From IMG/VR virus record IMGVR_UViG_3300042359_000853, positions 124,001-188,000 of that record: a stretch of DNA of 64,000 nucleotides. One strand, given 5' to 3'. Of the stretch, positions 1-64,000 are shown piece by piece (positions within the stretch are counted from its first letter, which is position 1; every line of letters begins with the position of its first letter). Both the position numbers and the translations under genes were made by a program. The notes under the pieces are model-generated. The model did not search any database, had not been told where the DNA came from, and was given only the letters and a program-made list of their open reading frames with translations.

Positions 1-1030
1 CTGATTTATCTAAGTGACGAACAAACCATCGGTGACCACCAGGTTTAAAAGTGATCTCACCAGTCGATTTATCTACTTCTTCTTTTCCTTGCGCAATACC
101 AATCTCTTGATAAAACTCTGGTCTACAGAAGGCATCTAGTCCTGTATAGGGATTCATACCGTGAATAAATGAGATCTCAAACTTGATTTTCTTAGGTTTA
201 GCTAGTCTGTTTTTAGCAGTTTTGAATGTTACAACTATACCAGATGCACCTAGGTCCATCTCGTCTTCTTCTTGAGTTTTCAGCTTTGCTTTACTCATCA
301 TGCCGATAACAGAACTTGAATAAACGAGTGCCTTTCCACCTTTCAAGATTTCTTGTGGATACATAGAACCCTGCTCTAAATAGACGTGATTGCACACAAC
401 CATCGGGATACCCAAGTATCCTAGATCAATATTGATGGATCTGAACATTGCAGCAAGTGCTTTAGCCCTGGTCATATCAACTTTGATGTTTCCAGAAATA
501 AGGTCTTCTTTTTCTTTGTTTGAGCTCATTTGCCCAACTGAATCGAGAACTATTAAGAAAGGCTCGATTTCACCACGCTTCATCTTTTCTTCTTTAAGAG
601 AATCAAGTAGCTGTGTGAGTAAGATGTTAATCTCTTCAACTTTATTACCGTTGATAAGTTTGAACTTCTCTGGTGAGTTATCGACACCATATTTTGGTAG
701 ATCGGCAAGTTCAATAGAATATTCAGTATCGATGTAGATAACACCCATACCTGATTTTTGTGCGTGACGAGCAATCGACAGTGCGATAAAAGATTTGCCG
801 GTTCCAGAATCACCAGCTACGGTGAAAATCTTTCCGTGCTGAATACCACCACCAAGCATATCTGCTGATAGAGCGGCGTTTAGTAAATAGACACCGGTTG
901 AGATAAACTTTTTTTCACGAATTTCACTCTGAATAATAACAGGAACGCTTTTTGTAATGTTTGATAAAATATCACCGATCTTGGTGAATGAAAATGAATT
1001 TTTTTCTTCTTTTTTTGTAGTTTTAGCCAT
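1..1030 (-). CDS. uvsX: UvsX/RecA-like recombinase (3' end runs off window; absent from ORF track)
   Basis: Manual translation from ATG at 1030: MAKTTKKEEK...ISTGVYLLNAALS...AGDSGTGKSF (Walker A)...IYIDTE...IVLDSVG (Walker B)...VCNHVY...KGGKALVYSSS...KNRL. Confidence 0.93.
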   Translation of the reverse strand, partial: MAKTTKKEEKNSFSFTKIGDILSNITKSVPVIIQSEIREKKFISTGVYLLNAALSADMLGGGIQHGKIFTVAGDSGTGKSFIALSIARHAQKSGMGVIYIDTEYSIELADLPKYGVDNSPEKFKLINGNKVEEINILLTQLLDSLKEEKMKRGEIEPFLIVLDSVGQMSSNKEKEDLISGNIKVDMTRAKALAAMFRSINIDLGYLGIPMVVCNHVYLEQGSMYPQEILKGGKALVYSSSVIGMMSKAKLKTQEEDEMDLGASGIVVTFKTAKNRLAKPKKIKFEISFIHGMNPYTGLDAFCRPEFYQEIGIAQGKEEVDKSTGEITFKPGGHRWFVRHLDKS

Positions 1031-1072
1031 GAAACTTTTTTTTGATATTATATCAAAAAAAAGGCTAAAAGA

Positions 1073-1486
1073 TTAAAATGTAAAGTGCCAATGAAAGTGA
1101 TTCATTACAATCAAAAACTGAGTAGTTGTAACAAATCCAGATCTTAGAAGATCAACAATAAGATTGTAAATACCACCTCTTTTAGTAGATCTCTCTAAGA
1201 AGGTTAGTAGTGCTAGACCAACTAAAGTTGATAAAAAGAACACCCATTGACTAGAGAGAAGACCAACGGTCAAGAAAATAAAATTAAGTGTATTTATTAG
1301 AGTCCAAAAACCAAGTAGATAAAAATCTTGAGGCTCTCTAAAACTTGAAATCTCTGGAAGTTTTTTAGTGACCGTAAAAAATCCTCTGAACCAATCTTTT
1401 ATTTTATAAATTTTTACAAAATGAAAGAGCAGAAAAAAATTAGCCTGTGATAAGAAAAATAGGATAAGATAGAATATACTGGTCAT
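1073..1486 (-). CDS. Hypothetical membrane protein
   Basis: 137 aa with several hydrophobic segments. Confidence 0.6.
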   Translation of the reverse strand: MTSIFYLILFFLSQANFFLLFHFVKIYKIKDWFRGFFTVTKKLPEISSFREPQDFYLLGFWTLINTLNFIFLTVGLLSSQWVFFLSTLVGLALLTFLERSTKRGGIYNLIVDLLRSGFVTTTQFLIVMNHFHWHFTF

Positions 1487-1584
1487 AAAATTTTTAGATT
1501 ATATCTAAAAGTGTTTTTTTGTTCTAAAAATCTATATCTGCCGAGGAGAATAATTTTAATATATAACCTTGATTTTCTAAAAAT

Positions 1585-4269
1585 ATGGCCCATACACCAC
1601 TCTACAAAAGACTTAAAAATCGGGGAACATCATTTTATGCTTTCCCTGGCGCTGCTGAAGATATTTCAGCTTCTTATCAGAATGAAAATTTTAGAATGTA
1701 TTTTTCTAATTATGTTCTATTAAATTTTCCTAAACAAAATCTCTCAGCTGATGGTGCTACTAACAGTATTTATTTCGATTTTGGAACTTTTTCAAAATCA
1801 GAACTTTCTTCACCAGCTGATGATTATAGTGATGGGCTTATAGAATCGTTACGAAACTACGTAGCTAATTTTGAGGTTGTTATGAAGTCTTCGAAGCTTA
1901 ATAATACTGAATTTTATTACGATCATAATGATACAACAACACCCACTGAGAAAATATTCTGGAAATGGTGTAAGAAACTCAATCTATTCGATCTTGAGAT
2001 AGCAAACGATGGAGACGAGTATTTTGGGAATCTTCAAGAGTTTGCAAGAAATAATCTTACTAACGATGAATACTTTAAGGAATATCTTTGGAGAGAAAGA
2101 GAAATTTTTGATTTTGAAACGGTAACCTTCTACCAGACCACCAACCCATCACACACTGGAAAACTTGAAATCGAGATAAAAGGTGCTACAAATCTAAAAG
2201 TAGGAGATATTATAGAATTTATCGAACCATCTAGTTACAGCTCGGGTGATTTAGCTCGTGATTCTGGATTAACTAATCTTCTTACTACACTTTCTAGTGC
2301 AAGATCTAAAGTAGTTTATAAGACTAGTTCGTCTGGTAATGATATTATTATTGTTGATCTATATGTTGCCGCAGCTTTAAATCCGAATCTTTCTTCTACT
2401 ATAAATTTGGTTTATCATCGATTAGTTCAGTATATAGGTAACGTCAATGGTGTAAATAATGTTCAAGAATCTGATAGATCTTATACTGAAGTTTGGGCAC
2501 ATATACCCGATAATACAGGTCAAACACCAGATGTTCTTTTTAGAACCCGTATTGATAAAAATTATAAACCTGGAGTGGGTTTTCCTATTTTACCAGCACA
2601 AATACAAAGTGAAATCGCTGGTGCCGAGAATTTCAAAAATCCTATTGTGAATTCTCCACAAGATTATCCAGGTAGTTATTTCGGTCAATTTGATAATAGT
2701 TTTTATACTTATCAAATATCTACTGGTGATTCACAAAGAAGAAGAGGAGATTTTTTTGGTATATCAGGTGACGTAAATAATTTCTCAGTTAGCTCATCTA
2801 AACTAGATGGTTTATCAATTGACTTTGATAGAGATCACTATGTTAAAATGAATTCTCGTAATCAAGAGATTACAACTTTTGACGAGTTTAATATGCTCAA
2901 TGTCAATGGTAATCCACCAAAAGATTTTGAATTCAACGCCATACTTTGGTATTACGACGTGATAGATTCAAATGGTAATATCTCAAAAAATCTTTACGGT
3001 ATTACTTTTTTGGATAATCCAAATAATAATCCACTACCAAATGAAGTTGGATATCGACTGCCTAGTTTTTCAAAACTTTGTGCCAACTCCAATCAAGATG
3101 GTGTTTCTTATGCGTTCAATCTTATCTTAAACTTTGCCATAACAAATGATAATCCACAAGATGCCTATAATCCTGACGCCATAAATTCTCTTTTTAACTT
3201 TAACCTTTTTAATGAAGCTATGAGAAAGCTTTCTATGGCCAATAAGTCATTTCTACAAATACTTATCGATCAGGGAAAAATTCAAGATGAAATATTAAAT
3301 CTAAAGACCTTACTCTATTCACAAACACAGATAGAAGAGATTAATCAAAAAATTAATTTTTTAGAAAATCTTTTAAGACTTTATTCTTCTAACCAGATTG
3401 TTGGTAGTAACACTATAAGTGTAAGAAGTGTTATTCAGAATGGTAATTCCTATATAACACTTGATTCAATCGATGGTAAATACAACCCAGTTGAAGTAGT
3501 TAGAACTACAGATTTGTTTAATGTTTCAGGACCAGTTTCGTATCTTATCAAACCTTCGCAAAATAAAGATTTTTTATTAAAAGTCATTAACGATGATATT
3601 AATCCACAATTTTTAGGACAAAATATACGTTTGAATTTAACGATTGATAGAGATCTCGATTTTGGTCAAACACTGGATATTATTGTTGATGGCACAGACA
3701 ACGCCACACAAAATAAACAACTTGATATTTTTATAAGAACAGATTCTACACTTACACCTTTAATTCAAGGTCTGAACTTACCTATTTACTACAATATATC
3801 AACCAACACAACAAACACAGCTAAAAAATTCAAAAATTTCAATTTCAATACAAATTTTAATCAAAATGTTCTTCTTTTTTCTGATTATAGTCTTCTGGTT
3901 CCTTTTCAAGAACCAAATAAGTTGATCAAAAAAACGATGAAAGTTGGTGATTATGTTCTTTTTGAGGATTTTGTAGTTGGTTCTGCTTCTACGGTTGATT
4001 TTTCAGGACAATACAGATTATTAAATATTGATTCGAATGATTCGAAAATGTGGTTTGATCTTTCCACAAATCCGGTGGTAACAAATTATGTTTTTGGATC
4101 GGGCGTTAGTTTTCCTATTTGTTTAGACAATTATCTGTGTAATGCTTTTAGTTTAAAATATAATAAAGGATACAAGATTTCTATAACAAGAATAGTCTCT
4201 ACACTCACTGGTAACATTTCAACGGATTATCAGATAATTTCACAAAAGTTTTACGAAGATACAATTTAA
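1585..4269 (+). CDS. Large putative virion structural protein (baseplate/tail-associated)
   Basis: 894 aa, Asn/Ser/Phe-rich beta character, central coiled coil, TTTTAATATATA upstream; no catalytic motifs seen. Confidence 0.5.
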   Translation: MAHTPLYKRLKNRGTSFYAFPGAAEDISASYQNENFRMYFSNYVLLNFPKQNLSADGATNSIYFDFGTFSKSELSSPADDYSDGLIESLRNYVANFEVVMKSSKLNNTEFYYDHNDTTTPTEKIFWKWCKKLNLFDLEIANDGDEYFGNLQEFARNNLTNDEYFKEYLWREREIFDFETVTFYQTTNPSHTGKLEIEIKGATNLKVGDIIEFIEPSSYSSGDLARDSGLTNLLTTLSSARSKVVYKTSSSGNDIIIVDLYVAAALNPNLSSTINLVYHRLVQYIGNVNGVNNVQESDRSYTEVWAHIPDNTGQTPDVLFRTRIDKNYKPGVGFPILPAQIQSEIAGAENFKNPIVNSPQDYPGSYFGQFDNSFYTYQISTGDSQRRRGDFFGISGDVNNFSVSSSKLDGLSIDFDRDHYVKMNSRNQEITTFDEFNMLNVNGNPPKDFEFNAILWYYDVIDSNGNISKNLYGITFLDNPNNNPLPNEVGYRLPSFSKLCANSNQDGVSYAFNLILNFAITNDNPQDAYNPDAINSLFNFNLFNEAMRKLSMANKSFLQILIDQGKIQDEILNLKTLLYSQTQIEEINQKINFLENLLRLYSSNQIVGSNTISVRSVIQNGNSYITLDSIDGKYNPVEVVRTTDLFNVSGPVSYLIKPSQNKDFLLKVINDDINPQFLGQNIRLNLTIDRDLDFGQTLDIIVDGTDNATQNKQLDIFIRTDSTLTPLIQGLNLPIYYNISTNTTNTAKKFKNFNFNTNFNQNVLLFSDYSLLVPFQEPNKLIKKTMKVGDYVLFEDFVVGSASTVDFSGQYRLLNIDSNDSKMWFDLSTNPVVTNYVFGSGVSFPICLDNYLCNAFSLKYNKGYKISITRIVSTLTGNISTDYQIISQKFYEDTI

Positions 4270-4317
4270 ATTAAATAGGATTGAAGATTTAATATATAGA
4301 TTAAAATATATATTTAA

Positions 4318-4740
4318 ATGGCAGTTTGTGAAAATAGTTTATTTGGTGAAGGTAGTAAATATCTAAAATTTCAAGCCGGTGATCTGATCGCTGTTGATGG
4401 TCAAAATACAGTTGAAAGACTAGTATTAAATGATTTAAATTTACCATACAAACAACTTACTAAATTTAAGGTAACTCTAGAGGCAGGACAAGAAGATTAT
4501 CTAGTAGATCAGTTTGATGATAAAACTACTTTTTTTGCTATAGTAGCTAGGTATAATGCCAAATCAAAAGTTGAAGATAAAAACTACCTTCGTTGGAACT
4601 GGATAGATAATTCAAGATCTCAATATTTTTCTAAACTTCTGATGATGCATACAAATTCAGCAAATCCATTTACTGGTATCTATCTTCACAATCCAAATTT
4701 AGACTACGGAGTTAATATAGATATTCTCATAGCTACTTAA
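4318..4740 (+). CDS. Hypothetical, probably structural
   Basis: ORF with late-type motif at 4288-4298. Confidence 0.5.
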   Translation: MAVCENSLFGEGSKYLKFQAGDLIAVDGQNTVERLVLNDLNLPYKQLTKFKVTLEAGQEDYLVDQFDDKTTFFAIVARYNAKSKVEDKNYLRWNWIDNSRSQYFSKLLMMHTNSANPFTGIYLHNPNLDYGVNIDILIAT

Positions 4741-4754
4741 ATCATACAAAAATT

Positions 4755-5402
4755 ATGACCTACTCATCAAAAATCGGAACCTATTTAGAAGATATCTCGA
4801 TATATCAACTAGAAAATACTTCAAAGAGTTTCAAGATTCTAGACAATTCGGGATCTAAAGTTAGTGCTCAGTTTCCTATATCAACTATAACTAGTGTAGT
4901 GAAGGAGGAATCTTCAGTGTTGGTTTATTCAACTTCAGAAGATTTGAGATTCGATTTTAGTAGCCAGAGTGTTGCAAATCAAGTTTATAGTTTGATTGGT
5001 TGGATTAAGGATGATCCTACAAGAAAAATAACAGATCTAGGAGCGACCTCCTCAAGAGAAGATTCAGAGGCACCTGTAATCTATTTCAATCCGGTTGTAA
5101 AACTAAACAACGTTACAGGAACATGGTCTTCTACCTATTCTGGAACTTTTTCAGCAACTTGGGTATATTCAGATATAATGTCAAAAAGAGATTTAATTAC
5201 CGATCTTGTTAGACAAACTTCAGATAATAGAGATGGTGTATTGACCCTCACAGAATCGAATATTTTTATCTATACCAATTCGACCTATAGTAACTATATT
5301 TCAGGTGTTGGTGCCTATGTTATAACTTTCGATGTATCCGATAGAGCTGGAAATAGTGTTGGACAAGGTCTTACGATAAGTCTAACCGTTACTTCATCTT
5401 AA
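4755..5402 (+). CDS. Protein with C-terminal Ig-like (DUF5011/HYR-like) domain
   Basis: DSEAPVI...DNRDG...GAYVITFDVSDRAGNS pattern. Confidence 0.5.
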   Translation: MTYSSKIGTYLEDISIYQLENTSKSFKILDNSGSKVSAQFPISTITSVVKEESSVLVYSTSEDLRFDFSSQSVANQVYSLIGWIKDDPTRKITDLGATSSREDSEAPVIYFNPVVKLNNVTGTWSSTYSGTFSATWVYSDIMSKRDLITDLVRQTSDNRDGVLTLTESNIFIYTNSTYSNYISGVGAYVITFDVSDRAGNSVGQGLTISLTVTSS

Positions 5403-5406
5403 AAAT

Positions 5407-6330
5407 ATGAATACTATCTATAATTTTAAGAACTGGATTTCAGAATCAAAGTTGATAAACTTTTCACTTTGGGTATCAAACTTAACCGAGAAGGATCCTT
5501 CACTTTTGGATATTATTGATGAATATATCGAGGATAAAGATCCTACAATTGGATTAGAAAATCTTCTAGATACATTGAATAGCAGCCAAAAAGAAAATCT
5601 TCGTAAAAGAATAGAGGATAAACTATCCAAAGATTCACCTAAGCAGGTTACTGCGTCCATTCAGTCTATAGATCCTATTAGGCAAAAAACACTCTTCAAA
5701 CTTTTCGTAAAAACACTATCTTTTATTGATGGTATTGAGGTAGAAAAAAAACCAAAGAGGGATTGGCTTGTTTATTTTACAACAAAAAAGATCTGGAGAG
5801 AAAAGTTATTAAATCTCTCTACTAGAATAACTTCTATCAATCAAGAAGTTGAAAAAATACCAGGAGATCAAAAATGGGTAAAAGCTTTCTGGGGAGTAAA
5901 AAATGACGGACTTTTTTGCTATGGTTTTTATACAAAATCTGAATTTTACCCTATACAAGAGGTAAAATTTACAGGAAATTTTTCTAGGTATATATCTTCG
6001 TTGGGTGCTAAAATACTCTGGGAAATAAAAAGAGATTTTATGGAGGTCACTCCCCAAAACCTACTTCTTCTTGGAAAAATTAAAACTTCAGTTGATGGGT
6101 TTGATTTTCCAAGTAGTGATAAGTTTTCTCTATGGGAGAAGCACCTTTTACATTTCGGTTGGTATGGACTAGGTGTTTGGAGTAGTAGAGAAATCGACCC
6201 TTCTTCATTTGAGAAAATAAAGGAAGAAATAAAGGAAAAATTGAGAAGTTATAGGTGGTCGAATAAGGTAAAGATCTCACTTAGAGCCGAAGAGTTTTGG
6301 ATACATCTTTACATTCAGATTAAACAATAA
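5407..6330 (+). CDS. Hypothetical protein with N-terminal capsid-targeting-like motif
   Basis: Begins MNTIYNFKNWISES. Confidence 0.55.
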   Translation: MNTIYNFKNWISESKLINFSLWVSNLTEKDPSLLDIIDEYIEDKDPTIGLENLLDTLNSSQKENLRKRIEDKLSKDSPKQVTASIQSIDPIRQKTLFKLFVKTLSFIDGIEVEKKPKRDWLVYFTTKKIWREKLLNLSTRITSINQEVEKIPGDQKWVKAFWGVKNDGLFCYGFYTKSEFYPIQEVKFTGNFSRYISSLGAKILWEIKRDFMEVTPQNLLLLGKIKTSVDGFDFPSSDKFSLWEKHLLHFGWYGLGVWSSREIDPSSFEKIKEEIKEKLRSYRWSNKVKISLRAEEFWIHLYIQIKQ

Positions 6331-6348
6331 CTTATTTTCCCATACAAG

Positions 6349-7122
6349 ATGATTATGGAACTAGTTCGTCTTATCAAAAGTCTTGTAAGAGGTAATAAAG
6401 ATCTAGATTTAGGTCAATTACCCTCCCGTGGTTTGTTTTATCCTGAAGATTTCTCGATTAAAATCAAAAGAGCATCTTCAGAGCAGATCGTTCACTATGA
6501 AACCAATTTCGTAGAAAAAGATATGTTTTCTATTATTGAGTCTATTAAACGTGTAGTAGAAGCAAACGCTGTTTTTCCAGAAAATTATAATTTCAGATAC
6601 CTTAAAGTTATTGATCTTATCTGGGTATTTTTGGAAATTGTTAAATTTACACAGGATAAAAAAATAAACATCAACTATTTTGATAGTGATTCGTCACTTG
6701 TAAAGGAAGTTGAGATCTCTAATGAAAGTTTCAACTACTTTAATTTTTCAAAATTTGAGAGTTTTTACAACGCTGAAGAAAAAATCTTCGAGATGCAGGG
6801 TTACCGATTTTCGTTACCTTCTATTGGCGTTGAATCAGATTTACTTAAATATCTTAACTCGAAAAGTGCAAAAAAATCCGGAAGAGATCTAACAGATATG
6901 AACTACAACTTCATTTTCTTTCTGGGTATGAAAGATAGTATTACAAAAAAAGAAATAGAAAATCTAATTACTATTTTCAATGATGATTTAGATAAAAAAG
7001 AGATGGAAAAAATCGAAGCAATTATCGAAGAGTTTTCCAAGTCTATTAAATATACCTTGAAAATAGGTAAAAAAGTAATCGATCTTCAGTCAAAGATTCA
7101 ACTCAAAGAAATATTCAGATGA
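6349..7122 (+). CDS. Putative baseplate hub assembly protein (T4 gp26/gp51-like)
   Basis: LPSRGLFYP motif near N-terminus and later FSLPSIG; size fits. Confidence 0.45.
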   Translation: MIMELVRLIKSLVRGNKDLDLGQLPSRGLFYPEDFSIKIKRASSEQIVHYETNFVEKDMFSIIESIKRVVEANAVFPENYNFRYLKVIDLIWVFLEIVKFTQDKKININYFDSDSSLVKEVEISNESFNYFNFSKFESFYNAEEKIFEMQGYRFSLPSIGVESDLLKYLNSKSAKKSGRDLTDMNYNFIFFLGMKDSITKKEIENLITIFNDDLDKKEMEKIEAIIEEFSKSIKYTLKIGKKVIDLQSKIQLKEIFR

Positions 7123-7182
7123 ACTATATAAATAAAATTAGAAAAGGCGGTTGAAGTTTTTTCTAATTTTATATATATCTTA

Positions 7183-10100
7183 ATGAATTTTACGATTGAG
7201 TGGTTTCAGTACATGACCTCAGATCTGGGTAATCCCAGAGTTTTTTCGATAAATAGTTTTCCGACTGCTAAAATCGCGGTCTCGATAGAAAGTAGCATCT
7301 TTCGTCTGTGGATAAATTCAGGCATTCGGTTTCAAGAGCCTGTTTCTCTAATACTTAACAATTGGACACACTTCGCTATTGTTTATACAAACGGTTCAAT
7401 AAAAATCTATAAAAACGGTCAAAAAATAGGAAATACCATTGAATATTATTCTGGTATGATCACTGATTATGATGATAAACTTTACATCGGAACTGATCTC
7501 GAAGAAGATTCTTATTTTTCTGGAAGATTATCAAATTTTAGATGGACGCAAGATGAAGTGTATTCATCAAACTTCAATCCATTGGCACAAAATTACGATG
7601 TATTAGCTGATACGATTTTATTATTGAAATTTGATGATATCAATGATTTTGTTTATGATAGCTCAGATACTGGCAAAGACACTTATGGATTCACTCTTTC
7701 TTGGAGCTCTACGAGTCCTATTGGTGGAAGTGGTTCAGTTGTTTTCAACGGTATTGATGGATATCTATATGTAGAACCGGTTGATGATTTTGATTTTTCT
7801 GCCGCTAGTATAACACCAACACAGACACCAACTCAAACCTTGACACCGACACCATCTCTAAGTATAGTTGCAACAAGTTCTACAACAACTACAACAACCA
7901 CGACTACTTCAACTTCTACTACTTCAACAACTACTTTAGAGCCAAGAGTAAATTATACAAGTAGAGTAAAATTTTTGTATAATAAAATAACTAAAATAGC
8001 TAGACGTGGTAAAGATTACTACTTCGAATGGGAACTGTTAGTTGATGAATCCTTAAAGCAAAAAGAATTAGGACTACTATCAGATGTTATGTTGAAATAC
8101 TTTGGTATAAACTGGGACAGATATCCGACCTTGGAAGATTTCAAGAAAAAATCTTGGCCACATATAAGATCTGTTACCGAAGGAGTGCAGAATGTTGAGC
8201 TTAAAAAAATATCAGATGCAAAAGGTGTTTACCAAATAGGTTGGGATTTCTATCTCGTATCTAACAACTATAGTATTGGACAAATCAAGGAACTTTTTGA
8301 GGATGGTAAGGAGATATTGAGAGTTTCTACACTTCTACAAATAGAAGATTTAACTTCAGCTACCTCAAGTATTTACGAAAAATATACCACTGGCATAGAT
8401 CTACTGAAATCAGATTATTTACTTATTTCACCTACACCCACCCCTACACAAACACCTACACCAACCGTAACGGTCACTCCTACAAAAACACCAACTAGAA
8501 CTCCAACACCAACTAGAACTATGACACCGACGGTCACTCAAACTCCAACAGTGACCGCAACACCAACTGTAACACCAACTGTAACATCAACTCTGACACC
8601 CACAGTTACACCATCTGTAACTGAAACGCCCACACAAACCTCAACTGTAACACCAACACAAACCGTAACACCAACCGAAACTTCTACTCAAACACCTACT
8701 CAAACACCAACTATTACACCTTCTGTGACTTCAACTATCACACCTACCGTTACATCAACACCAACAGAAACACCCACTCAAACATCGAGTGAGACTCCTA
8801 CCTCTACCGTTACACCTACTTTAACTGTTACACCGACTAGGACCGTAACACCGACCAATACACAAACACCTACAACCACACCAACTTCAACAATAACAGA
8901 AGGGTCGATAGCTTCGGGTGCTTTCTTCTACTTTGATCCAGGTAATACATCTTCTTATAGTGGCTCAGGAACTACTCTAAATGACATTAGTGGTAATGGT
9001 AATAACGGCTCTATATTCGGAAGTCCAGTTCATACATCTGGTGCGGGTGGATACTTCACCTTTGATGGTGTTAATGATTACATTTTGAGTCCAGACATTT
9101 ATTTCGGAGCTACCGAAACACATACTATTGAAGTTTGGATACGTCCTACCGCTGTGGATGATTGTATATGGTCCGATCTTGGACAGCCTACAATAAATGA
9201 TGGATATCATTTTGCCGGGGCACAAATATTACAAACAGGACCATTCAATCAAATCATTACTTCTTTGTGGAATGGAACTGCTGTAACTAGAGTAGTCAAT
9301 GGTGCGGGTAGTTATCTTAATACCTGGAAGCAAGTAGTTAGAGTGTATAACGGTAGTGTATTAACATCATATCTCGATGGGGTCATCGGTGGAACAATTT
9401 CAATTGCATATGATTCTCCACACAATGATGGAATCACCGATTGGTATTTAGCTTTTGGTGCTATTGATACGACTACTTACTTGGGCTCGGTTGCTGGTTA
9501 TTTTGCTGGTGGATATGGTATTATTCGATATTATAGAAGAGCTCTCTCTGCTAGTGAGGTTCTACAAAATTATAACTCAACGGTCTATAGCTACAACACC
9601 ACTACAACAACTACAACAACTATTGCACCTTCTTCAACACCAACTCCTACTCAAACACCTACTCAAACACCCACTTCTAGTCAAACACCAACCACCACAC
9701 CAACATCAAGTATAACAAACACACCAACTCAAACTCCTACAAATACTCCTTCTGTTACAACAACATCGGCTCCTGTTACTCTAGGGTTGGTTATTGAGTT
9801 GGATGCCTATGATTCTTCCAGCTATCCAGGGTCAGGAACAACAGTTTCTAACTTGCGGTCACCTGGAACCTACGATCATACGCTTACGGGCTCATCATTT
9901 ACAACTTTAAATGGTATCAAATGTTTTGACTGTTCATCAGGAACAAAGAGAGTTGTTGTAAATGGAACTGGTCCTCTCCTACCTACTACTGGATATACCT
10001 ATATTACTTGGGGTAGATTGAAAAACGATACCAGTGGATTTAGAACTTTACTTTACACAAATTCTCCTAAATATACACCAATAACTATCCCCGATGGTTC

Positions 10101-11112
10101 AAACACACTTGCGTATTGGGACACAGCACTCAGAAGTTCTGGATATGATGCGTCATCATCGGTAGAAGTTTGGGTTCAGTTTGCTGTCGTAGGTGACAGC
10201 TCATCCCAAACATTCTACATAAACGGATCTCAAGTTGGTAGTACAATTTCTTTCGGTGCTGGTGGAACTACACACTGGGGTTGGGGTAATAATGATATAG
10301 TTCCGCAATCTTTTGGTCATGTTGCCAATCTATATTTTTACAATAGAAAGTTATCACTAGCAGAAATCACACAACAATATGATTTCCTCTCTCCTAGATT
10401 TGTACAAGTAACACCAACACCAACTTCTACAACAACACCGACACCTACACCAACTCCTACTGTAACACCAAATAGTGATATGTTACTTAAATTAGACGCT
10501 AATCTTTCAGAGAGTTATCCAGGCTCAGGCACTACTTGGTATGATCTAGCAGGCACACAACAAAACATGACTCTTGTTGGTAATCCTACTTTTGTTTCTG
10601 GAACTATATCTTATTTCGATTTCAACGGATCAGGTCAATATGCGCAAGGATCGGGTCTTACTGTTCCAACAACGGTTTATACTAAGTCCGTCTGGTTCTG
10701 GGTAGATGTATATACTGATAACAACATAGTAAGTGGATTTGATGGTGTTGGTGGTCACTTCATGTATATGGGTAGCTCACCAAAAATACAAGTTGGTCAC
10801 CACAATCAAGGGGTTGTATTCAATACCTATCAATCTACTGGAACAATATCACTTAATACATGGTACAATGTAGTTGTAACTTTCAATACTTCGAATGGAT
10901 TTAAAATTTATATAAATGGTCAGTTCGACAGTTCTCACAATATGACATTAGCACATCTTGGTAGTGGAACTACAAATTTAGCTAGTTACGCTAATACGGG
11001 GGGTAATTATCTAAATGGAAGAATATCAAAAGTCTATACTTGGCAAAAAGTTTTATCTGATCAAGAAGTTCTTGATATGTATAATCTTGATAAATCTTAC
11101 TTTGGTCACTAA
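7183..11112 (+). CDS. Multi-LamG/ConA-like lectin-domain fiber/adhesin with Thr/Pro-rich linkers
   Basis: N-terminal LamG (WTHFAIVY..IYKNG) plus three modules starting D(P/A)xxSxSYxGSGTT with Y(L/I)(D/N)G cores, separated by (TP)n/(T)n tracts. Confidence 0.8.
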   Translation: MNFTIEWFQYMTSDLGNPRVFSINSFPTAKIAVSIESSIFRLWINSGIRFQEPVSLILNNWTHFAIVYTNGSIKIYKNGQKIGNTIEYYSGMITDYDDKLYIGTDLEEDSYFSGRLSNFRWTQDEVYSSNFNPLAQNYDVLADTILLLKFDDINDFVYDSSDTGKDTYGFTLSWSSTSPIGGSGSVVFNGIDGYLYVEPVDDFDFSAASITPTQTPTQTLTPTPSLSIVATSSTTTTTTTTTSTSTTSTTTLEPRVNYTSRVKFLYNKITKIARRGKDYYFEWELLVDESLKQKELGLLSDVMLKYFGINWDRYPTLEDFKKKSWPHIRSVTEGVQNVELKKISDAKGVYQIGWDFYLVSNNYSIGQIKELFEDGKEILRVSTLLQIEDLTSATSSIYEKYTTGIDLLKSDYLLISPTPTPTQTPTPTVTVTPTKTPTRTPTPTRTMTPTVTQTPTVTATPTVTPTVTSTLTPTVTPSVTETPTQTSTVTPTQTVTPTETSTQTPTQTPTITPSVTSTITPTVTSTPTETPTQTSSETPTSTVTPTLTVTPTRTVTPTNTQTPTTTPTSTITEGSIASGAFFYFDPGNTSSYSGSGTTLNDISGNGNNGSIFGSPVHTSGAGGYFTFDGVNDYILSPDIYFGATETHTIEVWIRPTAVDDCIWSDLGQPTINDGYHFAGAQILQTGPFNQIITSLWNGTAVTRVVNGAGSYLNTWKQVVRVYNGSVLTSYLDGVIGGTISIAYDSPHNDGITDWYLAFGAIDTTTYLGSVAGYFAGGYGIIRYYRRALSASEVLQNYNSTVYSYNTTTTTTTTIAPSSTPTPTQTPTQTPTSSQTPTTTPTSSITNTPTQTPTNTPSVTTTSAPVTLGLVIELDAYDSSSYPGSGTTVSNLRSPGTYDHTLTGSSFTTLNGIKCFDCSSGTKRVVVNGTGPLLPTTGYTYITWGRLKNDTSGFRTLLYTNSPKYTPITIPDGSNTLAYWDTALRSSGYDASSSVEVWVQFAVVGDSSSQTFYINGSQVGSTISFGAGGTTHWGWGNNDIVPQSFGHVANLYFYNRKLSLAEITQQYDFLSPRFVQVTPTPTSTTTPTPTPTPTVTPNSDMLLKLDANLSESYPGSGTTWYDLAGTQQNMTLVGNPTFVSGTISYFDFNGSGQYAQGSGLTVPTTVYTKSVWFWVDVYTDNNIVSGFDGVGGHFMYMGSSPKIQVGHHNQGVVFNTYQSTGTISLNTWYNVVVTFNTSNGFKIYINGQFDSSHNMTLAHLGSGTTNLASYANTGGNYLNGRISKVYTWQKVLSDQEVLDMYNLDKSYFGH
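8428..8895 (+). repeat. Low-complexity Thr-Pro coding repeat (mucin-like linker); smaller tracts near 7810-7935, 9595-9770, 10410-10470
   Basis: Degenerate ACNCCN codon runs encoding TPTQTPTxTPT. Confidence 0.9.
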
Positions 11113-11879
11113 CCGAATAAATCATCACTTTTACCGTAGAAATGTTCCCTCAAAATTGGTAGATAATCATGACATTTGTATATCTTAGCTTCGTCGCCCT
11201 CTGGTCCTAAATGAACGAGATATCCCGATGGTATGATAATACCTTTACCCTCTAGGATAAGACGGTAGAGTGAAATCTGAATCGAATATTCATTGAGGTG
11301 AGTTTTACACCAATCTTGGAAAGGAGGTAGGAGTTTTTCCCAACATTTTTCAGATTCATCTACACCAGTGAACTTTTTATTGGATTTCCAATCAATAATA
11401 AATGGTATATCACCTTTTAGAAAAATAGAATCAATCGTTCCAGCAAGACCAAGCTCACCAGAGAAAACTTTAAGTTCAAACACGACTGGCTCAAAGTTTT
11501 TTAGATACTTAGCCCAGAAAAGATTGAATTTGTTGATTCTACGAACAGCTTCAATATCTGTAGGTAGTTCTTGATAAATGCCGTTGTAGTAGTTCTCGAC
11601 CCACTTATGAACTGAAGTTCCAAGATCGGTGGATATTTTGGCACCAGTTTTCCATTCTAATAAAATCTCTTCTACTGGAACTCCAGTTTTTTCGCTCCGT
11701 TTTTTTGCCCAAAAATCTTCGTCGAATTTTTTATGAAATCTCGAGATATATTTAGTAACTGAAGTAAGTTCAGTATCTCTATAATAATATCGGTGAGCTG
11801 CCTCGTTAAAGACAAACTCTTTATCCTTGAAAACTTCTAATCTATCCTTGAGATTCTGGGTTGCTATCTTGTTCGTCAT
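11109..11879 (-). CDS. PD-(D/E)XK exonuclease (Cas4/YqaJ-like)
   Basis: TSVT..GTSVH..E..LAGTIDSI..IIDWKSN..YSIQISLY. Confidence 0.85.
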   Translation of the reverse strand: MTNKIATQNLKDRLEVFKDKEFVFNEAAHRYYYRDTELTSVTKYISRFHKKFDEDFWAKKRSEKTGVPVEEILLEWKTGAKISTDLGTSVHKWVENYYNGIYQELPTDIEAVRRINKFNLFWAKYLKNFEPVVFELKVFSGELGLAGTIDSIFLKGDIPFIIDWKSNKKFTGVDESEKCWEKLLPPFQDWCKTHLNEYSIQISLYRLILEGKGIIIPSGYLVHLGPEGDEAKIYKCHDYLPILREHFYGKSDDLFG

Positions 11880-13395
11880 CTGGATTATAGTCTAGAAGAG
11901 ATGATGGTGTCTCAATAAAAGTTTCCTCTCTGTTTCTAATCATATTTATAGAAACTCTGAGTTGAGAAGCTAATTCTTGTCTGAGTAATTCAGAATTTCT
12001 GAGTAATTCAGAACGGTCCCGGTCTACGACTATATCGGATCGGAGTCTTCGTGTATCCAAGTGCCCTGTAATATCGCCCATAGATTCCTCATATACAACC
12101 TGTTCAGATGGGTCTTCTGATACATTTATATCTACCGCTGCATTATTTTCATTACCTAGTTCGGGTTCGGGTCGTTGAATCTCGATCGTTTGTTGATGTA
12201 GAAATCTTCTGTAAGGATTTCTTTCAGTTAATAACTCTCTGAATTTCTCTACTTTTTTCATTTTCAGATCTGCTACATCTGAATTTTCAATATCACCGTT
12301 GAGCTCTTCCCATTTTCCTGAGAAAAGATGATCTTCAATTTTATCAGAATATCTACAATCATCAACATGAATCCATCGATTAAGAATATCAGATGAAACA
12401 ACACGGTTTCTATGAACTCTGATATCACGATAATCTAGATAGATTACATCTGAACTATTGTAGTAGTTCAAGTCCTCTTGACTTTGCTCAAGTGAACTAC
12501 TGGGATTAAAAGATCCACTAGAAGAGGTCATTACTACGATTCTCTCACTATTTTTTGGATGATAGTTGTAGAAAGTTTTACTATCCAGGTCAAAAAACTT
12601 GAACGTATCTAAATAGGGAAATCTACTAATATCGGTAGTATCAAGTTTTACCGAAAGTTCAAGGTATTGACGCTTTCCATCTACCATAAACCATAAAGAA
12701 GAGTTCCAACTCTGTTCAGCGCGGCAGTAGTATCCGTTTTCTGTAGCAAAGTCTTTAAAGAGTCCACGATACACAGAATCGTTGGTTGTGTAGATTCTAT
12801 CCATGATTTTCAGACCACCATCGACTTCCCAAAGAAGAGCTCTTCCTAAGAGTGTTCCGAAAATTTTATCACGAAGAATAAGTAGATCGATAGTTCCACT
12901 ATTTTTCGTGTAGAGATCAAAGAACTCCTGACAAGATTTATGCTTCATACAAGACGAGTTCAAGCTACCGTGTGTTCGCTTATCGTAACTTTCTTCATCA
13001 TACCACCATGTGATTTCCTCACCAGTGGCGATGGAAAACTGGGTATGTAGTTTAGATCCGTGAGATTTGATACTATCGATGAATATTTCCATTTCTTGAT
13101 AGTCAATTTTTCTAAAAATCTTAGAAATAACACCAGATGGTTTTGTTTGATAACGCTTTGATGAAGACCAAATCTCATCTTGAGAAATCTTCTCAAACCT
13201 ATCGTGTGTAAGGTAGGAAAGTTTTGAAGGATCAGAAATCGAAATGCCTAAGTAGTTGACAGGATCTTCTACGATTTCATCAAGAGGTATTCTACCCTCA
13301 AGAAGAATCCTCGCGTAGTAAGATTTAGAAGATATAGCTTCAAGAAGATTGTGAAGCTCGGGTGAGATTTCTGGTTTGAAATAAGTTGGTTCCAT
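11842..13395 (-). CDS. Conserved phage protein, SCM-RALLW-MDRIY family, copy 1
   Basis: SLNSSCMKH..GRALLW..IMDRIY..FPYLDTFKF; paralog of 46286..47707. Confidence 0.7.
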   Translation of the reverse strand: MEPTYFKPEISPELHNLLEAISSKSYYARILLEGRIPLDEIVEDPVNYLGISISDPSKLSYLTHDRFEKISQDEIWSSSKRYQTKPSGVISKIFRKIDYQEMEIFIDSIKSHGSKLHTQFSIATGEEITWWYDEESYDKRTHGSLNSSCMKHKSCQEFFDLYTKNSGTIDLLILRDKIFGTLLGRALLWEVDGGLKIMDRIYTTNDSVYRGLFKDFATENGYYCRAEQSWNSSLWFMVDGKRQYLELSVKLDTTDISRFPYLDTFKFFDLDSKTFYNYHPKNSERIVVMTSSSGSFNPSSSLEQSQEDLNYYNSSDVIYLDYRDIRVHRNRVVSSDILNRWIHVDDCRYSDKIEDHLFSGKWEELNGDIENSDVADLKMKKVEKFRELLTERNPYRRFLHQQTIEIQRPEPELGNENNAAVDINVSEDPSEQVVYEESMGDITGHLDTRRLRSDIVVDRDRSELLRNSELLRQELASQLRVSINMIRNREETFIETPSSLLDYNPDDEQDSNPESQG

Positions 13396-13403
13396 TTTTT
13401 TTA

Positions 13404-14276
13404 TTAAGTGGTTTGAAGAAGAAAGTCGAGTTTTTCGTTACGAATAAAACAAGTTGTCATACGCATAATTTTTTGTGCTTCTTTTTTTATAACGTGAGAA
13501 TCTTCGTTAGAAAATATCTGTAAATATAGTGTAAAAACATCAAACGCGTCTAGGCTAAAATCATTTTCTCTAGTGAAAATAATATCTTTACTCTGTGTAT
13601 ATAAAACTTGTTTTTGCGAAGGTGTTAAATCCTTTAGTATCCTACGACCAAAAATTAAAACTTTCTTAAAGGCATCAAACTTTTTGTGATCTGATTTATT
13701 ATCCTTTTCACAAAGAATACGCCTGATATTTGAAATCATAACTCTTTGACCAACCAAACTGTTGATAGCTGAGATTTGTTCTAAAAAAGTTTCACTTACT
13801 AGATTTGATGAAACTTTATCAGCCGCTCTTGTTACACCAGTCAAATGTTTCTTATAGAGGGAAAAGTTTCTATCTGAAAAAACGATTTGTTTATTGCTGT
13901 CTTGTGATTGTAGTCCGATATTCAGCTGGAGAGCTCTTGATTTATCAGAAGAAGACAGAATGTAAAAACTTTTGTTCCAAAAAGATCCAGCTACTTCAAC
14001 TTGATCTGAAAGTAGGGTTAAGGACTGAACACCACCACGAATTTGTAGTCGATAAAAACTAATAGTAAAATTTTGTTCGATTTCAAGAATCTTTTCTTTC
14101 ATGAAAGAAGTAATATCAAATATCTCGTATTTATCCGATACTTCCCTTGTTGAAATTACCCTGTCACCCCACTTGGTGACTACCGTATTTGAGACTTTAT
14201 GAATGGTGATTTTTTCGATTTGAGAAAAAAGTTTCTCTCTATCCCAGGCCTTAAAATTTGACATTATCCAATTCAT
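13404..14276 (-). CDS. DUF932-like protein
   Basis: ILSSSDKSRALQLNIGL and YKKHLTG resemble the DUF932 core. Confidence 0.4.
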   Translation of the reverse strand: MNWIMSNFKAWDREKLFSQIEKITIHKVSNTVVTKWGDRVISTREVSDKYEIFDITSFMKEKILEIEQNFTISFYRLQIRGGVQSLTLLSDQVEVAGSFWNKSFYILSSSDKSRALQLNIGLQSQDSNKQIVFSDRNFSLYKKHLTGVTRAADKVSSNLVSETFLEQISAINSLVGQRVMISNIRRILCEKDNKSDHKKFDAFKKVLIFGRRILKDLTPSQKQVLYTQSKDIIFTRENDFSLDAFDVFTLYLQIFSNEDSHVIKKEAQKIMRMTTCFIRNEKLDFLLQTT

Positions 14277-14298
14277 AAGTTTATTTTTATCTACTCAG

Positions 14299-14306
14299 CA
14301 AATATA
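14299..14306 (-). promoter_or_regulatory. Bacteroidota primary-sigma -7 element (TATATTTG)
   Basis: Matches TAnnTTTG, upstream of 13404..14276. Confidence 0.6.
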
Positions 14307-14336
14307 GAGAGGAATGAATGGAGTTGTATATTAAAT

Positions 14337-15203
14337 TTAGGTTAAGTTTGTGTAGTTCATCACCAAAACTTCGGTTGCTCGTGATTGTTTTTGTCCACTT
14401 TTAGCCATCGCTGCTTTTGCGAACTCTTGCTGAGTCCATCGGTAACTATCCTTAGGAAACCACTCTTCGAGCTCATTAAAGGGATAATAAGATAGTGAAA
14501 ATTTTCCCGAGATTGATTTTAGACAATTTGCTAGACGAAGATGGTCTCGAGAAGTAAAATCGTGATTGGAATAGTAGGATCCCTCACCGACTTTCCAATA
14601 GGGTGGATCGCAATAGAAATAAGTATCAGGTGAATCTAAGAGAGTAATGATCTGTTCAAAATCAAGCCGATAAACATCGGTTATTAGAGAAAACTTTTCG
14701 CACCATTTATCATTCTCTAGTTTATTGATAAAAGATTGAAACTTCGAGTGGTATTTACCCTTCAGATCAATATATCCTGAAGTCTTGGGATTTGCTCCTG
14801 AGAAGATATTAGAAAGAATCAGCGCGTGTTTGGCAGCTCTTTCGAGATTTGGGACTTCTTCTATTTTGGATTCATCACCATAGAGCTCTCGTTGAGATTG
14901 TAAAAAAAAGTTTTTAGTATCTAAAGATGAACCTACACCCTTTTTTTGATAGGGAAAACTTTTACATATTTCTAAAACACCTTTAGGATCTTGACGAAGA
15001 CTTAGAAAAAGATTGTAGTTCAAGGGGTTCAAATCGTTATAGACAATCCTTTCAAGGTGTGGGTAGTTATCCAAGTTCATTCCGAAATAAGTCCAGAACA
15101 TACCCGAGAAAGTTTCTACATAAGTTTTGATATTTTTTGGTATTTCGGGTATAATCAACTTTTTAGCTATTTGACTTTTACCACCGATATAGGGAAGGCA
15201 CAT
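14337..15203 (-). CDS. dam: DNA adenine methyltransferase (Dam/D12 class), copy 1
   Basis: PYIGGKS, ETFSG, YNDLN, CDPPY. Confidence 0.9.
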   Translation of the reverse strand: MCLPYIGGKSQIAKKLIIPEIPKNIKTYVETFSGMFWTYFGMNLDNYPHLERIVYNDLNPLNYNLFLSLRQDPKGVLEICKSFPYQKKGVGSSLDTKNFFLQSQRELYGDESKIEEVPNLERAAKHALILSNIFSGANPKTSGYIDLKGKYHSKFQSFINKLENDKWCEKFSLITDVYRLDFEQIITLLDSPDTYFYCDPPYWKVGEGSYYSNHDFTSRDHLRLANCLKSISGKFSLSYYPFNELEEWFPKDSYRWTQQEFAKAAMAKSGQKQSRATEVLVMNYTNLT

Positions 15204-15793
15204 TAATCTAGTTCTCCTTTCATTGCTTTTATTTTATCTCGGATCTGAGATGCGATCTCGTAGTCTTCTTCTTCGAGTGCTTTATCGAGCATTTTCTGAA
15301 GATTTTCTAAAGTTACTTTAGGAGAAGAGCCTTGTTTTTTTGGCTGTTGAGGTTCGGATGCCTCTTCATCTAGATCAGGGATCAACCCGTAGATTTCCAT
15401 TACTTCAGATGAAACATAAATAGGAAGTTCTAGTTTTGCTGCTAGACAAAGAGCATCTCCTACACCTACATTGATCTCAATTTCTCCTTCTTGTGAGTTT
15501 GTAATAACTTTAGTATAAAAAATTCCCTCGAAAACAGAGTGTAAATAAACCGCATCCATCGTAAAGTTGTGATTAGTTGAGAGCGATTCAAAAAGATCCC
15601 AAACAAAAACTTTTTGAGTTTCTATTTTTTCAAGTTGAAGTGCGATAAACTGAGCTTCTCTATCACGAACAATCACCGGTAGTTTTCTATCACCACTCTC
15701 TTCTTCAAGAACAACGATATAGTTATCACCCATCGATTGGGTCTGTGATAGACCGATTATATTACACTCTATTTTCTTTTGGAAATTTGACAT
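15203..15793 (-). CDS. Bifunctional nuclease (DUF151) with C-terminal UVR domain
   Basis: VLEEESGDRKLPVIV..EAQFIA..GDALCLA..PIYV; LDKALEEEDYEIASQIRDKI. Confidence 0.85.
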   Translation of the reverse strand: MSNFQKKIECNIIGLSQTQSMGDNYIVVLEEESGDRKLPVIVRDREAQFIALQLEKIETQKVFVWDLFESLSTNHNFTMDAVYLHSVFEGIFYTKVITNSQEGEIEINVGVGDALCLAAKLELPIYVSSEVMEIYGLIPDLDEEASEPQQPKKQGSSPKVTLENLQKMLDKALEEEDYEIASQIRDKIKAMKGELD

Positions 15794-15837
15794 TTGTTAT
15801 TTTATGATTTTATCTTAAAAGGTTGCGAACAAAAAAG

Positions 15838-15869
15838 AAAAAAAACCTGGACAGAATCCAGGTTTTTTT
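15838..15869. terminator. Intrinsic terminator hairpin (bidirectional geometry)
   Basis: AAAAAAAACCTGGA-CAGAA-TCCAGGTTTTTTT. Confidence 0.85.
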
Positions 15870-15870
15870 C

Positions 15871-17058
15871 TTACATTTTTACCTTACTCTCGGTAGTAGT
15901 TGGTGGTTTGTTGATCCGTTGAATGTTCAGTAGGACATCTTTGAAGGCGCTAAGGAATTTTTTCACCTTTGGGTTTGAGATTTGATCCGTTGGGTCGTCT
16001 AAAATCCATAGTAGATAAGCTGTGAGTTCATCATCACCAAGACGCTTTAGAAACTTTGTGAGGTTTGTTAGTTGCTTATCGGATAGATTACCAACAGCAA
16101 ATTCTGGTTCTTTTAAGGATTGAACAAGTTCAGAGTTCTTATCACGGTTGTATTTATCTAGTATTTCTGAAACCTCATCATACCTATTGAGAACGTCACG
16201 AATACTCACACTCATCATTTCTTCACAATATTGTAGAAAACGTTGAGCTCCATTTCCAACATACGAGTGGGAAACTTCTCGTAGATAATCAATGAACATA
16301 TTCACTGAAGATTCTTTACCGAAGTTCTGAACAATAAAATCACTCAAGAAAGTCCAAGAACGAGGTGTAGCGTATGCTTTTGTATTTTCGGTTGGATTCT
16401 GATACAGCTTATCAGGGTAAGCTTTAAGATAAGAGATAATCAAGGGGTGAACCCACTTTGACGCAAAGTCTGTTTGCCAATCGTTCGCAGAGAGTGAGTG
16501 AGACATATGAATAAGACGGTTGTTCAACGCATTGTCGAACTCTTCTACGTCTGTTCCATCTTCGTCACCAAGGTTACCAGAGGCCATCATTAAAACGTTA
16601 CTATTAAACTTGAAGTCACCAATCTCACGCTCAAGTAAGATCTGAAGAGCTGCGTTTCTTACAAATTGCGGAGCTCTGTTCAACTCTTCGAAGTGAATAA
16701 TGGTGGGTTGAGAGTTAGCTTTCAGAGCCCACTCTGGTGTAGAATATCCGTGACACTTCCTAGAGACACCATCGATATCTACTTCTTTAAGGTAGGGAAA
16801 CTTAAAGTCGGTTTCATCAGACATCGATAGACGTAAATCCATATACTGGAAATTCATCTTGTCTGCGATAGACCTGGCGATAGCTGATTTAGCGATACCA
16901 GGTTTTGAGGTAATATAAAGAACACCACTCTTAGGCCACATACACATAAAATATAAACGCTCTCTACGGGTGAGTTCCCGCATTCTTTGGGAGATCTCTT
17001 CGGGAAGAGCTGTGGTCACTGGAAGTGGATTTGGATTTTTTGGAGACATTTTAGCCAT
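15871..17058 (-). CDS. MoxR-like AAA+ ATPase
   Basis: SKPGIAKS (variant Walker A), IIHFEELNRA (Walker B), ASGN, DNALNNR, ATPRSW. Confidence 0.9.
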   Translation of the reverse strand: MAKMSPKNPNPLPVTTALPEEISQRMRELTRRERLYFMCMWPKSGVLYITSKPGIAKSAIARSIADKMNFQYMDLRLSMSDETDFKFPYLKEVDIDGVSRKCHGYSTPEWALKANSQPTIIHFEELNRAPQFVRNAALQILLEREIGDFKFNSNVLMMASGNLGDEDGTDVEEFDNALNNRLIHMSHSLSANDWQTDFASKWVHPLIISYLKAYPDKLYQNPTENTKAYATPRSWTFLSDFIVQNFGKESSVNMFIDYLREVSHSYVGNGAQRFLQYCEEMMSVSIRDVLNRYDEVSEILDKYNRDKNSELVQSLKEPEFAVGNLSDKQLTNLTKFLKRLGDDELTAYLLWILDDPTDQISNPKVKKFLSAFKDVLLNIQRINKPPTTTESKVKM

Positions 17059-17074
17059 AGTTCGTTTTTTTTTA

Positions 17075-17106
17075 CAAAGATAAGAAGATTTTTGGTAGAA
17101 AACAAA
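17075..17106 (-). promoter_or_regulatory. Bacteroidota primary-sigma promoter TTTG-N20-TATCTTTG
   Basis: Both elements with canonical spacing upstream of the MoxR gene. Confidence 0.75.
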
Positions 17107-17124
17107 TATTTAATGAAAATATTT

Positions 17125-17487
17125 TTAGAAAGGATATTGATTGGATTCTAACTTTACCGATCCAGAAATCAACTGGTCTAATACCCAGGCTAGATTATAG
17201 ACATCACAACTACCAAGATTGATATAATCCTCTTCTTGAGAGATAAGACAAACTTTATTATTGTGGTATCCTAAACTACAAATACTTAACGATTCAGTAT
17301 CATAGGCATCGTCGTATCCATTTACTAATCTATCTAAACGAAAAGAGGTTGGAAGATTAAGCCTGGAATCTTTGTCTTCGATTAAAAAACTTACCTTCTG
17401 TGCGATAAGGTTGATCATTTCTGATTGGAGATCTTGAATTTTTTGTCTAAACATCTTTTTTGTTTTTAGTCCAGCAAATATATCCAA
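17125..17487 (-). CDS. Hypothetical protein
   Basis: ORF in tight minus-strand operon. Confidence 0.55.
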   Translation of the reverse strand: MDIFAGLKTKKMFRQKIQDLQSEMINLIAQKVSFLIEDKDSRLNLPTSFRLDRLVNGYDDAYDTESLSICSLGYHNNKVCLISQEEDYINLGSCDVYNLAWVLDQLISGSVKLESNQYPF

Positions 17488-17493
17488 GATTTT

Positions 17494-18084
17494 CTAAATA
17501 TCCAAAGAATCTGAAAAGTTTTTTTCGACTTGTATGTTTTTTAGGGAGACAACAGGCTTGACACGCTCAAAAACCTTTTCAACCTGACCTAGATTGGATA
17601 GATTATCAATAGTTCCGGGTTTTATGGAATATTTGATAGTTTCTGTAAGTATTTTGGATTTGTCTTCTGGTGATATTTCATCTGACATTCCGATCATCTC
17701 TTGTAGTATAGGTAGATACTTCTCTACCATTTCAGAGGATATAGACCATTCGTGTGTTTCTTGAATAGCATCTCTACCAAGTTCAGATTCGACCAAAGAT
17801 TTAGTGGTCTCATTTAGAGAGATATACCTATCACTCGGAACGAAAAGAACACTTGAAACTTCACTTTCTCTTTGTGAATAAACTTTCAGAGAACCTGGAT
17901 TCATACGAGAATTTTCATACATCCGGCACCACTCGACTTTAGCTACTTCTTTGACTTGGTCGGTCAGAGTAGATACGATGTTCTCTCTTTCTTTGATCTC
18001 AAGATTGAGTTTATGTATTTGTGAAACCCTCGAAAAAAATAGTGGATCTTTAGTTTCTACGGATATTTGTAACTTTTTAGGCAT
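17494..18084 (-). CDS. Hypothetical protein
   Basis: ORF in operon, overlapping start/stop. Confidence 0.6.
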   Translation of the reverse strand: MPKKLQISVETKDPLFFSRVSQIHKLNLEIKERENIVSTLTDQVKEVAKVEWCRMYENSRMNPGSLKVYSQRESEVSSVLFVPSDRYISLNETTKSLVESELGRDAIQETHEWSISSEMVEKYLPILQEMIGMSDEISPEDKSKILTETIKYSIKPGTIDNLSNLGQVEKVFERVKPVVSLKNIQVEKNFSDSLDI

Positions 18085-18490
18085 ATTGTAACTCTTTGTA
18101 TTTTAATGATTTTACACTCTTTAGATTAGAGCAAAGATACGCTCTAAAAAAACGATTACCAAAATTAGTTCCTTGAATCTCAACTAGATAACTTTGGTCT
18201 GAAACTTTTTTAACTGAAATTTTAGTCTCGTTTGTATGCCAGTAAGGATACCTTACTACACCGGTGCTTCTTGTGTTTCGAAGTGTATTCTCAAATTGTA
18301 ACCGATCGACCTCTCCTTTTCCAAATAAGTTCTCAAAATATTCATCTAGATGCCTAGCTTCTGATTCATCAAAGTTCCAGAGTTTTTTGTCAGTCAATAG
18401 ATGTTCAATCTCTGATGATGTTATTGGCAGAGTATCTGATGAAAAGGTAGTAGAGAGAGTTGTGTAGTAATCTGATTGTGTTGAAAACAT
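18077..18490 (-). CDS. Hypothetical protein
   Basis: ORF in operon. Confidence 0.55.
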   Translation of the reverse strand: MFSTQSDYYTTLSTTFSSDTLPITSSEIEHLLTDKKLWNFDESEARHLDEYFENLFGKGEVDRLQFENTLRNTRSTGVVRYPYWHTNETKISVKKVSDQSYLVEIQGTNFGNRFFRAYLCSNLKSVKSLKYKELQYA

Positions 18491-18507
18491 AAATATTTTT
18501 TACAAGG

Positions 18508-19554
18508 TTAGGCGATATTCATTGTAGCTCCAGCTTGACCGATGAAACTCTTTTCTGCTATTTCAAGAGCTTCAGATATTACTCTTACAATACGATAGGG
18601 ATCAGCGTTCGAAGCTGGTCTTCTATCTTCAACATACCCACGCCAGTCTTTGGCTGTTTGTAGTGGAACACGAAGTGATGCGCCTCTATCAGAGACACCC
18701 CAACTAAACGTATCAATAGACTGGGTTTCGTGTTTACCGGTAAGACGAAGTTCATTAGAAGAGCCGTAGTTTGAGATATGCTCTTTGTGTCGTGTCTCAA
18801 AGGTGTTAAATAGTATATCAAAATAATCCTTACCACCAACTTCACGCATCATGGTATTAGAGAAGTTGCAGTGAAGACCACTGCCATTCCAATCACCAAC
18901 AACTGGTTTCGGGTGAAACTCAATTGAAAATCCCCACTTTTCTGAAAGTCTTTGTAGAAAATGACGAGCTACCCAAAGATCATCACTAGCGCGTCTGGAC
19001 GAAGTATTGAAAATCTGAAACTCCCACTGACCTAGGAGAACTTCAGCGTTGGTTCCTGTGATTTTAAGACCGGCATCCAAACAATGCTCTAAATGTTCAG
19101 ATACAAATTTTCTCCCGTGAACTTGATCACTACCAACACCGCAGTAATACTTACCTTGTGGTTGAGGATATCCATTCTGTGGAAAACCAAGAGGTCTTCC
19201 ATCGAGCATAATAGTATATTCTTGTTCGAAACCATACCAAGTATCATCCTTCTCGGGAGTTAAGTGTCGAGTATTACTCTCATGTGGTGTTCCATCTGGA
19301 TTATAAACTTCACAAAGAACTAAATAAGAGGTATAGTATCCGTAATCTACCGTGTTCGGGTAGAGTGATACTGGTTTTAAGATCCTATCAGAGTAATGAC
19401 CCTCTGCTTGTTGAGTAGATGAACCGTCGAAAGACCATTCTGGACAATCTTCAATAGAGAAGTTTTCTTCATCAATCTCTAAAATTTTTACCTTACTTCG
19501 AAGGTTTGGCTCTGGTCGATATCCATCTAGCCATACATATTCAAGTTTTATCAT
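18508..19554 (-). CDS. glnII: Glutamine synthetase type II
   Basis: KLEYVWLDG, WSFDGSST, GFEQEY, YYCGVG, NAEV..GQWEFQ, HPKP..GDWNGSGLHCNFS, RLTGKHET, DRGAS, EDRRPASN. Confidence 0.96.
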   Translation of the reverse strand: MIKLEYVWLDGYRPEPNLRSKVKILEIDEENFSIEDCPEWSFDGSSTQQAEGHYSDRILKPVSLYPNTVDYGYYTSYLVLCEVYNPDGTPHESNTRHLTPEKDDTWYGFEQEYTIMLDGRPLGFPQNGYPQPQGKYYCGVGSDQVHGRKFVSEHLEHCLDAGLKITGTNAEVLLGQWEFQIFNTSSRRASDDLWVARHFLQRLSEKWGFSIEFHPKPVVGDWNGSGLHCNFSNTMMREVGGKDYFDILFNTFETRHKEHISNYGSSNELRLTGKHETQSIDTFSWGVSDRGASLRVPLQTAKDWRGYVEDRRPASNADPYRIVRVISEALEIAEKSFIGQAGATMNIA

Positions 19555-19562
19555 ATATTTAG

Positions 19563-19868
19563 TTATTTTTTTGTAACATAAAAATCCTCAGCGCCTTCGT
19601 ATCGTTCAACAAGATTATTATCCAAAAGAAACTTCACTAGATGTGTAGTTTGAGTATCTGAAATTTTAAGAGTTCTTGAAATAAGATCTTTGTGACAGGG
19701 CCTTCTAAGCTTAGCAAGTATTTTATCAATAGATTTTTGATCGGGAATTGTTGAAATCACCTTTTGGTAACTATCTCTAGCTAAGTTCATTTTTTGATTG
19801 ACTAGAAGATTAATATCTTCTGAAGATTTTCCTAAAATTTCCTCTTCGGTAAGTGTTATTGATATCAT
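19563..19868 (-). CDS. Small protein, possible winged-helix C-terminus
   Basis: ISRTLKISDTQTTHLVKFLLDNNLVE. Confidence 0.45.
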   Translation of the reverse strand: MISITLTEEEILGKSSEDINLLVNQKMNLARDSYQKVISTIPDQKSIDKILAKLRRPCHKDLISRTLKISDTQTTHLVKFLLDNNLVERYEGAEDFYVTKK

Positions 19869-19879
19869 AATTTTTTTAT

Positions 19880-20215
19880 TTAAACTTCGTCGTCGTAGTC
19901 TGATTCACTCCACTCGTCACCGGAATCCCAGCTATCAAGTTCATCATCATTATCTTCGTTGTATTCGTCGTAAGATGCTAGATCTTCCGAAGCGTATTCG
20001 TATTCGGCTACATCGTTTTTAGAAAAAAGTGTAAGTAAAGATTTCAACTCAACTTCAGTCAGGGAAATATCTTTAATTCTAAAGGCGTCGTAAGAGCTAT
20101 TTTCGAGCATTTCATACTCAATTTTTTCACTATCTTGAAGTTTGTTGAGAGCATCGTAAATATCATCGTAGTTCACACAATCGTAAAGTGTATAGTATTT
20201 TGCTAGTTTAGCCAT
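19880..20215 (-). CDS. Small, highly acidic protein
   Basis: D/E-rich tail DEYNEDNDDELDSWDSGDEWSESDYDDEV. Confidence 0.6.
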   Translation of the reverse strand: MAKLAKYYTLYDCVNYDDIYDALNKLQDSEKIEYEMLENSSYDAFRIKDISLTEVELKSLLTLFSKNDVAEYEYASEDLASYDEYNEDNDDELDSWDSGDEWSESDYDDEV

Positions 20216-20945
20216 TTGTATTTATATTTTTTAGTTTTTTTTCTATTAATGTTTGCGCTAGGTAGGGAAGTTTTTTATTATCGACCCACTGAGCAACAAC
20301 TCTGAACTTATCATCAATAAGTGAAATCGTGAAGTAGTTGAAGTTATCATCTCTAAATGTAGCGGTTGTAGATTCTATTTTTATAGGATAAATATAATCG
20401 AACCTATCAAGATGGTAGTTCTCCACTGACTTGATAAACTCGAAATTTCCCTCTTTATAATAATTTTGTGATAAAAGTTTCAAGAATTTATCTACTTTTT
20501 CGAGCTTTGTAGACTTAAGCTGACTACTAACATCACGAGGATAGAAACCAAGATTAGCAAAAAGAGGTCGTTGATCCAAACCAAGGTAAGTTCGTATAGA
20601 TCCAAGTGTTTTCGAGTTACAAATAGCATAATAAGAAGTGTTTTCTCTGTGTTGTGAAAGGCCTAGACCTTCGATAAAAATATCTGTGACCTCAAAATCA
20701 GTAACTCTCTTTAACTTTTCAACATCTCTAGGTGAAAAGGATCGAACCTCGATATCATCAGCTACGATTATTAGATAACCCGGTCCTTCACTTTTTATAC
20801 GATTATCGACATATTTTTTATAATCTTCTTGGGAGAGTGATTCTTTCATTTGTTCAATAACCTGGGAAAGAGAACCTTCTTCTATACGAACAGCTAGAAT
20901 ATTGGTTCCGAAGGTATCGCGTATCCATTCAATTTTTCTAATCAT
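20208..20945 (-). CDS. 2H-phosphoesterase-like protein lacking catalytic histidines
   Basis: Scaffold YVDNR..G.Y-LIIV..GLG..N.SYYAIC.S..L..IR..LGL..FANLGF; the HxT motifs are replaced. Confidence 0.5.
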   Translation of the reverse strand: MIRKIEWIRDTFGTNILAVRIEEGSLSQVIEQMKESLSQEDYKKYVDNRIKSEGPGYLIIVADDIEVRSFSPRDVEKLKRVTDFEVTDIFIEGLGLSQHRENTSYYAICNSKTLGSIRTYLGLDQRPLFANLGFYPRDVSSQLKSTKLEKVDKFLKLLSQNYYKEGNFEFIKSVENYHLDRFDYIYPIKIESTTATFRDDNFNYFTISLIDDKFRVVAQWVDNKKLPYLAQTLIEKKLKNINTNG

Positions 20946-20950
20946 TTAAC

Positions 20951-22231
20951 TTAGTCATTTTCTTTGCCTTCGATAATGATTTGCTTGAGCTTACCATTAC
21001 TTCGAGCTATTGGGCATTCCCTATTTACAGAAATAATCAAAACTTTACCTTTTACTCTTGAAAGATCTAAATGATCGGTTTCACCATCAGTAAGAATAAC
21101 CGAGTTACAATCGTTGTGATTTTTTACAATATGATCGATCATCGGTTGTAGGCAAGTTCCACCAAGACCTTTGATAGGAATACTCTGAAGTTTTTTAGCA
21201 TTTTTGATATTCTGAACCCATTTAACTTCGGTATCAGATTCCATAAAGTTCATTTCGATATCGTTACGATTAACATATGAAAGAACCCGCTCAAAAGTTC
21301 CCTGACCACCCATTGAACCACTGGTATCTAAACCGACATTGATTCGGTTTTTCATTTTACGAACACCTTTGACACCTTGAATACTTCTGCGGTTAGGTCT
21401 TACGATAGTTTTGTTCTTGATAGTTCCAAAGATCAAATTTGAAATAGCTCTTTTGATATAGGATAGGTAATCTTTTCTTTTCTTACGAAGTTTATTGAGT
21501 GTTTTTTCTACGTTAAAACTACTAAGACCACGACTATGTAACCTATCAATAGCGTCTTTTACCATTGACTCTCTTTGCTCTTCTGAGATTTCATCAGTGA
21601 TGTGAACATCAAGATACTGACCAGAGTTTTTTTCTAGATTATCTAAGATACTATCTAATGAGTGTGTGTCAATGGTTCCACCAGGTGATTTAGGATCTTT
21701 ACCAAAAGGTCCATAACTACCACTATTCTGATCTTTACCACCATTTTTTTGACGCTCTTCTTGTTTATCACGAAGCCACTCGTAGAGCTCTTCAAAAATA
21801 AGATTACCTTCGTATTCTTTCGGAACAAAAAGTGCCATATTCTTACCCTCTTCGTCTTTGGGGATCTCAATGAAATCTGGCAGAATATCCTCTACGATAA
21901 TATGGTTGATGATCATGTCCTGTGCGATATTGGATAGTTTAGGATCGTATTGGCCAGTAATCGTTCTACGAGGATGGTTTAGAAGCAGGTGAAAATCTTC
22001 GTGAAGTGTAATAAAGTTGATCTCTCTTTGAGTGAGACGATTTAGAAAAGAACTAGAATAAAAGAAGTTCATACCCTTTGCTGTCATATTCACCGCACAG
22101 GTTCCGATATTTTCATCTTCTTTAAAGTTAATAAAAAGATTGAAGTTACCGTAAAAGGGTAAATTGACACGGCTATCAATCAGCATACTTTGAACCGATT
22201 CGAGAAGTTTCTCGTGTATGTTTTTAATCAT
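20951..22231 (-). CDS. DUF2201-like metallopeptidase + VWA-like protein (MoxR partner)
   Basis: LHEDFH (HExxH), NIAQDMIIN, RPNRR, LDTSGSM (MIDAS), GLGGT, LTDG. Confidence 0.88.
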   Translation of the reverse strand: MIKNIHEKLLESVQSMLIDSRVNLPFYGNFNLFINFKEDENIGTCAVNMTAKGMNFFYSSSFLNRLTQREINFITLHEDFHLLLNHPRRTITGQYDPKLSNIAQDMIINHIIVEDILPDFIEIPKDEEGKNMALFVPKEYEGNLIFEELYEWLRDKQEERQKNGGKDQNSGSYGPFGKDPKSPGGTIDTHSLDSILDNLEKNSGQYLDVHITDEISEEQRESMVKDAIDRLHSRGLSSFNVEKTLNKLRKKRKDYLSYIKRAISNLIFGTIKNKTIVRPNRRSIQGVKGVRKMKNRINVGLDTSGSMGGQGTFERVLSYVNRNDIEMNFMESDTEVKWVQNIKNAKKLQSIPIKGLGGTCLQPMIDHIVKNHNDCNSVILTDGETDHLDLSRVKGKVLIISVNRECPIARSNGKLKQIIIEGKEND

Positions 22232-22246
22232 TTTCTATTTTTTTTA

Positions 22247-22254
22247 CAAAGATA
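22247..22254 (-). promoter_or_regulatory. Bacteroidota -7 element (TATCTTTG)
   Basis: TAnnTTTG upstream of the VWA gene. Confidence 0.65.
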
Positions 22255-22282
22255 TGAATAAAAATACAAAGGTTCAAGTTTT

Positions 22283-22957
22283 TTAGTCTAAATGAACCGA
22301 TATTTTTTTACCCGAGAATACGACATATTCTACTCCTTCGAGACTTTTCAGTTTATCTTCAAGCTCGAAAGCTTTAGAAAAAGGTATTTGTTCGTCTGTA
22401 TTAAAGTGTAGTGTGGTTTTTCTTACTAAAGATTCGTTCAAGGGAGATGATACAACCTCTCTTTGTGAGTCAATCGAAACAACTTCAATGGATTCATTTA
22501 CGATCGATCCAACCTTATCGAGTAGTGTAAGATCTTTCTGCGCTACCGAAGACTCGTTTATTGGTGCAAAAACCTCTTTCAGCGAACGAACATACGATTC
22601 GTCTAGTTTATTTTTATAGACTATATCTAAAAGATCTTCTGAAAAACTATCAATCGTTGAGGATCTTTCTATCCAGCCAGCTTTTTCATTATCTGGATTT
22701 GAGGCGTAGAGCCATTCAATATTACCTCGATTGATACTTTCTTTTAGTATTTTTGATTTGATTTGGTAAGTTTTTGACCCACCTTGAGCGGTTCTAACCG
22801 TTTTTTGACAAGTTACATCAAAATAGAAGTTCGATCGGTGAGCGTTTTCGTGTATCTCAACCTTCTCAAAAGATTCTTTGAGGATTCTATCAATTTTGTT
22901 GATGTTTTGAATCATTAAATCTAGATTATACATATTTTTTATTTTTTTTTCAACCAA
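22283..22957 (-). CDS. Hypothetical protein
   Basis: ORF with several (L/I/V)NES sites. Confidence 0.6.
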   Translation of the reverse strand: MVEKKIKNMYNLDLMIQNINKIDRILKESFEKVEIHENAHRSNFYFDVTCQKTVRTAQGGSKTYQIKSKILKESINRGNIEWLYASNPDNEKAGWIERSSTIDSFSEDLLDIVYKNKLDESYVRSLKEVFAPINESSVAQKDLTLLDKVGSIVNESIEVVSIDSQREVVSSPLNESLVRKTTLHFNTDEQIPFSKAFELEDKLKSLEGVEYVVFSGKKISVHLD

Positions 22958-23196
22958 TCCTCTACTGATTTGTAGAGCTCTGGATCAAGAGAATCACCAA
23001 CTTGAAGAAGTATATCTTGTGTGAGTTCCAATTTTATCGAAGGATCACTCTCATTTTTTAGCATCTCAAGTTGAGATTTAATGATATTTTTACTATCATC
23101 ATCCAGTTCTGGTCTATTCTCGATCATTTCAAGAAATGATTCATCGTCCATTTCTTGATTTGATTCATTGAATTTATTAAAATTCACAATTTTCAT
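22939..23196 (-). CDS. Small acidic protein with capsid-targeting-like N-terminus
   Basis: MKIVNFNKFNES; late-type motif at 23202-23213. Confidence 0.65.
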   Translation of the reverse strand: MKIVNFNKFNESNQEMDDESFLEMIENRPELDDDSKNIIKSQLEMLKNESDPSIKLELTQDILLQVGDSLDPELYKSVEDWLKKK

Positions 23197-23230
23197 AAGA
23201 GTATATATTAAAAAAAGAAATACATTTCTT

Positions 23231-23353
23231 TCACCTTAAGACAACATCTTCTCTGGTAGCTGCTAAACCTAAAAAATAAACGAATAGAATAAACAATCCA
23301 GTTAGAACAAACCCTAAAATAAATAAAAAATCTGGGAAACTAATCTTTTTCAT
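23231..23353 (-). CDS. 40-aa single-pass membrane peptide (not in ORF track)
   Basis: MKKISFPDFLFILGFVLTGLFILFVYFLGLAATREDVVLR; start overlaps the upstream gene end. Confidence 0.55.
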   Translation of the reverse strand: MKKISFPDFLFILGFVLTGLFILFVYFLGLAATREDVVLR

Positions 23354-23756
23354 TATTGATAAGTTTTTGATAGATAATCTCTAATGAGTGTTTTACGTTC
23401 GAGTTTATCTCTTCTTCCATAAGTGACCGACGGGTTTCGACTTGATGATCAAAAATCTCAACTAACTTTCTATAAGTATCAAGAGTAATATCGAGATCAT
23501 ATTTATAGGAGTGGTTGATGATCGATAGTTTAGAATCACAAAAAACAACAAAAAGTCCGAGAGCTTCGTTACGAATAAACCGCTTATTAGAAAGAGGTGA
23601 GATAAGTAGAATGGAATCTTTTCGACGAATAAGGTTTCTACAAATCTTGGCTTTTTCAGATGAAAACTCAGGATTTTTTGTTTTGCTCTTCATCTGTAGA
23701 AGACGATAAGCATCAATACCAATCTTTTGGAAAAATCGTTTAGTTTTGTGTATCAT
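23340..23756 (-). CDS. Hypothetical protein
   Basis: ORF in operon. Confidence 0.6.
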   Translation of the reverse strand: MIHKTKRFFQKIGIDAYRLLQMKSKTKNPEFSSEKAKICRNLIRRKDSILLISPLSNKRFIRNEALGLFVVFCDSKLSIINHSYKYDLDITLDTYRKLVEIFDHQVETRRSLMEEEINSNVKHSLEIIYQKLINNEKD

Positions 23757-24885
23757 TTTTATGGTTTTGGTCTAGTTGTTGGTTGAAAGTTGCTGATTGC
23801 TTGAATCCGAGTTTTACAAGATGACTACATAGAGATCCCCAAGGTCGATTTCCCAAAAAAAGAATCTTCTCGTGTCGGTGAATAGCATCGGGTATATGTG
23901 TGAGTAAATCTTGGGGCATTTCTTGATAAGATATCTCAACTACCGTGCCATCCGCGGATTCTTTACCGAATTTGACAATGTAGTATCCAGTTTTGAGAAG
24001 TTCTTTCATTTTGTCAAGGTTCTCTGTAACTGGAAACCATTTTGACAACTTGAGAAGAACTTCATCTACTGCTCTTTCGTAGATGTTGTTGTCTAATCCT
24101 TCTGACGAAAGTTCTTTGTCGGTTAAGGGGGATACCCAAAAATAATAATCTAGAGATCCTTCTTTGGTTTCAAGATCTTCGATACGGGATCTGAGAACCT
24201 CTCTTTTGCTATCAAGATGATGAAGAGAAACTTTATAGGAAGCTATTTGACTATTTATTTTGAGATGCTCCTTGTTGAGATCTGAGAGCTCTTGGCGAAG
24301 ATTTTTGAGTTTCTCCTGGCGAACTTCTTGAAACTTCTCTAAAAGAGTTTCTCCAAGTATAGGATAGATACCTTGAGTATCTGTCATTAATGTGGGCTCT
24401 GGTATATCCTGTGAAATTTCATCTTCAGATTGGTCTTCTTCACCAAAAAGATCGGAGATTTTATCTAGAAGTTTCTGACCTACTGATAAATCTTCCTCGA
24501 AGATTTGTGAAAGCTTATCGATAGGTTTTTGAGATTGTATAGAAAGATACACTTTAACTTCACTACCCTCGAACTCAGATACAAACGGTAGAGCAGTGAT
24601 TATTTTCTTGTTACGAAGATTAACAAAGGTTTGATCTTGATACTTAATAGTATTCAGAAGTTCCAGTCGCCTTTCTCTGGATAGACGAATACCTTTGTTT
24701 AAGCATCGAAAATCACAAGTGCCGTCATCGTAGAGTTGGAGCTCGAAAGTGCAGTTTTCTAGTTCAAGACCCGATAGATATTTACCTGAGATTTGAGCTT
24801 TTTTAGTTGAAAAAGAAATATGAGAGCCACCACCAATAAAATCTTCAATAGGTAGAGGTTGAAAAAATTCGCCAGATGTATTCAT
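23740..24885 (-). CDS. Hypothetical protein with central coiled coil
   Basis: 381-aa ORF with heptad segment. Confidence 0.6.
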   Translation of the reverse strand: MNTSGEFFQPLPIEDFIGGGSHISFSTKKAQISGKYLSGLELENCTFELQLYDDGTCDFRCLNKGIRLSRERRLELLNTIKYQDQTFVNLRNKKIITALPFVSEFEGSEVKVYLSIQSQKPIDKLSQIFEEDLSVGQKLLDKISDLFGEEDQSEDEISQDIPEPTLMTDTQGIYPILGETLLEKFQEVRQEKLKNLRQELSDLNKEHLKINSQIASYKVSLHHLDSKREVLRSRIEDLETKEGSLDYYFWVSPLTDKELSSEGLDNNIYERAVDEVLLKLSKWFPVTENLDKMKELLKTGYYIVKFGKESADGTVVEISYQEMPQDLLTHIPDAIHRHEKILFLGNRPWGSLCSHLVKLGFKQSATFNQQLDQNHKNDTQN

Positions 24886-24890
24886 AAGTG

Positions 24891-24922
24891 CAAATATACA
24901 AAAGATTTCTTAATCAACCAAA
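24891..24922 (-). promoter_or_regulatory. Bacteroidota promoter TTTG-N20-TATATTTG, near-leaderless
   Basis: -7 element ends 5 nt before the ATG at 24885. Confidence 0.65.
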
Positions 24923-25338
24923 ATTTTTTCAATATTTATATCTCTTTTCATAACCATTATTTCTCTTTCGTCTATTAGTGGTTTTGGAAGTTGTCTACCA
25001 CGACCATCTACTAGATTTTCGATACTAATATAATCAAAGTTTGTAGTAGAACAAAGATATAGAAAATCACTATCTCTGATTGAAGAGGGACCATCGGTAA
25101 GTAGTTGATGAGTGATATTCACTATTTCTGTATCAAGACTAAAGTTTCTAAGAGAGGTCTCGTTGAAATCTGGATGTCTATCAACAACTAGAATATAGAG
25201 TAGAATTTTCTCAGCTCTTGGAAGAAGTCGAAATAGTTCTTCAATAGAAACTACATTGAAAAGCCTGTAGGCTTTCACGAAATTGTCGGAAACTTTTATT
25301 TTTCCAGTTTTTTGGTCTTGATTAAGTAGTGATGTCAT
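24910..25338 (-). CDS. Hypothetical protein with C-terminal RDxxIxxIL motif
   Basis: Ends KRDINIEKILVD. Confidence 0.6.
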   Translation of the reverse strand: MTSLLNQDQKTGKIKVSDNFVKAYRLFNVVSIEELFRLLPRAEKILLYILVVDRHPDFNETSLRNFSLDTEIVNITHQLLTDGPSSIRDSDFLYLCSTTNFDYISIENLVDGRGRQLPKPLIDEREIMVMKRDINIEKILVD

Positions 25339-25385
25339 AGTAGGGGGTGTGGTTGTTTATATATATTTCTAAAAAAAGTTTAATC

Positions 25386-26483
25386 GTGATTATAAGACAT
25401 AAAATTTCAAAAGACTTTCAGTTACTTACCGGTGATAAAAAAATCGTTATCCTTAAAGCCGGTTCGCTTCTTGAGAACTACAAATATACAACAAAAAACG
25501 ATCAAGTCAAAGTAGATCGTGATATTGTTGATTCCAATCCAGATTTTTTCTTACTACTAGATTGGAAAGTAGAACTAGTCAATGTAATGAAACAAAATAA
25601 AATCCAAACACCAGCGGTGATTGCTAAGAAAATCATACCTTTCTTAGAAGAGATTATTATGAGTTCGTCTGGCTCGGGATCTTCTGATCCATCAGAGGAG
25701 ATCGAAGCTTTACAAGAAGAACTCAAGGAAAAAAATAGAAAACTTCGTGAAAGAGAAATCGAACTAGAAACTACACAGGACAGAGTTCTAAGAAGGGAAA
25801 AACAAATAGAACTCGATCTCGAAGAGGCGAAAACTAGACTTGATAGAAGAGAAAGAGAAATCACAGATCTTTCATCAAATCTTGATCTCCTTACCCAGGG
25901 TAAAGAAAGAGAACTTGAGCTCAAATACCAAAAACGTGAAAATGCCTTAGCATCAGAATGGCAAGATAAGTTTGATGAACTAACGAGAAAAGAATCCCTG
26001 AACTCACAAAAACTTATTGAAGTTGAAGCTAAAGAATCTGGTTTTCTAAAAAAACTGAAAGAACTTCAACAAAAAGAAGAAAGTATCCGAGAGCTTGAAC
26101 TAGGTATTAAATCAAAAGAAATGAATATTGAAACTCTTATTATGGACTCTCAAAAAGATCTAGATAAGAAACAAAAAGAAATGCTCGAAAAACTAAAAAA
26201 TGATATGAAGGATCTATCTCAAAGAGAAAAAGACTTCGACCAAAAAATGAACCTTTTAGAAGAAAGAGAAAAAACTCTACTTACAAATGAAGAGAACTTC
26301 TTAGAAAAAATAAAATCTCTTGAATCTCAAATCGAGCAAAAACAACTAGTTCTAGACGAAAAAATAGTAGAGATTGCTAAAAAAGAAGAGGAACTTTCCC
26401 AAAAGAACGTAGATTTTCTTATTGACCAGGCTCTCACTCAATTTGAGAAGAAGATTCCTTGGCAATACCATAGAAGAAAGTAG
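25386..26483 (+). CDS. Long coiled-coil protein (probable start GTG 25386; ORF track starts 25347)
   Basis: E/K/L-rich heptads over most of its length; late motif at 25356-25365 lies inside the longer ORF call. Confidence 0.7.
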   Translation: MIIRHKISKDFQLLTGDKKIVILKAGSLLENYKYTTKNDQVKVDRDIVDSNPDFFLLLDWKVELVNVMKQNKIQTPAVIAKKIIPFLEEIIMSSSGSGSSDPSEEIEALQEELKEKNRKLREREIELETTQDRVLRREKQIELDLEEAKTRLDRREREITDLSSNLDLLTQGKERELELKYQKRENALASEWQDKFDELTRKESLNSQKLIEVEAKESGFLKKLKELQQKEESIRELELGIKSKEMNIETLIMDSQKDLDKKQKEMLEKLKNDMKDLSQREKDFDQKMNLLEEREKTLLTNEENFLEKIKSLESQIEQKQLVLDEKIVEIAKKEEELSQKNVDFLIDQALTQFEKKIPWQYHRRK

Positions 26484-26509
26484 AAATCTAGGTTTTTATA
26501 TATACCCCT

Positions 26510-27250
26510 GTGTCAAAGAAACTTTACGATAAAACACTTGAGTATTTAGGTAAAAAAGAAAAAATTCTTTTTATAACTACATCAAATAGATGGACAGATG
26601 AACTCCCTAAATCTACTCAACTAGCTAAAGCTCTCAGAGAAGAAGTAGGACCATCTAAAGTAGAGATTATCGATGCCTTCAAGCTTAATATTGTTCCGTG
26701 TGAAGGAAACGTTTCTACTAAAGAAGGTGGCAATCATTGTGGTAGTAAAGGTTCCCAACTAAAAGATTCAAGAAAAAATCCAAGTGGTCATCATAGATGC
26801 TGGGCAAATATCAACTCTCCTGAAGATGAACTTTGGAAAATATCAAGAGAACTTCTAGAAAGTGATGCGGTTGTGTTTTTTGGATCTATTCGGTGGGGTA
26901 AGGTAAATGCTACCTACGCTAAGCTTATTGAAAGACTTACCTGGCTAGAAAATCGTCATACTGCTCTTGGTGAATCAAACTTGGTAAAAAATATTGACGC
27001 AGGGGTAATTGCTCTAGGTCATAACTTTAATGTAGAACAAGCTGTGAAACTAGAAAAAGAAAATCTTACTTTTTTTGGATTCAAGGTTCCGGATGAACTT
27101 TCTTGGGGATGGCAGTGGTCTAAAAACTCTTCTGATGAAGGTCTTCGTGGATACAAAGAGGACATTAAAGATTTCACAGAAGAGTTCTCACTGGACGAGC
27201 ACATAGAAGAATGTGTAAAAAGATTTGGAGATTTCATAAAAAAGGGGTAG
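26510..27250 (+). CDS. Flavodoxin-like / NAD(P)H-dependent FMN reductase family protein
   Basis: ILFITTSNR..STQLA..LNIVPCEG..ESDAVVFFGSIRWG..LIERL. Confidence 0.8.
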   Translation: MSKKLYDKTLEYLGKKEKILFITTSNRWTDELPKSTQLAKALREEVGPSKVEIIDAFKLNIVPCEGNVSTKEGGNHCGSKGSQLKDSRKNPSGHHRCWANINSPEDELWKISRELLESDAVVFFGSIRWGKVNATYAKLIERLTWLENRHTALGESNLVKNIDAGVIALGHNFNVEQAVKLEKENLTFFGFKVPDELSWGWQWSKNSSDEGLRGYKEDIKDFTEEFSLDEHIEECVKRFGDFIKKG

Positions 27251-27330
27251 AATCTCTACTGAAACTCTACCCCTCGGGCATTTGGTCCTTTAGCTCCACC
27301 ACTATATTTTTATCTAAAACATAGAAAACT
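27240..27330 (-). ncRNA. Candidate small non-coding RNA with intrinsic terminator
   Basis: Minus-strand TATCATATATA upstream, GC-richer core AGTGGTGGAGCTAAAGGACCAAATGCCCG, 9-bp hairpin AGGGGTAGA/TCTACCCCT followed by a U-run; no convincing ORF. Confidence 0.4.
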
Positions 27331-27360
27331 TATCTTATATATGATATTTTAGGAAATGGT

Positions 27361-27391
27361 TTTGATATCTAGAACTTTTTATCTATATTTG
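27361..27391 (+). promoter_or_regulatory. Bacteroidota promoter TTTG-N19-TATATTTG
   Basis: Both elements upstream of the ABC transporter. Confidence 0.7.
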
Positions 27392-27404
27392 CTAAAAAAA
27401 ATAT

Positions 27405-29216
27405 ATGATAACCTCTTCAGATAAACAGATATTCTCGAGTATCTGGAAATTTTCAAAGCCTTTTAAACGTGATCTTAGCTCGGTCTTTCTTCTTATTGTT
27501 TTAGTTTCGGTCTTGGATGCGGTAAATCACTACTGCTTGAGTAAGGTATTTGACACAGCTGGCGTAAAATCAGGTCTAGAAAATTCGGTCTGGTGGCTCT
27601 TTTTAGCTGGATTTGCTATGATATCAAAGATATTTTTCTCAAAATGGCGAGAAAAGATTGAGATCCAAAAACTAGATGTGAATGTTTCTAACTTTCTAAA
27701 TAGCTATTCTATATCGAAGTTTTTTACTTTTTCTAACGGCCAACACCTAAACGAGCACTCGGGTATCAAGCAGAATATTATACAAACTGGTTTTGGATCC
27801 TTGAGAAATCAGATGAATGTGTTTATCTACAACCTTGTTCCTACCCTATCGCAGTTTGTAGTTGCTATTTTTATATTTTATTGGATAAATATTTGGATGG
27901 GTATTGGATATACCCTATTTTCTCTATTTTTTGGCTTTATTCTTTTTAGATTTCATAAGTTTTTAACGCCACAGGTTGAGAAGGTAAGAGAAGTTGAAGT
28001 ATCAAACTCAAGGCTAATCTCTGAACTTTATCGGTATGTTGTTCTTATTAAAAATGAAGTAGCCGAAGATAAATCTCTCGGGGATCTCGATACAGCTCAA
28101 ACAAAATACAAAAGCTCTTATAGTCAAACCTGGCTCTCGGCTATTGATAGACTTCTGATTATTCGGCTTTCATCACAGGTGTTCAGATTTTTAAGTATTC
28201 TTTTTTGTGTATATCTTATTTATCAAGACCAAATCACGATGGGATCTATATTTTTAGTTTATCTGTGGTCTGGAAACTACATCAATGCTATTTGGTCTAT
28301 TACCGATCTACAAAAGGGTTATATTACTGATAAAATAAATATACAAAAGTATTTTGATCTGATTGGCACTGAAAGTGATGTGGTTCAAGATAAAAATCCT
28401 ATAACTGAAGGTCTTGTTGGTGATATTGAGTTCAAGAGTGTTCATTTTGCCTATCCTAAAAGAGTTGATAAATATGAAGGTGAAAAGATTTCACCGGATG
28501 AAAAAAACAGTTTTGTTTTAGATGGTATTTCTTTTGTGATACCTAAGGGAAAAAAAGTTGCTTTTGTAGGTGAGTCTGGCTCTGGTAAATCAACAATCGC
28601 AAATCTTATTCGTAGATCTTTCGATCCACAGATGGGAGAGATTTGTGTGAATGGTAACCCCTTGAAAAAGATTGACATCAAAAAGTTTCTCAAAAAGATT
28701 GGTTCAGTTGATCAGGATATTATTCTTTTTGATAGATCACTTCGTGATAATATTTCTTTTGGAACCGGTAAGCGTCTCACTGATGAGGAGCTCTCTAAAG
28801 TTGCTAAGCTATCGGGTATTGATAACTTTTTCACGAAGCTAGAGTTTGGTTGGGATACGATTATCGGTGAGAGAGGAGCTAAACTCTCTGGTGGGGAGCG
28901 TCAAAGAATAGGCATCGCAAGAGCACTTGCTAAAGAACCAGAGATCCTGATTTTTGATGAAGCGACCTCAGCACTTGACTCAAAAAATGAAAAACAAGTA
29001 TCTAAGGCTATTGAAAAATCCTCTTTTGGAAAAACCTCGATTATTATTACACACCGACTTTCAACTGCTCTTGCTTGTGATAAAATATTTGTAATGAGAC
29101 TTGGTAGAATTTTAGACTCTGGTTCTCACGCTGAACTTTTAGAACGGTGTGAATACTACCGAGAACTTGTTAAAAATCAACTCAATCCAAAAAGCGAAAC
29201 AAAAACTGAAGTCTAA
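27405..29216 (+). CDS. ABC exporter, fused TMD + ATPase (MsbA-like)
   Basis: TM N-half; GESGSGKS, LSGGERQR, ILIFDEATSALD, ITHRLST. Confidence 0.95.
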   Translation: MITSSDKQIFSSIWKFSKPFKRDLSSVFLLIVLVSVLDAVNHYCLSKVFDTAGVKSGLENSVWWLFLAGFAMISKIFFSKWREKIEIQKLDVNVSNFLNSYSISKFFTFSNGQHLNEHSGIKQNIIQTGFGSLRNQMNVFIYNLVPTLSQFVVAIFIFYWINIWMGIGYTLFSLFFGFILFRFHKFLTPQVEKVREVEVSNSRLISELYRYVVLIKNEVAEDKSLGDLDTAQTKYKSSYSQTWLSAIDRLLIIRLSSQVFRFLSILFCVYLIYQDQITMGSIFLVYLWSGNYINAIWSITDLQKGYITDKINIQKYFDLIGTESDVVQDKNPITEGLVGDIEFKSVHFAYPKRVDKYEGEKISPDEKNSFVLDGISFVIPKGKKVAFVGESGSGKSTIANLIRRSFDPQMGEICVNGNPLKKIDIKKFLKKIGSVDQDIILFDRSLRDNISFGTGKRLTDEELSKVAKLSGIDNFFTKLEFGWDTIIGERGAKLSGGERQRIGIARALAKEPEILIFDEATSALDSKNEKQVSKAIEKSSFGKTSIIITHRLSTALACDKIFVMRLGRILDSGSHAELLERCEYYRELVKNQLNPKSETKTEV

Positions 29217-29221
29217 AAATC

Positions 29222-29518
29222 ATGAGAGAAGAAGCCATCCACAAAAGTTGTCGTAGAACTATCCGCCAAAAATTTGAAGAGCTCAGAGTAGGTCAATTTA
29301 GTATTGATATACTAGCTCATTTTTTACAAAACAAATCTAAAAAACTTCGTGATATTGAACGGGAAACACCTTACAAAAAGATTTATTTAGAAGAAGCACA
29401 AAGAATGATTTCGCTTGTCCATAAAGCTAAACGAGTATCTAAAACATTTAATATTCGTAGTAATGACCATAAAAAGAGGTGGAAACTTCTAGATATTTTA
29501 GAAAGATTAGAAAAATAA
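29222..29518 (+). CDS. Small basic hypothetical protein
   Basis: ORF directly after the ABC gene. Confidence 0.5.
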   Translation: MREEAIHKSCRRTIRQKFEELRVGQFSIDILAHFLQNKSKKLRDIERETPYKKIYLEEAQRMISLVHKAKRVSKTFNIRSNDHKKRWKLLDILERLEK

Positions 29519-29566
29519 TATATAGTTAGACTACATGGCCAGTAGATATAAAAAAATTCAGTCATT

Positions 29567-29737
29567 ATGAATACAATCAACAAAGAGCAGTTTATGGGTC
29601 TAATCAGACACGCGCTCACATTCGTAGGTGGTGTCTTGGTTATGCGTGGAGATCTCGACGCAGTAGGTCAAGAGCAACTTATCGGTTCAGTGATGACCCT
29701 AGCCGGACTTGTCTGGTCTTACTGGGTGAAAAGATAA
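29567..29737 (+). CDS. Putative small holin, 56 aa, 2 TM (not in ORF track)
   Basis: MNTINKEQFMGLIRHALTFVGGVLVMRGDLDAVGQEQLIGSVMTLAGLVWSYWVKR; IRHxLTxxGG..G..WS pattern of small phage holin-like proteins. Confidence 0.7.
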   Translation: MNTINKEQFMGLIRHALTFVGGVLVMRGDLDAVGQEQLIGSVMTLAGLVWSYWVKR

Positions 29738-29757
29738 AGAAAATCTTTCAAGTTACT

Positions 29758-29790
29758 AAAGACCTACACAAAAAATGTAGGTCTTTTTTT
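29758..29790 (+). terminator. Intrinsic terminator
   Basis: AAAGACCTACA-loop-TGTAGGTCTTTTTTT. Confidence 0.85.
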
Positions 29791-29816
29791 ATACATACAA
29801 AAAAATAGAATATTTA

Positions 29817-31940
29817 ATGAGACCAAGATCTATTGACGAAGTATGGCGGCAAATGCAAGTAGAAAAGCAACTACAAGAGCAGAGAAGATTCGAACAAGAA
29901 AGAAAAATGTGGGAACAAAGAGAAAGGCAAAGACAAGAATATCTCTTATCCATAAAAATGAATGAGAAGCTAGCACCGACAGTTCCTACTTCAGCAGCTG
30001 CTTCTGCTGGAGGAACAGTTCAGACGATTCAAGATCAAGACTTTCCTACTCTTTTTGGTGAAACACACATGATCACTTGGGCTGATGTATCAACAGATAC
30101 TTGGAAATACATCGTTCATAACTTCAATACTGGTGAGCTTTCTGAAATATTTGATACAGAATTGATATACGATAGTGGCAACGAATGGTATCTTTATGAT
30201 GAATGGCTGGCGGTTTCTGAAAAGGGGCATTCTGTTGTTTTCAGAAAGTCAGGAACCAATTTATATAAGATTTATTTTTTCAACGTAAATGGAGAACTCG
30301 TTGGTCAAAAAGATCTAGAAAGTCGCAAAGATTTTCAATATACCGAAAACGCACAGATATATGTGGGAGATTTGAACGGTCTAGGCACTGTTTATCATTT
30401 TGATGGTGATAATGTAAGAACTCATACGTTTGAGGGTCTGAGTGCATCTTCTATCGAAGTTGATGATTTTGGTGAAGATGATGTAACAAAAGATGGTAGC
30501 GTCATAATTGAGGCGCCAGATAATAGTAAAACATTCATAGCCAGGCCTAGTGGTGAGTTAGTAGAGATAACCTCTGATATCCAAGGTGCAAATCAAGTTT
30601 TATTAGATTATAACACAGATTTTTTATTTGCAGTAGATCAAGATCTTTGGGTAAAGTCGATTTCACAAGGGGGAGAGCTAAAAAATACGATGGATTTATC
30701 ACCTTATAATATAGAGAATTGGAATGAGATTTCTCTGTATGGTGATAACTGTGCTTACGTGCTTCTCACTTCGTATGATAGCTACAGAATGCTTGTTTCT
30801 TATGATGGTGATTCTAATCAGTTTGTTTCTATTACTTTTTCTGATTCTCTGATATATGATATCAGCTATCACGAAAGAAGCTGGCAATCGCCAAGACCTT
30901 ACTTCGGTAAAACTTTGATACTGACTACCTATCAGAGTAGAGCAGATAACTATATAAGTGGATTTGAGGGTTCAGGAGTAGAAATCAGTTGGTTACTGAA
31001 AAGTGCAGATGAATTTCAATCCTATATGTTTAGTGGAACTGTTTCATTTTTTGAAAGTGGTGGCAACTGGGTTGGTGATCGAACTTTTGCTATAGGTGAA
31101 AATCCAATGGTTATGTTCGCATACACACAAAGTGTTATTCAGGCAGGGTTTCTTCTATCTTCTGGATTTTTCACACAATCAACAGGCGTTACCTTGTCTC
31201 TCTGCTCAAATATTTGGGGAAAACCGATTGGCGATCATTCGTTTGCTGTTTTTGATGTTTTGGATGATAGAGTTTGGCAGGTCTATGATCAAAACTCTAT
31301 TGTTTCACAAACATCTTCTAGTTCTGCTTGGTCGTGGGGAACTAGTAACTGGGATGTCAATCGTTATGGAACACTTTTAGTTTTAGGTGGTGGTGGTAAT
31401 AATTTTGCTTACACAACAGAAATTGGATTGACTTCGGCACCAAGTGATATAAATATTATTTATAATAATGTGAATTGGGGCGACAGAACTGGTATTTCTA
31501 CTGAATATCAAATAGGCGTTCGTTATATTCCAGGTCAAGAGGGAAATGCTTACGTAGCTGGATTTTATGTTTTATCTAGGTCTGGTTTTTCTTCTTATGA
31601 AGAGTTCCCCTTTACTGGTCTTTCTCCTAGTATCCCACACACAATTTCTGGGATTGAAATAGGAACCGAAATTGTTTCTTTTAATTTGATAAATCAGGAT
31701 AATTCGAACTTAAGATGTATTGTTTATGACCTTTCTACACTTGGATTAATTGATGATTATGATACCGAACAATCTACCGATGTTTATATCCAATCTTGGA
31801 AAAACAGAGTAGCTGTTATTAAACAAAATGCTAATGAAAGACAGATTAAATTCATAGGAAAACACGGAATACAAACAAAAAAGGTTGATGCGAATAGTTT
31901 TTCAGATGAATCCAACGATCCAAGAGACAATGATGATTAA
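29817..31940 (+). CDS. Beta-rich (propeller-like) putative virion protein with N-terminal charged helix
   Basis: R/Q/E helix, SAAASAGG linker, then aromatic-rich beta strands. Confidence 0.55.
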   Translation: MRPRSIDEVWRQMQVEKQLQEQRRFEQERKMWEQRERQRQEYLLSIKMNEKLAPTVPTSAAASAGGTVQTIQDQDFPTLFGETHMITWADVSTDTWKYIVHNFNTGELSEIFDTELIYDSGNEWYLYDEWLAVSEKGHSVVFRKSGTNLYKIYFFNVNGELVGQKDLESRKDFQYTENAQIYVGDLNGLGTVYHFDGDNVRTHTFEGLSASSIEVDDFGEDDVTKDGSVIIEAPDNSKTFIARPSGELVEITSDIQGANQVLLDYNTDFLFAVDQDLWVKSISQGGELKNTMDLSPYNIENWNEISLYGDNCAYVLLTSYDSYRMLVSYDGDSNQFVSITFSDSLIYDISYHERSWQSPRPYFGKTLILTTYQSRADNYISGFEGSGVEISWLLKSADEFQSYMFSGTVSFFESGGNWVGDRTFAIGENPMVMFAYTQSVIQAGFLLSSGFFTQSTGVTLSLCSNIWGKPIGDHSFAVFDVLDDRVWQVYDQNSIVSQTSSSSAWSWGTSNWDVNRYGTLLVLGGGGNNFAYTTEIGLTSAPSDINIIYNNVNWGDRTGISTEYQIGVRYIPGQEGNAYVAGFYVLSRSGFSSYEEFPFTGLSPSIPHTISGIEIGTEIVSFNLINQDNSNLRCIVYDLSTLGLIDDYDTEQSTDVYIQSWKNRVAVIKQNANERQIKFIGKHGIQTKKVDANSFSDESNDPRDNDD

Positions 31941-32665
31941 GGAGTCGCTACCCCTTTTTTAGAAACTACTAGAGCAGACATTTCGTTGGCAAATCCAATC
32001 GATGATATAACATCTCCTGTTTTTAGATATTCTATAGAAAAACTAGCTAAAAAAGTATCACCTGCGCCTGAAACATCGATAGTTTCTAGAGGGTTCTTTT
32101 GAGGAAATATAACACCTCTATACCTACTGCCACGAGAGCCTAGTGTTATAATCAGGTTATTATCATCTAGATGTTTGTTGATATCTCTTTCACTATCGTT
32201 TAGCTTAATAAAGGTGAATAGACTAGCTAGTTGCTGATCTAACTTTTTCTTTGTATCAAGTATAGATATCTTAGAACTTCTAGCTATAAGCTCTAGAATT
32301 TGGGAATTCAGAAATCCCTTATTGTAATCAGAAACTATCACTAGATCGAAAGTTGATAAATCTGGTAAGTTTTCAAGAGTCTTACAGGGATTATTTTCAC
32401 CTTCATCAATTCTCAAAAACATATGGTTTGATTTTTTATCAACATATCTTGTCTTAGTAATCAAATCTTCTTGATGTAGGGAAAAAATATCAACTTCTTT
32501 ACTCAATGCTTCTAAATTTTTAGCAACATTTCCGGCCATTCCTGGATTTTCTATGATCTCTACCGGTTTTACAACTGGAACAGGCGCCTCTGGTGATAAT
32601 CTTGATGATGAGCAGTAGATAAATCTATCCAAACAAATCTCACCAATCACTGCTATTTTCTTCAC
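31937..32665 (-). CDS. rfaE: D-glycero-D-manno-heptose-7-phosphate kinase (HldE/RfaE domain I, PfkB family)
   Basis: IGEICLD..RLSPEAPVPVV..GMAGNVA..VSDYNKG..DVSGAGDT. Confidence 0.9.
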   Translation of the reverse strand: MKKIAVIGEICLDRFIYCSSSRLSPEAPVPVVKPVEIIENPGMAGNVAKNLEALSKEVDIFSLHQEDLITKTRYVDKKSNHMFLRIDEGENNPCKTLENLPDLSTFDLVIVSDYNKGFLNSQILELIARSSKISILDTKKKLDQQLASLFTFIKLNDSERDINKHLDDNNLIITLGSRGSRYRGVIFPQKNPLETIDVSGAGDTFLASFSIEYLKTGDVISSIGFANEMSALVVSKKGVATP

Positions 32666-32921
32666 CTAAAATATAGTTTATTTTTTTATCTCTAAACTTC
32701 TTTTTACCATTTTTTATAGGTAGAATATAATGATTCCAACTTTGGAGAGATATCCAGTTAGATTTTGATACATCTATTTTTTCACCTTTACAAAATATCT
32801 GAAACTTATTATCATTGCTGCTACTTAAAATAATATCATGACCTTGAGGTAGAGTAACATCTCTATCACCATCTCTAAAGGTAACATCTCTCCAAACATG
32901 ATAGTAGCTGGTGTGATCCAT
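32640..32921 (-). CDS. Small hypothetical with C-terminal RDKKINYIL motif
   Basis: ORF in operon. Confidence 0.6.
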   Translation of the reverse strand: MDHTSYYHVWRDVTFRDGDRDVTLPQGHDIILSSSNDNKFQIFCKGEKIDVSKSNWISLQSWNHYILPIKNGKKKFRDKKINYILGEENSSDW

Positions 32922-32922
32922 A

Positions 32923-33216
32923 TTATTCTTCTATTATTTTAGAGATTTGTTTATCTCTTGTATAGCTCGTGAACCAATCTAAACGAATACATCTTTTATC
33001 ATTATCTAAACGAAAGATATGACCTTCTCTCGATCCAGTCTCGATGATTGATATTGTTTCTGGTTTTGCGTCTGAGAGTTTAATCCAATTCATCCAATCT
33101 AAATTAACAAAATCAAATTTTTGACCCTTTTTCAGAGGAATCTCTAGAAAAGCTCTTGGATCGATTGTTGGAAACGAAAGAGTAAAATCTTCAAGTGCTA
33201 TATAAGTAATCGTCAT
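32923..33216 (-). CDS. Small hypothetical with C-terminal RDKQISKII motif
   Basis: ORF in operon. Confidence 0.6.
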   Translation of the reverse strand: MTITYIALEDFTLSFPTIDPRAFLEIPLKKGQKFDFVNLDWMNWIKLSDAKPETISIIETGSREGHIFRLDNDKRCIRLDWFTSYTRDKQISKIIEE

Positions 33217-33217
33217 T

Positions 33218-34570
33218 CTAAATCTCTGATAAAAGTTTTTTTAGTTTTTGTAAATCTTGTAAATATAGAGATTTTATTTCTTTTTGAGATAAAGTTTTTA
33301 GCTCTTCTTTCTTATCTTCTAGGTCTTTCAATATCTTTTCGTAGATCTCTTTTACTAGAGATGAAATAGGCATACGAAGTAGATATTCGTAAGAAGAATC
33401 AACTTTTGTGAAATTTAGTTCTTGAAGTCTTTGTGTTAGGTCTTTTTTTGGAATATTCATCACTAAGATTTCTTTTTCAATAACACCTTTAATAAATCTA
33501 GCCCGGTTGGATAGAATTAAAATTTCCTGTTCAAGATTTTTTATCAATAAATCTTTTCTTTTTTGATAAAATTGAAGTCTGAAATTTGTAAAATAATCAA
33601 GAATCTGTGTATCTGACTCAAAGACTTTCAGTTTTCCGAACTCATCAAGAGTAGTAAAGATCTCTGTAGAGTATTCCTCAAGTTTTAGAAGTTTGATGAT
33701 TTGCTCATCATCAAGAGTTCCCATAACTGATTTATCCCACCTCACCGTATAGTTGATGTCTTCTTTGCAGTTATCATCCCAAGAAGAGATAATACCACGA
33801 GCTTGAAGATCATCCAAAACTTCTTCGTATTTTTCCCAGGTAAACGAGGGTGGTATTTCTAAAATTTGAGTTGAAATTTTATTGATGTTCTTGAAGACAC
33901 CACGAATAATCCATCTTTTATCGTTGGCTGCGTCAGGTATAAACTCACCACGAAAACCAGCAATTTGTGGTATGAGTTTTTTTGGACTCTTACCACCTAG
34001 TATATCAATAACAGAATTAACAACATCTAAAGGATTTCTATTTAAGATATTCGATGAGAATCCAACCGCAATACCTGAGCCACCGTTTATTAAAATAGTC
34101 GGAACTATAGGTAAGAAATATTTAGGCTCTATTTGTTGGCCTTCTTCCCAGAGGTATTCAAGTAGCTCTTCATCTTTATACAGATGAAAAAATATCGAAG
34201 AAAGTTTAGTAGCTATGTATCTTGGAGCAGAAGCCTCAGGAGCTCTAAGTGATCCAAACTGACCATGCTCTTCTAAAAGAGGTAGATTATTCTTAAACTT
34301 TTGAGCCATTTGAGTGATAGCTCCATCTAGTGATGATGAACCGTGATGATAGAAGCTTTCAGAGGAAACTTTTCCTGAAAGTTGAAAGATTTTGAGTGGT
34401 TTGGCAGATGGTGTTTTCCAAATGGAAGAAGCTGTGTGAATAATCTTTCTTGCTACCGGTTTAAATCCATCAACAACCGACGCGATAGCTCTATTTTCAA
34501 TAGAATATAGAGCGAAAGCTTTGTATTCATTATCTAGAAATTGAGAGATTGTTTTTTGTCCAGGTTTCAA
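33218..34570 (-). CDS. DNA topoisomerase II medium subunit (T4 gp52-like)
   Basis: RAI..VDGFKP, YHHGSSSL, GQFGS..SAPRYI (catalytic Tyr), GIAVGFS. Confidence 0.95.
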   Translation of the reverse strand: MKPGQKTISQFLDNEYKAFALYSIENRAIASVVDGFKPVARKIIHTASSIWKTPSAKPLKIFQLSGKVSSESFYHHGSSSLDGAITQMAQKFKNNLPLLEEHGQFGSLRAPEASAPRYIATKLSSIFFHLYKDEELLEYLWEEGQQIEPKYFLPIVPTILINGGSGIAVGFSSNILNRNPLDVVNSVIDILGGKSPKKLIPQIAGFRGEFIPDAANDKRWIIRGVFKNINKISTQILEIPPSFTWEKYEEVLDDLQARGIISSWDDNCKEDINYTVRWDKSVMGTLDDEQIIKLLKLEEYSTEIFTTLDEFGKLKVFESDTQILDYFTNFRLQFYQKRKDLLIKNLEQEILILSNRARFIKGVIEKEILVMNIPKKDLTQRLQELNFTKVDSSYEYLLRMPISSLVKEIYEKILKDLEDKKEELKTLSQKEIKSLYLQDLQKLKKLLSEI

Positions 34571-34619
34571 GAAGTTTTTTCTTTTGGTATGAGTAAGTTC
34601 GTAAAAAGTTGTAAATAGA

Positions 34620-34814
34620 TTAGATCTGCTCTAACCATTCACTGAATCTTAAAACCTTCCTCTCTGATACCTTTTGTGGAAGTTCTCTGTAATCTACGTC
34701 AGTCCATTCCTTATCGAAAACCCAGTGGTATTTCTTGGGAGCTTTCTTTTTAGAACCCCACTTATTTCTAAGAGCCCAGATAAGTTTATATTGTTTTTTT
34801 GATGTTGCTGGCAT
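34620..34814 (-). CDS. Small basic protein, probable internal/core protein
   Basis: MPATSKKQ..., C-terminal KVLRFSEWLE motif. Confidence 0.6.
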   Translation of the reverse strand: MPATSKKQYKLIWALRNKWGSKKKAPKKYHWVFDKEWTDVDYRELPQKVSERKVLRFSEWLEQI

Positions 34815-34844
34815 GACTTATTGTTTTTTTGGTATATATAAAAT

Positions 34845-36701
34845 ATGGCAAAAGAAAAAAAGATAGAAGAAAAGTATGTTGTCCTTGATCATATAGAGCA
34901 CATACTACTTAGACCACAAACCTACATCGGAGCAAATAAACCACATACTCAAAAAAGATGGATACCCCAGGGATCCAAGATGATACAAGAGGAACTCACT
35001 TATGTTCCGAGTTTTCTAAAAATATTTGATGAGATTATCTCAAACTCAGTTGATGAAAGTAAAAGAAATAAAAAACTTAACCGAATAGATGTAAATATTG
35101 ATAAAAAGACCGGCGAAATATCAGTTTCTGATAACGGTGGAATACCGGTGGTCATTCATAAAACTCATAATCAAATGGTTCCCGAGGTTATTTTTGGAAA
35201 TCTTATGTCTGGCTCAAACTACGATGATACAGAAGAAAGAGTAGTGATGGGTCTCAATGGATTAGGATCGAAACTCACCAACGTTTTTTCTAAAAAGTTT
35301 GTAGTTCAAACCTGTGATGGTAAAAATGGATTTCTTCAAGTTTTTTCCCAGAATATGAGAGAAAGAACACAACCCACTATAACAAAAGGAGGCACACCAG
35401 GAACGAAGATCACTTATCTTCCTGATCTAGATAGGTTTGGTCTAAAAAAACTCGATACAGCTCATTACAATCTATTACATAAACGAGTGGTTGATATTGC
35501 TGGATGTAATCCATCAGTCAAGATTTTTTTCTGTGGTAGTGAAATCAAATGTAAATCTTTCGAGGATTATGTAAGGTGGTATCGTCAAGATTATTACTAC
35601 GAAAAATCAACCGACGGTCTTTGGTCAGTGGCTGTTGCTCCTTCTAGTGAAGGTTTTTCCCAGGTAAGTTTTGTCAATGGATCAGACACTTATGATGGTG
35701 GATCACATGTTGATTATATAACAAGTGGTATTATTCAACCACTCAGAGATTACTTCATGAAAAAATTCAAAGTAGATGTAAAACCTTCAGAGATCAAAAA
35801 TCACTTTCAGATTTTTCTTTCTTCAACAATTGTGAATCCTAGTTTTTCCTCTCAAACAAAAGAAAAACTTATTACTGAACCTAAAGATTGGGGTTATACT
35901 TTTACTATTTCACCTAAAATGATAGGTTGGATACTAAGATCCGAAATTGTAAAATCTATATCTGATTGGATCATTCAGAAAAAAGCAGCTGATCAAAATA
36001 AAATGCAACGACAGCTCAATAAACAAGTTGATAATCTTAAAGTTGAAAAGTTAGTTGATGCCAAGGCTAAAGATAGATGGAGGTGTTCGCTCGGTATTTT
36101 TGAGGGAGATTCGGCTAGTAACTCGTTTAGAAAATACAGAGATCCACAAACACAAGGATCTTTTTCTCTCAAAGGTAAGTTTATAAATGTAAGCGATTTA
36201 GCTCTTCAGAAAATGACTGATAATAAAGAGCTTGTAAATCTTATGTCAGCTATTGGCCTAAAACTTGGGCAAAAAGCAACCTTGAAAACCTTGAGATGGG
36301 GTCGTATTATATTCTACGCCGATCAAGACCCCGATGGTAACTCTATTGTAGCTCTTCTTCTGAACTTTTTCTATAAGTTTTGGCCTGAACTTTTTGATAT
36401 GAACTTCGTTTTCAAAGCAGAGACACCTCTCATGGTTGTGAAATCATCGAAACTTACAGAAGATCTATGGTTCTATTCTATGCAAGAGTTTGATAAATGG
36501 TCTGGTGGCAAAAGCTTGAAAGATTATACGATTACCTATAAAAAAGGACTTGGTGCTCTCGAAGATGATGAATATAAGAAGATTATAAAAACACCCAACT
36601 TAGTTAAAATTTCAAGTGATGAACTTTCTACTAAAAAACTAGATATTTGGTTTGGAAAAAACTCAGCTCTTAGAAAAGAGGAGTTATTTGATGTGGTTTG
36701 A
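34845..36701 (+). CDS. DNA topoisomerase II large subunit (gp39+gp60 fused; GHKL + TOPRIM)
   Basis: EHILLRPQTYIG, EIISNSVDE, DNGGIP, GLNGLGSK, EGDSA, LKGK, DQDPDG, YKKGLG. Confidence 0.96.
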   Translation: MAKEKKIEEKYVVLDHIEHILLRPQTYIGANKPHTQKRWIPQGSKMIQEELTYVPSFLKIFDEIISNSVDESKRNKKLNRIDVNIDKKTGEISVSDNGGIPVVIHKTHNQMVPEVIFGNLMSGSNYDDTEERVVMGLNGLGSKLTNVFSKKFVVQTCDGKNGFLQVFSQNMRERTQPTITKGGTPGTKITYLPDLDRFGLKKLDTAHYNLLHKRVVDIAGCNPSVKIFFCGSEIKCKSFEDYVRWYRQDYYYEKSTDGLWSVAVAPSSEGFSQVSFVNGSDTYDGGSHVDYITSGIIQPLRDYFMKKFKVDVKPSEIKNHFQIFLSSTIVNPSFSSQTKEKLITEPKDWGYTFTISPKMIGWILRSEIVKSISDWIIQKKAADQNKMQRQLNKQVDNLKVEKLVDAKAKDRWRCSLGIFEGDSASNSFRKYRDPQTQGSFSLKGKFINVSDLALQKMTDNKELVNLMSAIGLKLGQKATLKTLRWGRIIFYADQDPDGNSIVALLLNFFYKFWPELFDMNFVFKAETPLMVVKSSKLTEDLWFYSMQEFDKWSGGKSLKDYTITYKKGLGALEDDEYKKIIKTPNLVKISSDELSTKKLDIWFGKNSALRKEELFDVV

Positions 36702-37592
36702 TCCAAGTAAGTAGTTACTAGAATCTCCGGCAAAGAGTGTAGTATAACCTAGTTTCTCTTCTAGGAATGTTTTAGTTTGACCGGTAAAATCTTCAATCCA
36801 AATGTGTGGTCTATGATTCACGATAGTATTTATAGATCCTCTAATAAGTTCTAACTCGTGACCTTCTACATCTATTTTCATAAAAGAAATATTATCAAAA
36901 CCAAAATCATCCAAAATTGAGCTCTGAACAAGCTCACCACTTTCGGATATAGCAGTTGAACCCCTATTCCATGATGCTGGATTTTCCATAAATAAAGTTC
37001 CTCTTTTAGAAGAGAGAGCGGTCTTGAATGTATGAATATTTTTTATTTTTTTCGTGTTTGTTAGAAGAAGTTCGTAATTTGCGCTACTTGGTTCAAAAGA
37101 ATAGATATTACTTTCTGGAAAATATTTATGAAACATCAAGCTATGATTTCCAATATTGGCACCACAATCTATAATGTTTTTAATATTATTCAGATATGGT
37201 AGAAATTGAAAGAAAAGATCAGATTCCCAAAATTTATTGAATTTTACGATATACTCAGAAATCAAATCGCCGGCATGTAACGTCAAATCGAATGATTCTA
37301 AACGAAAAGTTTTTTTATTTTTATCCTCTTCAAAATAAATTGCCTCTTCTAGTAGGATATTTCCCTCAGAAACAATACTGACAAAAACACCCTCTATTTT
37401 TGTATTTTCAAATATTTCTTTATTGAGATTAATTTCAACATTCCCGTTAGTAGGTATCCAGATCCATCCAGAATAAAATAGATCAATTTTATTCAGATTA
37501 AATACCGTAATATCTGAAGTAATAGGTTGGGTATTTATATTGTTAATTATAAGTTTGTGATTGATATAGTCTATTGTTGTTAGAAGTATCAT
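36684..37592 (-). CDS. FkbM-family methyltransferase
   Basis: IDCGANIGNHS, SFEP, FMKIDVEGHE. Confidence 0.9.
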   Translation of the reverse strand: MILLTTIDYINHKLIINNINTQPITSDITVFNLNKIDLFYSGWIWIPTNGNVEINLNKEIFENTKIEGVFVSIVSEGNILLEEAIYFEEDKNKKTFRLESFDLTLHAGDLISEYIVKFNKFWESDLFFQFLPYLNNIKNIIDCGANIGNHSLMFHKYFPESNIYSFEPSSANYELLLTNTKKIKNIHTFKTALSSKRGTLFMENPASWNRGSTAISESGELVQSSILDDFGFDNISFMKIDVEGHELELIRGSINTIVNHRPHIWIEDFTGQTKTFLEEKLGYTTLFAGDSSNYLLGSNHIK

Positions 37593-37661
37593 ATAAAAGG
37601 ATTGTTCGTAATTTAAGAATATTGGATTTAATATCTAGTTATTTTTATATATAGGATTTAT

Positions 37662-39773
37662 ATGTTTATTATAGAAAAGGTCTCTAAATTTCTAGAAAAT
37701 ATAGAATATTATTCACAGGATATGCTAAAAGATTTTTATTCTAAATCTTCTGATATTAATACAATTGGATCTTTTGAACTGTATAGAAAATATCTTTCTA
37801 CTATATTTGAAGATTTTCGTATTGAATATCGTGGAGATATCTCGGGACTAGAGGAATTTAGATATTCTAATTCTGTTATTGATAGAGATGGAAAATCAGA
37901 TGTTCGTCATAAAATGGGTTCAGGGGTTTATACCACACCCAATCTTTATCAAGCTCAACAATATGCAGATCAGGTTTTGGGTAAAATATATTTTGTTTTA
38001 ATCAATCAAACCGATGAACTTAGATATTCATCAAAACTTTATTTTTATAGAGATGTCGCTAGTTTTGTAGGGAACCCGAATAGACCACCAAATGGATTTG
38101 ATATAGATAGATTTACAAGACACATGCAAAAACTTGGTAGATCTATTCATGTGAAAAAAATATCAACACAAGATGAAACCGTTCACCCTGTAGAAAATAC
38201 CTGGATACTTGGATCTAAAAAAGATATTTTAGGATTTTCTAGGTTTCTCGATAGTCAAACTCAAAACTTGATTGAAAGAAATATTACTTTTAATGATCTT
38301 GATAAAACAAGCTCGGGTCAAAAAAGAGGTGACATTTTGCTCGGTAAAATAGTTCGAGGTGAAGAAATACCACTCAAACCCGAAGGTGAATCAGGAGTTG
38401 TAATCAAAAGAATTTCAGATATTATCAATAAGAACACCCAAGATATAACTTCAAGAAATTTAATAGCTCCTAAATATACACCCTATGATTCTGTAAAGAT
38501 GAGAGATGTGTTCCTAAAAAGACCAGATTATAAAAAATATACGAATAGTCTAAGGGCCGAAGATGGTGAAGAATATAAATTGAACGATATTGTAAAAACT
38601 TCGGATTTTGGATCTTCCGGTGGAAGTTCATTGGGAACAGAATCTACAATTAAAGTTGAAAGTATTTATTGTTTTTATTTTGCTATTCGACAATTTTTAA
38701 ATAGAGATATTTCAATAACTGATGATATTTCCTACTTTCTTACTTCACCTTCTGTTTTGGATTTTATCAAAACACCTATTCAAGTTACACAAGAAATGCT
38801 GGATAGATTTAGTCAATGGGAAAGTAGTTTTATAGAAACCGTGAATGGTATTAACAGAACAGATAAATACCTTGTTAAAGATAGAAAAAACAATAGTGTT
38901 CTTGATAGTAATAAAAAATATTCCTTTCATCAAATAAACTCTAGAGATGATCTTATTACTTCGTTATCAGACAAATACCGTAGTTTCAATTTAGGTATTC
39001 CAATATCTAAATGGACACCTTCCGATATTTGGTCAGTTGATGTAGAAAGAAAGGATCATATTATTGGTCTTATTAGGGCCTGTAGATCACTCCAAGATCT
39101 CAATAGAATTGTAAATAATTCATTTGATAGATCTGAACTTGTTGGAATTTCTATTAAAAAAATTAAAAGTGGCCAAAATAACTTTAAGATCATTATCAAT
39201 AATGAATCCCCTAAGCCACAATACACTTTCTCGAAAGTCATCATACTTGATAATCCTTTAGAAACACTTAACACTACAATTGTTGTAAATAGAAAATCCG
39301 AAGTATATGGTGATGGTGAAGAGAAAATTGATTTTAGAACCTACGACTCGAATATAAGAAATATAGTAGGAGAAGTTCAGGGTAGTGAAGCTAAATTTGG
39401 AAAAATATCACTAGGTCAAATCAATAAAATGTTGAAAGATTTAGAGATTGGAGAAGTTCCGAACTACGTCGAATTGATGAATCTCGATGAAAAAGATTTA
39501 AGGGAAAAAATTCTAGATATAAATAATAAAATTCTACAAAATTCATCACTCAGTGACTATATTAGGATAAGTAGAGTTCGTTCTGATTCAAAACCTCAGA
39601 CAAAAAGAAGACTTATATCTAAATATCAAGGTCTTTTCCTAGTTTCTACTCTATTAGACAAGTTGTTGGTTAGTAAAGAATCTGTGGATAATGTTCTTCA
39701 AAAAATATTCTATTACGCTCTTGCTATTGAAAATCAAGAATATGAATGCCCTAAATACATTCGTATTATATGA
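37662..39773 (+). CDS. Two-domain protein: N-terminal ADP-ribosyltransferase-like, C-terminal PD-(D/E)XK-like
   Basis: YRG..F..GSGVYTT..A..YA..GKIYFVLI; KWTPSDIW..LVGISIKK. Confidence 0.5.
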   Translation: MFIIEKVSKFLENIEYYSQDMLKDFYSKSSDINTIGSFELYRKYLSTIFEDFRIEYRGDISGLEEFRYSNSVIDRDGKSDVRHKMGSGVYTTPNLYQAQQYADQVLGKIYFVLINQTDELRYSSKLYFYRDVASFVGNPNRPPNGFDIDRFTRHMQKLGRSIHVKKISTQDETVHPVENTWILGSKKDILGFSRFLDSQTQNLIERNITFNDLDKTSSGQKRGDILLGKIVRGEEIPLKPEGESGVVIKRISDIINKNTQDITSRNLIAPKYTPYDSVKMRDVFLKRPDYKKYTNSLRAEDGEEYKLNDIVKTSDFGSSGGSSLGTESTIKVESIYCFYFAIRQFLNRDISITDDISYFLTSPSVLDFIKTPIQVTQEMLDRFSQWESSFIETVNGINRTDKYLVKDRKNNSVLDSNKKYSFHQINSRDDLITSLSDKYRSFNLGIPISKWTPSDIWSVDVERKDHIIGLIRACRSLQDLNRIVNNSFDRSELVGISIKKIKSGQNNFKIIINNESPKPQYTFSKVIILDNPLETLNTTIVVNRKSEVYGDGEEKIDFRTYDSNIRNIVGEVQGSEAKFGKISLGQINKMLKDLEIGEVPNYVELMNLDEKDLREKILDINNKILQNSSLSDYIRISRVRSDSKPQTKRRLISKYQGLFLVSTLLDKLLVSKESVDNVLQKIFYYALAIENQEYECPKYIRII

Positions 39774-39801
39774 AAAAACCCAGATTTCTCTGGGTTTTTT
39801 T
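39773..39801. terminator. Bidirectional intrinsic terminator between convergent genes
   Basis: AAAAAACCCAGA-TTTC-TCTGGGTTTTTTT. Confidence 0.9.
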
Positions 39802-39825
39802 GTGCTGAAAAATAAAAAAAAGTAA

Positions 39826-40452
39826 TTAAGAAACATAAACTTGTGGTGGTTGAATAGTAAATCCACCGTCAATATACTCATCAATGAAGTAATCCCAAAC
39901 AAAAGTAGCATCGATACTGTTGATGATACCTGGTGTTGCCCAATCAAAATCAGCATAAGTCAAAGTTTGAAGTTGGCAATTTTGGTAAGTTACTCTTCTA
40001 AGCACATATCCTTTTTTATCATGTTGATTAACAATTATTGTTCCGATAAGATCAGATTTATAATGAAGAGAACCGTTTTGAGAGTTCCAAGCTAGATCAT
40101 ACCAAGCTTTGAGTGTAGTGAAGGTTTCCATATTCAATTGCTCATTAACATTCACGTTGAATGGAATTGTGATTGTTCCAGAGGTTGTTTGTGGAGTATT
40201 CAAAAATTCACGAGTTGAGTATTTAAATCTTTGCGTTGAGTTTTGAAGGTTTCTAGTGAGCTGTGTTTGATTTATCGGAGCTTTAAGACCTTGTTGAAGA
40301 AGAAGAACTGGATCTCTTCCTTGTGCTTGTAAAATTACCGGTAGAAGAAAAGTAATCTCAAAGAGATTGGTATATACCGGTTCTTGTGGCTTGGTTCCAG
40401 GACCACCCGGAGAACCAGTCATATAAAGTTGTGTGAAATGTGGTAGAGGCAT
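39826..40452 (-). CDS. Tail tube protein (T4 gp19-like)
   Basis: PVYTNLFEITF, W..L..N..G..K.D..GTIIV.Q.DKKG..R..Y.NC, DW, F.WDY; late motif upstream. Confidence 0.75.
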   Translation of the reverse strand: MPLPHFTQLYMTGSPGGPGTKPQEPVYTNLFEITFLLPVILQAQGRDPVLLLQQGLKAPINQTQLTRNLQNSTQRFKYSTREFLNTPQTTSGTITIPFNVNVNEQLNMETFTTLKAWYDLAWNSQNGSLHYKSDLIGTIIVNQHDKKGYVLRRVTYQNCQLQTLTYADFDWATPGIINSIDATFVWDYFIDEYIDGGFTIQPPQVYVS

Positions 40453-40536
40453 ATTTCTAAAGTTTTTTTTAGTTATATATTAAAGTTTTTTTTTCTCTAT
40501 TCCTAACATTTTCATAAAAAATATTATAATTAGATT

Positions 40537-41661
40537 ATGAGTAAAATATTTTTAGTAGGTGATATACACCTAGGTATGGGTTGGCCTAATAGTTATACTA
40601 AATGGTCAAAGGTCCATCAAGATTATTTTTCCGATTTTCTATTTCCACTTCTTGAAAGTCAGTTAAGTAGCCAAGATATTATTGTATTACTTGGTGATTT
40701 TTTTGATAATCGTGAAGTGATACCTATAGATACCTTAAATTATGGAAAAAGTGTTATAGAAAGATTATCTCGGTTAGCTCCAACACACATCATCGTTGGA
40801 AATCACGATCTTTGGACTAGAAGTTCATCCGAGATCAATTCAGTCAATATTTTTGGATGGATACCGAATGTTTCTATTTATCAAAAAACTTCCCAAATCC
40901 AATATAGAGATAAGAAGATTTGTATGATGCCCTATATTCACCATAAAGAAGAACAAATCAAAGAAATCGAAAAATTTAGAGATAGTAACTATTTATTTTG
41001 TCATTCAGATCTGAATGGATGTAAAATGCACTTAACATCGACAGCGCATAGAAACTCGGATAAAATTGATCTAGATGAGTTCAGGTCTTTTGAAAAAGTA
41101 AGATCAGGTCATATTCACATTCGTCAAGAGACAGGTATATTCAAGTTTGTTGGTTCTATTTTTCAAATGGATAGAGCTGATATGGGAGACCAGAAAGGTA
41201 TTTGGATTATTGATACTGATGATGATTCCGAGGTTTTCATCCCCAACACGAAATCTCCTATTTTCGAAAAGGTTTATGTTAAAACTCCTGAAGATGTTGA
41301 AGATTTATCTAACCTAAAAGATTCTAAAAACTGGATAGATCTCTATATCTCAAACTCACTTCTTATCAACAACAGAAAACTCAGAAGAAAGTTGGAGATT
41401 CTTTTAGAAACAATTAACTTTTTATCGGTAAGTTATATTGATGATATTCAAGTTTTAGAAAAATTAGAAGGTCAAAATGAGTCAGGAGTCTTGGACGAAG
41501 AGGTCATAGCAAGAGCTATCAATCTTGAACTCGAATATACAGAAGTTATTAAAAACTATATAGAAGAACAAAAGTGGGAATCAAAAAAGATCAAATCTGG
41601 TATTCTTACTGAGTTTGACGAAATTAGTAGAATATATCAAGATGGATTTCAAAAAAATTAA
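40537..41661 (+). CDS. Recombination nuclease (T4 gp47 / Mre11-SbcD-like)
   Basis: GDIHLG, LGDFFDNR, VGNHD, FCH, SGHIH. Confidence 0.92.
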   Translation: MSKIFLVGDIHLGMGWPNSYTKWSKVHQDYFSDFLFPLLESQLSSQDIIVLLGDFFDNREVIPIDTLNYGKSVIERLSRLAPTHIIVGNHDLWTRSSSEINSVNIFGWIPNVSIYQKTSQIQYRDKKICMMPYIHHKEEQIKEIEKFRDSNYLFCHSDLNGCKMHLTSTAHRNSDKIDLDEFRSFEKVRSGHIHIRQETGIFKFVGSIFQMDRADMGDQKGIWIIDTDDDSEVFIPNTKSPIFEKVYVKTPEDVEDLSNLKDSKNWIDLYISNSLLINNRKLRRKLEILLETINFLSVSYIDDIQVLEKLEGQNESGVLDEEVIARAINLELEYTEVIKNYIEEQKWESKKIKSGILTEFDEISRIYQDGFQKN

Positions 41662-41664
41662 ACT

Positions 41665-42471
41665 ATGATACTTGTTACTGGATACAAAGGATTTATTGGT
41701 AAAAACCTATTTGATAAACTCATACAACTCAACTACTCCATCACAGGTTTAGATAGTGAATATTTTCTAGAAGAAGATTGGCAAGGTTGGCTAAAAAAGT
41801 ACTTGAATGATAAATCACCAAGTTTCGTATTTCATGTAGGTGCGTGCTCCGATACACTAGAGACTGATGTAAATTATATGCTTACTAGAAACTATGAATC
41901 TACTAGAATCATTTCTTCTTGGTGCGAAAGAAACGGTGTGGGTTTGGTTTATTCTTCCTCGGCTGCTAACTATGGATCGACTGGTCATCTTCCTACAAAT
42001 CTTTATGGATGGAGTAAAAAAATAGCTGAAGATTTTGTATTATTAAAAGGTGGGGTTGCTCTTCGATATTTCAATGCCTTCGGACCTGGTGAAGAAGGTA
42101 AAGGTAAAATGGCTTCTGTAGCCTATCAATCATGGATTAGAAATAAAGTGGGTGAGAAGATTAAACTCTTTCCAGGCCGTCCAACTCGAGATTTTATCTA
42201 TATAAGAGATATTGTAGAGGCGAATATATCTGCTATGAAAAACTACAGATCTATTTTTGGTAATTACTATGATATAGGAACTGGAGTTTCATCACCATTT
42301 GAAGATGTTTTAGAAAATTTAGATATACCTTTCACCTATACCGATAGTCTAGAAATACCAAAAGGATATCAATTTTTCACACAAGCTAATTCATCGAAAT
42401 TTCTAAGAGGTTGGGAACCCAGATGGACTCTCTCAACTGCTCTAGCCGATTATAGAAAATATTTAGATTAA
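41665..42471 (+). CDS. hldD: ADP-L-glycero-D-manno-heptose 6-epimerase-like
   Basis: TGYKGFIG, FHVGACSDT, YSSSAANYG, YGWSK, LRYFN, GKGKMASV, RDFIY. Confidence 0.85.
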   Translation: MILVTGYKGFIGKNLFDKLIQLNYSITGLDSEYFLEEDWQGWLKKYLNDKSPSFVFHVGACSDTLETDVNYMLTRNYESTRIISSWCERNGVGLVYSSSAANYGSTGHLPTNLYGWSKKIAEDFVLLKGGVALRYFNAFGPGEEGKGKMASVAYQSWIRNKVGEKIKLFPGRPTRDFIYIRDIVEANISAMKNYRSIFGNYYDIGTGVSSPFEDVLENLDIPFTYTDSLEIPKGYQFFTQANSSKFLRGWEPRWTLSTALADYRKYLD

Positions 42472-43409
42472 GCAAATATCTTATTCGCGTAGTTTCTGGT
42501 TTCTCTGCTCAATTGGTCCTGTATTTCTACAAAAGGAATTCCATCTTCTAGAGCTTTTTTATAAATATCTAGATTAGGACCACTGTTGTATCCAGCAACA
42601 GCTAGGTCAAGTCTTTTCGGAAACCTATTTAGATGATCATTCATCATTTTTATATAGATTCTTAAAGATTCTTCTGAATTAGTTCTTAGACCACGACCAC
42701 CATAGGAGTTCCAAGTTCCTATCAAAAACTGACACAGACCCACAGCTCCTGCACTAGATCTTGCCCTAGGATTAAAGTTAGATTCAGTGTAGATTTGTCT
42801 TAGCGCTATAATATAGGGAAGACCTATTGAATTACAATCCCCCTCGAATTTTTTTGCTACTTCTTGGCCTACCACTTCTACGAATTTATTCTTCAAGCTC
42901 TCATCATCAGGTAAAGGATCTCTAGAAGGGGCTTTAGCACCATCAAAAGTGGGAATACCCCCTTTCAGTGGAAGATCAAACTGTCTATTTAATACTGGTG
43001 ATTCAGACTCCTTGCGAACAGGTCCTTCTGGTGGCATTTCAGTTGAGGGTTTTTTTGTAGTAGTAGAAGTTGTTGTTGCTTCTTTGGTTGTAGTTGTTGG
43101 TGTAGTATCTTGTTCTTTTGGTGTTCCGGCTGGTGTTTTCCAGGCCTGAGCTCTAGTTATCACTTTTTTTGGTGAGCCATCTTCTCTTTCATCTGGAAAT
43201 TCAGTATCTAATATGTCGATTGATCTTTGATAAGAGTCTTTGAAATCTTTTCCAGTTATTTGATACCATTTCGTTGAACCCTTTCGTCTTGAGAGCCAAT
43301 GTCCACCTTCTACCTTGTACTCAAAAGGATCGCCAGATCGTGTTTTAATTTCACCTACAGATTCGGTCAGATAGCTATAAAATTGTTCCCAATTATGAAG
43401 TCTTCTCAT
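42468..43409 (-). CDS. Lytic transglycosylase (SLT domain) with T/P linker
   Basis: TESNFNPRARSSAGAVGLCQF, AGYNSGP, ETRNY. Confidence 0.9.
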   Translation of the reverse strand: MRRLHNWEQFYSYLTESVGEIKTRSGDPFEYKVEGGHWLSRRKGSTKWYQITGKDFKDSYQRSIDILDTEFPDEREDGSPKKVITRAQAWKTPAGTPKEQDTTPTTTTKEATTTSTTTKKPSTEMPPEGPVRKESESPVLNRQFDLPLKGGIPTFDGAKAPSRDPLPDDESLKNKFVEVVGQEVAKKFEGDCNSIGLPYIIALRQIYTESNFNPRARSSAGAVGLCQFLIGTWNSYGGRGLRTNSEESLRIYIKMMNDHLNRFPKRLDLAVAGYNSGPNLDIYKKALEDGIPFVEIQDQLSRETRNYANKIFA

Positions 43410-43423
43410 AGATTTGTTTTTTT

Positions 43424-43990
43424 TTATCTAGAATAGTTAGGTGTTCTAGGCCCCTTTTTGCCCTCTTTTTCAACCTTTCTTTTACGAGCAACAGATGCCT
43501 TTTTTTGTTTTTTTGTCATTTTAGCTGCTACTCTTACCTTACGACATTTTGGATATCCACCCCTCGACGCATCATCTCTACCACATGGTGGATGTGATCC
43601 ATCTGGATTTGTTTTAGAAATATCAACCCACTTTTCTTTAAACCACTTATCTAGACCACCGTGAGTATCTGAATAAGACCGTTTTTTTTCAAAGAACTGA
43701 GAATAGGATAGAATGTTATCTATAGATTCCTGTGTATTTTCTATTTGTTCTAGTTTATCGTAGTATTTCGGATCTTCCATCAGATGATCAGTAGCTATTT
43801 CTCTAGCAATACTCTGGTCATCGGTGTGCTCCATTTCAACAGAAATACCCCTTTCTAGTTGCTTGTCGATCGTCTGATCTTCAATAGGAAGATTGTGTTT
43901 CTTCTTGATATCTGCTAGAGTTTTACCATCGGATAGACCACCTGGTATTTTATCTTCTAAAAAAGATTGATATTTTAGAACGTCTTTCAT
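43424..43990 (-). CDS. DUF5661-like domain + basic C-terminal domain
   Basis: GISVEMEHT..AREIATDHLMEDPKYYDKL; GLDKWFKEKWVDI..PCGR..YPKCR. Confidence 0.7.
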   Translation of the reverse strand: MKDVLKYQSFLEDKIPGGLSDGKTLADIKKKHNLPIEDQTIDKQLERGISVEMEHTDDQSIAREIATDHLMEDPKYYDKLEQIENTQESIDNILSYSQFFEKKRSYSDTHGGLDKWFKEKWVDISKTNPDGSHPPCGRDDASRGGYPKCRKVRVAAKMTKKQKKASVARKRKVEKEGKKGPRTPNYSR

Positions 43991-44778
43991 TTTTTGGATC
44001 TTGATTTTTTCTTACCCTTTTTCCAGCGACCACCCTTTTCTTTGTATCTTTTAGCTGCTGCTCCTACAGCATAGGCTGAAGGCCAAACTTCGTATCTTGA
44101 TTTGGCCCAACTCTTACAAGAAGCCCAAAGAGATGGATTGAGAGGTATGTTTTTCTCTAATAAAAAACTATATCCAACACTTTCATTATGTTGTATGTAA
44201 AGTTTCAGCTCATCTTGAATAAACCCAACCGCCTCTTCTATTCCAGAAAAGTATAACTCTTCAAATTCATCGTCTAAGTCTTCGAGATTAGTAGAGAATA
44301 GTTTATGTATTCTCACTAGACCTTCTTCACGATTTTCATCTATGTTGATAACCCACTCATAATAATAATCAAGATCGAGTTCATCGCTAGTATATCTAAC
44401 TTTCACAACAATATCATCATCTTGCATTTCCCAATCGAATTTAGATTCAAGCCCTGAAAAAAGTTCAGAAAATTCAATCATTTTTTCTTTTAGATAATTA
44501 ATATCTTGAGATATATCTTCATTTATTTGATAAAATTGAGAAAATTTGTAAACAATACCCTCTTCTATCTGTGATTGAACTTGGGTATCTAAAATTTCAT
44601 ATTCATCTATATCGGGAAGAAGAGCTAATTTACTACCAGAATCCCAATCTACAAAAATACTTCCCATATCATCAATATAACTTATTTTTCCCTCATCACC
44701 ACTTCTAAGTTTAGTATAGGGATCTTCCAGTCGTATAATTCTTACTCTTTTTCCTATTAAATTGTCTTTTTCTTTCAT
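43987..44778 (-). CDS. DUF4314-like N-terminus + acidic middle + basic WPSAYA domain
   Basis: LEDPY..GDEG..IDDMGSIFVDWDSGSKLAL; AKSRYEVWPSAYA..YKEKGG. Confidence 0.7.
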   Translation of the reverse strand: MKEKDNLIGKRVRIIRLEDPYTKLRSGDEGKISYIDDMGSIFVDWDSGSKLALLPDIDEYEILDTQVQSQIEEGIVYKFSQFYQINEDISQDINYLKEKMIEFSELFSGLESKFDWEMQDDDIVVKVRYTSDELDLDYYYEWVINIDENREEGLVRIHKLFSTNLEDLDDEFEELYFSGIEEAVGFIQDELKLYIQHNESVGYSFLLEKNIPLNPSLWASCKSWAKSRYEVWPSAYAVGAAAKRYKEKGGRWKKGKKKSRSKK

Positions 44779-44831
44779 ATCTGTATGTATATATATATTT
44801 TTTGAAAAATAGTAATTTTATATATAAACAA

Positions 44832-45518
44832 ATGATTACTACAAAAGATTTAGAAACAACATTCAAGGAAATATTCGAAACTGAAAAGGGGTTAGTTCAA
44901 TCCATAGAAACTGTATTCGAATTATCAAGGGATAAAAGTTTTTACAAACTCGTAATTTCTATACATGGACTTTCTATCGAAGATACACTTATTATTCATA
45001 CTAAATTTATCTTCAAAACAAATTTAGAAAAAAACAAATTAATCGAAAACTCGTTTATCTATCTCTACGATATAAATTGTGAATATCACAAAGTAGATTT
45101 TAGAAATATTATTGATCTTAGAAAAAAGATAGAAGATATTATTGAATCAAATGAGTTCGGAACAGATCTTCAAATACTCTCTGATTTTATCGAGGCACCA
45201 TCGATGTTCTTGAACTATTATCTTAAAAGAGCTAGAATAACAAACTACTCAATTTATGATGTTAAATATGATCCGAAATTTAAGACACTACCTTGTAGTC
45301 AAATAACATTTGATTTCAAGATAAATGTTAATAACGCTTATGATATTTCAGTTTCTATTCAGAAAAAAGAAAAAGAAGAGGTTGATGATATAGTGAGGTA
45401 TAAATTCAGATTTCAATTTTTAGATAAAATCTTTAATAGAGAAACCGACACACTAACAAACATTCACTTTTTTATTGGATCAAATATAGCAAAAACGCTC
45501 GATAAAATGATTAAATAA
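44832..45518 (+). CDS. Conserved hypothetical (probable start ATG 44832)
   Basis: Late motif at 44816-44826 directly upstream. Confidence 0.6.
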   Translation: MITTKDLETTFKEIFETEKGLVQSIETVFELSRDKSFYKLVISIHGLSIEDTLIIHTKFIFKTNLEKNKLIENSFIYLYDINCEYHKVDFRNIIDLRKKIEDIIESNEFGTDLQILSDFIEAPSMFLNYYLKRARITNYSIYDVKYDPKFKTLPCSQITFDFKINVNNAYDISVSIQKKEKEEVDDIVRYKFRFQFLDKIFNRETDTLTNIHFFIGSNIAKTLDKMIK

Positions 45519-45550
45519 TTTATATATACATAAAAATAAAAACTTCTACT

Positions 45551-46282
45551 ATGTTCAAACCAAATACCAATAACTATAGAACAAAATATTCTAAAATATC
45601 TCAATTTCATGATTTTACTGATAACATCTCATCTGAAAAAGATGATTTAGAAAGTGTAAAAAGAAGTTATGATCAAGATCATGATTCAGATTATGAGCTA
45701 CCTAATCTCTTCAAGTATAAATACAACCGTGTAACTCGAAAGATAGATGATAAAACGAAAGCTGAAGTTTTAGATGAGTTAGAAGAGATGCCAAATCCAA
45801 AAAAAGAAAAAGAATATACATTAGAACTTGAAAATTTAACTTCATTTGAGGATTTCGCAGATACACCGTCAAATGAAGTGAATGAAGGACCAACTTCCTA
45901 TATGTTTTTCAATAATCTTAAACTTATTCATAAACTTGTTAACGAAATGCTTACTTACGACCAAGAAGTAGTAAACTCTATTTTAGATCACGGTCACAAC
46001 TGGGCCGAAGATCATATGTCAGTAGCAAAAGAAGCTATTTCTCATGTAAGAAACTATTTTGTTGGTGAAGTTGATGCTATCTCCGAATCTTACGAAGGTA
46101 ACTATATGTTTTTCGGAAATCTAGTTTGTATTTCTGATATGATTGAAGAGATTATGGATAGAGATCCAAATAAAATTGACGTAGAGCTTAAAGAAAAACA
46201 CGACTGGGCTGAAGATCATGTCTCAGCCGCTAAAGAAAATGTTACACAAGTTTATGATTTTCTAAAAAATGAAATTAAATAA
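45551..46282 (+). CDS. Protein with tandem HxWAEDH helical repeat
   Basis: Two copies of YMFFxNL...HxWAEDHxSxAKE. Confidence 0.7.
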   Translation: MFKPNTNNYRTKYSKISQFHDFTDNISSEKDDLESVKRSYDQDHDSDYELPNLFKYKYNRVTRKIDDKTKAEVLDELEEMPNPKKEKEYTLELENLTSFEDFADTPSNEVNEGPTSYMFFNNLKLIHKLVNEMLTYDQEVVNSILDHGHNWAEDHMSVAKEAISHVRNYFVGEVDAISESYEGNYMFFGNLVCISDMIEEIMDRDPNKIDVELKEKHDWAEDHVSAAKENVTQVYDFLKNEIK

Positions 46283-46285
46283 GAT

Positions 46286-47707
46286 ATGATTGATAAATAT
46301 TCCCAGTTTTTAGCACAAAAACTCTTATTAGAATCTGAAATCAAATATTCTGATGGTTTTAGAAAGATATTATCTGATATTGGTGACCCAGTAAGTAAAA
46401 CACTATCTTCTCTGGAAAATCAAGATATTAAAACGAATGTTAATTTTATTGATATTCTCAAAGATGATAAAGAGCAATTATCGTTTATTCAAGATAAAAA
46501 AGCTTCAACTCTTTTAAGTAAACTCAAAAATGAAATAGATGTAACTTGGAATGGACAGGGTGGAATACTCAAGAACAACGCGGATAATGAAGATGTTTTT
46601 TCAGCTCTTGGATATGTTAGACCTGAATCCGGTAATCTTCCAAGACCAGCTTCTACACAAACCAGAGGAAAATTATTGAGAGATACGATTTCACCTAAAA
46701 GTGGTAAAATCTATGTTCTTGTAAAGTTTGGTGATATGGAAACAGTTCTCAATAAAGAGTTCTTAAATTTTGTTGATAGATCCGATGAGATCTGGACCCA
46801 ATCAGTTAGACAACCCATGCGTGTAGGAAGAGCAGTGACTGCTCTATTACAAAATGCACCTGTGAAACACACTTCGGTTGAAATTGCTGATTTTGTAAAT
46901 AGATATAAAACAAAAGTTGATGAACTAAATGACGTATTTAGATTTATAGAAGTTGTAAGTGGTGATGATATAGCTAAGTGGTATCATGTAGAAAACTATG
47001 AAGAAAAATCGGGTGGTTCAGAACTTCACCGATCATGTATGGCAAGAAAATCAGCAGGTGTCTTTGAAATCTATACCAAGAATCCAGAAGTTTGTCAGTT
47101 AATTATTCAAAAAAGTGAGAGTGATCCCGACAAAATATCCGCTAGAGCTCTTCTGTGGACTTTGAATAGTGGAAAAAAGTTTATGGATAGAGTTTATTTT
47201 AATGATCCTCAGTCTATTGAGTTATTTAGAAGTTATTGTAAAGAAAATAATATATGGGCTAAATATAATAATAATAGCGGAGCTTTTTCATCTGCTATTA
47301 ATCCCGAAAATGGATCTAGAGAAGAGATCGAAATAGAAGTGGTTCTTGAATCGAGGAAGTACCGTCAGTTTCCCTATATGGATACACTGAAGTTTTTTCA
47401 TCCGAAAAAAGCAATTCTAGACAACTCACATGAGGATGATCCGAACTGGTATAAATTAGAAGACACCGCTGGTGATTATATAAGTCAAGAAGATCAGGGG
47501 TGTGATAGGTGCTACGGTGAAGATTATGTTGATTGTTGGGAATGTGATGGAACGGCTTATTCTAGTTGTGATAATTGTGACGGAGACGGTAAAGTTGAAG
47601 ATGAAGATGGAACAAAAGTTGAATGTGATGTATGCAATGGTAGTGGCAGAATCAATTGTGATACTTGTGATGGGGATGGAAGACTTACTTGTCCTGAATG
47701 TGGTTAA
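46286..47707 (+). CDS. SCM-RALLW-MDRVY family protein, copy 2, with C-terminal DnaJ-type zinc finger
   Basis: RSCMARK..ARALLW..FMDRVY..FPYMDTLKF; five CxxCxG repeats plus a terminal CPEC. Confidence 0.75.
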   Translation: MIDKYSQFLAQKLLLESEIKYSDGFRKILSDIGDPVSKTLSSLENQDIKTNVNFIDILKDDKEQLSFIQDKKASTLLSKLKNEIDVTWNGQGGILKNNADNEDVFSALGYVRPESGNLPRPASTQTRGKLLRDTISPKSGKIYVLVKFGDMETVLNKEFLNFVDRSDEIWTQSVRQPMRVGRAVTALLQNAPVKHTSVEIADFVNRYKTKVDELNDVFRFIEVVSGDDIAKWYHVENYEEKSGGSELHRSCMARKSAGVFEIYTKNPEVCQLIIQKSESDPDKISARALLWTLNSGKKFMDRVYFNDPQSIELFRSYCKENNIWAKYNNNSGAFSSAINPENGSREEIEIEVVLESRKYRQFPYMDTLKFFHPKKAILDNSHEDDPNWYKLEDTAGDYISQEDQGCDRCYGEDYVDCWECDGTAYSSCDNCDGDGKVEDEDGTKVECDVCNGSGRINCDTCDGDGRLTCPECG

Positions 47708-47709
47708 GA

Positions 47710-48651
47710 TTAAATCTTGATTCCTGTCACTGGATCGTAGTTTAAAATAAGAATCTCACGACCTTTTTCTTGTGGTTTTTTTGTTGATGCGTTATTTCCA
47801 CCTGAGGCAGAGGATCGATTAACTTCTTTTTCATACCACACATATTTATCTTTCGGAAGAAGCTCTTCAAGTAATGGAAAGTAATAATAAGATAGAGACC
47901 ACCTTGAAGATGTAGTTTTAAGAAGTTCTAATAACCTTCTATGTGAAGCGGGACCGAATACACCTTCAGAATCTGCACCATACCAAAATAATCTTTTAGC
48001 ATCATCTTCACCCTTTTCATTTGGTCTAAAATAAGGTGGATCTAGATATAGATAAGTTGTTGGGCTATCCCATTTTCTAATCAGAACCTCGAAATCTAGA
48101 TTATTAAATTCAGTGATTGAATTTAACTTCTGCTCATATTTGCCCTCTTTAAGTTTTTTTAGAAGTGTAAGAAGTTTTAGTCGGTCTTTATCTTTTTTGT
48201 AACCATTAAACCCAGCTCCTCTTGGATAAACCGAATTGTGAGAAGATGTGATTAAAAACGCGTAGATTGCTGCTCTCTTTAGGTCAGGAATCTCGAAATC
48301 TGTAATATCCAAGAAATCATTCTTGGTATATTTGTGGTAGATAGATTTGTAAAAATCCCATTTTTTTAAGGGGTCAGTTTCTGTCGTTCTTAGAGGACCA
48401 GATAAGAACTTTTCTAGAACATCTACGAATGCATCTTTTTGAGAAGCACATTTGAAGAGATTGACTTGGTGTCTGTTTTTATCATTGAAGATGACTTTGT
48501 CAAAGACCAACTCTGGATCATCCATGTAAGTGGCAAAGCTACCACTGAATGGTTCAATATAACAATCTATACCGGTTTTGGGAATTTTTTTATTGATAAA
48601 TTCCATAAAAACATTCGAACTCTTGCCGCCAAAAAAACTGATAATTGACAT
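47710..48651 (-). CDS. dam: DNA adenine methyltransferase (Dam/D12 class), copy 2
   Basis: SFFGGKS, EPFSGS, FNDKN, LDPPY. Confidence 0.9.
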   Translation of the reverse strand: MSIISFFGGKSSNVFMEFINKKIPKTGIDCYIEPFSGSFATYMDDPELVFDKVIFNDKNRHQVNLFKCASQKDAFVDVLEKFLSGPLRTTETDPLKKWDFYKSIYHKYTKNDFLDITDFEIPDLKRAAIYAFLITSSHNSVYPRGAGFNGYKKDKDRLKLLTLLKKLKEGKYEQKLNSITEFNNLDFEVLIRKWDSPTTYLYLDPPYFRPNEKGEDDAKRLFWYGADSEGVFGPASHRRLLELLKTTSSRWSLSYYYFPLLEELLPKDKYVWYEKEVNRSSASGGNNASTKKPQEKGREILILNYDPVTGIKI

Positions 48652-48720
48652 TTTACTTTCTATATTTAATTTTTGTCTTAGTTATAGATACTACTCCATC
48701 GAAAGTTTCACTACTTTCAT

Positions 48721-48750
48721 AAAAAAACCCAACTCTTCTGGAGTTGGGTT
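48721..48750 (-). terminator. Intrinsic terminator after tmRNA
   Basis: Minus strand AACCCAACTC-CAGAA-GAGTTGGGTTTTTTT. Confidence 0.9.
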
Positions 48751-48753
48751 ACT

Positions 48754-49103
48754 TGGTGGAGGTGCTGGGATTCGAACCCAGGTTTCTACATTTACCTAAA
48801 TAATCAATCATTCACAAGCTTAGAACTCTTTTCTAAGAGAACCAACTATCGGATTTTATCGAAGAACCTTCCGAAAAAACTTTTGAGGCTATTTATAGAG
48901 TTACCTCATTCTCGGAAACGTCTAGGCTACGGCCAATCTGTTTGCCTTTAGGATGTTGTTGCGTAGGGCGAATACTAAGTCTTCAACGCTTCCTACTTCA
49001 TTCGTGTTGCCACTTAAAGTTTTCATACAACTTATGAATCGGTGAGTATGATCCGATGCTTGCTTGATTACCCGAATAAATGAGTCAAAAGCCATTCACC
49101 CCC
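48754..49103 (-). ncRNA. ssrA: tmRNA
   Basis: 5' GGGGGTGAATGGCTTTTGAC, 3' GGGTTCGAATCCCAGCACCTCCACCA; 7-bp acceptor stem with G3.U wobble and encoded CCA; internal tag ORF 48922-49011 ending LAVA*. Confidence 0.93.
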
Positions 49104-49110
49104 GAGTGTT

Positions 49111-49123
49111 GATATATATAAAA
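49111..49123 (-). promoter_or_regulatory. Representative phage late-type promoter motif TTT(T/A)ATATATA
   Basis: Sits about 8 nt upstream of the tmRNA 5' end; about 20 further copies upstream of genes in the window. Confidence 0.65.
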
Positions 49124-49138
49124 TCGAAAAGATAAGTT

Positions 49139-49435
49139 TTAATCAAAATTGAAAAAAACTTGAATGAATGGTTCACCAACTCCATCCTCAAGACACATTT
49201 CTAAAACCCCATCGTATTTAGGAAAAAATCTCATCTCAATTTCATCTAGAAAATCTGTGATTTCAATAAGACGACTTATATCCTTTAATCCTGGATCATC
49301 CAAGAAGCACTGCATATAGAAACCCTCGTCTTCCCACCATACTGAATAGTTGCATATAGCGAACTCTTCAAGATAGGCTTCGAGCTCTGATAAGATCGCT
49401 TCTCTTTCAACTTCTTCCTTTTCACTCAAGGCCAT
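49139..49435 (-). CDS. Small acidic protein
   Basis: 98 aa, E/D-rich. Confidence 0.6.
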   Translation of the reverse strand: MALSEKEEVEREAILSELEAYLEEFAICNYSVWWEDEGFYMQCFLDDPGLKDISRLIEITDFLDEIEMRFFPKYDGVLEMCLEDGVGEPFIQVFFNFD

Positions 49436-49440
49436 ATTGT

Positions 49441-51099
49441 TTAGTCAAATTTGAATTTTATAGTGCCGGTCTCAAATACAATAGTAGGTTTGAAACCCGT
49501 ATCGTCAAAAAGTTTTTTGTAGGTTTCAAGCTCTCTTTTCACCGTTAGGATAGGAGTTTCATCTACTGGAAGCAATAGATAGAAGTTTTCATCATCGGTA
49601 TAAACCTTTTTTGAGTTGAATAACCTTTGTCTTTTCATCTTCATAATCAGTGAGCCATATTTAGCTGAGATAGATGGATCTAGACCTACTTTTCTAGCTA
49701 TACGAAGATTATTCCAATTTACACCGAGAGTTGCTCTTGCTAATCTTTCGAGAAAAGAAATGTTTTGCATTTCAGTATGTGTATGCTCTGAGAAATATCC
49801 AACAGAGATGTTTGTACATTCTGGTATAAGATCCATAAATGATGCTGAATCGGTGAACACACCGGTGTTATCTAACCTCATCTGCATACCATTCGCGTTA
49901 AGTTCATCACATAGACTTTGAGCAAAGACGTTTGAGCAACAAGTTTGAGAAAGTTGAGAAGTGATTACTGAGAAATAGTTTCTTCTATCAAAAGAAATAC
50001 ATTTTTTCATACCTCTAAGATGTTGTATAGTATCAAAGTTTTCAGCTACTTTACTAGATCCAATAGCCCCGCGCTCTTCACCAATAAAGAAGTAATACAC
50101 ACCAGGTATTCTGTTAGCAATCATATAAAGAAGTATAGTAACACCAGCCTTATCATCAGCTCCAAGTATAGATGTTCCATCAGTTACAAAAATTTCATCT
50201 CCGTTCTCGGTATAGGAAAGAACTCTAACTGCACTTTTAGTTCTTGATGCTGTGTCAGTGTGACAAGTAAACATGGTATCAGAATTTCCGATGACTAAGT
50301 AGTAGTTTCCCCACTGGTCCTTTTGTAGACCAGGAACAGGTAGATATTCCATGACTTCTTCTTCGTGTCCATGTGGATAAGTCTCAGTTGTAAGAGATAA
50401 GAAAGTAGATCGAACGTCTTTTGGATCATATTGAAATGGACGAACCGTTACTGGATCCCCTTTAGCTACTGAATAATATTTACTACCATAACTAGATCCG
50501 TAACCATAAGATGTTCCGGTTCCCCAACTTTTGTTGCCACTTTTAGATGACCACGAACCCGAACCACCATACAATTCAACATCTGAACCATCGTAATAAT
50601 CATAATCATCATCACGAGCACCTTTAGAAGTAGAAGTTGATCCAGAAGTTTTGCTCAAACTAGGAATAAGAGGTTTTTTCTGAACCCAACGATTATAATA
50701 GATCAAAAAGTTCTGAACAAGGGAGTCTAATTGTTTTTTGGTGTATTTAGAAGAAAAATCCGGATTTTTACCCATGAAATATTTTAGAAGAGCACTCACA
50801 CCAATCACACCGGTCTTTTCTCCAAGTACGACATCAAAATAATCAGGTGAAGTAGAGCAGTCTAAAGTTTTCAGATTTATCTTGTTTTCATACTTATCAT
50901 TTTGGTGTAGATCGAAGAAAAACTCACAAACAACAATTGTTTCATCCAACGACTTTGATGTTTTATCATTAACTTTGGCTTTATCATAGGATAAATCTGA
51001 TAGATCGCCGAGCATCACCCAAAATCCATCTGTGAAATTAATTAGTGGCCCGGATTCTCCACCTTCTAACATTTCTATTTTTTCTTTTTCTTTTTGCAT
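49441..51099 (-). CDS. M28/M20-like zinc hydrolase, copy 1, with extra N-terminal domain
   Basis: YPHGHE, FTCHTDT, LGADDKAG, GEERG, SFDRR, FTDS, PECTNISVGY..EH. Confidence 0.85.
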   Translation of the reverse strand: MQKEKEKIEMLEGGESGPLINFTDGFWVMLGDLSDLSYDKAKVNDKTSKSLDETIVVCEFFFDLHQNDKYENKINLKTLDCSTSPDYFDVVLGEKTGVIGVSALLKYFMGKNPDFSSKYTKKQLDSLVQNFLIYYNRWVQKKPLIPSLSKTSGSTSTSKGARDDDYDYYDGSDVELYGGSGSWSSKSGNKSWGTGTSYGYGSSYGSKYYSVAKGDPVTVRPFQYDPKDVRSTFLSLTTETYPHGHEEEVMEYLPVPGLQKDQWGNYYLVIGNSDTMFTCHTDTASRTKSAVRVLSYTENGDEIFVTDGTSILGADDKAGVTILLYMIANRIPGVYYFFIGEERGAIGSSKVAENFDTIQHLRGMKKCISFDRRNYFSVITSQLSQTCCSNVFAQSLCDELNANGMQMRLDNTGVFTDSASFMDLIPECTNISVGYFSEHTHTEMQNISFLERLARATLGVNWNNLRIARKVGLDPSISAKYGSLIMKMKRQRLFNSKKVYTDDENFYLLLPVDETPILTVKRELETYKKLFDDTGFKPTIVFETGTIKFKFD

Positions 51100-51107
51100 G
51101 GTTTTAT

Positions 51108-51605
51108 TTATTTTTGATTGGTATAGTTTTTAAAACTTAATATTTTTGATTCGTTTTTGGGTGTCTCTTCAACTGATATTTTAATAATACTTGGAAGATT
51201 TTTATACATATCGCAAAATTGATCTAGGCTATCAAAGTAGCAAAATATATATTTATGGATATCAATCTCGTCGAGAATGTATCTCACACCACCATGAAGA
51301 AGGTAACCACCCACATTCCTTCTTTTCAATAGATAACCTTTGAAATAAATTCTCTCCTTACCAAAACCACCATATCCACGTGAAAAATCATAGTGGGTAA
51401 AAGTTTTAGAAGGTTCTCCAAACTCAATACCTTTAAGATCTCCAGTAAGTAGATTTAGTTTATTTATTTCATCTTTTTCAAAGTGAGCCCTATATCTTGA
51501 TTGATTAAGAAAATCAGTTATCTCAATCTCGTTGGGAAGTTCTAAAATTGTTGCATTTTTAGAGTCTTTTATCGACAAACGTTCTAAAGTAGAAATATTT
51601 TTCAT
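51108..51605 (-). CDS. Hypothetical protein
   Basis: ORF; C-terminal NESKILSFKNY motif. Confidence 0.6.
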   Translation of the reverse strand: MKNISTLERLSIKDSKNATILELPNEIEITDFLNQSRYRAHFEKDEINKLNLLTGDLKGIEFGEPSKTFTHYDFSRGYGGFGKERIYFKGYLLKRRNVGGYLLHGGVRYILDEIDIHKYIFCYFDSLDQFCDMYKNLPSIIKISVEETPKNESKILSFKNYTNQK

Positions 51606-51630
51606 ACAGGGTATATATTATTTTCAAAAC

Positions 51631-51960
51631 TTATAAAAGTCTATTTAGTTGAGATAAACCCTGATAAATATCAATAACTCGTAGTTTTAGAACAGATTGA
51701 GTTGATGGTGATGTCATCGATTGACCTTCTCTACGAATAAAGGCAGTTATATAAACAACATCCCCTCTTTTTACTTCTTTGTTAGCTAAATCTGTATTTA
51801 CTGCTATTAAGTTTTCATTGGCACCAGAAGTAGATTCTTTTTCAGGTTCTACGAAAATATCAACAATAGATTCTATTTCGATTTTACCAGAAATCTCGTC
51901 AGAATCGAGATTTAATTTTTTATCTTCTACGTCAGAAGAGAGATTTGTAAATTTCTTCAT
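51631..51960 (-). CDS. Hypothetical protein
   Basis: ORF with late motif upstream. Confidence 0.6.
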   Translation of the reverse strand: MKKFTNLSSDVEDKKLNLDSDEISGKIEIESIVDIFVEPEKESTSGANENLIAVNTDLANKEVKRGDVVYITAFIRREGQSMTSPSTQSVLKLRVIDIYQGLSQLNRLL

Positions 51961-52005
51961 TAAACAATCGGTTTTTAATATATATATAAAATTTAAAGGA
52001 ATAAA

Positions 52006-53322
52006 ATGTCAAAATTAGTAAACTTGAACACAATCAGTGATTCAGACCAAATCGATAAGATCTTGGATTCTGATCTGATGATATTTGAAGATGTTCAAGG
52101 ATCAAAAATATTAGTTCAATGGGATGGTGAAAAATTCACGATAAAACCAAAATCTTTATCTTCAGAACCTATCAACCTAGTTGATTTAGCTATGCAGAAC
52201 TATTATAACGCGGCTTTTGACTACCTTAATTCGTTAGATAAAAGAGTGAAAACATTACTCAATAAAAAGTGGTGGTATGTTTTTGAGTATTTCTCTGATA
52301 ATCAACCTGCTAATATAGCTTACACAAGAACCCCAAAAAACGGATTAGTTCTAACATCCATCATTAAAGGTCGTGATTATAACTATACTATCGAGGAGCT
52401 TGATGAATATTCCAGACTTTTCAATGTTGATCCTCTGCCGATTATTTTTCGGGGAAGACTTTCACAAAAAACAAGAGAAGCTATTAAATATTTTCTCAAC
52501 ACCTCTGAGAAAGATTTAGAATATGTTTTTGGTGAAAAATCTTTTGCTTTTTTCTTTTACAAAATACTTAACCCTAACACACAAAACTCTTTTCTGATGG
52601 AAGATGAGTTTCAAAATAATCTAGAAAAACTGATTATTAAAACACCAGATACCGAAACAACATTTGCTATCTTAAATCCACTCTATAAAAAAATATCTGA
52701 TAATGGATCTACTGAATTTGTTGAAGTATATACTCTTATTTTAGTTAACTTTTTGAGTTTTTGTCAATCCGTGGATCTGAAACGTATAAAGTTGGATGCC
52801 ACCAATCGTGAAGAAGCCTATATTAGCCTAATATGTAAACTATTTAATGTGTATATGACCGAGGTTAAATCTGATGTTTTAGATTTTGAGTTTACGATAC
52901 CTCATTTTTTCAATAAAGATAAGTTTAAAATAAATCGTGAGCTTATTTCTGATGTAGCTACAAAGAATATTATCTCACAAGATCCGAAAATAGAATATAT
53001 CTTCAAAGTGGTCCTGGGATCATTCAACAGAAAAAAGAAAAAACCGATTGGTGTTTTTAATAATAATACCTTAAATCTTTTCAATAATTTTGTAGATACT
53101 TTAGAAGCTCGTGTTGATGAGTATCTTAACAAAAAATCAGAAATAGAACTCACCAAAAAGGGTCTTCTAGATTTTAGTGATTATTTTGATATTAAATATG
53201 ATACTGATTCACAAGGTCAAGTTTATCCAGATGTCTATAAAGAGTTTGAGAAGGGAGCTGATGAGAAATCTAAAAAAGATAAATCACCAAAAGGATTCTC
53301 AATTCCAGAAAAAAAACCTTGA
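52006..53322 (+). CDS. RNA-ligase (Rnl2-like) fold protein lacking catalytic lysines
   Basis: IFEDVQGS at motif I position, VFEYF (III), PIIFRG, EKLIIK (IV), FAILNP (V). Confidence 0.5.
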   Translation: MSKLVNLNTISDSDQIDKILDSDLMIFEDVQGSKILVQWDGEKFTIKPKSLSSEPINLVDLAMQNYYNAAFDYLNSLDKRVKTLLNKKWWYVFEYFSDNQPANIAYTRTPKNGLVLTSIIKGRDYNYTIEELDEYSRLFNVDPLPIIFRGRLSQKTREAIKYFLNTSEKDLEYVFGEKSFAFFFYKILNPNTQNSFLMEDEFQNNLEKLIIKTPDTETTFAILNPLYKKISDNGSTEFVEVYTLILVNFLSFCQSVDLKRIKLDATNREEAYISLICKLFNVYMTEVKSDVLDFEFTIPHFFNKDKFKINRELISDVATKNIISQDPKIEYIFKVVLGSFNRKKKKPIGVFNNNTLNLFNNFVDTLEARVDEYLNKKSEIELTKKGLLDFSDYFDIKYDTDSQGQVYPDVYKEFEKGADEKSKKDKSPKGFSIPEKKP

Positions 53323-53345
53323 ACTTTTAATCTATAATATCATAC
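53322..53345 (+). promoter_or_regulatory. Representative putative middle promoter AACTTTT-N12-CATAC
   Basis: Same 19-nt AAC-to-CATA offset as the motifs at 55182-55204 and upstream of gp52 (34587-34610, minus). Confidence 0.5.
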
Positions 53346-53444
53346 CTATTAGGTATTATAAATAATTATATTTTTTATAGTAAAATATAGAAAAAAAGTT
53401 GAAAAAATACTACTTTACAGATTTATATTTTAATATATAGATCT

Positions 53445-54014
53445 ATGAAATATAAAGTAAGTGAATATGCTAAATTGAAAAACGTTACCTACCGAACCGT
53501 TTGGAACTGGATAAAATCAAATAAGATAGACTATCAAACTACAAACACCGGTGGTCTGGTTATAGTTGAAGAAGATCCCAATTCAAATAAAGAGGTAGCA
53601 GTTTATGCTCGTGTTTCTTCATCAGAGAATAAAGATAATCTAGAAAGACAGAAAAATAGATTATTGGACTATTGTGCTTCTAGAGGATATAAAGTTTCTA
53701 GTATAGTAACAGAGATTGGATCTGGATTGAACGATAAAAGACCAAAATTAGAAAAAATTCTAACAAATAGATCTATAAGTATAATTGTAGTTGAACATCG
53801 GGATAGATTATCAAGATTTGGATTTAATTATATAGAAAAACTATTAAATTCAAATGATAGAAGGATAGAGGTAATAAATGAGCCTCTTAATGAAAAAGAA
53901 GATTTAATACAAGACTTTGTATCTATAATTACTAGTTTTACCGCTAGATTGTATGGACAAAGAAGAAGTAAAAGAAGAACCGAATTTCTTATAAAAAATC
54001 TACAAAGTGAATGA
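53445..54014 (+). CDS. tnpA: IS607 transposase (MerR-like HTH + serine recombinase)
   Basis: VTYRTVWNW; VYARVSS..LERQ; EIGSGLN; EHRDRLSRFG; ARLYG. Confidence 0.95.
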   Translation: MKYKVSEYAKLKNVTYRTVWNWIKSNKIDYQTTNTGGLVIVEEDPNSNKEVAVYARVSSSENKDNLERQKNRLLDYCASRGYKVSSIVTEIGSGLNDKRPKLEKILTNRSISIIVVEHRDRLSRFGFNYIEKLLNSNDRRIEVINEPLNEKEDLIQDFVSIITSFTARLYGQRRSKRRTEFLIKNLQSE

Positions 54015-55180
54015 TCCTAGTTGAAAAGCACATAATTAGATCAGGTAAATATTTCAATCAACTAATGGAAGTTACTAGATTGAGTAAAAATCTTTATAAT
54101 TCTGGTTTGTATGCTGTGAGGCAGCACTATTTTGAATACAAGAAGTTCTTAAATTATGTAAATCTTAATAATATGTTTGTTGAACAGAAACAACAAGATT
54201 ATTACAAACTACCAGCAAAGGTTAGCCAACAAACACTGAAAATGGTGGAACAAAATTTCAAATCATTTTTTGGATTACTAAAATCTGAAAAAACTAAAAA
54301 GGTAAAAATACCTAAATATCTGGATAAAAATTCCAGTTTTTTAACAATTTGGACAAATCAAGCAGTTTCTCTCAAAAAGAAGGGTTACTTAAAGCTATCA
54401 GGAACTGATGTCTATATCAAAACAGATATTGATCATATCAATCAAGTTAGAGTTGTTCCTAGAAATAATGAGTTAGTAGTAGAGATATTATATGAAGTCC
54501 GGGAAAATGATTTAAAGAAAGATAACGGAAAATATTCATCTATAGATCTTGGCATCAATAATCTCATGACTTTATCGGGAAACACAACAAAACCTATTAT
54601 AGTCAATGGGAAACCACTAAAATCTATTAATCAGTATTACAACAAGAAAAAATCCGAAATTCAGGGTAAATTAGAAACAATCAACAAAACAAAAAAGAGC
54701 AAAAAATTAAATAAACTAACAAACAAAAGAAACAACAAAATAAATGATTATCTACACAAATCAAGTAAAATAATTATCAATCATTTAGTTTCCAAAGATA
54801 TATGTACTTTAATAGTTGGATACAATCAATACTGGAAACAAGAGATAAATATTGGAAAAAAGAATAATCAGAATTTTGTTTCAATTCCCTATCTAAAATT
54901 ATTAAATATGTTAGAATACAAATGTAAAAAAGAAGGCATTAACTTTGTCAAAAACGAGGAGAGTTATACATCCAAGTGCTCGTTTATAGATGGTGAGGAA
55001 ATTAAAAAACATACAAAATATTTAGGTAAAAGAATAAAAAGAGGATTATTCGAGAGCGCGTCTGGTAAATTGATAAATGCGGATTTGAATGGATCTCTAA
55101 ATATTCTCAAAAAAGTAGTTGGGGAATTTCAGTACCCAATAGAGGTGTGTAGCACGCCAAAAGTTATTAATTTAGCTTAG
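54011..55180 (+). CDS. tnpB: TnpB RNA-guided endonuclease
   Basis: SKNLYN, SIDLGINN (RuvC-I), DYLHKSS, EESYTSKC, NADLNGSLNI (RuvC-III). Confidence 0.95.
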   Translation: MILVEKHIIRSGKYFNQLMEVTRLSKNLYNSGLYAVRQHYFEYKKFLNYVNLNNMFVEQKQQDYYKLPAKVSQQTLKMVEQNFKSFFGLLKSEKTKKVKIPKYLDKNSSFLTIWTNQAVSLKKKGYLKLSGTDVYIKTDIDHINQVRVVPRNNELVVEILYEVRENDLKKDNGKYSSIDLGINNLMTLSGNTTKPIIVNGKPLKSINQYYNKKKSEIQGKLETINKTKKSKKLNKLTNKRNNKINDYLHKSSKIIINHLVSKDICTLIVGYNQYWKQEINIGKKNNQNFVSIPYLKLLNMLEYKCKKEGINFVKNEESYTSKCSFIDGEEIKKHTKYLGKRIKRGLFESASGKLINADLNGSLNILKKVVGEFQYPIEVCSTPKVINLA

Positions 55181-55216
55181 AAACTTTTTCTATGGATTTC
55201 CATAAAATTAGTAGCT

Positions 55217-56374
55217 ATGAACAAGGATTATTTACTTCACCATTATCCAACCTATTTAGATAGATATTTTTCTGGGAAAACTATAAAATTTCGAGATCAA
55301 ATTTTGAAGCGTGATTATTTTGTTCATCTGATCTCTTCGCTACTTACTAAATATTATTACACTAAAGAGAACGAGTTCAAGTTGAATGCTACTATCTTAA
55401 GAGAAACTTATGGTAAGTGGTATAACTATTATATGGAATATTTAGTTCATAACGGTATTCTTATTGTTTATAAAAATCATCAAAGGGGTAGGCGGTCAAG
55501 AATCTACCAGCTCTCTATCTCTATCTTAACGAGTCCTGTAAGTAGATATCTGAATGGTGATGAGATTTTGTTGAAAAAAAGAAAAAAATGGACAGATTAT
55601 AATCTCAAATCAAGTGAATCACCTATTTGTATGGAGATAAGACAAAGGTTGATAGAAGATTTATATAGCGTTCAAATACAATATGATAAGGCTTGTTTTG
55701 AACTCTTATCAAAAGAACACCTCTCTCGAGTTGAACTTGAAAGAAATAACTTCGCGGTGGAATGTATTCGTGAAGGCGAAATCTATTTTCACTTTGATGA
55801 TTATGGAAGATTTCACACACCTTTCACTATACTTCCCAAAAACGTTAGAAATAACTGCCTTACTATTCAAAATAGTGATATCACAGAGATTGATATACCA
55901 AACTCACAGCCACTATTCCTTCTAAAACTCATTCAGATGAATAGGCACATTCCGATAGAAGAGGTAGAGTATGAACTATTCTCAGAATTAGTTAGAGATG
56001 GAGTTTTCTATAAACATCTTTCTAAAATCTCTGGAAATAAAAATGTTAAAGAAGTGAAAAAAAATGTTTTTGAGATCTTTTTCGGACATAATAATCAAAA
56101 CTCTACATCTAGATTATTTTCTGGTTTTTTTCCAAGTATCTTTAATTTTCTAAGGGTCATTAAAAGGGAACGTGGTGATTACCGATGGGTTTCCCATCAA
56201 CTACAAAGATTAGAATCAGATTTTATTTTCAATAAAGTTATTAAAAAAATCTATAGTAGAGATCCCAATATCAAACTATTCACGGTTCATGATAGTATTT
56301 TTTGTAGAAAAGATAGGGTTGGGTTTGTAGATAACATCTTTATTTCAGAAATAAAAAAAGAGTTTGATTTCTAA
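55217..56374 (+). CDS. Compact family-A polymerase-palm-like protein
   Basis: GRFHT, EIDIPNSQP (motif A), KEVKKNVFEIFFG (motif B-like), LQRLES, TVHDSI (motif C). Confidence 0.6.
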   Translation: MNKDYLLHHYPTYLDRYFSGKTIKFRDQILKRDYFVHLISSLLTKYYYTKENEFKLNATILRETYGKWYNYYMEYLVHNGILIVYKNHQRGRRSRIYQLSISILTSPVSRYLNGDEILLKKRKKWTDYNLKSSESPICMEIRQRLIEDLYSVQIQYDKACFELLSKEHLSRVELERNNFAVECIREGEIYFHFDDYGRFHTPFTILPKNVRNNCLTIQNSDITEIDIPNSQPLFLLKLIQMNRHIPIEEVEYELFSELVRDGVFYKHLSKISGNKNVKEVKKNVFEIFFGHNNQNSTSRLFSGFFPSIFNFLRVIKRERGDYRWVSHQLQRLESDFIFNKVIKKIYSRDPNIKLFTVHDSIFCRKDRVGFVDNIFISEIKKEFDF

Positions 56375-56398
56375 TCTTCTTTTTTAATATATACCTTC

Positions 56399-56938
56399 AT
56401 GTTTGATTCTCTACATCAGTCAAGTTTTATTATCTTTTTCGATTATGATCACGCTCAAAAATCTATTATAGAATCCATTCTTTATTCAAGAAATTGGTTT
56501 ATTCGTAATATATCTAAAGTGGACGATACACTTACAAGTGAAGCTCTTTTTTGCTACACACTTGATGATGTAAACTTGAAATCTGAAGCTCTGTATCTTT
56601 TACAAAAAACAGGCCTTCGTCACTGCGTTGTTTCTATTGAAAACTCTCTATTCATACTGACTCGTTCGAATGAATCTATAAAAATTTCTAGAGTAGTAGA
56701 TGAGAACGATATCGAGCCGGTGATATTATACTTTATCATTCAAAATATGCCCTATAGATTTGTAAGAGAAAAAACTTATAATCTGGTTTCTATGAAAGAA
56801 GATTTAGAAAATGGAACCCAAGTTCAAGTTTTAGACGGTAAGGTGTGGATTGACATGGTTGTAGAAGATTTAGATAGTGAATGGAAAAACCTCTACGGAA
56901 TCCTATCTAAATACGGCAGGGTTCGTATTCAAAGATAA
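56399..56938 (+). CDS. Hypothetical protein
   Basis: ORF with late motif upstream. Confidence 0.6.
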   Translation: MFDSLHQSSFIIFFDYDHAQKSIIESILYSRNWFIRNISKVDDTLTSEALFCYTLDDVNLKSEALYLLQKTGLRHCVVSIENSLFILTRSNESIKISRVVDENDIEPVILYFIIQNMPYRFVREKTYNLVSMKEDLENGTQVQVLDGKVWIDMVVEDLDSEWKNLYGILSKYGRVRIQR

Positions 56939-56945
56939 AAAATAT

Positions 56946-57692
56946 TTAGGCCAATCGATTAGAAAGGCCTATTTTAGGTCTCGAGTTGTTGATATAAGCC
57001 TCTAAGTTCTTATCATCGATCATCCTGAATTGATTGAATAGTTGAAGATTTTTCTGGTAGAGTTCCATATCGGGTTGGCCTCTGTGGTGCCAAAAATGAA
57101 ATGCTCGATAGGGCATTTGGTGGTTAGATAGAAGACGAGATACTTTAACACTCTGCGCATCGTCTTCGGCTCCCCAACCGATATATTCTTCAGGCCATCC
57201 GGCAATTCTTTCGATAGCAGGTCTTCTAAAAATAGTAATACCTCCACAGAAAGGAACTTTTTGATGATCGTTTTCACCTCTACCTGGACGGTTGATTCCT
57301 AAAATTTGATTGAAATCAAGATTATTCTCCCACTCCTCTAGATCAACTACTGATTTGTAGGGATTCACTACATCGTAGAACTGCGTTTGATTGAGTGAAT
57401 CAATTAGTTCATTTGGATTCATAATCACATCGGCATCTCCAAAGACCACAACCTGACTAGTTGAGTGTTTAAGACCTACGTTATAGGCTAAAGATTTAAT
57501 GAAAGGCCCGTCGTTATACATAAAAATATGTTTACCTGGTAGGTTTAGATGATCGATTTTGGTGTTTCTATCTTGTTCTACTACAATAATTTCAACACCC
57601 TGAAAACCGGACACCCATTCAAGGACTTTTCTTAGGTTCATAATCCTATCTTGTGAAAATCTGAAAGCTATAATAAATGAGAATGGAGGCAC
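56946..57692 (-). CDS. GT-A glycosyltransferase (GT2/GT7 galactosyltransferase-like)
   Basis: IVVEQD, YNVG, FGDADV (DxD), GG, GWGAEDD, HFWH. Confidence 0.88.
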   Translation of the reverse strand: MPPFSFIIAFRFSQDRIMNLRKVLEWVSGFQGVEIIVVEQDRNTKIDHLNLPGKHIFMYNDGPFIKSLAYNVGLKHSTSQVVVFGDADVIMNPNELIDSLNQTQFYDVVNPYKSVVDLEEWENNLDFNQILGINRPGRGENDHQKVPFCGGITIFRRPAIERIAGWPEEYIGWGAEDDAQSVKVSRLLSNHQMPYRAFHFWHHRGQPDMELYQKNLQLFNQFRMIDDKNLEAYINNSRPKIGLSNRLA

Positions 57693-57778
57693 TTTATGTT
57701 ATTTTTTCTTTTTATAGTTTTTTTTAGACTATAAGTTTTTTTTTCATAGAATATAGCTGGAAATTAAAAAATATTCCG

Positions 57779-57786
57779 TAACTTTG
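57779..57786 (+). promoter_or_regulatory. Bacteroidota -7 element TAACTTTG, near-leaderless
   Basis: Ends 5 nt before the ATG at 57792. Confidence 0.55.
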
Positions 57787-57791
57787 CTATT

Positions 57792-58883
57792 ATGAAAATT
57801 ATAGACACTTTTTTAGAGCTGACCTCTCAAACTTATCCACACGGTCACGAACGGGAACTTGAACGATTTTTACCGAAAGGTATTTGTATCGATGAGTTTG
57901 GAAACTATTTTATGTATGTTGGAGATAAAACAACTACGACAATGTTTACTTGTCACTTAGATACCGCATCGTATGAAAAATCAAGAGTAACACATGTTAT
58001 TCGTGATGATAAAATTTTTACCGATGGTCGAACCATTCTCGGAGCTGACGATAAATCTGGTATGACTATCCTTCTTTGGATGATTCATAAAGGTGTTCAA
58101 GGTCTTTATTATTTTTTTCTAGGTGAAGAAAGAGGTTGTGTTGGTTCGGGAAAACTTAAAAGAGTATTTACCGAAATGTATCCACTGATTACGAAAATAA
58201 TTTCTTTCGATAGACGAGGCACACACTCGGTGATTACACACCAATCTTACGGAAGAACAGCCTCAGACGAGTTCGCTAGAGATCTATCAAGGCGACTAAA
58301 CGAAACCGGTTATGGTTTTAGGTATGAGCCGGATCCCACGGGTATTTACACCGATTCCAATCAGTTTGCCTCGATAGTTCCAGAATGCACAAATATTTCA
58401 GTAGGTTACCGAGACGAGCACTCAACTTATGAATCTCAAATTATTTCACACCTTGAAAATCTTTGCTACGCAGTTACTCAAATTGATTGGGAATCAGTAG
58501 TAGTAGCTAGAGACCCTAAGGTAAAAGATAGTGGTTGGGGATACGACTATGGATATTGGGGGAGGAGCCAAAGCTATACTGAACGAGATGAATGGTTCGA
58601 TGATTACTTTAGTCAATCGGATAGTTCTACCTATTCTCACGGGAAAACTTACTATGACGGAATAACGATAGACGAATTCGGTGATCCCGTTGATAGTAAT
58701 GACGAAATTTCACTTGAAGATATTAAGATGGTCCTCGATAAAATGGAAGTCGAATACCAAAAAATCCACTGGAATGGTGAAGAATGTTATGTTGAAATTG
58801 ATGGTTCTATGCAGTATTTTGCCGATAGAGAAAACTTAGTTGATTTTATCGATTATTATCAACACTTCTCTAACCAAGAATAA
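57792..58883 (+). CDS. M28/M20-like zinc hydrolase, copy 2
   Basis: YPHGHE, FTCHLDT, LGADDKSG, GEERG, SFDRR, YTDS, PECTNISVGY..EH. Confidence 0.85.
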   Translation: MKIIDTFLELTSQTYPHGHERELERFLPKGICIDEFGNYFMYVGDKTTTTMFTCHLDTASYEKSRVTHVIRDDKIFTDGRTILGADDKSGMTILLWMIHKGVQGLYYFFLGEERGCVGSGKLKRVFTEMYPLITKIISFDRRGTHSVITHQSYGRTASDEFARDLSRRLNETGYGFRYEPDPTGIYTDSNQFASIVPECTNISVGYRDEHSTYESQIISHLENLCYAVTQIDWESVVVARDPKVKDSGWGYDYGYWGRSQSYTERDEWFDDYFSQSDSSTYSHGKTYYDGITIDEFGDPVDSNDEISLEDIKMVLDKMEVEYQKIHWNGEECYVEIDGSMQYFADRENLVDFIDYYQHFSNQE

Positions 58884-59055
58884 GTCCTGGGTTCTTGTAT
58901 TCTCTGTTTTGAGAAATCTCTAAAAGTTGCTCGGTAGATAAATTTTCGGGGTTCCAACCTTTGTCTCTACAATACTGGTGAATAAATCTTTCTCTTAGTA
59001 GAGAGATTTCTTCTTTTTTGAGTCCTGTTTCTGATTTGATTAGTTGGTCTTTCAT
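58870..59055 (-). CDS. Small conserved hypothetical protein
   Basis: RERFIHQYCRDKGWNPENLSTEQLLEI. Confidence 0.6.
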   Translation of the reverse strand: MKDQLIKSETGLKKEEISLLRERFIHQYCRDKGWNPENLSTEQLLEISQNREYKNPGLILG

Positions 59056-59107
59056 AGTGGTTTTTTATTTTTTCTGGGAATAATCCTTTTCATATATATA
59101 AAAATAT

Positions 59108-59479
59108 ATGATCATCACAAAAGAAATACGGGTAAAAATTACCGAGCAAAATATAAATCACTTTGAGAATCTCGGATATGAAACAGCACTGGGAGAAGAA
59201 ATATCCATACCGGTTGAACTACTTACTTCGGGAAGTCATCATAGAATTCGTTGTAAGTGTGATAGTTGTGGTATAGAAAAAGATGTTATTTACAAGAACT
59301 ATATCAAATACGATAATAACTGGGGAGAATATAAGTGTAGAAAGTGCTCTGAGTCAAAAAGAAAAGAATCACTAAAGAAATCTTTAGGTGTTGAATATCC
59401 AATACAAAACATTGAGATAAAAAAAAGAATATTATCTCGTTCAAGTGGCACGAAAGTCACTTCTAAACAACTAGATTAA
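59108..59479 (+). CDS. Zinc-ribbon protein resembling a homing-endonuclease DNA-binding N-terminus
   Basis: CDSC, CRKC, GVEYPIQNIEIKKRI. Confidence 0.65.
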   Translation: MIITKEIRVKITEQNINHFENLGYETALGEEISIPVELLTSGSHHRIRCKCDSCGIEKDVIYKNYIKYDNNWGEYKCRKCSESKRKESLKKSLGVEYPIQNIEIKKRILSRSSGTKVTSKQLD

Positions 59480-61182
59480 AACTCAAACTCTGTTCCGGGC
59501 TCTGGTGGAGTCTCAGTTCCACCTTGTGCTGGTGGTCCTTGTGCTGGTGGTCCTTGTGCTGGTGGCTCCTCTGTACCTGGTTCTGCTGGTGGCGTCTCTG
59601 CACCGGGTTCAGTAGCTCCACCCTCGGGAACACCACCCATATCCGGTGTTGCTTCTGATGAACCTTCTACTTTTTTATTTAACCAATATCTTTCATTTTC
59701 ATTTCTTTCTTCTTGAGAAAGACCATAGATATGTTCCATAAGATAATCAATATGGAAATAAGTTCTATCGTCTTTCATAAGAGAAAGAAGATTAGTAACA
59801 ATAGATACTTTTTTATCCATATTTGACAGCTTTCTCCAATTCTCAAAAATTTGATTTACATTAAAAACAATATCACACTCATTTAAGAAAACTTCATCAT
59901 CTTTGAGCTCGGGAAACTCCATACACATCTGAAGTCTTATGGGCTTAACGATGAGTTCTTTATAGATTGCACGAAGACGACCGATAAAATTTCCAAATAC
60001 AACTTCATCACGAGTCATCGAAGATATTTCTTCATAAATAGTTCCACCACCAGAGGTTTCATCAAATCTCTGAAAAGGAATTTTAGAAGCTGATTGAAGA
60101 GCTTTCTTAAAGTATCCAAGAATAACATCCTCGTTTAAGTTGTGACCTTGGGGTTGTTTAATTTCCATGGTAGGAGTTCCAGCATCACTATCAGGAAACC
60201 AATATTGTTTGTTGTAGGGTAGATGTTTCGATCCACTAATCTGAAGAGTTCCTAGTGTATCATCCCATTCAACTTCTTCAGAGTAGTCAGAAATAAGTTG
60301 ACCGATTTGCTCCTCTGCTCTTTGACGAGGAAGACCTTTCACAGGAATCGTAAATTGTTGATAAAGTGTAGCATTGATAACATTGAACATTATTCTTGCT
60401 TGTTCAATAACTTTCAACTGGTTGTAAGGCTTGATAAGACCCTCAAGATAAGAAATCTCTGTGTAGTCGTTTTGTGTTGAATAAGAGATGAAGATTATCT
60501 GTGAATCAAGAAAAATTCTTCTTAGTTGTGGATCTTCGGGAAATTGAATCCAAAGATTTCCAATATTTGGTTCATAAGCTGGAACTAATGTTTCCGGCTT
60601 TAATCTGTTGAAATGAACAACGTTTTGTTTTTTATCATCCCAAACAATTTCCATGGCTATGTAACCATCTATCAAAAAATCTTTCATTAGATTGAAAGCT
60701 GTTATGCCATCATTAAATCCGTATTTGTTATATATTTTCTCGAAAAACTCTTGATATTTATCTCTAATTTCTTGTGAATACGAGGCGGATATGTTTTTTG
60801 GTGTACAAAAATCTTTCTCACTATAAATAATTGCCTCTTCGGCTACTCTTGAAACATAATCTCTCAGGTAATCTTTGATCGAATATTCACGAAGTATTCT
60901 TCTTTTATCAATATAAGCTCTATCAAGATAAGGTATTGATTTTTTGTTTAATACACTAGCAACTGCTCTTTGTGAGAAAAAATCATAATACGATCCATCT
61001 TTTTGAGAATATGGATCCTCATTCATATTTACACCCACGGTGTTTCTTAAGATCATATCGTCGTATTTCATACCCCATGAACTCAAATTTCTTAAAAGTC
61101 GTGAGAAAAGACCACGATTTTCGACTGATGAACTCATTATCAGTCCAGAGCCTTCTCTATTTTGAGGATTGTATGATGCCAT
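59476..61182 (-). CDS. Portal protein (T4 gp20-like)
   Basis: FLIDG, SYLE..IKPYNQL..IE, YWFP, YFKKALQSASKIPFQRF, TRDEVVF..FI.RLR. Confidence 0.9.
   Translation of the reverse strand: MASYNPQNREGSGLIMSSSVENRGLFSRLLRNLSSWGMKYDDMILRNTVGVNMNEDPYSQKDGSYYDFFSQRAVASVLNKKSIPYLDRAYIDKRRILREYSIKDYLRDYVSRVAEEAIIYSEKDFCTPKNISASYSQEIRDKYQEFFEKIYNKYGFNDGITAFNLMKDFLIDGYIAMEIVWDDKKQNVVHFNRLKPETLVPAYEPNIGNLWIQFPEDPQLRRIFLDSQIIFISYSTQNDYTEISYLEGLIKPYNQLKVIEQARIMFNVINATLYQQFTIPVKGLPRQRAEEQIGQLISDYSEEVEWDDTLGTLQISGSKHLPYNKQYWFPDSDAGTPTMEIKQPQGHNLNEDVILGYFKKALQSASKIPFQRFDETSGGGTIYEEISSMTRDEVVFGNFIGRLRAIYKELIVKPIRLQMCMEFPELKDDEVFLNECDIVFNVNQIFENWRKLSNMDKKVSIVTNLLSLMKDDRTYFHIDYLMEHIYGLSQEERNENERYWLNKKVEGSSEATPDMGGVPEGGATEPGAETPPAEPGTEEPPAQGPPAQGPPAQGGTETPPEPGTEFEF
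59522..59565. repeat. 15-bp tandem repeat x3 (PPAQG) in portal C-terminal tail
   Basis: CCTTGTGCTGGTGGT repeated. Confidence 0.9.
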
Positions 61183-61222
61183 TAAAACTTTTAATCTTTA
61201 TTTTTATATATTAAAATTTTGG

Positions 61223-61915
61223 TTATTGGTTGAACTTTTCTAAGTTTCTCTGGATTCTATCGTATCTTTCTTTTAACTCAACTGGAGTAAAGTTCTTACC
61301 CTCGGCTTCTTTATAGAGCTGCTCAAGAGATAACCTTTTCATTTCTGCGTCTCTTTGTTGTTGTTTATCTTTCTTGGCGAGCATAATCTCGTATAATTTT
61401 TTTGGATCATATTTATTGATAGGGTGACCAGCGTATAGAAATCTTGGAACTAGATTGGTATTGATTCTGTGAGATTGAGTGAGCTGTGCCATATTATACT
61501 CCATGAGGCTATATTCAAATCCTATTTGTAAAAGTTTATTGTAGATGCCTTGAAAATCGACCGGTAGATCACGATTTTTTGTAAAATCATCCTCTATCAT
61601 ATAATCATCAAATATTCTCGCACGAAACTCTAGTGGTATAAAATTCAAGTTCAGAGCTAGTATAACAATTTTATTCTCAAATTTCTTGAACTCTACCGTA
61701 AATACCGGTGAATAACTCATCCAATTAGATTCATCTCGATAATGAAAAAAATAAAAACCACCGAAACTAATCTCACGAAAGGGAATGTTCTGGACCTCTT
61801 TATCACTACCTCGATATTTATTATAAAAAAATACAGAATTATTTTTATAGGCATCTGCGGTAGATACCTTTTTTAGATTATTATCTGATTGAACTTTATC
61901 TAGAAGAATTCCCAT
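61223..61915 (-). CDS. DNA end protector-like protein (T4 gp2-like); probable start ATG 61915
   Basis: GGFYFFHY..YSPVF..ALNLNFIP..R; divergent from gp4-like gene. Confidence 0.6.
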   Translation of the reverse strand: MGILLDKVQSDNNLKKVSTADAYKNNSVFFYNKYRGSDKEVQNIPFREISFGGFYFFHYRDESNWMSYSPVFTVEFKKFENKIVILALNLNFIPLEFRARIFDDYMIEDDFTKNRDLPVDFQGIYNKLLQIGFEYSLMEYNMAQLTQSHRINTNLVPRFLYAGHPINKYDPKKLYEIMLAKKDKQQQRDAEMKRLSLEQLYKEAEGKNFTPVELKERYDRIQRNLEKFNQ

Positions 61916-61934
61916 TTCTTCTATATATAAAGAT

Positions 61935-62441
61935 ATGTTAAACCAAAAACCTACTAACACACAGAAATACCATCAAGGATTGTATATTCCACAGAATCGT
62001 GATAAACTCATTAAAGCTAACAACGAAGGTGGCGTCTATTATAGAAGTGGTCTTGAGAAAAAAATGATGATCTATCTAGATCTTAATGATAAAATTTCAA
62101 GGTGGTGCTCAGAATATATTAAAATACCTTATGAGAAAACCGAATGGAGTTCTGTAAGAAAAGATTTTGAGACAACCCAACATACTTATTATCCTGATTT
62201 TTACTATGAACTTTATAAATCAGACGGTAGTCTTTCTAAAGTTGTAGCAGAGGTTAAACCACGCTCAGAAACAATTGAGCCAGTAATCAAGGAAAACATG
62301 ACCTCGAAACAGATAAGAAATCTCGAATACAGCTTAAAAACATATAATAAAAACCTACAAAAGTGGAAGTATATGATAGAATATTGTCAGAGAAAAGGGT
62401 TCGAGTTCATTATTATCACCGAAGAACATTTAGGAAATTGA
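61935..62441 (+). CDS. Head completion nuclease (T4 gp4 / TnsA-like)
   Basis: YRSGLE, W.SE..IPY, HTYYPDF, EVKP, KW, F.IITE. Confidence 0.9.
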   Translation: MLNQKPTNTQKYHQGLYIPQNRDKLIKANNEGGVYYRSGLEKKMMIYLDLNDKISRWCSEYIKIPYEKTEWSSVRKDFETTQHTYYPDFYYELYKSDGSLSKVVAEVKPRSETIEPVIKENMTSKQIRNLEYSLKTYNKNLQKWKYMIEYCQRKGFEFIIITEEHLGN

Positions 62442-63947
62442 GGGTCTTTTCCAGATCCATTTATCTTGACCACATCCCCAAATTCTATAATAATTTTGTG
62501 AATGCATGATTTGAACTTCAGTAAGTGTTGAATCATGGCCTAGACTAACTAATTTTCTTTTATTGTAACCAAACCGATGTTTTCTCAAACCATCGACCAC
62601 CCACCAGTAGTTCAATCCACTATTCTTATCAAAAATGAATCCGAGTCTAGAATATACTTCACCAGAATATAGGGAAAGATCTGCGTAGGTTTTGATCTCT
62701 TCAATATTTGTGTTATTTCTGATAAAATATTCGAACAATCTAGATGCCGAACCAGTGACCTGATAATCAATACCGTTACAAAATCTTAGAAGTTCATATT
62801 CTTTTTTTCCATTGATCCAACGAAAGCCAAAAGTCATTAAGCTTACTAATCTATCTTCATAAAAAAGACCCAACGCTGTTGAATAGTTGGAATAACCTTG
62901 TATATGATTATCATTTAAAAACTTAGAAACTATTTCTCTTTGAGTTACCCCTTTAATTTGGCATTTTCTAGCAAATATTCTATTTTTAGATTTTTTACAT
63001 CTATTTAATAAAATAGATTTAAGAACTTCTTTTCTATTTTTCCAGTCATCCTCCCAGATATGTATAAGTTGAACGCCTCTTTCTTTACATAAGTTTGTTT
63101 TCGTGAGATGATAGTTTTTATCTTTTTTAAATTCACTATGCCAATAAAGTCTGTTGAACTCAATAGCGAGATTGTGATCTGGTATATAAATATCAAGAAG
63201 TAGAGGTGAAATAAGATCTCTTTCACTAATTTTATGGTTGATTTCTTTTTCGTTTAGAAAAGAAGAAATTTCATCTTCAAATTTACTTCTATTGTATGAT
63301 TTTATATTATCTCTTGAATGTTTTGTGTTCAAGTATGTTTCAACTCCGTATTTTATGAGGCAAGTTTGTTTTATTTTTTCTTTGACCTGGTCGAGTTCTA
63401 GCTGGTGATTGACGCCCCATCTTTCTAAGTAATATTTTTTTGTTTTCAATTTAAATTCTTCAGTCTTAAAGTAATGATCTGTTCCCCATTTTTCAAGTGC
63501 CGTTTTCTTGTATTTTTCTTGTATTTCTGGGTTTTGAAAACTAGATTTATGACCCCATCTCTCTAGGTTAGTTTCTTCCTGTCTTTTTTTGATGGTATCT
63601 GACTTAGAAACGTTATCCACACCCCACTTTTCTATCGAGGTATTCATTCTCTTCTCTTTTGTAGATTGATCTGTGGCTGAACATTTTGCTGAACAAAAGT
63701 CCCTATATCCATCTCTCCAGTTACGGTGAAAAGAGGTTTTACTCCCACACTTACAAGTATAATACTTCGGTTGGTTCGATACCCAATGCCAAATTTTCTG
63801 GATAAAGGGTAAGTCTTCAATATTTTTACAAAAACTTACGATCTCTTTGTATAGATCAGAGAAATTATTTCTGAGGAAATTTTCTCGTAATCTAACAGAG
63901 TGACCTTGTGTGACTTCATTTATCTTATTTAATCTTAGTTCATCCAT
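62430..63947 (-). CDS. Homing endonuclease (Hef/Vsr-like EDxHD type) with N-terminal repeats
   Basis: CKC, FCSAKC, repeated (K/R)WGxD/(K)YGVE units, LDIYIP..AIEFNRLYWHS, IHIWEDDW, RIFARKC..NHIQG..ELLRFC. Confidence 0.8.
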   Translation of the reverse strand: MDELRLNKINEVTQGHSVRLRENFLRNNFSDLYKEIVSFCKNIEDLPFIQKIWHWVSNQPKYYTCKCGSKTSFHRNWRDGYRDFCSAKCSATDQSTKEKRMNTSIEKWGVDNVSKSDTIKKRQEETNLERWGHKSSFQNPEIQEKYKKTALEKWGTDHYFKTEEFKLKTKKYYLERWGVNHQLELDQVKEKIKQTCLIKYGVETYLNTKHSRDNIKSYNRSKFEDEISSFLNEKEINHKISERDLISPLLLDIYIPDHNLAIEFNRLYWHSEFKKDKNYHLTKTNLCKERGVQLIHIWEDDWKNRKEVLKSILLNRCKKSKNRIFARKCQIKGVTQREIVSKFLNDNHIQGYSNYSTALGLFYEDRLVSLMTFGFRWINGKKEYELLRFCNGIDYQVTGSASRLFEYFIRNNTNIEEIKTYADLSLYSGEVYSRLGFIFDKNSGLNYWWVVDGLRKHRFGYNKRKLVSLGHDSTLTEVQIMHSQNYYRIWGCGQDKWIWKRPSIS

Positions 63948-64000
63948 AGACGAGGAGCGAATGTTTCATATTATATATATAGAAATAAAAAAAGTCCCTC

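What the first reader, a model, noticed from the sequence alone, without database searches (positions are those of the whole stretch)
48754..49103. Phage tmRNA with an unusually long 29-residue tag
After the resume context UUAAGU-GGC the tag reads GNTNEVGSVEDLVFALRNNILKANRLAVA* (49011 to 48922). That is roughly three times the usual ~10-aa Bacteroidota tag (GExNYALAA type). It has an amphipathic helix and ends LAVA rather than LAA. It may redirect rescued proteins to a different protease or adaptor, or counter tRNA/mRNA-cleaving defences.
Basis: partly seen in the sequence, partly recalled or inferred. Interest (0 to 1): 0.7.

Follow-up and report, generated by a model that had tools for sequence, protein, structure and literature searches.

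The report
Huge-phage tmRNA with conserved long tag
A giant lake-water phage carries its own expressed ribosome-rescue RNA (tmRNA) plus the partner protein SmpB, and its unusually long 29-residue tag is real and conserved across a whole clade of huge phages that standard tmRNA finders mostly miss.

Summary
ARAGORN and Rfam (65.3 bits) both call a tmRNA at window 48754-49103 (-) and place the resume codon at the same GGC. This gives the tag GNTNEVGSVEDLVFALRNNILKANRLAVA*.

The window lies in a 227.6 kb fragment (about 39% complete) of a huge lake-water phage. Its nearest named relatives are the 634-735 kb genomes of Al-Shayeb 2020.

The tmRNA is not a one-off. 73 of 80 syntenic viral loci carry it, as 47 distinct sequences with 27-30-codon tags.
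- The frame is open in all 47; both shifted frames have stops in all 47.
- All 48 gap runs inside the tag are multiples of 3, against 76 of 901 outside.
- pN/pS is lowest in frame, including in codons 1-6.
- PK1 covaries and mostly ends 9-11 nt before the resume codon.
- A(-4) is invariant, and G3:U70 is present in all 47.

So the refuting scenario, a resume codon further downstream, is unlikely.

The same genome encodes SmpB and a ClpC/ClpA-like unfoldase. Metatranscriptomes contain a discrete RNA of about 330 nt that matches the gene.

New findings:
- Two covarying hairpins lie inside the tag ORF.
- ARAGORN finds only 6 of the 47.
- The tag type was not found in about 185,000 cellular species genomes.

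Where the tag sends proteins is still inference. The claimed amphipathic helix is not significant.

The parts
48754..49103 (-). tmRNA (ssrA) gene, 350 nt, with the 3' CCA encoded
   Evidence: ARAGORN. Rfam RF00023, 65.3 bits, full length. Metatranscriptome contigs at 48756-49093 and 48765-49090 with 0 differences and no flanking sequence assembled.
49097..49103 (-). 5' strand of the acceptor stem (GGGGGUG). It pairs with CACCUCC at the 3' end and includes G3:U70, the alanine identity pair.
   Evidence: Sequence. G3:U70 in 47 of 47 relatives, all 7 positions paired in 46 of 47, and pair 5:68 covaries (A-U 28, G-C 12, G-U 7).
49023..49057 (-). Pseudoknot 1. Stem 1 is AUCGG/CCGAU (gene positions 47-51 and 62-66). 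Stem 2 is UCAUAC/GUAUGA (positions 53-58 and 76-81). It ends 11 nt before the resume codon.
   Evidence: Stem 1 switches AUCGG/CCGAU to GUCGG/CCGAC, and stem 2 has many compensatory versions. Spacing to the resume codon is 9-11 nt in about half of the 40 sequences scored before the script stopped; the heuristic gave 7-23 nt in the rest.
49012..49022 (-). Single-stranded spacer AAACUUUAAGU, with U(-5) and A(-4) before the resume codon
   Evidence: A(-4) and A(-3) in 47 of 47 and U(-5) in 44 of 47. These match E. coli U85/A86, which set the frame (PMC2481249).
48922..49011 (-). Tag reading frame: resume codon GGC, 29 sense codons (GNTNEVGSVEDLVFALRNNILKANRLAVA), stop UAG at 48924-48922
   Evidence: Family test: 0 of 47 have internal stops in frame against 47 of 47 in both shifted frames; 48 of 48 gap runs are multiples of 3; pN/pS is 0.585 against 0.74 and 1.08. 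Codons 1-6 give 0.44 against 0.87 and 4.3.
48963..48996 (-). Conserved RNA hairpin A inside the tag ORF (codons 6-17; GUAGG..GCG / CGC.CCUAC)
   Evidence: 91.6% of cells are paired against about 40% when the partners are slid, and all 4 inner pairs show compensatory changes (for example AU 19, CG 17, GC 5).
48754..48782 (-). T-arm (CCUGGGUUCGAAUCCCAGC), 3' acceptor strand and ACCA
   Evidence: Sequence and Rfam alignment. This lineage keeps a canonical T-loop, but only 11 of 46 relatives do.
48726..48750 (-). Intrinsic terminator directly after the tmRNA (10-bp stem, then a T run)
   Evidence: Comparable hairpin-plus-T-run sequences follow most relatives.
49441..51099 (-). Upstream 552-aa gene with a C-terminal peptidase-like domain. 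It is the syntenic marker used to find relatives; a functional link to the tmRNA is not shown.
   Evidence: PHROG 4191 'peptidase', E 1e-63. Weak PepT-like matches. Homologues lie 0.5-3 kb upstream of the tmRNA in 73 of 80 loci.

Best explanation
This is a working, phage-encoded tmRNA. It belongs to a trans-translation module that the huge phage brings with it, made of the tmRNA plus the phage's own SmpB.

Proposed steps:
1. The RNA is transcribed as a separate unit and ends at its own terminator.
2. It is charged with alanine through the G3:U70 identity pair.
3. It enters stalled ribosomes together with SmpB.
4. Translation resumes at GGC, 11 nt after pseudoknot 1, and adds a 29-residue tag (30 with the tmRNA-borne alanine) that ends in small hydrophobic residues.

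The tag peptide is conserved across the clade: core NEVG(T/S)xEDLV(A/F)AL(Q/R)NN, then an acidic residue, Leu, and a small hydrophobic C-terminus. Most likely it acts as a two-part degron. The C-terminal nonpolar residues would engage a Clp-type unfoldase, and the conserved internal segment would act as a specificity or adaptor handle. The likely receiver is a Clp protease, either the host's or the phage's own (a ClpC/A-like ATPase with an LGF loop in this genome, and ClpP in complete relatives). The benefit to the phage would be recycling of ribosomes and removal of truncated proteins during infection.

Shown:
- The gene, its structural elements and the reading frame.
- Conservation and coding-type evolution of the tag.
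- SmpB and the Clp ATPase in the same genome.
- Presence as a discrete RNA-sized piece in RNA libraries.

Inferred:
- Alanine charging.
- Actual tagging.
- That the tag is a degron.
- Which protease reads it.
- The benefit to the phage.
For: Gene and frame:
- ARAGORN and Rfam agree on the gene and the resume codon.
- 47 distinct relatives keep the frame open, while both shifted frames have stops in all 47. All 48 gap runs in the tag are multiples of 3, against 76 of 901 elsewhere. pN/pS is lowest in frame. This also holds in codons 1-6 and in the hairpin-loop codons.
- The resume codon is always G-initial, with invariant A(-4) and U(-5) in 44 of 47, matching the E. coli frame determinants.
- PK1 covaries and, in about half of the 40 sequences scored, ends 9-11 nt upstream.
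- G3:U70 is present in 47 of 47 and the acceptor stem covaries.

Partners:
- SmpB is in the same genome, above NCBIfam's equivalog cut-off, with the conserved GKKxYDKR tail.
- A 709-aa two-ring Clp ATPase with LGF just after the TSNVG motif of its second ATPase ring (D2) lies about 2.3 kb from SmpB.
- ClpP (2-3 copies) occurs in 3 of 4 complete relatives.

Expression:
- Contigs of 326 and 338 nt that match the gene bounds, with 0 differences, are the only pieces assembled across 3.4 kb in two metatranscriptomes.
- In a third, depth is 218-379 on the tmRNA against 2-5 on the flanks.

Phage-specific and old:
- The motif occurs in 44 viral contigs. The single cellular hit is a chance match inside an enzyme ORF.
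- The phage SmpB forms its own clade.
Against: - There is no direct evidence that any protein carries the tag.
- Part of the tag's nucleotide conservation comes from two RNA hairpins inside the ORF, so the peptide sequence is not the only constraint.
- Overall pN/pS of 0.59 indicates only moderate purifying selection.
- An in-frame alternative resume site (UAGUA|GCU in most relatives, UAGUA|UUC here) sits in the hairpin A loop, and ARAGORN chose a late start near it in two relatives.
- No ClpP, Lon or SspB was found in the 227 kb held, which is only about 39% of the genome. The 735 kb relative lacks ClpP. Nothing ties the Clp genes to the tag.
- RNA libraries can contain DNA, and contigs carry no strand information.
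Confidence: 0.7

Rival explanations
1. Translation resumes further downstream, in the same frame, at the UAGUA|N site in the loop of hairpin A (codon 15, UUC in this window and GCU in most relatives). The real tag would then be about 15 residues ((F/A)AL(R/Q)NN...LAVA), and the upstream 14 'codons' would be untranslated structured RNA.
For: UAGUA|GCU resembles E. coli UAGUC|GCA, and GCU (Ala) is a typical resume codon (alignment). ARAGORN picked a late in-frame start in L010 and L011. The upstream half overlaps a conserved hairpin, which could account for its conservation. A tag of about 15 aa would be ordinary.
Against: - PK1 would lie about 53 nt upstream of that site instead of 9-11 nt.
- The site is in a hairpin loop with its first codon paired, unlike the canonical single-stranded context.
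- Codon 15 is UUY (non-G) in several lineages, including this window, whereas codon 1 is always GGC, GGA or GCA.
- Codons 1-6, outside any hairpin, show an in-frame coding signature (pN/pS 0.44 against 0.87 and 4.3), and both indels there are 3 nt long.
- The Rfam alignment places the resume codon at GGC.
- A divergent relative, LR756504, also has a 24-codon frame from the canonical position.
Confidence: 0.1
2. The frame is translated, but its length and most of its sequence are by-products of RNA-level needs: two hairpins in the mRNA-like domain that stand in for helix 5 and the reduced pseudoknots. Only the last few nonpolar residues matter, as a generic degron for host ClpXP/ClpAP. There is no special adaptor or phage protease.
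For: Two covarying hairpins occupy codons 6-17 and 21-27. Amino-acid changes at tag positions 10 and 15 track base-pair covariation (AGU..GCU, CGU..GCG, GCU..AGC). Third positions in the core are unusually conserved. The C-terminus varies among small hydrophobic endings (VA, LV, TV, AV, TA), as a loose degron would.
Against: The hairpin-loop codons E-D-L-V are unpaired yet have the strongest purifying signal (pN/pS 0.14 in frame). The unpaired QNN segment and codons 1-6 are also conserved at the protein level through synonymous changes. RNA structure alone does not require an open frame or indels in threes.
Confidence: 0.2
3. The tmRNA's value to the phage is ribosome rescue only, or sensing or titrating the host's trans-translation state to time development. 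The fate of tagged proteins would be irrelevant.
For: In E. coli phage assays the tag's function is not critical for plaque formation; rescue is (PMC2481249). Al-Shayeb 2020 mentions tmRNA as a sensor of host state. A TLD-only phage tmRNA (DS6A) exists (PMC4131195).
Against: The tag is the best-conserved segment of the molecule (84-90% column identity) and evolves as coding sequence across 47 variants. That is unexpected if its product did not matter.
Confidence: 0.1
4. It is a recently captured or mis-assembled host ssrA gene with no phage-specific role.
For: Phages are known to integrate at ssrA genes, which can leave host ssrA sequence at the edge of a prophage (my recollection; not checked with the tools).
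Against: The gene sits at the same position in 73 of 80 related viral loci and in complete 635-642 kb phage genomes. The tag type was not found in about 185,000 cellular species genomes. Both flanks are phage genes. The same sequence is present in many lake metagenomes.
Confidence: 0.02

Closest known systems
Canonical one-piece bacterial tmRNA (Rfam RF00023; E. coli SsrA, tag ANDENYALAA)
   Same: - tRNA-like domain with G3:U70, T-arm and CCA.
- PK1 9-11 nt before a G-initial resume codon, with U(-5) and A(-4).
- A tag frame that ends in nonpolar residues.
- An SmpB partner encoded in the same genome.
- Total length of about 350 nt.

   Different: - It is encoded by a virus.
- The tag is 29 residues rather than about 10 and shares no sequence with known tags.
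- Two hairpins lie inside the ORF.
- About 168 nt follow the stop codon, which by my estimate leaves less room for PK2-4 than in E. coli; this was not analysed.
- Most clade members have non-canonical T-loops and fall below Rfam's gathering score.
Mycobacteriophage Bxz1-type tmRNA (cluster C mycobacteriophages) and Bacillus phage G tmRNA
   Same: They are phage-encoded tmRNAs (PMC4131195). ARAGORN gives Bxz1's tag as ATDTDATVTDAEIEAFFAEEAAALV, which is 25 aa, acidic and ends in ALV. Phage G's tag ends NNELQVA, like the ...NELEVA of this clade.
   Different: Neither Bxz1 nor phage G encodes SmpB, whereas this clade always does. BLASTN of this tmRNA against the phage collection found no match. 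The hosts differ (Actinomycetota, Bacillota). Phage G's tag is only 13 aa.
Mycoplasma long ssrA tags (27 aa, read by Lon)
   Same: The tag is long, in the upper part of the documented 8-35 range. The idea that tag length and sequence co-evolve with the protease that reads it also applies (PMC8403727; PMC8012679).
   Different: I saw no sequence similarity to the Mycoplasma tag as I remember it; this was not computed. No Lon gene was found in this phage or its four complete relatives, which carry Clp-type genes instead. The predicted Bacteroidota hosts are not known to lack ClpXP. The phage tag is acidic and poor in aromatics.
tmRNA and SmpB genes reported in huge phages (Al-Shayeb et al. 2020, Nature 578:425)
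   Same: The nearest named relatives are four records whose sizes (634,780, 636,363, 642,428 and 735,411 bp) match that paper's four largest genomes. The paper places all its largest genomes in the Mahaphage clade and lists tmRNA and SmpB among translation genes of huge phages.
   Different: That report is a presence call made with ARAGORN, without analysis of the tags. ARAGORN detects only 6 of 47 members here and none in the four 13-kb loci taken from the four large genomes. The conserved long tag, the hairpins inside the ORF and the odd T-loops are not described in any paper I could find.

Membership tests
tmRNA (SsrA; Rfam RF00023) | Covariance-model match above the curated gathering score | tested here: met
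   65.3 bits against 47, E 3.4e-23, model positions 1-374. ARAGORN agrees. Many clade relatives fall below the threshold.
tmRNA (SsrA; Rfam RF00023) | tRNA-like domain: 7-bp acceptor stem with G3:U70 (the alanine identity pair), T-arm and 3' CCA | tested here: met
   GGGGGUG/CACCUCC plus ACCA, and T-loop GGGUUCGAAUCCC. G3:U70 in 47 of 47 relatives, and the stem covaries.
tmRNA (SsrA; Rfam RF00023) | Pseudoknot 1 just upstream of a resume codon that has no start codon, with the U(-5)/A(-4) frame determinants | tested here: met
   PK1 with compensatory changes lies 11 nt upstream here, and 9-11 nt upstream in about half of the relatives scored. A(-4) in 47 of 47 and U(-5) in 44 of 47. Rule taken from PMC2481249.
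tmRNA (SsrA; Rfam RF00023) | Short open tag frame that ends in nonpolar residues and a stop codon | tested here: met
   29 codons ending LAVA plus UAG. The frame shows a coding signature across the family. The length lies within the published 8-35 range.
tmRNA (SsrA; Rfam RF00023) | A cognate SmpB is available | tested here: met
   A 149-aa SmpB is encoded in the same phage genome (G000:C1:76894-77343). Pfam gives 166.9 bits and NCBIfam's equivalog model 174.6 against a cut-off of 130.
tmRNA (SsrA; Rfam RF00023) | Accumulates as a discrete stable small RNA | tested here: met
   Contigs of 326-338 nt that coincide with the gene are the only pieces assembled in two metatranscriptomes, and depth is about 100 times that of the flanks in a third. 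Caveat: these are assembled contigs without strand information.
tmRNA (SsrA; Rfam RF00023) | Is charged with alanine, tags stalled nascent chains and triggers their degradation | not testable with these tools
   This needs biochemistry or proteomics.
Lon-directed long ssrA tags (Mycoplasma type) | A long tag rich in hydrophobic and aromatic residues, in a system where Lon is the cytosolic protease and ClpXP is absent | tested here: not met
   No Lon_C domain in this phage or in 4 complete relatives. Clp-type ATPase and ClpP genes are present instead. The family tag is acidic and has at most one aromatic residue. The host's proteases are unknown.
SspB-adaptor-assisted ssrA tags (proteobacterial type) | An SspB adaptor that binds the N-terminal part of the tag | tested here: not met
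   No SspB domain in this phage or in 4 complete relatives. An unrelated adaptor cannot be excluded.

The most novel reading that the evidence does not exclude
The long, clade-conserved tag is a virus-specific degron that works separately from the host's ssrA tag. Together with the phage's own SmpB, its N-domain-less ClpC/A-like unfoldase and (in relatives) ClpP, it would form a self-contained viral ribosome-rescue and proteolysis module. This module would route truncated proteins to a phage-controlled protease during infection. The tag ORF would at the same time encode two functional RNA hairpins.
Probability: 0.25. Interest if true: 0.8.

Novelty: new variant of a known kind. Interest (0 to 1): 0.6.

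Why it matters
tmRNA and SmpB have been listed among the translation genes of huge phages, but only as presence calls. This work shows four further things:
- One clade of the largest known phages keeps a distinct, syntenic tmRNA family with a conserved tag of about 29 residues.
- The tag frame evolves as coding sequence while also holding two covarying RNA hairpins.
- The RNA is abundant in environmental RNA libraries.
- ARAGORN and Rfam miss most members, so phage tmRNAs are undercounted.

This gives a concrete, testable case for asking why a virus needs its own tagging system and whether viral tags address a different protease from the host's. It also provides a ready set of 47 natural tag variants for degron studies. 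If the tag proves orthogonal to host tags, it could become a new controllable degradation tag for Bacteroidota.

Tried and rejected
- Alternative genetic code (UAG read through): rejected. The standard code gives 94% ORF coverage and recoding adds nothing. 43 of 47 relatives stop at UAA.
- BLASTN of the tmRNA against the phage collection: no match.
- Exact 3'-end pattern scan: found only near-identical relatives.
- Cellular origin of the tag: the one genome-contig hit (L127) is a chance match inside a large enzyme ORF.
- Rfam at gathering threshold on 22 relatives: only 1 hit. I replaced it with my own nhmmer profile.
- Amphipathic helix: the hydrophobic moment is not above shuffles.
- ORF98, between the peptidase-like gene and the tmRNA, as a conserved adaptor: rejected. 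It is found only in the two closest relatives.
- Tag-like motif elsewhere in the phage proteome: none.
- ClpP, Lon and SspB in the 227 kb held: none.
Mar_Mega_1 (OU342829) is not in the collection.
- A covariance model of my own was not built, because a model of about 350 positions would exceed the calibration limit.
- Complex prediction was not used. A peptide with a monomer of a hexameric unfoldase would not be informative, and gene neighbourhood alone is not sufficient reason.

Full report
**1.

ARAGORN finds one RNA gene in the window: a tmRNA at 48754-49103 on the minus strand. Its tag is GNTNEVGSVEDLVFALRNNILKANRLAVA*, coded at gene positions 93-182, which is window 49011-48922 with the stop included. 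Rfam's tmRNA model matches the same coordinates end to end (65.3 bits against a gathering score of 47, E 3e-23). It aligns its resume codon to the same GGC. The sequence shows UUUAAGU|GGC and the stop UAG. The other two frames stop after 5 and 3 codons.

**2. What the genome is**

- The window is bases 124001-188000 of a 227,583-bp IMG/VR virus record that CheckV rates about 39% complete.
- It has 33% GC and uses the standard code: ORFs of at least 100 aa cover 94% of it, and recoding a stop gains nothing. It carries no tRNA genes.
- The best named relatives of the neighbouring 552-aa gene are uncultured-phage records of 634,780, 636,363, 642,428 and 735,411 bp.
- These sizes match the four largest complete genomes of Al-Shayeb et al. 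2020. That paper places all its largest genomes in the 'Mahaphage' clade and predicts Bacteroidetes hosts for those above 634 kb.
- The same DNA is present at full identity in many lake-water metagenomes.

**3. It is a family, not a one-off**

- A search with the 552-aa neighbour returned 80 viral loci.
- ARAGORN found tmRNAs in only a few of them. Their tags were similar but not identical, for example ATSNEVGTAEDLVSALRNNQLAKAELV.
- A degenerate pattern for the tag core hit 44 viral contigs. It hit one contig among about 185,000 cellular species genomes, and that hit lies inside a large enzyme ORF and is chance.
- An nhmmer profile built from these sequences found the RNA 0.5-3 kb downstream of the neighbour gene in 73 of the 80 loci. 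The 7 misses are contigs that end shortly after that gene.
- This yields 47 distinct tmRNAs of 348-383 nt with tags of 27-30 residues. The consensus is G(N/K)(T/V)xNEV(G/A)(T/S)xEDLV(A/F)ALQNN(M/L)(L/I)xVxELxVA. A sub-group ends ...ALKAIGANTPELV.
- The 642 kb and 635 kb genomes carry the same family at the syntenic position.
- The 636 kb genome has a more canonical tmRNA (65 bits) with a different 24-residue tag, DNVNSFEQSILNELFAPVEMAVAA, which I read by eye.

**4. Is the long frame the true one?**

The evidence is against it.

- Frame 0 has no internal stop in any of the 47. Both shifted frames have stops in all 47.
- All 48 gap runs inside the tag are multiples of three, against 76 of 901 outside it.
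- pN/pS is 0.585 in frame, against 0.74 and 1.08 in the shifted frames.
- The tag is the best-conserved part of the RNA, at 84-90% column identity.
- PK1 is present with compensatory changes in both stems. It ends 11 nt before the resume codon here, and 9-11 nt before it in about half of the 40 sequences scored before the script stopped. The heuristic picked stems giving 7-23 nt in the rest.
- A(-4) and A(-3) are invariant and U(-5) is present in 44 of 47. The resume codon is always GGC, GGA or GCA. This matches the E. coli determinants U85/A86 (PMC2481249).

A sharper rival came up during the work. The loop of a hairpin inside the ORF carries UAGUA|GCU (UAGUA|UUC in this window). It is in frame and resembles E. 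coli UAGUC|GCA. It would give a tag of about 15 residues, and ARAGORN chose a late start near it in two relatives. Several results argue against this rival:

- Codons 1-6, which lie outside any hairpin, still show the in-frame signature (pN/pS 0.44 against 0.87 and 4.3). The unpaired loop codons E-D-L-V show the strongest signal (0.14 against 0.62 and 0.72).
- Both indels upstream of the hairpin are 3 nt long.
- Codon 15 is UUY in several lineages, including this one.
- PK1 would be about 53 nt away from that site.

I put this rival at about 0.1.

**5. RNA structure inside the ORF**

- Two hairpins lie within the tag frame, at codons 6-17 and 21-27.
- 91.6% of cells are paired, against about 40% when the partners are slid.
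- The covariation score is 0.425 against 0.20 in shuffles.
- All four inner pairs of hairpin A have compensatory changes.
- So the mRNA-like domain is under dual constraint. Amino-acid changes at tag positions 10 and 15 follow base-pair covariation.
- In the window's own lineage, hairpin A is clear (48996-48963) and hairpin B is weak.

**6. Partners**

- The same phage genome, outside the window, encodes a 149-aa SmpB at G000:C1:76894-77343. It scores 174.6 bits on NCBIfam's equivalog model, against a cut-off of 130, and has the conserved C-terminal GKKxYDKR tail.
- This SmpB belongs to its own clade of about 23 clusters at 65-79% identity. Identity then drops sharply to 54% or less for every other hit listed, including the few that carry a cellular name. 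It is therefore not a recent capture.
- About 2.3 kb from SmpB (G000:C1:72471-74600) lies a 709-aa two-ring Clp/Hsp100 ATPase. It has no N-domain, a short UVR motif, and an LGF tripeptide just after the TSNVG motif of its second ATPase ring (D2). This is where I recall ClpA, ClpC and ClpX carrying their ClpP-docking loop, which ClpB lacks.
- All four complete relatives have SmpB and this ATPase. Three of the four have 2-3 ClpP genes. None has Lon or SspB.
- Bxz1 and phage G, the classic phages with tmRNA, have no SmpB.

**7. Expression**

- In two independent metatranscriptomes, the only contig on a 3.4 kb stretch covers 48756-49093 (338 nt) or 48765-49090 (326 nt), with no differences.
- In a third, a tmRNA fragment has word depth 218-379, against 2-5 on the flanking genes.
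- That fragment has two alleles. One is a synonymous AAU to AAC change in tag codon 4. The other turns a U-A pair in PK1 into U-G.
- The gene is followed by a 10-bp terminator.
- 30 of 47 relatives have TAnnTTTG 17-34 nt upstream, against a background of 0.046 per 60 nt. I recall this as the Bacteroidota -7 promoter motif, but I did not verify that identification with the tools. The window's own copy lacks the exact motif.
- Caveats: these are assembled contigs without strand information, and RNA libraries can contain DNA. However, DNA carry-over would not single out the tmRNA.

**8. How it most likely works**

Shown:
- A complete, expressed tmRNA with all the canonical elements.
- A long tag frame that evolves as coding sequence.
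- A cognate SmpB.

Inferred:
- The RNA is charged with alanine. G3:U70 is present in 47 of 47.
- It rescues stalled ribosomes during infection.
- It appends a 30-residue extension whose small hydrophobic C-terminus (VA, LV, TV, AV and similar) feeds a Clp-type unfoldase.
- The conserved internal EDLV(A/F)AL(Q/R)NN segment gives specificity.

Whether the receiver is the host's protease or the phage's ClpC/A-like plus ClpP pair is open.

**9. Comparison with what is known**

- Tag lengths of 8-35 residues are documented (PMC8012679).
- Mycoplasma has a 27-residue tag matched to Lon (PMC8403727).
- ARAGORN gives mycobacteriophage Bxz1 a 25-residue tag, ATDTDATVTDAEIEAFFAEEAAALV, and phage G a 13-residue tag, AKLNITNNELQVA.
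- Al-Shayeb 2020 lists tmRNA and SmpB in huge phages, identified with ARAGORN.
- No paper in the library uses the phrases 'phage tmRNA' or 'phage-encoded tmRNA'.
- New here: the clade-wide conserved tag family, its dual coding and structural nature, the constant pairing with a phage SmpB, and the environmental expression.
- Also new: ARAGORN detects only 6 of 47 members, 4 of them with the full tag. Rfam at gathering score found 1 tmRNA among 22 relatives' loci. A likely reason is that only 11 of 46 keep a canonical T-loop.

**10. Verdict**

- The finding is real and the long tag is very probably genuine.
- It is a new variant of a known kind of system rather than a new kind.
- The functional reading (a special protease or adaptor, or a counter-defence role) remains untested.
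- Interest: 0.6.

Noticed in passing
L043:7650-8032, L129:7639-8018, L130:7619-8000 and most other family members: Most clade tmRNAs have a non-canonical 7-nt T-loop (for example ACGUUG-GGCAGUA-CAACGU) in place of GGUUCGAAUCC. Only 11 of 46 are canonical-like. This is probably why ARAGORN finds only 6 of 47 and Rfam's gathering score is rarely reached. How such a tRNA-like domain folds or binds SmpB and EF-Tu is unknown.
   Followed up: partly
L140:1501-1860 (LR756501, the 735 kb phage): A weak Rfam tmRNA hit (21 bits) has a PK1-like region, ...CAAUAAAU|GGC, and a 33-codon open frame (GDYKMNAEDMMSIPTSLTGKVATESFVEDLVLA*). I could not find convincing acceptor or T-arm ends. It may be a very divergent, split or degenerate tmRNA.
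   Followed up: partly
L160:1147-3276 (-) = G000:C1:72471-74600; L128:1072-1458 (+): The phage encodes an N-domain-less two-ring ClpC/ClpA-like ATPase with an LGF loop about 2.3 kb from smpB, and a thioredoxin directly upstream of smpB. In LR756504 the same ATPase lies about 5 kb from smpB. In LR756502 a ClpP-like gene lies about 3 kb from smpB.
   Followed up: partly
window 49441-51099 (-) and 47710-48651 (-): The tmRNA sits in a conserved block between a 552-aa protein and a D12-class Dam methyltransferase. The 552-aa protein has a C-terminal peptidase-like domain (PHROG 4191; weak PepT/M20 matches). The peptidase-like gene is found in 80 of 80 loci and the methylase in 60 of 80. No functional link to tagging is shown.
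   Followed up: partly
L137:2039-2114 (-) (LR756504, next to its tmRNA): ARAGORN reports a tRNA with a four-base anticodon (tcta) beside a tRNA-Met and the tmRNA. This could be a frameshift-suppressor-like tRNA or a prediction artefact.
   Followed up: no
L136:1373-1446 (+) (Bacillus phage G): Phage G has a predicted ochre-suppressor tRNA (anticodon tta) about 50 nt upstream of its tmRNA, inside a tRNA cluster.
   Followed up: no
whole record G000 (227,583 bp): There are no tRNA genes in the 227 kb held, although related huge phages carry tRNA arrays next to their tmRNA. This may simply reflect the missing 60% or so of the genome.
   Followed up: no
window 48970-49073 in run X15: Two co-existing alleles of the tmRNA appear in one metatranscriptome (depths 218 and 379). 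They differ at 49000 (synonymous in tag codon 4) and 49023 (U-A to U-G in PK1 stem 2), and they match the L005-type strain.
   Followed up: partly
window 8001-10000: There is a local rise in GC (0.40 against about 0.33) with strongly negative GC skew (-0.18) relative to the rest of the window.
   Followed up: no

What the first reader, a model, noticed from the sequence alone, without database searches (positions are those of the whole stretch)
49441..51099. Hydrolase copy 1 appears to carry the same N-terminal domain as the SCM proteins
By eye, 49441 INFTDGFWVMLGDL...VIGVSALLKYF...YTKKQLDSLVQNF aligns with 46286 IKYSDGFRKILSDI...MRVGRAVTALL...HTSVEIADFVNRY and more weakly with 11842 (ISPELHNLLEAI...KPSGVISKIF...EMEIFIDSI). 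A G/S/Y-rich low-complexity linker joins this domain to the hydrolase. A shared module on two different enzymes would suggest common docking or localisation.
Basis: inference. Interest (0 to 1): 0.65.

Follow-up and report, generated by a model that had tools for sequence, protein, structure and literature searches.

The report
Shared N-terminal module on phage peptidase
The first ~145 residues of a huge-phage zinc peptidase are a diverged copy of an unannotated ~100-residue domain that also heads the multi-copy "SCM" protein family, so two unrelated protein bodies carry the same front end, whose role is still unknown.

Summary
Compared directly, the peptidase N-terminus (P0001, 49441..51099, minus strand) and the SCM N-termini are no more alike than shuffled controls (BLASTP E 0.045; hhalign E 0.2; HMMER scores inside the shuffled range).

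The peptidase core has 3,814 relatives. Of the 120 best, 119 carry a ~110-residue N-terminal module whose consensus is far more SCM-like than P0001's own copy.
- That module profile matches the SCM N-terminus at hhalign E 1.2e-15 (98.6%, 89-98 columns). The score is 90, against 11.6±2.1 for column shuffles.
- Each half is significant alone: E 1e-7 for the first, score 55 against 10.7±2.1 for the second.
- It matches P0001's own subfamily at E 5e-14 over 106 columns.

In four 634-735 kb phage genomes, a profile built from peptidases alone found 25 places: 2 peptidases, 22 SCM proteins and 1 other. The 79-residue linker is 67% G/S/Y/T/D.

The module has no Pfam, PHROG or PDB match. A shared docking or localisation role is plausible but untested, and SCM proteins are not shown to be enzymes. 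The structural test failed because the P0001 model reached only pLDDT 48.

The parts
50671..51051 (-). P0001 residues 17-143: diverged copy of the shared N-terminal module
   Evidence: The HMM of 73 peptidase-family N-extensions, which contains no P0001-type sequence, hits residues 17-143 at E 2.9e-10 and is the top hit among 548 genome ORFs. hhalign A2 against A4 gives Prob 98.2 and E 4.9e-14 over 106 columns.
50935..50994 (-). P0001 residues ~36-55: lineage-specific insert inside the module
   Evidence: This stretch is a gap opposite the family profile in the hhalign alignments. It is absent from intermediates P0132-P0135.
50434..50670 (-). P0001 residues 144-222: low-complexity G/S/Y/T/D-rich linker
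   Evidence: 67% of residues are G, S, Y, T or D. Length and sequence vary among orthologues. Typical family members have only 10-25 residues here.
49660..50427 (-). P0001 residues 225-480: MH-clan (PepT/M20-M28-like) zinc peptidase domain
   Evidence: phrog_4191 'peptidase' matches at E 1.1e-63. Weak PepT and M28 hits appear. H280, D282, D315, E341, E342, D417 and H439 are conserved in 40 of 40 relatives.
49444..49659 (-). P0001 residues 481-552: conserved C-terminal ~72-residue extension, no family match
   Evidence: A C-terminal extension of 60-79 residues (72 in those printed) is present in 100 of 120 relatives. There is no Pfam hit.
46325..46489 (+). P0002 residues 14-68: first half of the module (two helices and a beta-hairpin)
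   Evidence: hhalign of the peptidase module against SCM N1 alone gives Prob 94.3 and E 9.9e-8; the score of 43 compares with 10.2±1.8 for shuffles. The AF2 model has pLDDT 91.8.
46490..46804 (+). P0002 residues 69-173: insert that splits the module and contains an SH3-like beta-barrel (about residues 84-165)
46805..46930 (+). P0002 residues 174-215: second half of the module (strand and two helices)
   Evidence: hhalign gives E 6.7e-14 and 2.8e-13. The score of 55 compares with 10.7±2.1 for shuffles.
46931..47485 (+). P0002 residues 216-400: SCM core, function unknown
   Evidence: Homologous to P0003 at E 2e-25. More than 120 relatives. Invariant S-C-M, R, W, D-R-x-Y and P-Y-x-D positions. 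No known family.
47486..47704 (+). P0002 residues 401-473: DnaJ/BSD2-type cysteine-rich zinc-finger repeats
   Evidence: P0002 itself scores below the cut-offs. Relatives reach the BSD2_CRD threshold.
13048..13371 (-). P0003 residues 9-116: compact, diverged copy of the module with no insert
   Evidence: A compact SCM N HMM built without the window's own proteins gives E 1.9e-5 for residues 11-120. The combined profile gives E 2.1e-14, but P0003 was in that alignment. Against the peptidase profile the match is weak: E 8.5e-4, Prob 24.
12508..13047 (-). P0003 residues 117-296: SCM core
   Evidence: The SCM core HMM gives E 2.4e-50. BLASTP to P0002 gives E 2e-25.
57792..58883 (+). Hydrolase copy 2: the same peptidase family without the module
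   Evidence: 48% identity to P0001 residues 232-477, starting at its own residue 6. phrog_4191 matches at E 4e-67. The module HMMs do not hit it.

Best explanation
Shown: P0001 is a four-part protein.
- Residues ~17-143 are a diverged member of an unannotated ~100-residue alpha/beta module. Its order is helix, helix, beta-hairpin, strand, helix, helix.
- Residues 144-222 are a flexible low-complexity tether.
- Residues 225-480 are a PepT-like zinc peptidase with all metal ligands intact.
- The last ~72 residues are a conserved tail.

The same module forms the N-terminus of every SCM-family protein examined, including P0002, P0003 and a third paralogue outside the window. In P0002 the module is split by an SH3-like insert. 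In each of the three genomes where a module-bearing peptidase was found (this record, LR745206, LR756502), one peptidase copy carries the module and the other copies examined do not. The module has therefore been exchanged between two unrelated protein bodies within Mahaphage-type huge phages.

Inferred: the module is non-catalytic and works as an adaptor that brings whatever is fused behind it to the same partner or place. About 0.4 of the probability lies on docking or localisation and about 0.3 on binding a common ligand or substrate in cis. In P0001's lineage, the long disordered linker would let the peptidase reach targets while the module stays anchored.
For: - Profile-profile homology: E 1.2e-15 over 89-98 columns, with each half significant on its own.
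- Column-shuffle controls give z of 18 to 38.
- P0001 is linked to the peptidase module at E 4.9e-14 and E 2.9e-10. Its 12-sequence clade links directly to SCM at E 2.3e-4.
- Specificity in the 227.6 kb genome: the peptidase-derived HMM hits only P0001, P0002 and the third SCM paralogue. The next ORF scores E 0.39.
- Specificity in four other huge-phage genomes: the 25 places found are 2 peptidases, 22 SCM proteins and 1 other.
- A combined profile finds 47 module-bearing ORFs in five genomes: 43 SCM-type, 3 peptidases and 1 with an unrelated small C-terminal domain.
- MAFFT aligns both families collinearly, with one nearly invariant Phe.
- 119 of 120 peptidase relatives keep the module.
- The N-domain is 79-91% identical among P0001 orthologues, which argues that it is under constraint.
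- Adaptor reading: the module is always N-terminal and followed by a linker, it tolerates a 105-residue insert, and it sits on at least three different C-terminal bodies.
Against: - The direct P0001-to-SCM comparison is not significant on its own. The link for P0001 therefore rests on transitivity through its family and on the E 2.3e-4 clade profile.
- No structural confirmation exists, because the P0001 N model has pLDDT 48.
- No partner, ligand or location is known.
- The module is almost always on SCM proteins (43 of 47), so it could simply be an integral part of SCM function that one peptidase lineage borrowed.
- The homodimer test gave no verdict.
- Peptidase and SCM genes are neighbours in this window and in LR756501, but not in LR745206 or LR756502.
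Confidence: 0.72

Rival explanations
1. The resemblance is chance. The by-eye alignment strings together short amphipathic-helix motifs that are common in an AT-rich phage proteome.
For: Every direct test is at background:
- BLASTP E 0.045 and E 3.2.
- hhalign E 0.2, with the score equal to the shuffle mean.
- HMMER forward scores within the shuffled range.
- Exhaustive HMMER with the P0001 N profile found no SCM protein.
Against: - Deep profiles give E 1e-15, with z of 18-38 over shuffles for the whole module and for each half.
- Significance rises steadily with profile depth: 0.23, then 2.3e-4, then 1.2e-15 for 5, 12 and 73 sequences.
- A peptidase-only profile picks out 22 SCM proteins and essentially nothing else in 2.6 Mb of other phage genomes.
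Confidence: 0.03
2. The module is a ligand- or substrate-recognition domain acting in cis. It would bind a peptide, protein or nucleic-acid feature that both the peptidase and the SCM core then act on, rather than docking to a shared site.
For: - In SCM proteins the second half of the module abuts the core without a linker and travels with it. The match to Cellulophaga phage proteins starts at P0002 residue 175.
- SCM proteins often end in DnaJ/BSD2-type zinc fingers, which are known from established work on DnaJ to contact unfolded proteins.
- The conserved K-x-G-x-F-x-R stretch is basic.
Against: - No ligand is identified.
- The long disordered tether in P0001 fits anchoring better than a rigid substrate-positioning domain.
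- No known binding fold was found. The PDB searches were dominated by the SH3-like insert.
Confidence: 0.3
3. The module is a virion-incorporation signal. Module-bearing proteins, 8-19 matched places in each complete huge-phage genome searched, would be packaged and delivered together into the host.
For: - It is an N-terminal element shared by a large paralogous set in huge phages.
- General knowledge: T4 and phiKZ-like phages direct internal proteins to the head through N-terminal elements.
Against: - There are no proteomic data.
- The Cellulophaga phage homologues are annotated only as hypothetical proteins.
- No protease-cleavage motif was examined.
- The module is far larger than known capsid-targeting peptides.
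Confidence: 0.12
4. The module is an oligomerisation domain that lets module-bearing proteins self-associate or form mixed complexes.
For: - The peptidase here has no detected M20-type dimerisation lid; only weak M28 and PepT matches to the catalytic part were found.
- Many paralogues carry one common module.
Against: Nothing positive. The homodimer prediction scored 0.00, which the tool says is not evidence either way.
Confidence: 0.08

Closest known systems
N-terminal module of the huge-phage PepT-like peptidase family (phrog_4191 relatives; module itself unannotated)
   Same: P0001 residues 17-143 align over 106-109 columns with the ~110-residue N-extension carried by 119 of the 120 closest relatives. 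The order of elements is the same and the module is followed by the same peptidase.
   Different: P0001's lineage has a ~20-residue insert and further small insertions. Its linker is ~80 residues of low complexity instead of 10-25 residues. Its sequence has drifted so far that it no longer matches SCM proteins directly.
N-terminus of the SCM protein family (P0002, P0003; 8-19 module matches in each complete 634-735 kb Mahaphage genome searched)
   Same: It is the same module by profile comparison (E 1.2e-15) and has the same N-terminal position.
   Different: A different body follows it: the SCM core, with or without zinc fingers, and no linker. P0002 has a 105-residue insert with an SH3-like barrel between the two halves.
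Peptidase T and the M20/M28 zinc peptidases (MH clan)
   Same: The catalytic domain has the H-x-D, D, E-E, D and H ligand pattern, conserved in 40 of 40 relatives. It gives local hits to PepT models and to PDB 3rza and 3gb0.
   Different: It scores below the Pfam M28 and NCBIfam PepT cut-offs. It also carries an N-terminal module and a C-terminal tail that those families do not have.
Conserved N-terminal adaptor domains of phage tail fibres and tailspikes, and the capsid-targeting N-terminal elements of T4 and phiKZ internal proteins (from general knowledge)
   Same: The logic is the same: one N-terminal element shared by proteins with different C-terminal activities, which places them at a common site.
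   Different: There is no sequence relationship and none was tested here. Those elements belong to structural or packaged proteins. Nothing shows that the proteins here are in the virion.
Bacterial SH3b / SH3_3 domains
   Different: The scores are modest and there is no sequence match. The insert is not part of the shared module and is absent from P0001.

Membership tests
Peptidase-family N-terminal module (profile A4 / nshort, defined here) | End-to-end profile match to the ~110-residue module, using a profile that excludes the query's own subfamily | tested here: met
   hmmsearch gives E 2.9e-10 for residues 17-143. hhalign gives E 8.1e-15 and 4.9e-14 over 106-109 columns.
Peptidase-family N-terminal module | Position at the N-terminus, directly upstream of the phrog_4191-type peptidase | tested here: met
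   The domain order is the same in P0001 and in 119 of 120 relatives.
SCM N-terminal module | Direct significant match of P0001, or of its close orthologues, to the SCM N profile | tested here: not met
   hhalign gives E 0.21-0.23. HMMER scores lie within the shuffled range. P0001 is not hit at E<=10.
SCM N-terminal module | Match of P0001's wider clade (12 sequences with intermediates) to the SCM N profile, collinear over both halves | tested here: met
   E 2.3e-4 and score 29.9 over 101 columns, P0001 7-143. Shuffle backgrounds for comparable queries were 11.6-12.5±2.1-2.5.
SCM N-terminal module | Family-level profile-profile match of the peptidase module to SCM N, with each half significant on its own | tested here: met
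   Whole module E 1.2e-15. First half E 9.9e-8. Second half: score 55.4 against the N2-only profile (shuffles 10.7±2.1); hits confined to the second half against the full SCM N profile give E 6.7e-14 and 2.8e-13. z is 18-38 over shuffles.
SCM N-terminal module | Same three-dimensional fold | tested here: inconclusive
   The SCM N model is confident (pLDDT 91.8). The P0001 N model is not (pLDDT 48). Helices predicted at P0001 24-35, 101-111 and 121-140 fall where SCM helices align, but this is weak evidence.
MH-clan zinc peptidase (M20/M28, PepT-like) | Metal-ligand and catalytic pattern H-x-D ... D ... E-E ... D ... H | tested here: met
   H280, D282, D315, E341, E342, D417 and H439 are conserved in 40 of 40 relatives. 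The same motifs can be read in copy 2.
MH-clan zinc peptidase (M20/M28, PepT-like) | Score above the curated family cut-off (Pfam Peptidase_M28 21.3 bits; NCBIfam PepT 255-293 bits) | tested here: not met
   12.7-14.2 bits for M28 and 26-30 bits for PepT models. Only phrog_4191 'peptidase' matches strongly, at E 1e-63.
   No PDB sequence hit below E 0.5. Only 4 of 58 members touch DUF7277, all below its cut-off. No PHROG family for the core.

The most novel reading that the evidence does not exclude
The module is a dedicated address tag that defines a set of module-bearing proteins in each huge phage (8-19 matches in the complete genomes searched): the expanded SCM family, one peptidase and at least one other protein. 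All would be recruited to one site, such as the virion interior for co-injection or a phage-built compartment or host machine. The peptidase would have been co-opted into that set by domain capture, and the long low-complexity tether in P0001's lineage would be an adaptation for reach.
Probability: 0.2. Interest if true: 0.7.

Novelty: new member of a known kind. Interest (0 to 1): 0.5.

Why it matters
Huge phages of 0.5-0.7 Mb are made up mostly of unannotated genes. This work defines a new ~100-residue domain, absent from Pfam and PHROGs and without a sequence relative of solved structure, that links two of their prominent families:
- a very strongly conserved peptidase, 62-67% identical across the closest of its 3,814 relatives;
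- a family expanded to about ten or more copies per genome.

The link gives one experimental handle for both families: find what the module binds, or where it goes.

There is also a methodological point. A correct by-eye call was invisible to pairwise, shallow-profile and even exhaustive HMMER tests. It became decisive only when the profile was built from the neighbouring catalytic domain's relatives.

Tried and rejected
- Pairwise BLASTP of the N-termini gave E 0.045 and E 3.2.
- hhalign of 4-5 P0001-type sequences against SCM N, in local and global modes, was at the shuffle background, and the global alignment was not collinear.
- SCM N HMMs run against all 548 genome ORFs, and against shuffled P0001, P0006 and P0128, gave no signal.
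- BLASTP of P0001 and P0128 against 122 SCM N-termini, with shuffles, put P0001 at background. P0128 was marginal, with two competing registers.
- The word search with P0001 1-150 found only 3 close orthologues.
It returned only 2 clusters, both hydrolase fusions. A deep module profile would have been a better query.
- ESM Atlas feature searches for P0001 1-150 and P0145 1-108 gave no usable hit.
- The AF2 model of the P0001 N-domain reached pLDDT 48 and was not used for fold search.
- Foldseek against PDB with the SCM N model gave nothing at E<=1e-3. VIA-wide and the Atlas search were dominated by the SH3-like insert, so the fold of the module itself remains untested.
- BFVD gave only uncharacterised 'uncultured marine phage' proteins, which I could not retrieve.
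- Pfam, PHROGs and PDB-sequence searches of the module found nothing.
- The module homodimer prediction gave no verdict, which is neither for nor against binding.
- Two apparent extra architectures, L072 and L067, turned out to be divergent SCM-type proteins.
- Read laying, sequencing-run searches and alternative genetic codes were not needed and were not used.

Full report
**What is at the coordinates.** The window is bases 124001-188000 of a 227.6 kb IMG/VR virus record that CheckV estimates to be 39% complete.

- ORF 57792..58883 (plus strand, 363 aa) is copy 2. It is 48% identical over the catalytic domain only and starts directly with that domain.
- ORFs 46286..47707 (P0002) and 11842..13395 (P0003) are the 'SCM' proteins. 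They are homologous to each other over P0002 167-382 (E 2e-25).
- A third SCM paralogue lies outside the window, at genome 16322..17611.

The closest named records are the 634-735 kb 'uncultured phage' genomes LR745206 and LR756501-LR756504. I take these to be the largest genomes of Al-Shayeb et al. 2020 on the strength of matching sizes: that paper describes genomes of these lengths as Mahaphage-clade phages predicted to infect Bacteroidetes (PMC7162821). The accession numbers themselves do not appear in its main text.

**First round: the claim looked wrong.**

- BLASTP of the N-termini gave E 0.045 (14 identities in 52 columns) for P0002 and E 3.2 for P0003.
- The word search with P0001 1-150 found only three close orthologues.
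- Because that left the domain open, I spent the one exhaustive HMMER search on this profile. It returned two clusters, both hydrolase fusions, and no SCM protein.
- hhalign of the resulting 5-sequence profile against a 122-sequence SCM N profile gave E 0.21-0.23. The score of 13.0 compares with 13.1±2.5 for column-shuffled queries.
- SCM N HMMs did not hit P0001 at E<=10 among 548 genome ORFs. They scored P0001, P0006 and P0128 inside the range of their shuffled versions.

**Turning point.** A search with the peptidase core (residues 225-480) found 3,814 relatives. The 120 best are 445-620 aa long and mostly 62-67% identical in the core.

Nearly all of these have an N-terminal extension of about 120 residues, and its consensus is visibly SCM-like. 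P0001 and its kin (P0004-6, P0128-131) are a diverged branch with inserts. P0132-135 are intermediates.

**Second round: the claim holds.**

*Peptidase module against SCM.* I built a profile of 73 short N-extensions containing no P0001-type sequence.
- Against the SCM N-terminus with its variable insert removed: Prob 98.6, E 1.2e-15, 89-98 columns spanning the whole module.
- Against the full SCM N: E 6.7e-14.
- Against the first 80 SCM residues alone: Prob 94.3, E 9.9e-8.
- Column-shuffle controls: 90.0 against 11.6±2.1 for the whole module, 43.2 against 10.2±1.8 for the first half, and 55.4 against 10.7±2.1 for the second half.
- The in-house hhalign tool, run on independently built alignments, agrees: A4 against A3, Prob 98.0, E 2.8e-13.

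*P0001 against the peptidase module.* P0001's own profile matches that module at E 4.9e-14 over 106 columns. Its 12-sequence clade matches SCM directly at E 2.3e-4 over 101 collinear columns.

*Specificity.* This is the strongest argument.
- In this genome the peptidase-derived HMM hits only P0001 (E 2.9e-10), P0002 (E 2.8e-6, in two collinear pieces) and the third SCM paralogue (E 0.008). The next ORF scores E 0.39.
- In four other huge-phage genomes the same peptidase-only profile finds 25 places. They are 2 peptidases, 22 proteins with an SCM core and 1 other.
- A combined profile finds 47 module-bearing ORFs in five genomes. They are 43 SCM-type, 3 peptidases, and one 281-aa protein with an unrelated C-terminal part.

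**Register.**
- P0001 19-33 corresponds to P0002 18-32.
- P0001 97-108 corresponds to P0002 177-187.
- P0001 119-131 corresponds to P0002 195-207.

Between these blocks P0001 has a lineage-specific insert at about residues 36-55. Its residues 74-92 correspond to the SCM beta-hairpin at P0002 53-68, which is not the register BLASTP suggested.

P0003 carries a compact and more diverged copy. A non-circular SCM HMM gives E 1.9e-5 for residues 11-120.

**Anatomy of the module.**
- The SCM N model is confident, with pLDDT 91.8. It shows helices at 23-32 and 35-43, a hairpin at 53-57 and 64-68, a strand at 176-179, and helices at 180-188 and 197-214.
- In P0003, in compact SCM proteins and in the peptidases, the two halves are contiguous.
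- The module has no Pfam, PHROG or PDB-sequence match.

**The rest of P0001.**
- Residues 144-222 are 67% G, S, Y, T or D, and they vary in length among orthologues. Typical relatives have a short linker here.
- The catalytic domain matches phrog_4191 at E 1e-63 and matches PepT and M28 models weakly. H280, D282, D315, E341, E342, D417 and H439 are conserved in 40 of 40 relatives.
- A ~72-residue C-terminal tail is conserved in most relatives.

**Function.** The homology is shown. The role is inferred.

The module is always N-terminal, sits on at least three different bodies, tolerates a large insert, and in P0001 is tethered by a long disordered linker. All of this fits a non-catalytic adaptor.

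Several cautions apply.
- The SCM core has no known family, so 'two enzymes' is not established.
- A homodimer prediction gave no verdict.
- SCM and peptidase genes are neighbours here and in LR756501, but not in LR745206 or LR756502.

**Novelty.** Domain sharing between phage proteins is ordinary. This particular domain is undescribed, and it ties together two abundant huge-phage families.

Noticed in passing
genome 16322..17611 (-), outside the window: A third SCM paralogue (429 aa) with a full module and core but no zinc finger. The record therefore holds at least three SCM genes in 227.6 kb.
   Followed up: partly
window 46535..46780 (+), P0002 residues ~84-165: An SH3-like beta-barrel is inserted between the two halves of the module. 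It resembles bacterial SH3b/SH3_3 domains at modest scores. It is absent from P0003, from compact SCM proteins and from the peptidases.
   Followed up: partly
window 14337..15203 (-) and 47710..48651 (-): Two D12-class adenine methyltransferase paralogues (32% identical, E 1e-31) each lie within about 1 kb of an SCM gene. This may be an old segmental duplication of an SCM-methylase pair.
   Followed up: no
window 53445..55180 (+): A serine resolvase gene overlaps a TnpB/OrfB_IS605 gene, which is an IS607-like mobile element inside the phage genome.
   Followed up: partly
P0127 (264 aa, metagenomic; not in the window): This protein has a P0004-like module and linker. Inside the low-complexity linker it diverges into a glycine-rich repeat protein. 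It is either an assembly chimera at the repeat or a further fusion partner of the module.
   Followed up: no
window 58524..58660 (+), copy 2 residues ~245-290: Hydrolase copy 2 also has a Y/G/S/D/W-rich low-complexity stretch, but it lies after the catalytic domain and before a ~70-residue C-terminal part. The two paralogues thus have disordered tethers on opposite sides of the catalytic domain.
   Followed up: no
L009 1129..1974 (LR756501, about 270.4-271.2 kb): A 281-aa protein has a basic N-terminal tail, the module (E 4.5e-19) and an unrelated ~110-residue C-terminal part with no Pfam match. It is the only non-SCM, non-peptidase architecture found.
   Followed up: partly
LR756501 about 60-67 kb and 433-442 kb (loci L075, L028, L011, L022, L030): SCM paralogues sit in tandem arrays. 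The second array ends next to a module-less peptidase gene at 440.9 kb, so peptidase and SCM genes lie close together there, as they do in this window.
   Followed up: partly
P0157, P0162, P0198, P0229 (peptidase relatives with N-extensions of ~200-225 aa): An extra ~95 residues ahead of the module look like a degenerate second copy. Only P0229 gives a partial second hit, at E 9e-4.
   Followed up: partly
window 56399..56938 (+): This 179-aa ORF gives weak hits to the first half of the SCM module (E 0.007-0.02 in a 548-ORF search). The hits are not significant, and neither the peptidase-derived profile nor the combined profile finds it.
   Followed up: partly
window 7183..11112 (+): A 1,309-aa ORF in which long Thr/Pro-rich repeat linkers separate several globular segments. 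It was seen only in the translation.
   Followed up: no

What the first reader, a model, noticed from the sequence alone, without database searches (positions are those of the whole stretch)
53322..55236. IS607 inserted between a promoter and its gene; its right end recreates that promoter
Joining the two ATTAG junctions gives an empty site GAACTTTT..CATACCTATTAG|TAGCTATG, i.e. the AAC-type promoter directly before the 55217 start. The element's right end carries AAACTTTTT..CATAAAATTAG with the same 19-nt offset, restoring expression. tnpA itself is preceded by the phage late motif. This looks like a phage-adapted, phenotypically silent IS. The predicted omegaRNA guide (TAGCTATGAACAAGG...) would cut IS-free alleles, enabling homing between co-infecting phages.
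Basis: partly seen in the sequence, partly recalled or inferred. Interest (0 to 1): 0.75.

Follow-up and report, generated by a model that had tools for sequence, protein, structure and literature searches.

The report
IS607-type transposon at a phage start codon
A 1.86-kb IS607-family transposon (serine transposase plus the RNA-guided nuclease TnpB) sits exactly on the start codon of a gene in a huge freshwater phage, but its right end does not rebuild that gene's promoter, so this is an ordinary phage-resident insertion sequence with slightly unusual ends.

Summary
The element is real. tnpA (53445-54014) is an IS607-family serine transposase and tnpB (54011-55180) an RNA-guided TnpB. Two other insertion sites of the same IS (95-98% identical), three right flanks of a tnpB-only derivative, and empty sites in two related phages fix the element at 53357-55218 (1862 bp). 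A TAT is shared at both junctions and the target is RGTAT, not ATTAG and not the canonical IS607 GG. The empty site reads ...TTAGGTAT|GAACAAGG, so the crossover lies on the ATG of the 385-aa gene.

The promoter-restoring idea fails:
- The left-flank/right-end resemblance is at chance level.
- AACTTTT is not enriched upstream of genes.
- The phage's real gene-start motif (T-rich tract + ATATATA) scores 7.9 bits in the native flank and -1.4 bits in the right end.
- The right-end sequence is the same in every copy, whatever lies downstream.

Supported: tnpA carries a near-perfect copy of the phage's gene-start motif, and the 3' end of tnpB has conserved helices expected of an omegaRNA. The corrected guide starts at 55219, with inferred TAM GTAT. 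The downstream gene is most likely expressed by read-through, if at all. Homing is plausible but untested. IS607 elements in phages are already known.

The parts
52006..53322 (+). Upstream phage gene (438 aa, no family match); its TGA stop overlaps the start of the native intergenic region
   Evidence: ORF list; no Pfam, PHROG or NCBIfam hit; orthologues at 94% and 66% identity in related viral contigs
53319..53340 (+). Native gene-start motif of the 385-aa gene (T-rich tract + CTATAAT), now displaced upstream of the IS and pointing into it
   Evidence: 7.9 bits on the phage motif model; 1.1% of random 48-mers score as well; conserved in the empty sites L004 and L005
53353..53356 (+). Target GTAT at the left junction; TAT (53354-53356) is the sequence shared with the right end (the crossover lies within it)
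   Evidence: Empty sites read ATTGGGTATGAAT; the left flanks of the eight further sites (two of the same IS, six of relatives) also end in GTAT
53357..55218 (+). IS607-family insertion sequence, 1862 bp (the right-hand TAT is counted as part of the element)
   Evidence: Independent copies share window 53350-55218 (98.1%, L117-L123) and 53353-55218 (95.1%, L140/L141) and nothing outside it; single copy in the 227.6-kb record
53422..53443 (+). Copy of the phage's gene-start motif (TTTATATTTTAATATATAGATC) directly before tnpA
   Evidence: 15.9 bits, rank 4 of 224 genes, 0 of 4000 random 48-mers. Genome-wide, 64 of the 91 hits of at least 12 bits lie within 40 nt upstream of a gene start
53445..54014 (+). 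tnpA, IS607-family serine transposase (189 aa)
   Evidence: NF033518 transpos_IS607, 189.3 bits against cut-off 110, full length; PDB 6dgc ISC1926 TnpA 1.7e-32 and 6dgb IS1535 4.5e-31; phrog_6620
54011..55180 (+). tnpB, RNA-guided nuclease (389 aa); overlaps tnpA by ATGA; rearranged RuvC site (D179, G270 in place of the canonical Glu, E317, D358)
   Evidence: NF040570 guided_TnpB 182.6 bits; Pfam; invariant columns in an 18-sequence alignment; the profile aligns D179 with the RuvC-I Asp of ISDra2 TnpB; the Glu-to-Gly rearrangement with an alternative Glu is described in PMC10691335
55044..55218 (+). Predicted omegaRNA scaffold: helices 55044-55054/55084-55095, 55118-55123/55135-55140 and 55144-55149/55153-55158, the terminal hairpin 55185-55207, and the conserved tail TAGCTAT 55212-55218
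   Evidence: RNAalifold on 9 right ends: 23 pairs, 5 with compensatory changes; single-sequence folds z -3.1 and -2.4; all relatives end in TARCTAT. Expression not shown
55219..55238 (+). Predicted guide-encoding flank (GAACAAGGATTATTTACTTC), which is codons 1-7 of the 385-aa gene
   Evidence: First bases after the fixed right end; unique in the 227.6-kb record, next best match has 3 mismatches in 16. Inference by analogy with IS607 TnpB systems (PMC10711439, PMC10690162)
55217..56374 (+). Downstream phage gene (385 aa, unknown function); its ATG is rebuilt from the element's terminal AT plus the flank's G
   Evidence: ORF; orthologues lie directly after the 438-aa gene in L004 and L005 with about 50 nt between them; no motif hit of at least 6 bits on the + strand between 53841 and 56237

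Best explanation
An autonomous IS607-family element (tnpA serine transposase, tnpB RNA-guided nuclease, predicted omegaRNA in the 3' end of tnpB and the right end) belongs to a lineage that lives in freshwater huge phages. It inserted by serine-recombinase crossover at a TAT inside the target AGGTAT, and that TAT overlaps the start codon of a 385-aa phage gene. Both element ends carry TAT, so the ATG is regenerated, but the gene has lost its own 5' region. That region now lies 1.86 kb upstream and points into the IS. The element is co-oriented with its neighbours. The 385-aa gene is therefore most likely transcribed, if at all, by read-through from the displaced native signal and from the strong phage-type signal in front of tnpA, not from a promoter in the right end.

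Shown: identity of the genes, the ends, the TAT/RGTAT rule, the empty site, the lack of a motif in the right end, and the conserved RNA helices.

Inferred: read-through expression, omegaRNA production, a guide starting at 55219, and the TAM GTAT. The TAM inference rests on the one base that always differs between target (G at -4) and right end (C at -4), which would spare the occupied allele.
For: Genes.

Ends: the same IS at two further sites and a tnpB-only derivative with three different right flanks all break at exactly 55218, and on the left after GTAT. A 58%-identical relative with four independent sites shows the same rule. Four further relatives end in TARCTAT next to flanks ending in GTAT.

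Empty sites: two related phages have them.

Phage motif: ATATATA lies upstream of 80 genes out of 177 genomic copies. Motif scores are tnpA 15.9, native flank 7.9 and right end -1.4 bits. There is no + strand hit of at least 6 bits between 53841 and 56237. The four genes 438 aa, tnpA, tnpB and 385 aa are all on the + strand, and tnpB's stop is 36 nt from the ATG.

omegaRNA: three helices with 5 compensatory pairs. In L140 a C-to-T change in the right-end hairpin keeps a G-U pair.

TnpB catalytic residues are conserved.

The insertion is found in the same context in the 17 contigs read, and the exact TnpB protein is indexed in 105 blocks of the collection.
Against: No transcript data exist for this phage: the one RNA-labelled run is probably DNA and holds a different copy. 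Read-through, omegaRNA production and TnpB activity are therefore unproven. Two weak terminator-like hairpins lie inside tnpB (54112, 54320; 2 found against 0.7 +/- 0.8 in shuffles) and could limit read-through. The phage 'gene-start motif' is only assumed to be a promoter; it could be a translation or processing signal. The empty sites come from relatives whose downstream gene is only 73% identical, so the ancestral site of this lineage is inferred, although the rule from the other sites agrees. The TnpB zinc finger is degenerate (a single Cys), so activity is not guaranteed.
Confidence: 0.7

Rival explanations
1. One reading: the IS landed between an 'AAC-type' promoter and its gene, and the right end carries a copy of that promoter (AAACTTTTT...CATAAAATTAG) that restores expression, making the insertion phenotypically silent.
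For: The quoted strings exist, with AACTTTT-to-CATA spacing of 19 nt in both. AACTTT occurs 32-35 nt before the ATG in 7 of its 40 upstream occurrences, the right-end copy included. The 385-aa ORF is intact in all copies.
Against: The junctions are misplaced, so the register to the ATG differs (33 against 35 nt). The similarity is at chance level. AACTTTT and GAACTTTT are not enriched upstream of genes, and the positional clustering of AACTTT ranks 41st of 129 hexamers. The right end scores -1.4 bits on the phage's real motif and has no + strand sigma-70-like site. The same right end is present where the next gene is convergent, and AAACTTTTT forms the 5' arm of a right-end hairpin that is also seen in relatives.
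Confidence: 0.07
2. The insertion uncoupled the 385-aa gene from expression. The gene is dispensable, or only weakly expressed, and stays intact because the insertion is recent or because selection is weak.
For: There is no recognisable gene-start motif within 1.4 kb upstream on the + strand. The gene has no known function. The occupied contigs are 99.5-100% identical, which suggests a young haplotype.
Against: The gene family is conserved in many huge-phage contigs at about 37% identity. The ORF is intact in every occupied contig that was compared over it. Co-orientation and the 36-nt gap after tnpB make polar read-through easy.
Confidence: 0.2
3. The flank/right-end resemblance reflects target choice: TnpA prefers targets that look like the element's own right end over about 30 nt.
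For: A short resemblance is real and general: every target ends in RGTAT and every right end in RCTAT.
Against: Beyond those 5 nt the other left flanks do not resemble the right end. 6.4% of all RGTAT sites match the right end as well as this one does. Published IS607 transposases show little target preference beyond the core (PMC6188088).
Confidence: 0.05

Closest known systems
IS607 (Helicobacter pylori), IS1535 (Mycobacterium tuberculosis), ISC1926: the IS607 family
   Same: Serine transposase that matches the family model over its full length. tnpA overlaps tnpB. No terminal inverted repeats and no target duplication. Short identical core at both ends and at the target.
   Different: The core is TAT (target RGTAT, right end RCTAT) instead of GG/(G)GG. 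The sequence is AT-rich and the element is resident in phage genomes.
CboIStron and IS607 TnpB 'restorative homing' (PMC10690162)
   Same: TnpB plus an omegaRNA spanning the right end. The TAM equals the transposase target motif. The guide is the right flank. This is the expected basis for any homing here.
   Different: No group I intron (no Rfam hit), so there is no RNA-level silencing. The published TAM is TGGG; here GTAT is inferred. Nothing has been tested experimentally here.
ISXfa1 TnpB (PMC10711439)
   Same: An IS607 TnpB in which nucleotides fixed by the crossover belong to the scaffold and not to the guide. By analogy TAT is scaffold here and the guide starts at 55219.
   Different: ISXfa1 uses GG and a GGG TAM. 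The boundary here is an inference.
RuvC-II-rearranged TnpB branches (RIIr; PMC10691335)
   Same: The canonical RuvC-II Glu is replaced by Gly (G270), with an invariant alternative Glu (E317) six residues before the former zinc-finger Cys. That paper notes that some such branches are concentrated in viruses.
   Different: Assignment to a particular RIIr branch was not tested. The zinc finger is reduced to one Cys.
IS607-family elements already annotated in phages (Thermus phage TMA, Clostridium phage c-st ISCbt4, Nodularia, Microcystis and Lactobacillus phages)
   Same: TnpA relatives in 38 GenBank phage records, the best 49.7% identical; PHROG families 6620 and 506.
   Different: None is close (all under 60% identity). 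This lineage is known only from lake metagenomes.
Insertion sequences with outward-facing promoters (for example IS10 pOUT or ISAba1; from general knowledge)
   Different: No promoter-like signal was found in this right end.

Membership tests
IS607 family | TnpA is a serine recombinase of the IS607 type (family-specific model over the full length, catalytic domain like IS1535/ISC1926) | tested here: met
   NF033518 equivalog 189.3 bits against cut-off 110, profile positions 2-187 of 187; PDB 6dgc 1.7e-32 and 6dgb 4.5e-31
IS607 family | tnpB immediately downstream of tnpA on the same strand | tested here: met
   tnpA 53445-54014 and tnpB 54011-55180, with an ATGA overlap
IS607 family | No target-site duplication and no terminal inverted repeats | tested here: met
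   Comparison of empty and occupied sites shows only the shared TAT. The best left-end/right-end inverted match is not better than shuffles (59 of 500)
IS607 family | GG core dinucleotide at both ends and at the target (true of 'most' members, PMC13565253; strict in IS607 and CboIStron, PMC6188088 and PMC10690162) | tested here: not met
   The shared core is TAT. Targets are AGGTAT, AAGTAT and TAGTAT, and the right end is AGCTAT. The same holds in relatives
IS607 family | Short subterminal repeats that bind TnpA | tested here: inconclusive
   ATAG-containing repeats are seen in both ends but are not significant in this AT-rich sequence
IS607 family | Circular double-stranded DNA intermediate and scarless excision | not testable with these tools
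   The raw-read runs did not contain the phage, and no joints were reported
TnpB / OMEGA RNA-guided nuclease | RuvC catalytic triad | tested here: met
   D179, E317 (alternative position) and D358 are invariant in 18 sequences. D179 aligns with the ISDra2 RuvC-I Asp. G270 occupies the canonical Glu position. The role of E317 is inferred from PMC10691335 and PMC13565253
TnpB / OMEGA RNA-guided nuclease | Conserved structured RNA spanning the tnpB 3' end and the right end | tested here: met
   Three helices, 23 pairs, 5 with compensatory changes across 9 right ends. No Rfam family matched. Expression not tested
TnpB / OMEGA RNA-guided nuclease | TAM 5' of the empty-site target that coincides with the transposase target motif and is absent from the occupied allele | tested here: inconclusive
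   GTAT in all left flanks against CTAT in all right ends fits the requirement, but no cleavage data exist
IStron (IS607 + group I intron) | Group I intron inside the element | tested here: not met
   No intron family at the gathering threshold or at E up to 10
IS with an outward promoter | Promoter signal in the end facing the adjacent gene | tested here: not met
   Right end -1.4 bits on the phage motif; no + strand sigma-70-like site in 55100-55216; no hit of at least 6 bits. No TSS data

The most novel reading that the evidence does not exclude
A phage-resident IS607 lineage has retuned both of its machines. The TnpA crossover core is TAT instead of GG, and the TnpB TAM is GTAT, discriminated from the element's own CTAT end by one base. 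Its transposase is under the phage's own gene-start signal. It uses TnpB/omegaRNA cleavage of IS-free alleles to home between co-infecting huge phages, that is, as an RNA-guided counterpart of phage homing endonucleases. The tnpB-only copies with three different right flanks could be footprints of such activity.
Probability: 0.25. Interest if true: 0.6.

Novelty: new member of a known kind. Interest (0 to 1): 0.3.

Why it matters
As written, the finding would have described a new way for a transposon to be harmless, by carrying a replacement promoter. That part does not hold. What remains is a well-delimited, probably active IS607/TnpB element in an uncultured huge phage, with several independent insertion sites, a non-GG core (TAT) and an inferred GTAT TAM. 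This is useful as one more data point on how transposase core and TnpB TAM co-vary, and as a candidate for testing RNA-guided homing between phages. IS607 elements in phages, TnpB homing in IS607 and rearranged RuvC sites are all published, so the result mainly refines annotation.

Tried and rejected
2. Search for an IS-free allele of this phage lineage: pattern scans of viral contigs and metagenome contigs found nothing. The 9 hits of the looser pattern were unrelated chance matches.
3. Other copies through the right-end pattern in viral contigs: only the same insertion. Megablast against GenBank phages: no match.
4. Transcript evidence: the only RNA-labelled run is probably DNA and holds the tnpB-only variant. 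Two raw-read DNA runs lacked the phage. No joints were reported.
5. Rfam: no omegaRNA, RAGATH or intron family for the element.
6. Single-sequence PDB search with TnpB: no hit. A profile was needed.
7. Subterminal inverted repeat between the left end and the AACTTTTTCTAT of the right end, as a TnpA site: seen but not significant for this element (59 of 500 shuffles). Only the 58% relative was suggestive (6 of 500).
8. The RNA pairing of the tnpB-stop region with the TAGCTAT tail predicted for the window is not conserved in relatives (read), so it is not claimed.
9. AACTTT positional clustering at -35 to -32: real in count (7 of 40) but unremarkable against other hexamers.
10. Exact empty site for the L140 insertion in the window's own genome: the homologous region (G000 about 108,100) is too diverged to give base-level confirmation.
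11. The count of structure pairs controls on the omegaRNA helices were not run, because they would have required typing a long structure string.

Full report
CONTEXT. The window is bases 124001-188000 of a 227,583-bp IMG/VR virus record that CheckV rates about 39% complete, so it is a fragment of a huge phage. Runs that hold the sequence are freshwater and lake metagenomes. GC content is about 29-37%. The window also carries a tmRNA gene.

WHAT IS AT THE COORDINATES. Between a 438-aa ORF (52006-53322) and a 385-aa ORF (55217-56374), both on the + strand and without family matches, lie two genes.
- tnpA (53445-54014, 189 aa) matches NCBIfam NF033518 'IS607 family transposase' over the whole model (189 bits, cut-off 110). 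It also matches the catalytic domains of the ISC1926 and IS1535 transposases in the PDB (1.7e-32 and 4.5e-31).
- tnpB (54011-55180, 389 aa) matches NF040570 'RNA-guided endonuclease TnpB' (183 bits) and Pfam OrfB_IS605 plus the Cas12f1-like TNB domain.
The two genes overlap by ATGA. The element is single-copy in the record.

THE ENDS. Two related viral contigs (upstream protein 94% identical, downstream protein 73-74%) have the 438-aa and 385-aa genes about 50 nt apart, with the intergenic sequence TGAACTTTTA...ATAATATCATACTTATTGGGTATGAAT. Against the window, left-flank homology continues through GGTAT (to 53356) and right-flank homology starts at TATGAA (55216).

Independent copies settle the matter. 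A protein search found near-identical TnpBs, and their contigs showed three things:
- The same IS at a second site (L117-L123, 98.1% identical over window 53350-55218).
- The same IS at a third site (L140/L141, 95.1% identical over 53353-55218).
- A tnpB-only derivative (window 53987-55218) with three different right flanks.
Every copy ends at ...TTAGTAGCTAT| (55218). The full copies begin after a flank that ends in GTAT (AGGTAT here, AAGTAT and TAGTAT elsewhere).

A relative with 58% TnpB identity has four independent sites with the same rule: flanks end in AAGTAT or TGGTAT and the element ends in GTAACTAT. Four further relatives at 63-76% identity end in TARCTAT next to flanks that end in GTAT.

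The element is therefore 53357-55218 (1862 bp, counting one TAT). TAT is shared by both junctions, the target is RGTAT and the right end is RCTAT. The canonical IS607 core is GG (PMC6188088, PMC10690162, PMC13565253), so this lineage departs from the usual core.

THE EMPTY SITE. It is ...CATACCTATTAGGTAT|GAACAAGG.... The TAT overlaps the ATG of the 385-aa gene. The insertion is on the start codon, which is regenerated because the element also ends in TAT. The gene has lost its entire native 5' region.

IS THERE A PROMOTER, AND DOES THE RIGHT END RECREATE IT? I called 224 ORFs in the 227.6-kb record and looked for upstream signals.
- The dominant signal is ATATATA: 80 genes carry it in their 60-nt upstream region out of 177 genomic copies, about 15-fold enrichment. 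It usually starts 11-14 nt before the ATG and follows a T-rich tract.
- A weight matrix built from 40 such sites (tnpA and the 385-aa gene left out) gives 91 genome hits of at least 12 bits, and 64 of them lie within 40 nt upstream of a gene start.
- On this matrix the tnpA leader scores 15.9 bits (top 4 of 224 genes; 0 of 4000 random 48-mers).
- The native flank TTGAACTTTTAATCTATAATAT scores 7.9 bits (1.1% of random).
- The right end in front of the 385-aa gene scores -1.4 bits (24% of random score as well).
- No + strand hit of at least 6 bits exists between 53841 and 56237, and the sigma-70-type scan finds nothing on the + strand in the right end.

AACTTTT lies upstream of 12 genes out of 235 genomic copies (6.9 expected) and GAACTTTT of 3 out of 59. 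Its clustering near -35 is ordinary among hexamers (rank 41 of 129).

The flank/right-end similarity has a Smith-Waterman score of 10. That score is equalled by 19 of 223 other gene upstream regions and by 6.4% of all RGTAT sites.

The right-end sequence is also the same (0-2 base changes) in all copies, including those followed by convergent genes.

WHAT THE RIGHT END IS INSTEAD. AAACTTTTTCTATGGATTTCCATAAAA folds into a hairpin. Relatives have a hairpin in the same place, followed by the conserved tail TARCTAT. In L140 a C-to-T change keeps a G-U pair. Upstream, in the last 175 nt of tnpB, RNAalifold on nine right ends finds three helices (23 pairs), five of them with compensatory double changes. 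The region folds better than shuffles (z = -3.1). This is the anatomy expected of a TnpB omegaRNA scaffold, although no Rfam family matches and no RNA data exist.

By analogy with ISXfa1, where crossover-fixed nucleotides belong to the scaffold (PMC10711439), the guide should start at 55219 (GAACAAGGATTATTTACTTC). This sequence is unique in the record.

The one base that always distinguishes the target (G at -4) from the right end (C at -4) suggests a TAM that includes GTAT. That would let TnpB cut empty alleles but not occupied ones. This is inference.

TnpB ACTIVE SITE. D179 and D358 are invariant. The canonical RuvC-II Glu position holds an invariant Gly (G270). An invariant Glu (E317) lies six residues before the only remaining zinc-finger Cys. 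This is the rearranged arrangement described for RIIr branches and for Fanzor-like TnpBs, some of which are enriched in viruses (PMC10691335, PMC13565253). The nuclease is plausibly active.

HOW THE DOWNSTREAM GENE IS EXPRESSED. All four genes are co-oriented and tnpB's stop is 36 nt from the ATG. The simplest reading is polar read-through from the displaced native signal and the strong tnpA signal. Two weak terminator-like hairpins inside tnpB and competition with omegaRNA processing could reduce it. The alternative is that the gene is now poorly expressed and dispensable, and this cannot be excluded. The exact TnpB protein is indexed in 105 blocks of the collection, and all 17 contigs read carry it in this same context. 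No IS-free allele of this lineage was found.

HOMING. TnpB-driven restorative homing is established for IS607 elements (PMC10690162). Phage-to-phage homing is a reasonable extension but has no support here. The available empty alleles (L004, L005) differ from the guide at most positions, so this omegaRNA would not cut them.

KNOWN OR NEW. IS607-family transposases occur in 38 GenBank phage records, including Thermus phage TMA at 49.7% identity, Clostridium phage c-st ISCbt4, and Nodularia, Microcystis and Lactobacillus phages. They also have their own PHROG families. This is a new member of a known kind. Its modest points of interest are the TAT core with the RGTAT target, the phage-type signal in front of tnpA, and the insertion exactly on a start codon.

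Noticed in passing
L124/L127, L125, L139 (aligning to window 53987-55218): A tnpB-only derivative (no tnpA, no left end; it starts inside the 3' end of tnpA right after a 418-aa gene) has three different right flanks that all begin exactly at the right-end boundary (CTCATTTT, TTCATCAC, AATATTTATG). In L125 the two genes that follow in L124 are missing. This suggests rearrangement or deletion at the right end, either by trans-acting TnpA, by recombination between copies, or by repair after a TnpB cut.
   Followed up: partly
L034-L042 (viral contigs of about 100-160 kb): The 58%-identical relative sits inside the first approximately 10 codons of an ORF in L035 and L040 (MKFIIIPKEV|SEEKRR...). 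L034, L039 and L041 carry an extra 12 nt (ATGATTCCGTAT, again ending in TAT) between the right end and that ORF. The same element is found at three other sites in L036-L038.
   Followed up: partly
window 48754-49103 (-): Phage-encoded tmRNA (Rfam 65.3 bits, full length) with a long unusual tag, GNTNEVGSVEDLVFALRNNILKANRLAVA.
   Followed up: no
window 55178-55219: The tnpB stop codon (TAG, 55178-55180) and the ATG of the 385-aa gene are in the same reading frame, 12 sense codons apart. This is probably coincidence, but stop read-through would fuse the two proteins.
   Followed up: no
window 53341-53356 plus 55219; L004 4242-4258; L005 5645-5661: The native site is a small hairpin, CATACC-TATTA-GGTATG, whose 3' arm contains the start codon. 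It is kept in both empty-site relatives (CATACTTATTGGGTATG). The insertion splits it. It could be a translational control element.
   Followed up: partly
whole record G000; for example window 53422-53443 and 56376-56397: Gene-start motif of this phage: a T-rich tract, then ATATATA, then 5-8 nt, then ATG. 41 of 224 ORFs have TATATA starting 9-18 nt before the ATG, and a second group has it at 25-30 nt. The polymerase or factor that reads it is unknown.
   Followed up: partly
L141 and L005 (both sample 3300020200); L127 and L004 (both sample 3300047551): Samples that hold the empty 438/385 junction in a related phage also hold copies of this IS at other sites (a full copy in L141, tnpB-only in L127). 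IS-bearing and IS-free relatives therefore co-occur, which is a precondition for any homing.
   Followed up: no
G000 about 108,100-108,320 (outside the window): The window's own genome has the region homologous to the L140 insertion site (flanks about 76% identical) without the IS, but with about 215 nt of unrelated intergenic sequence there.
   Followed up: partly
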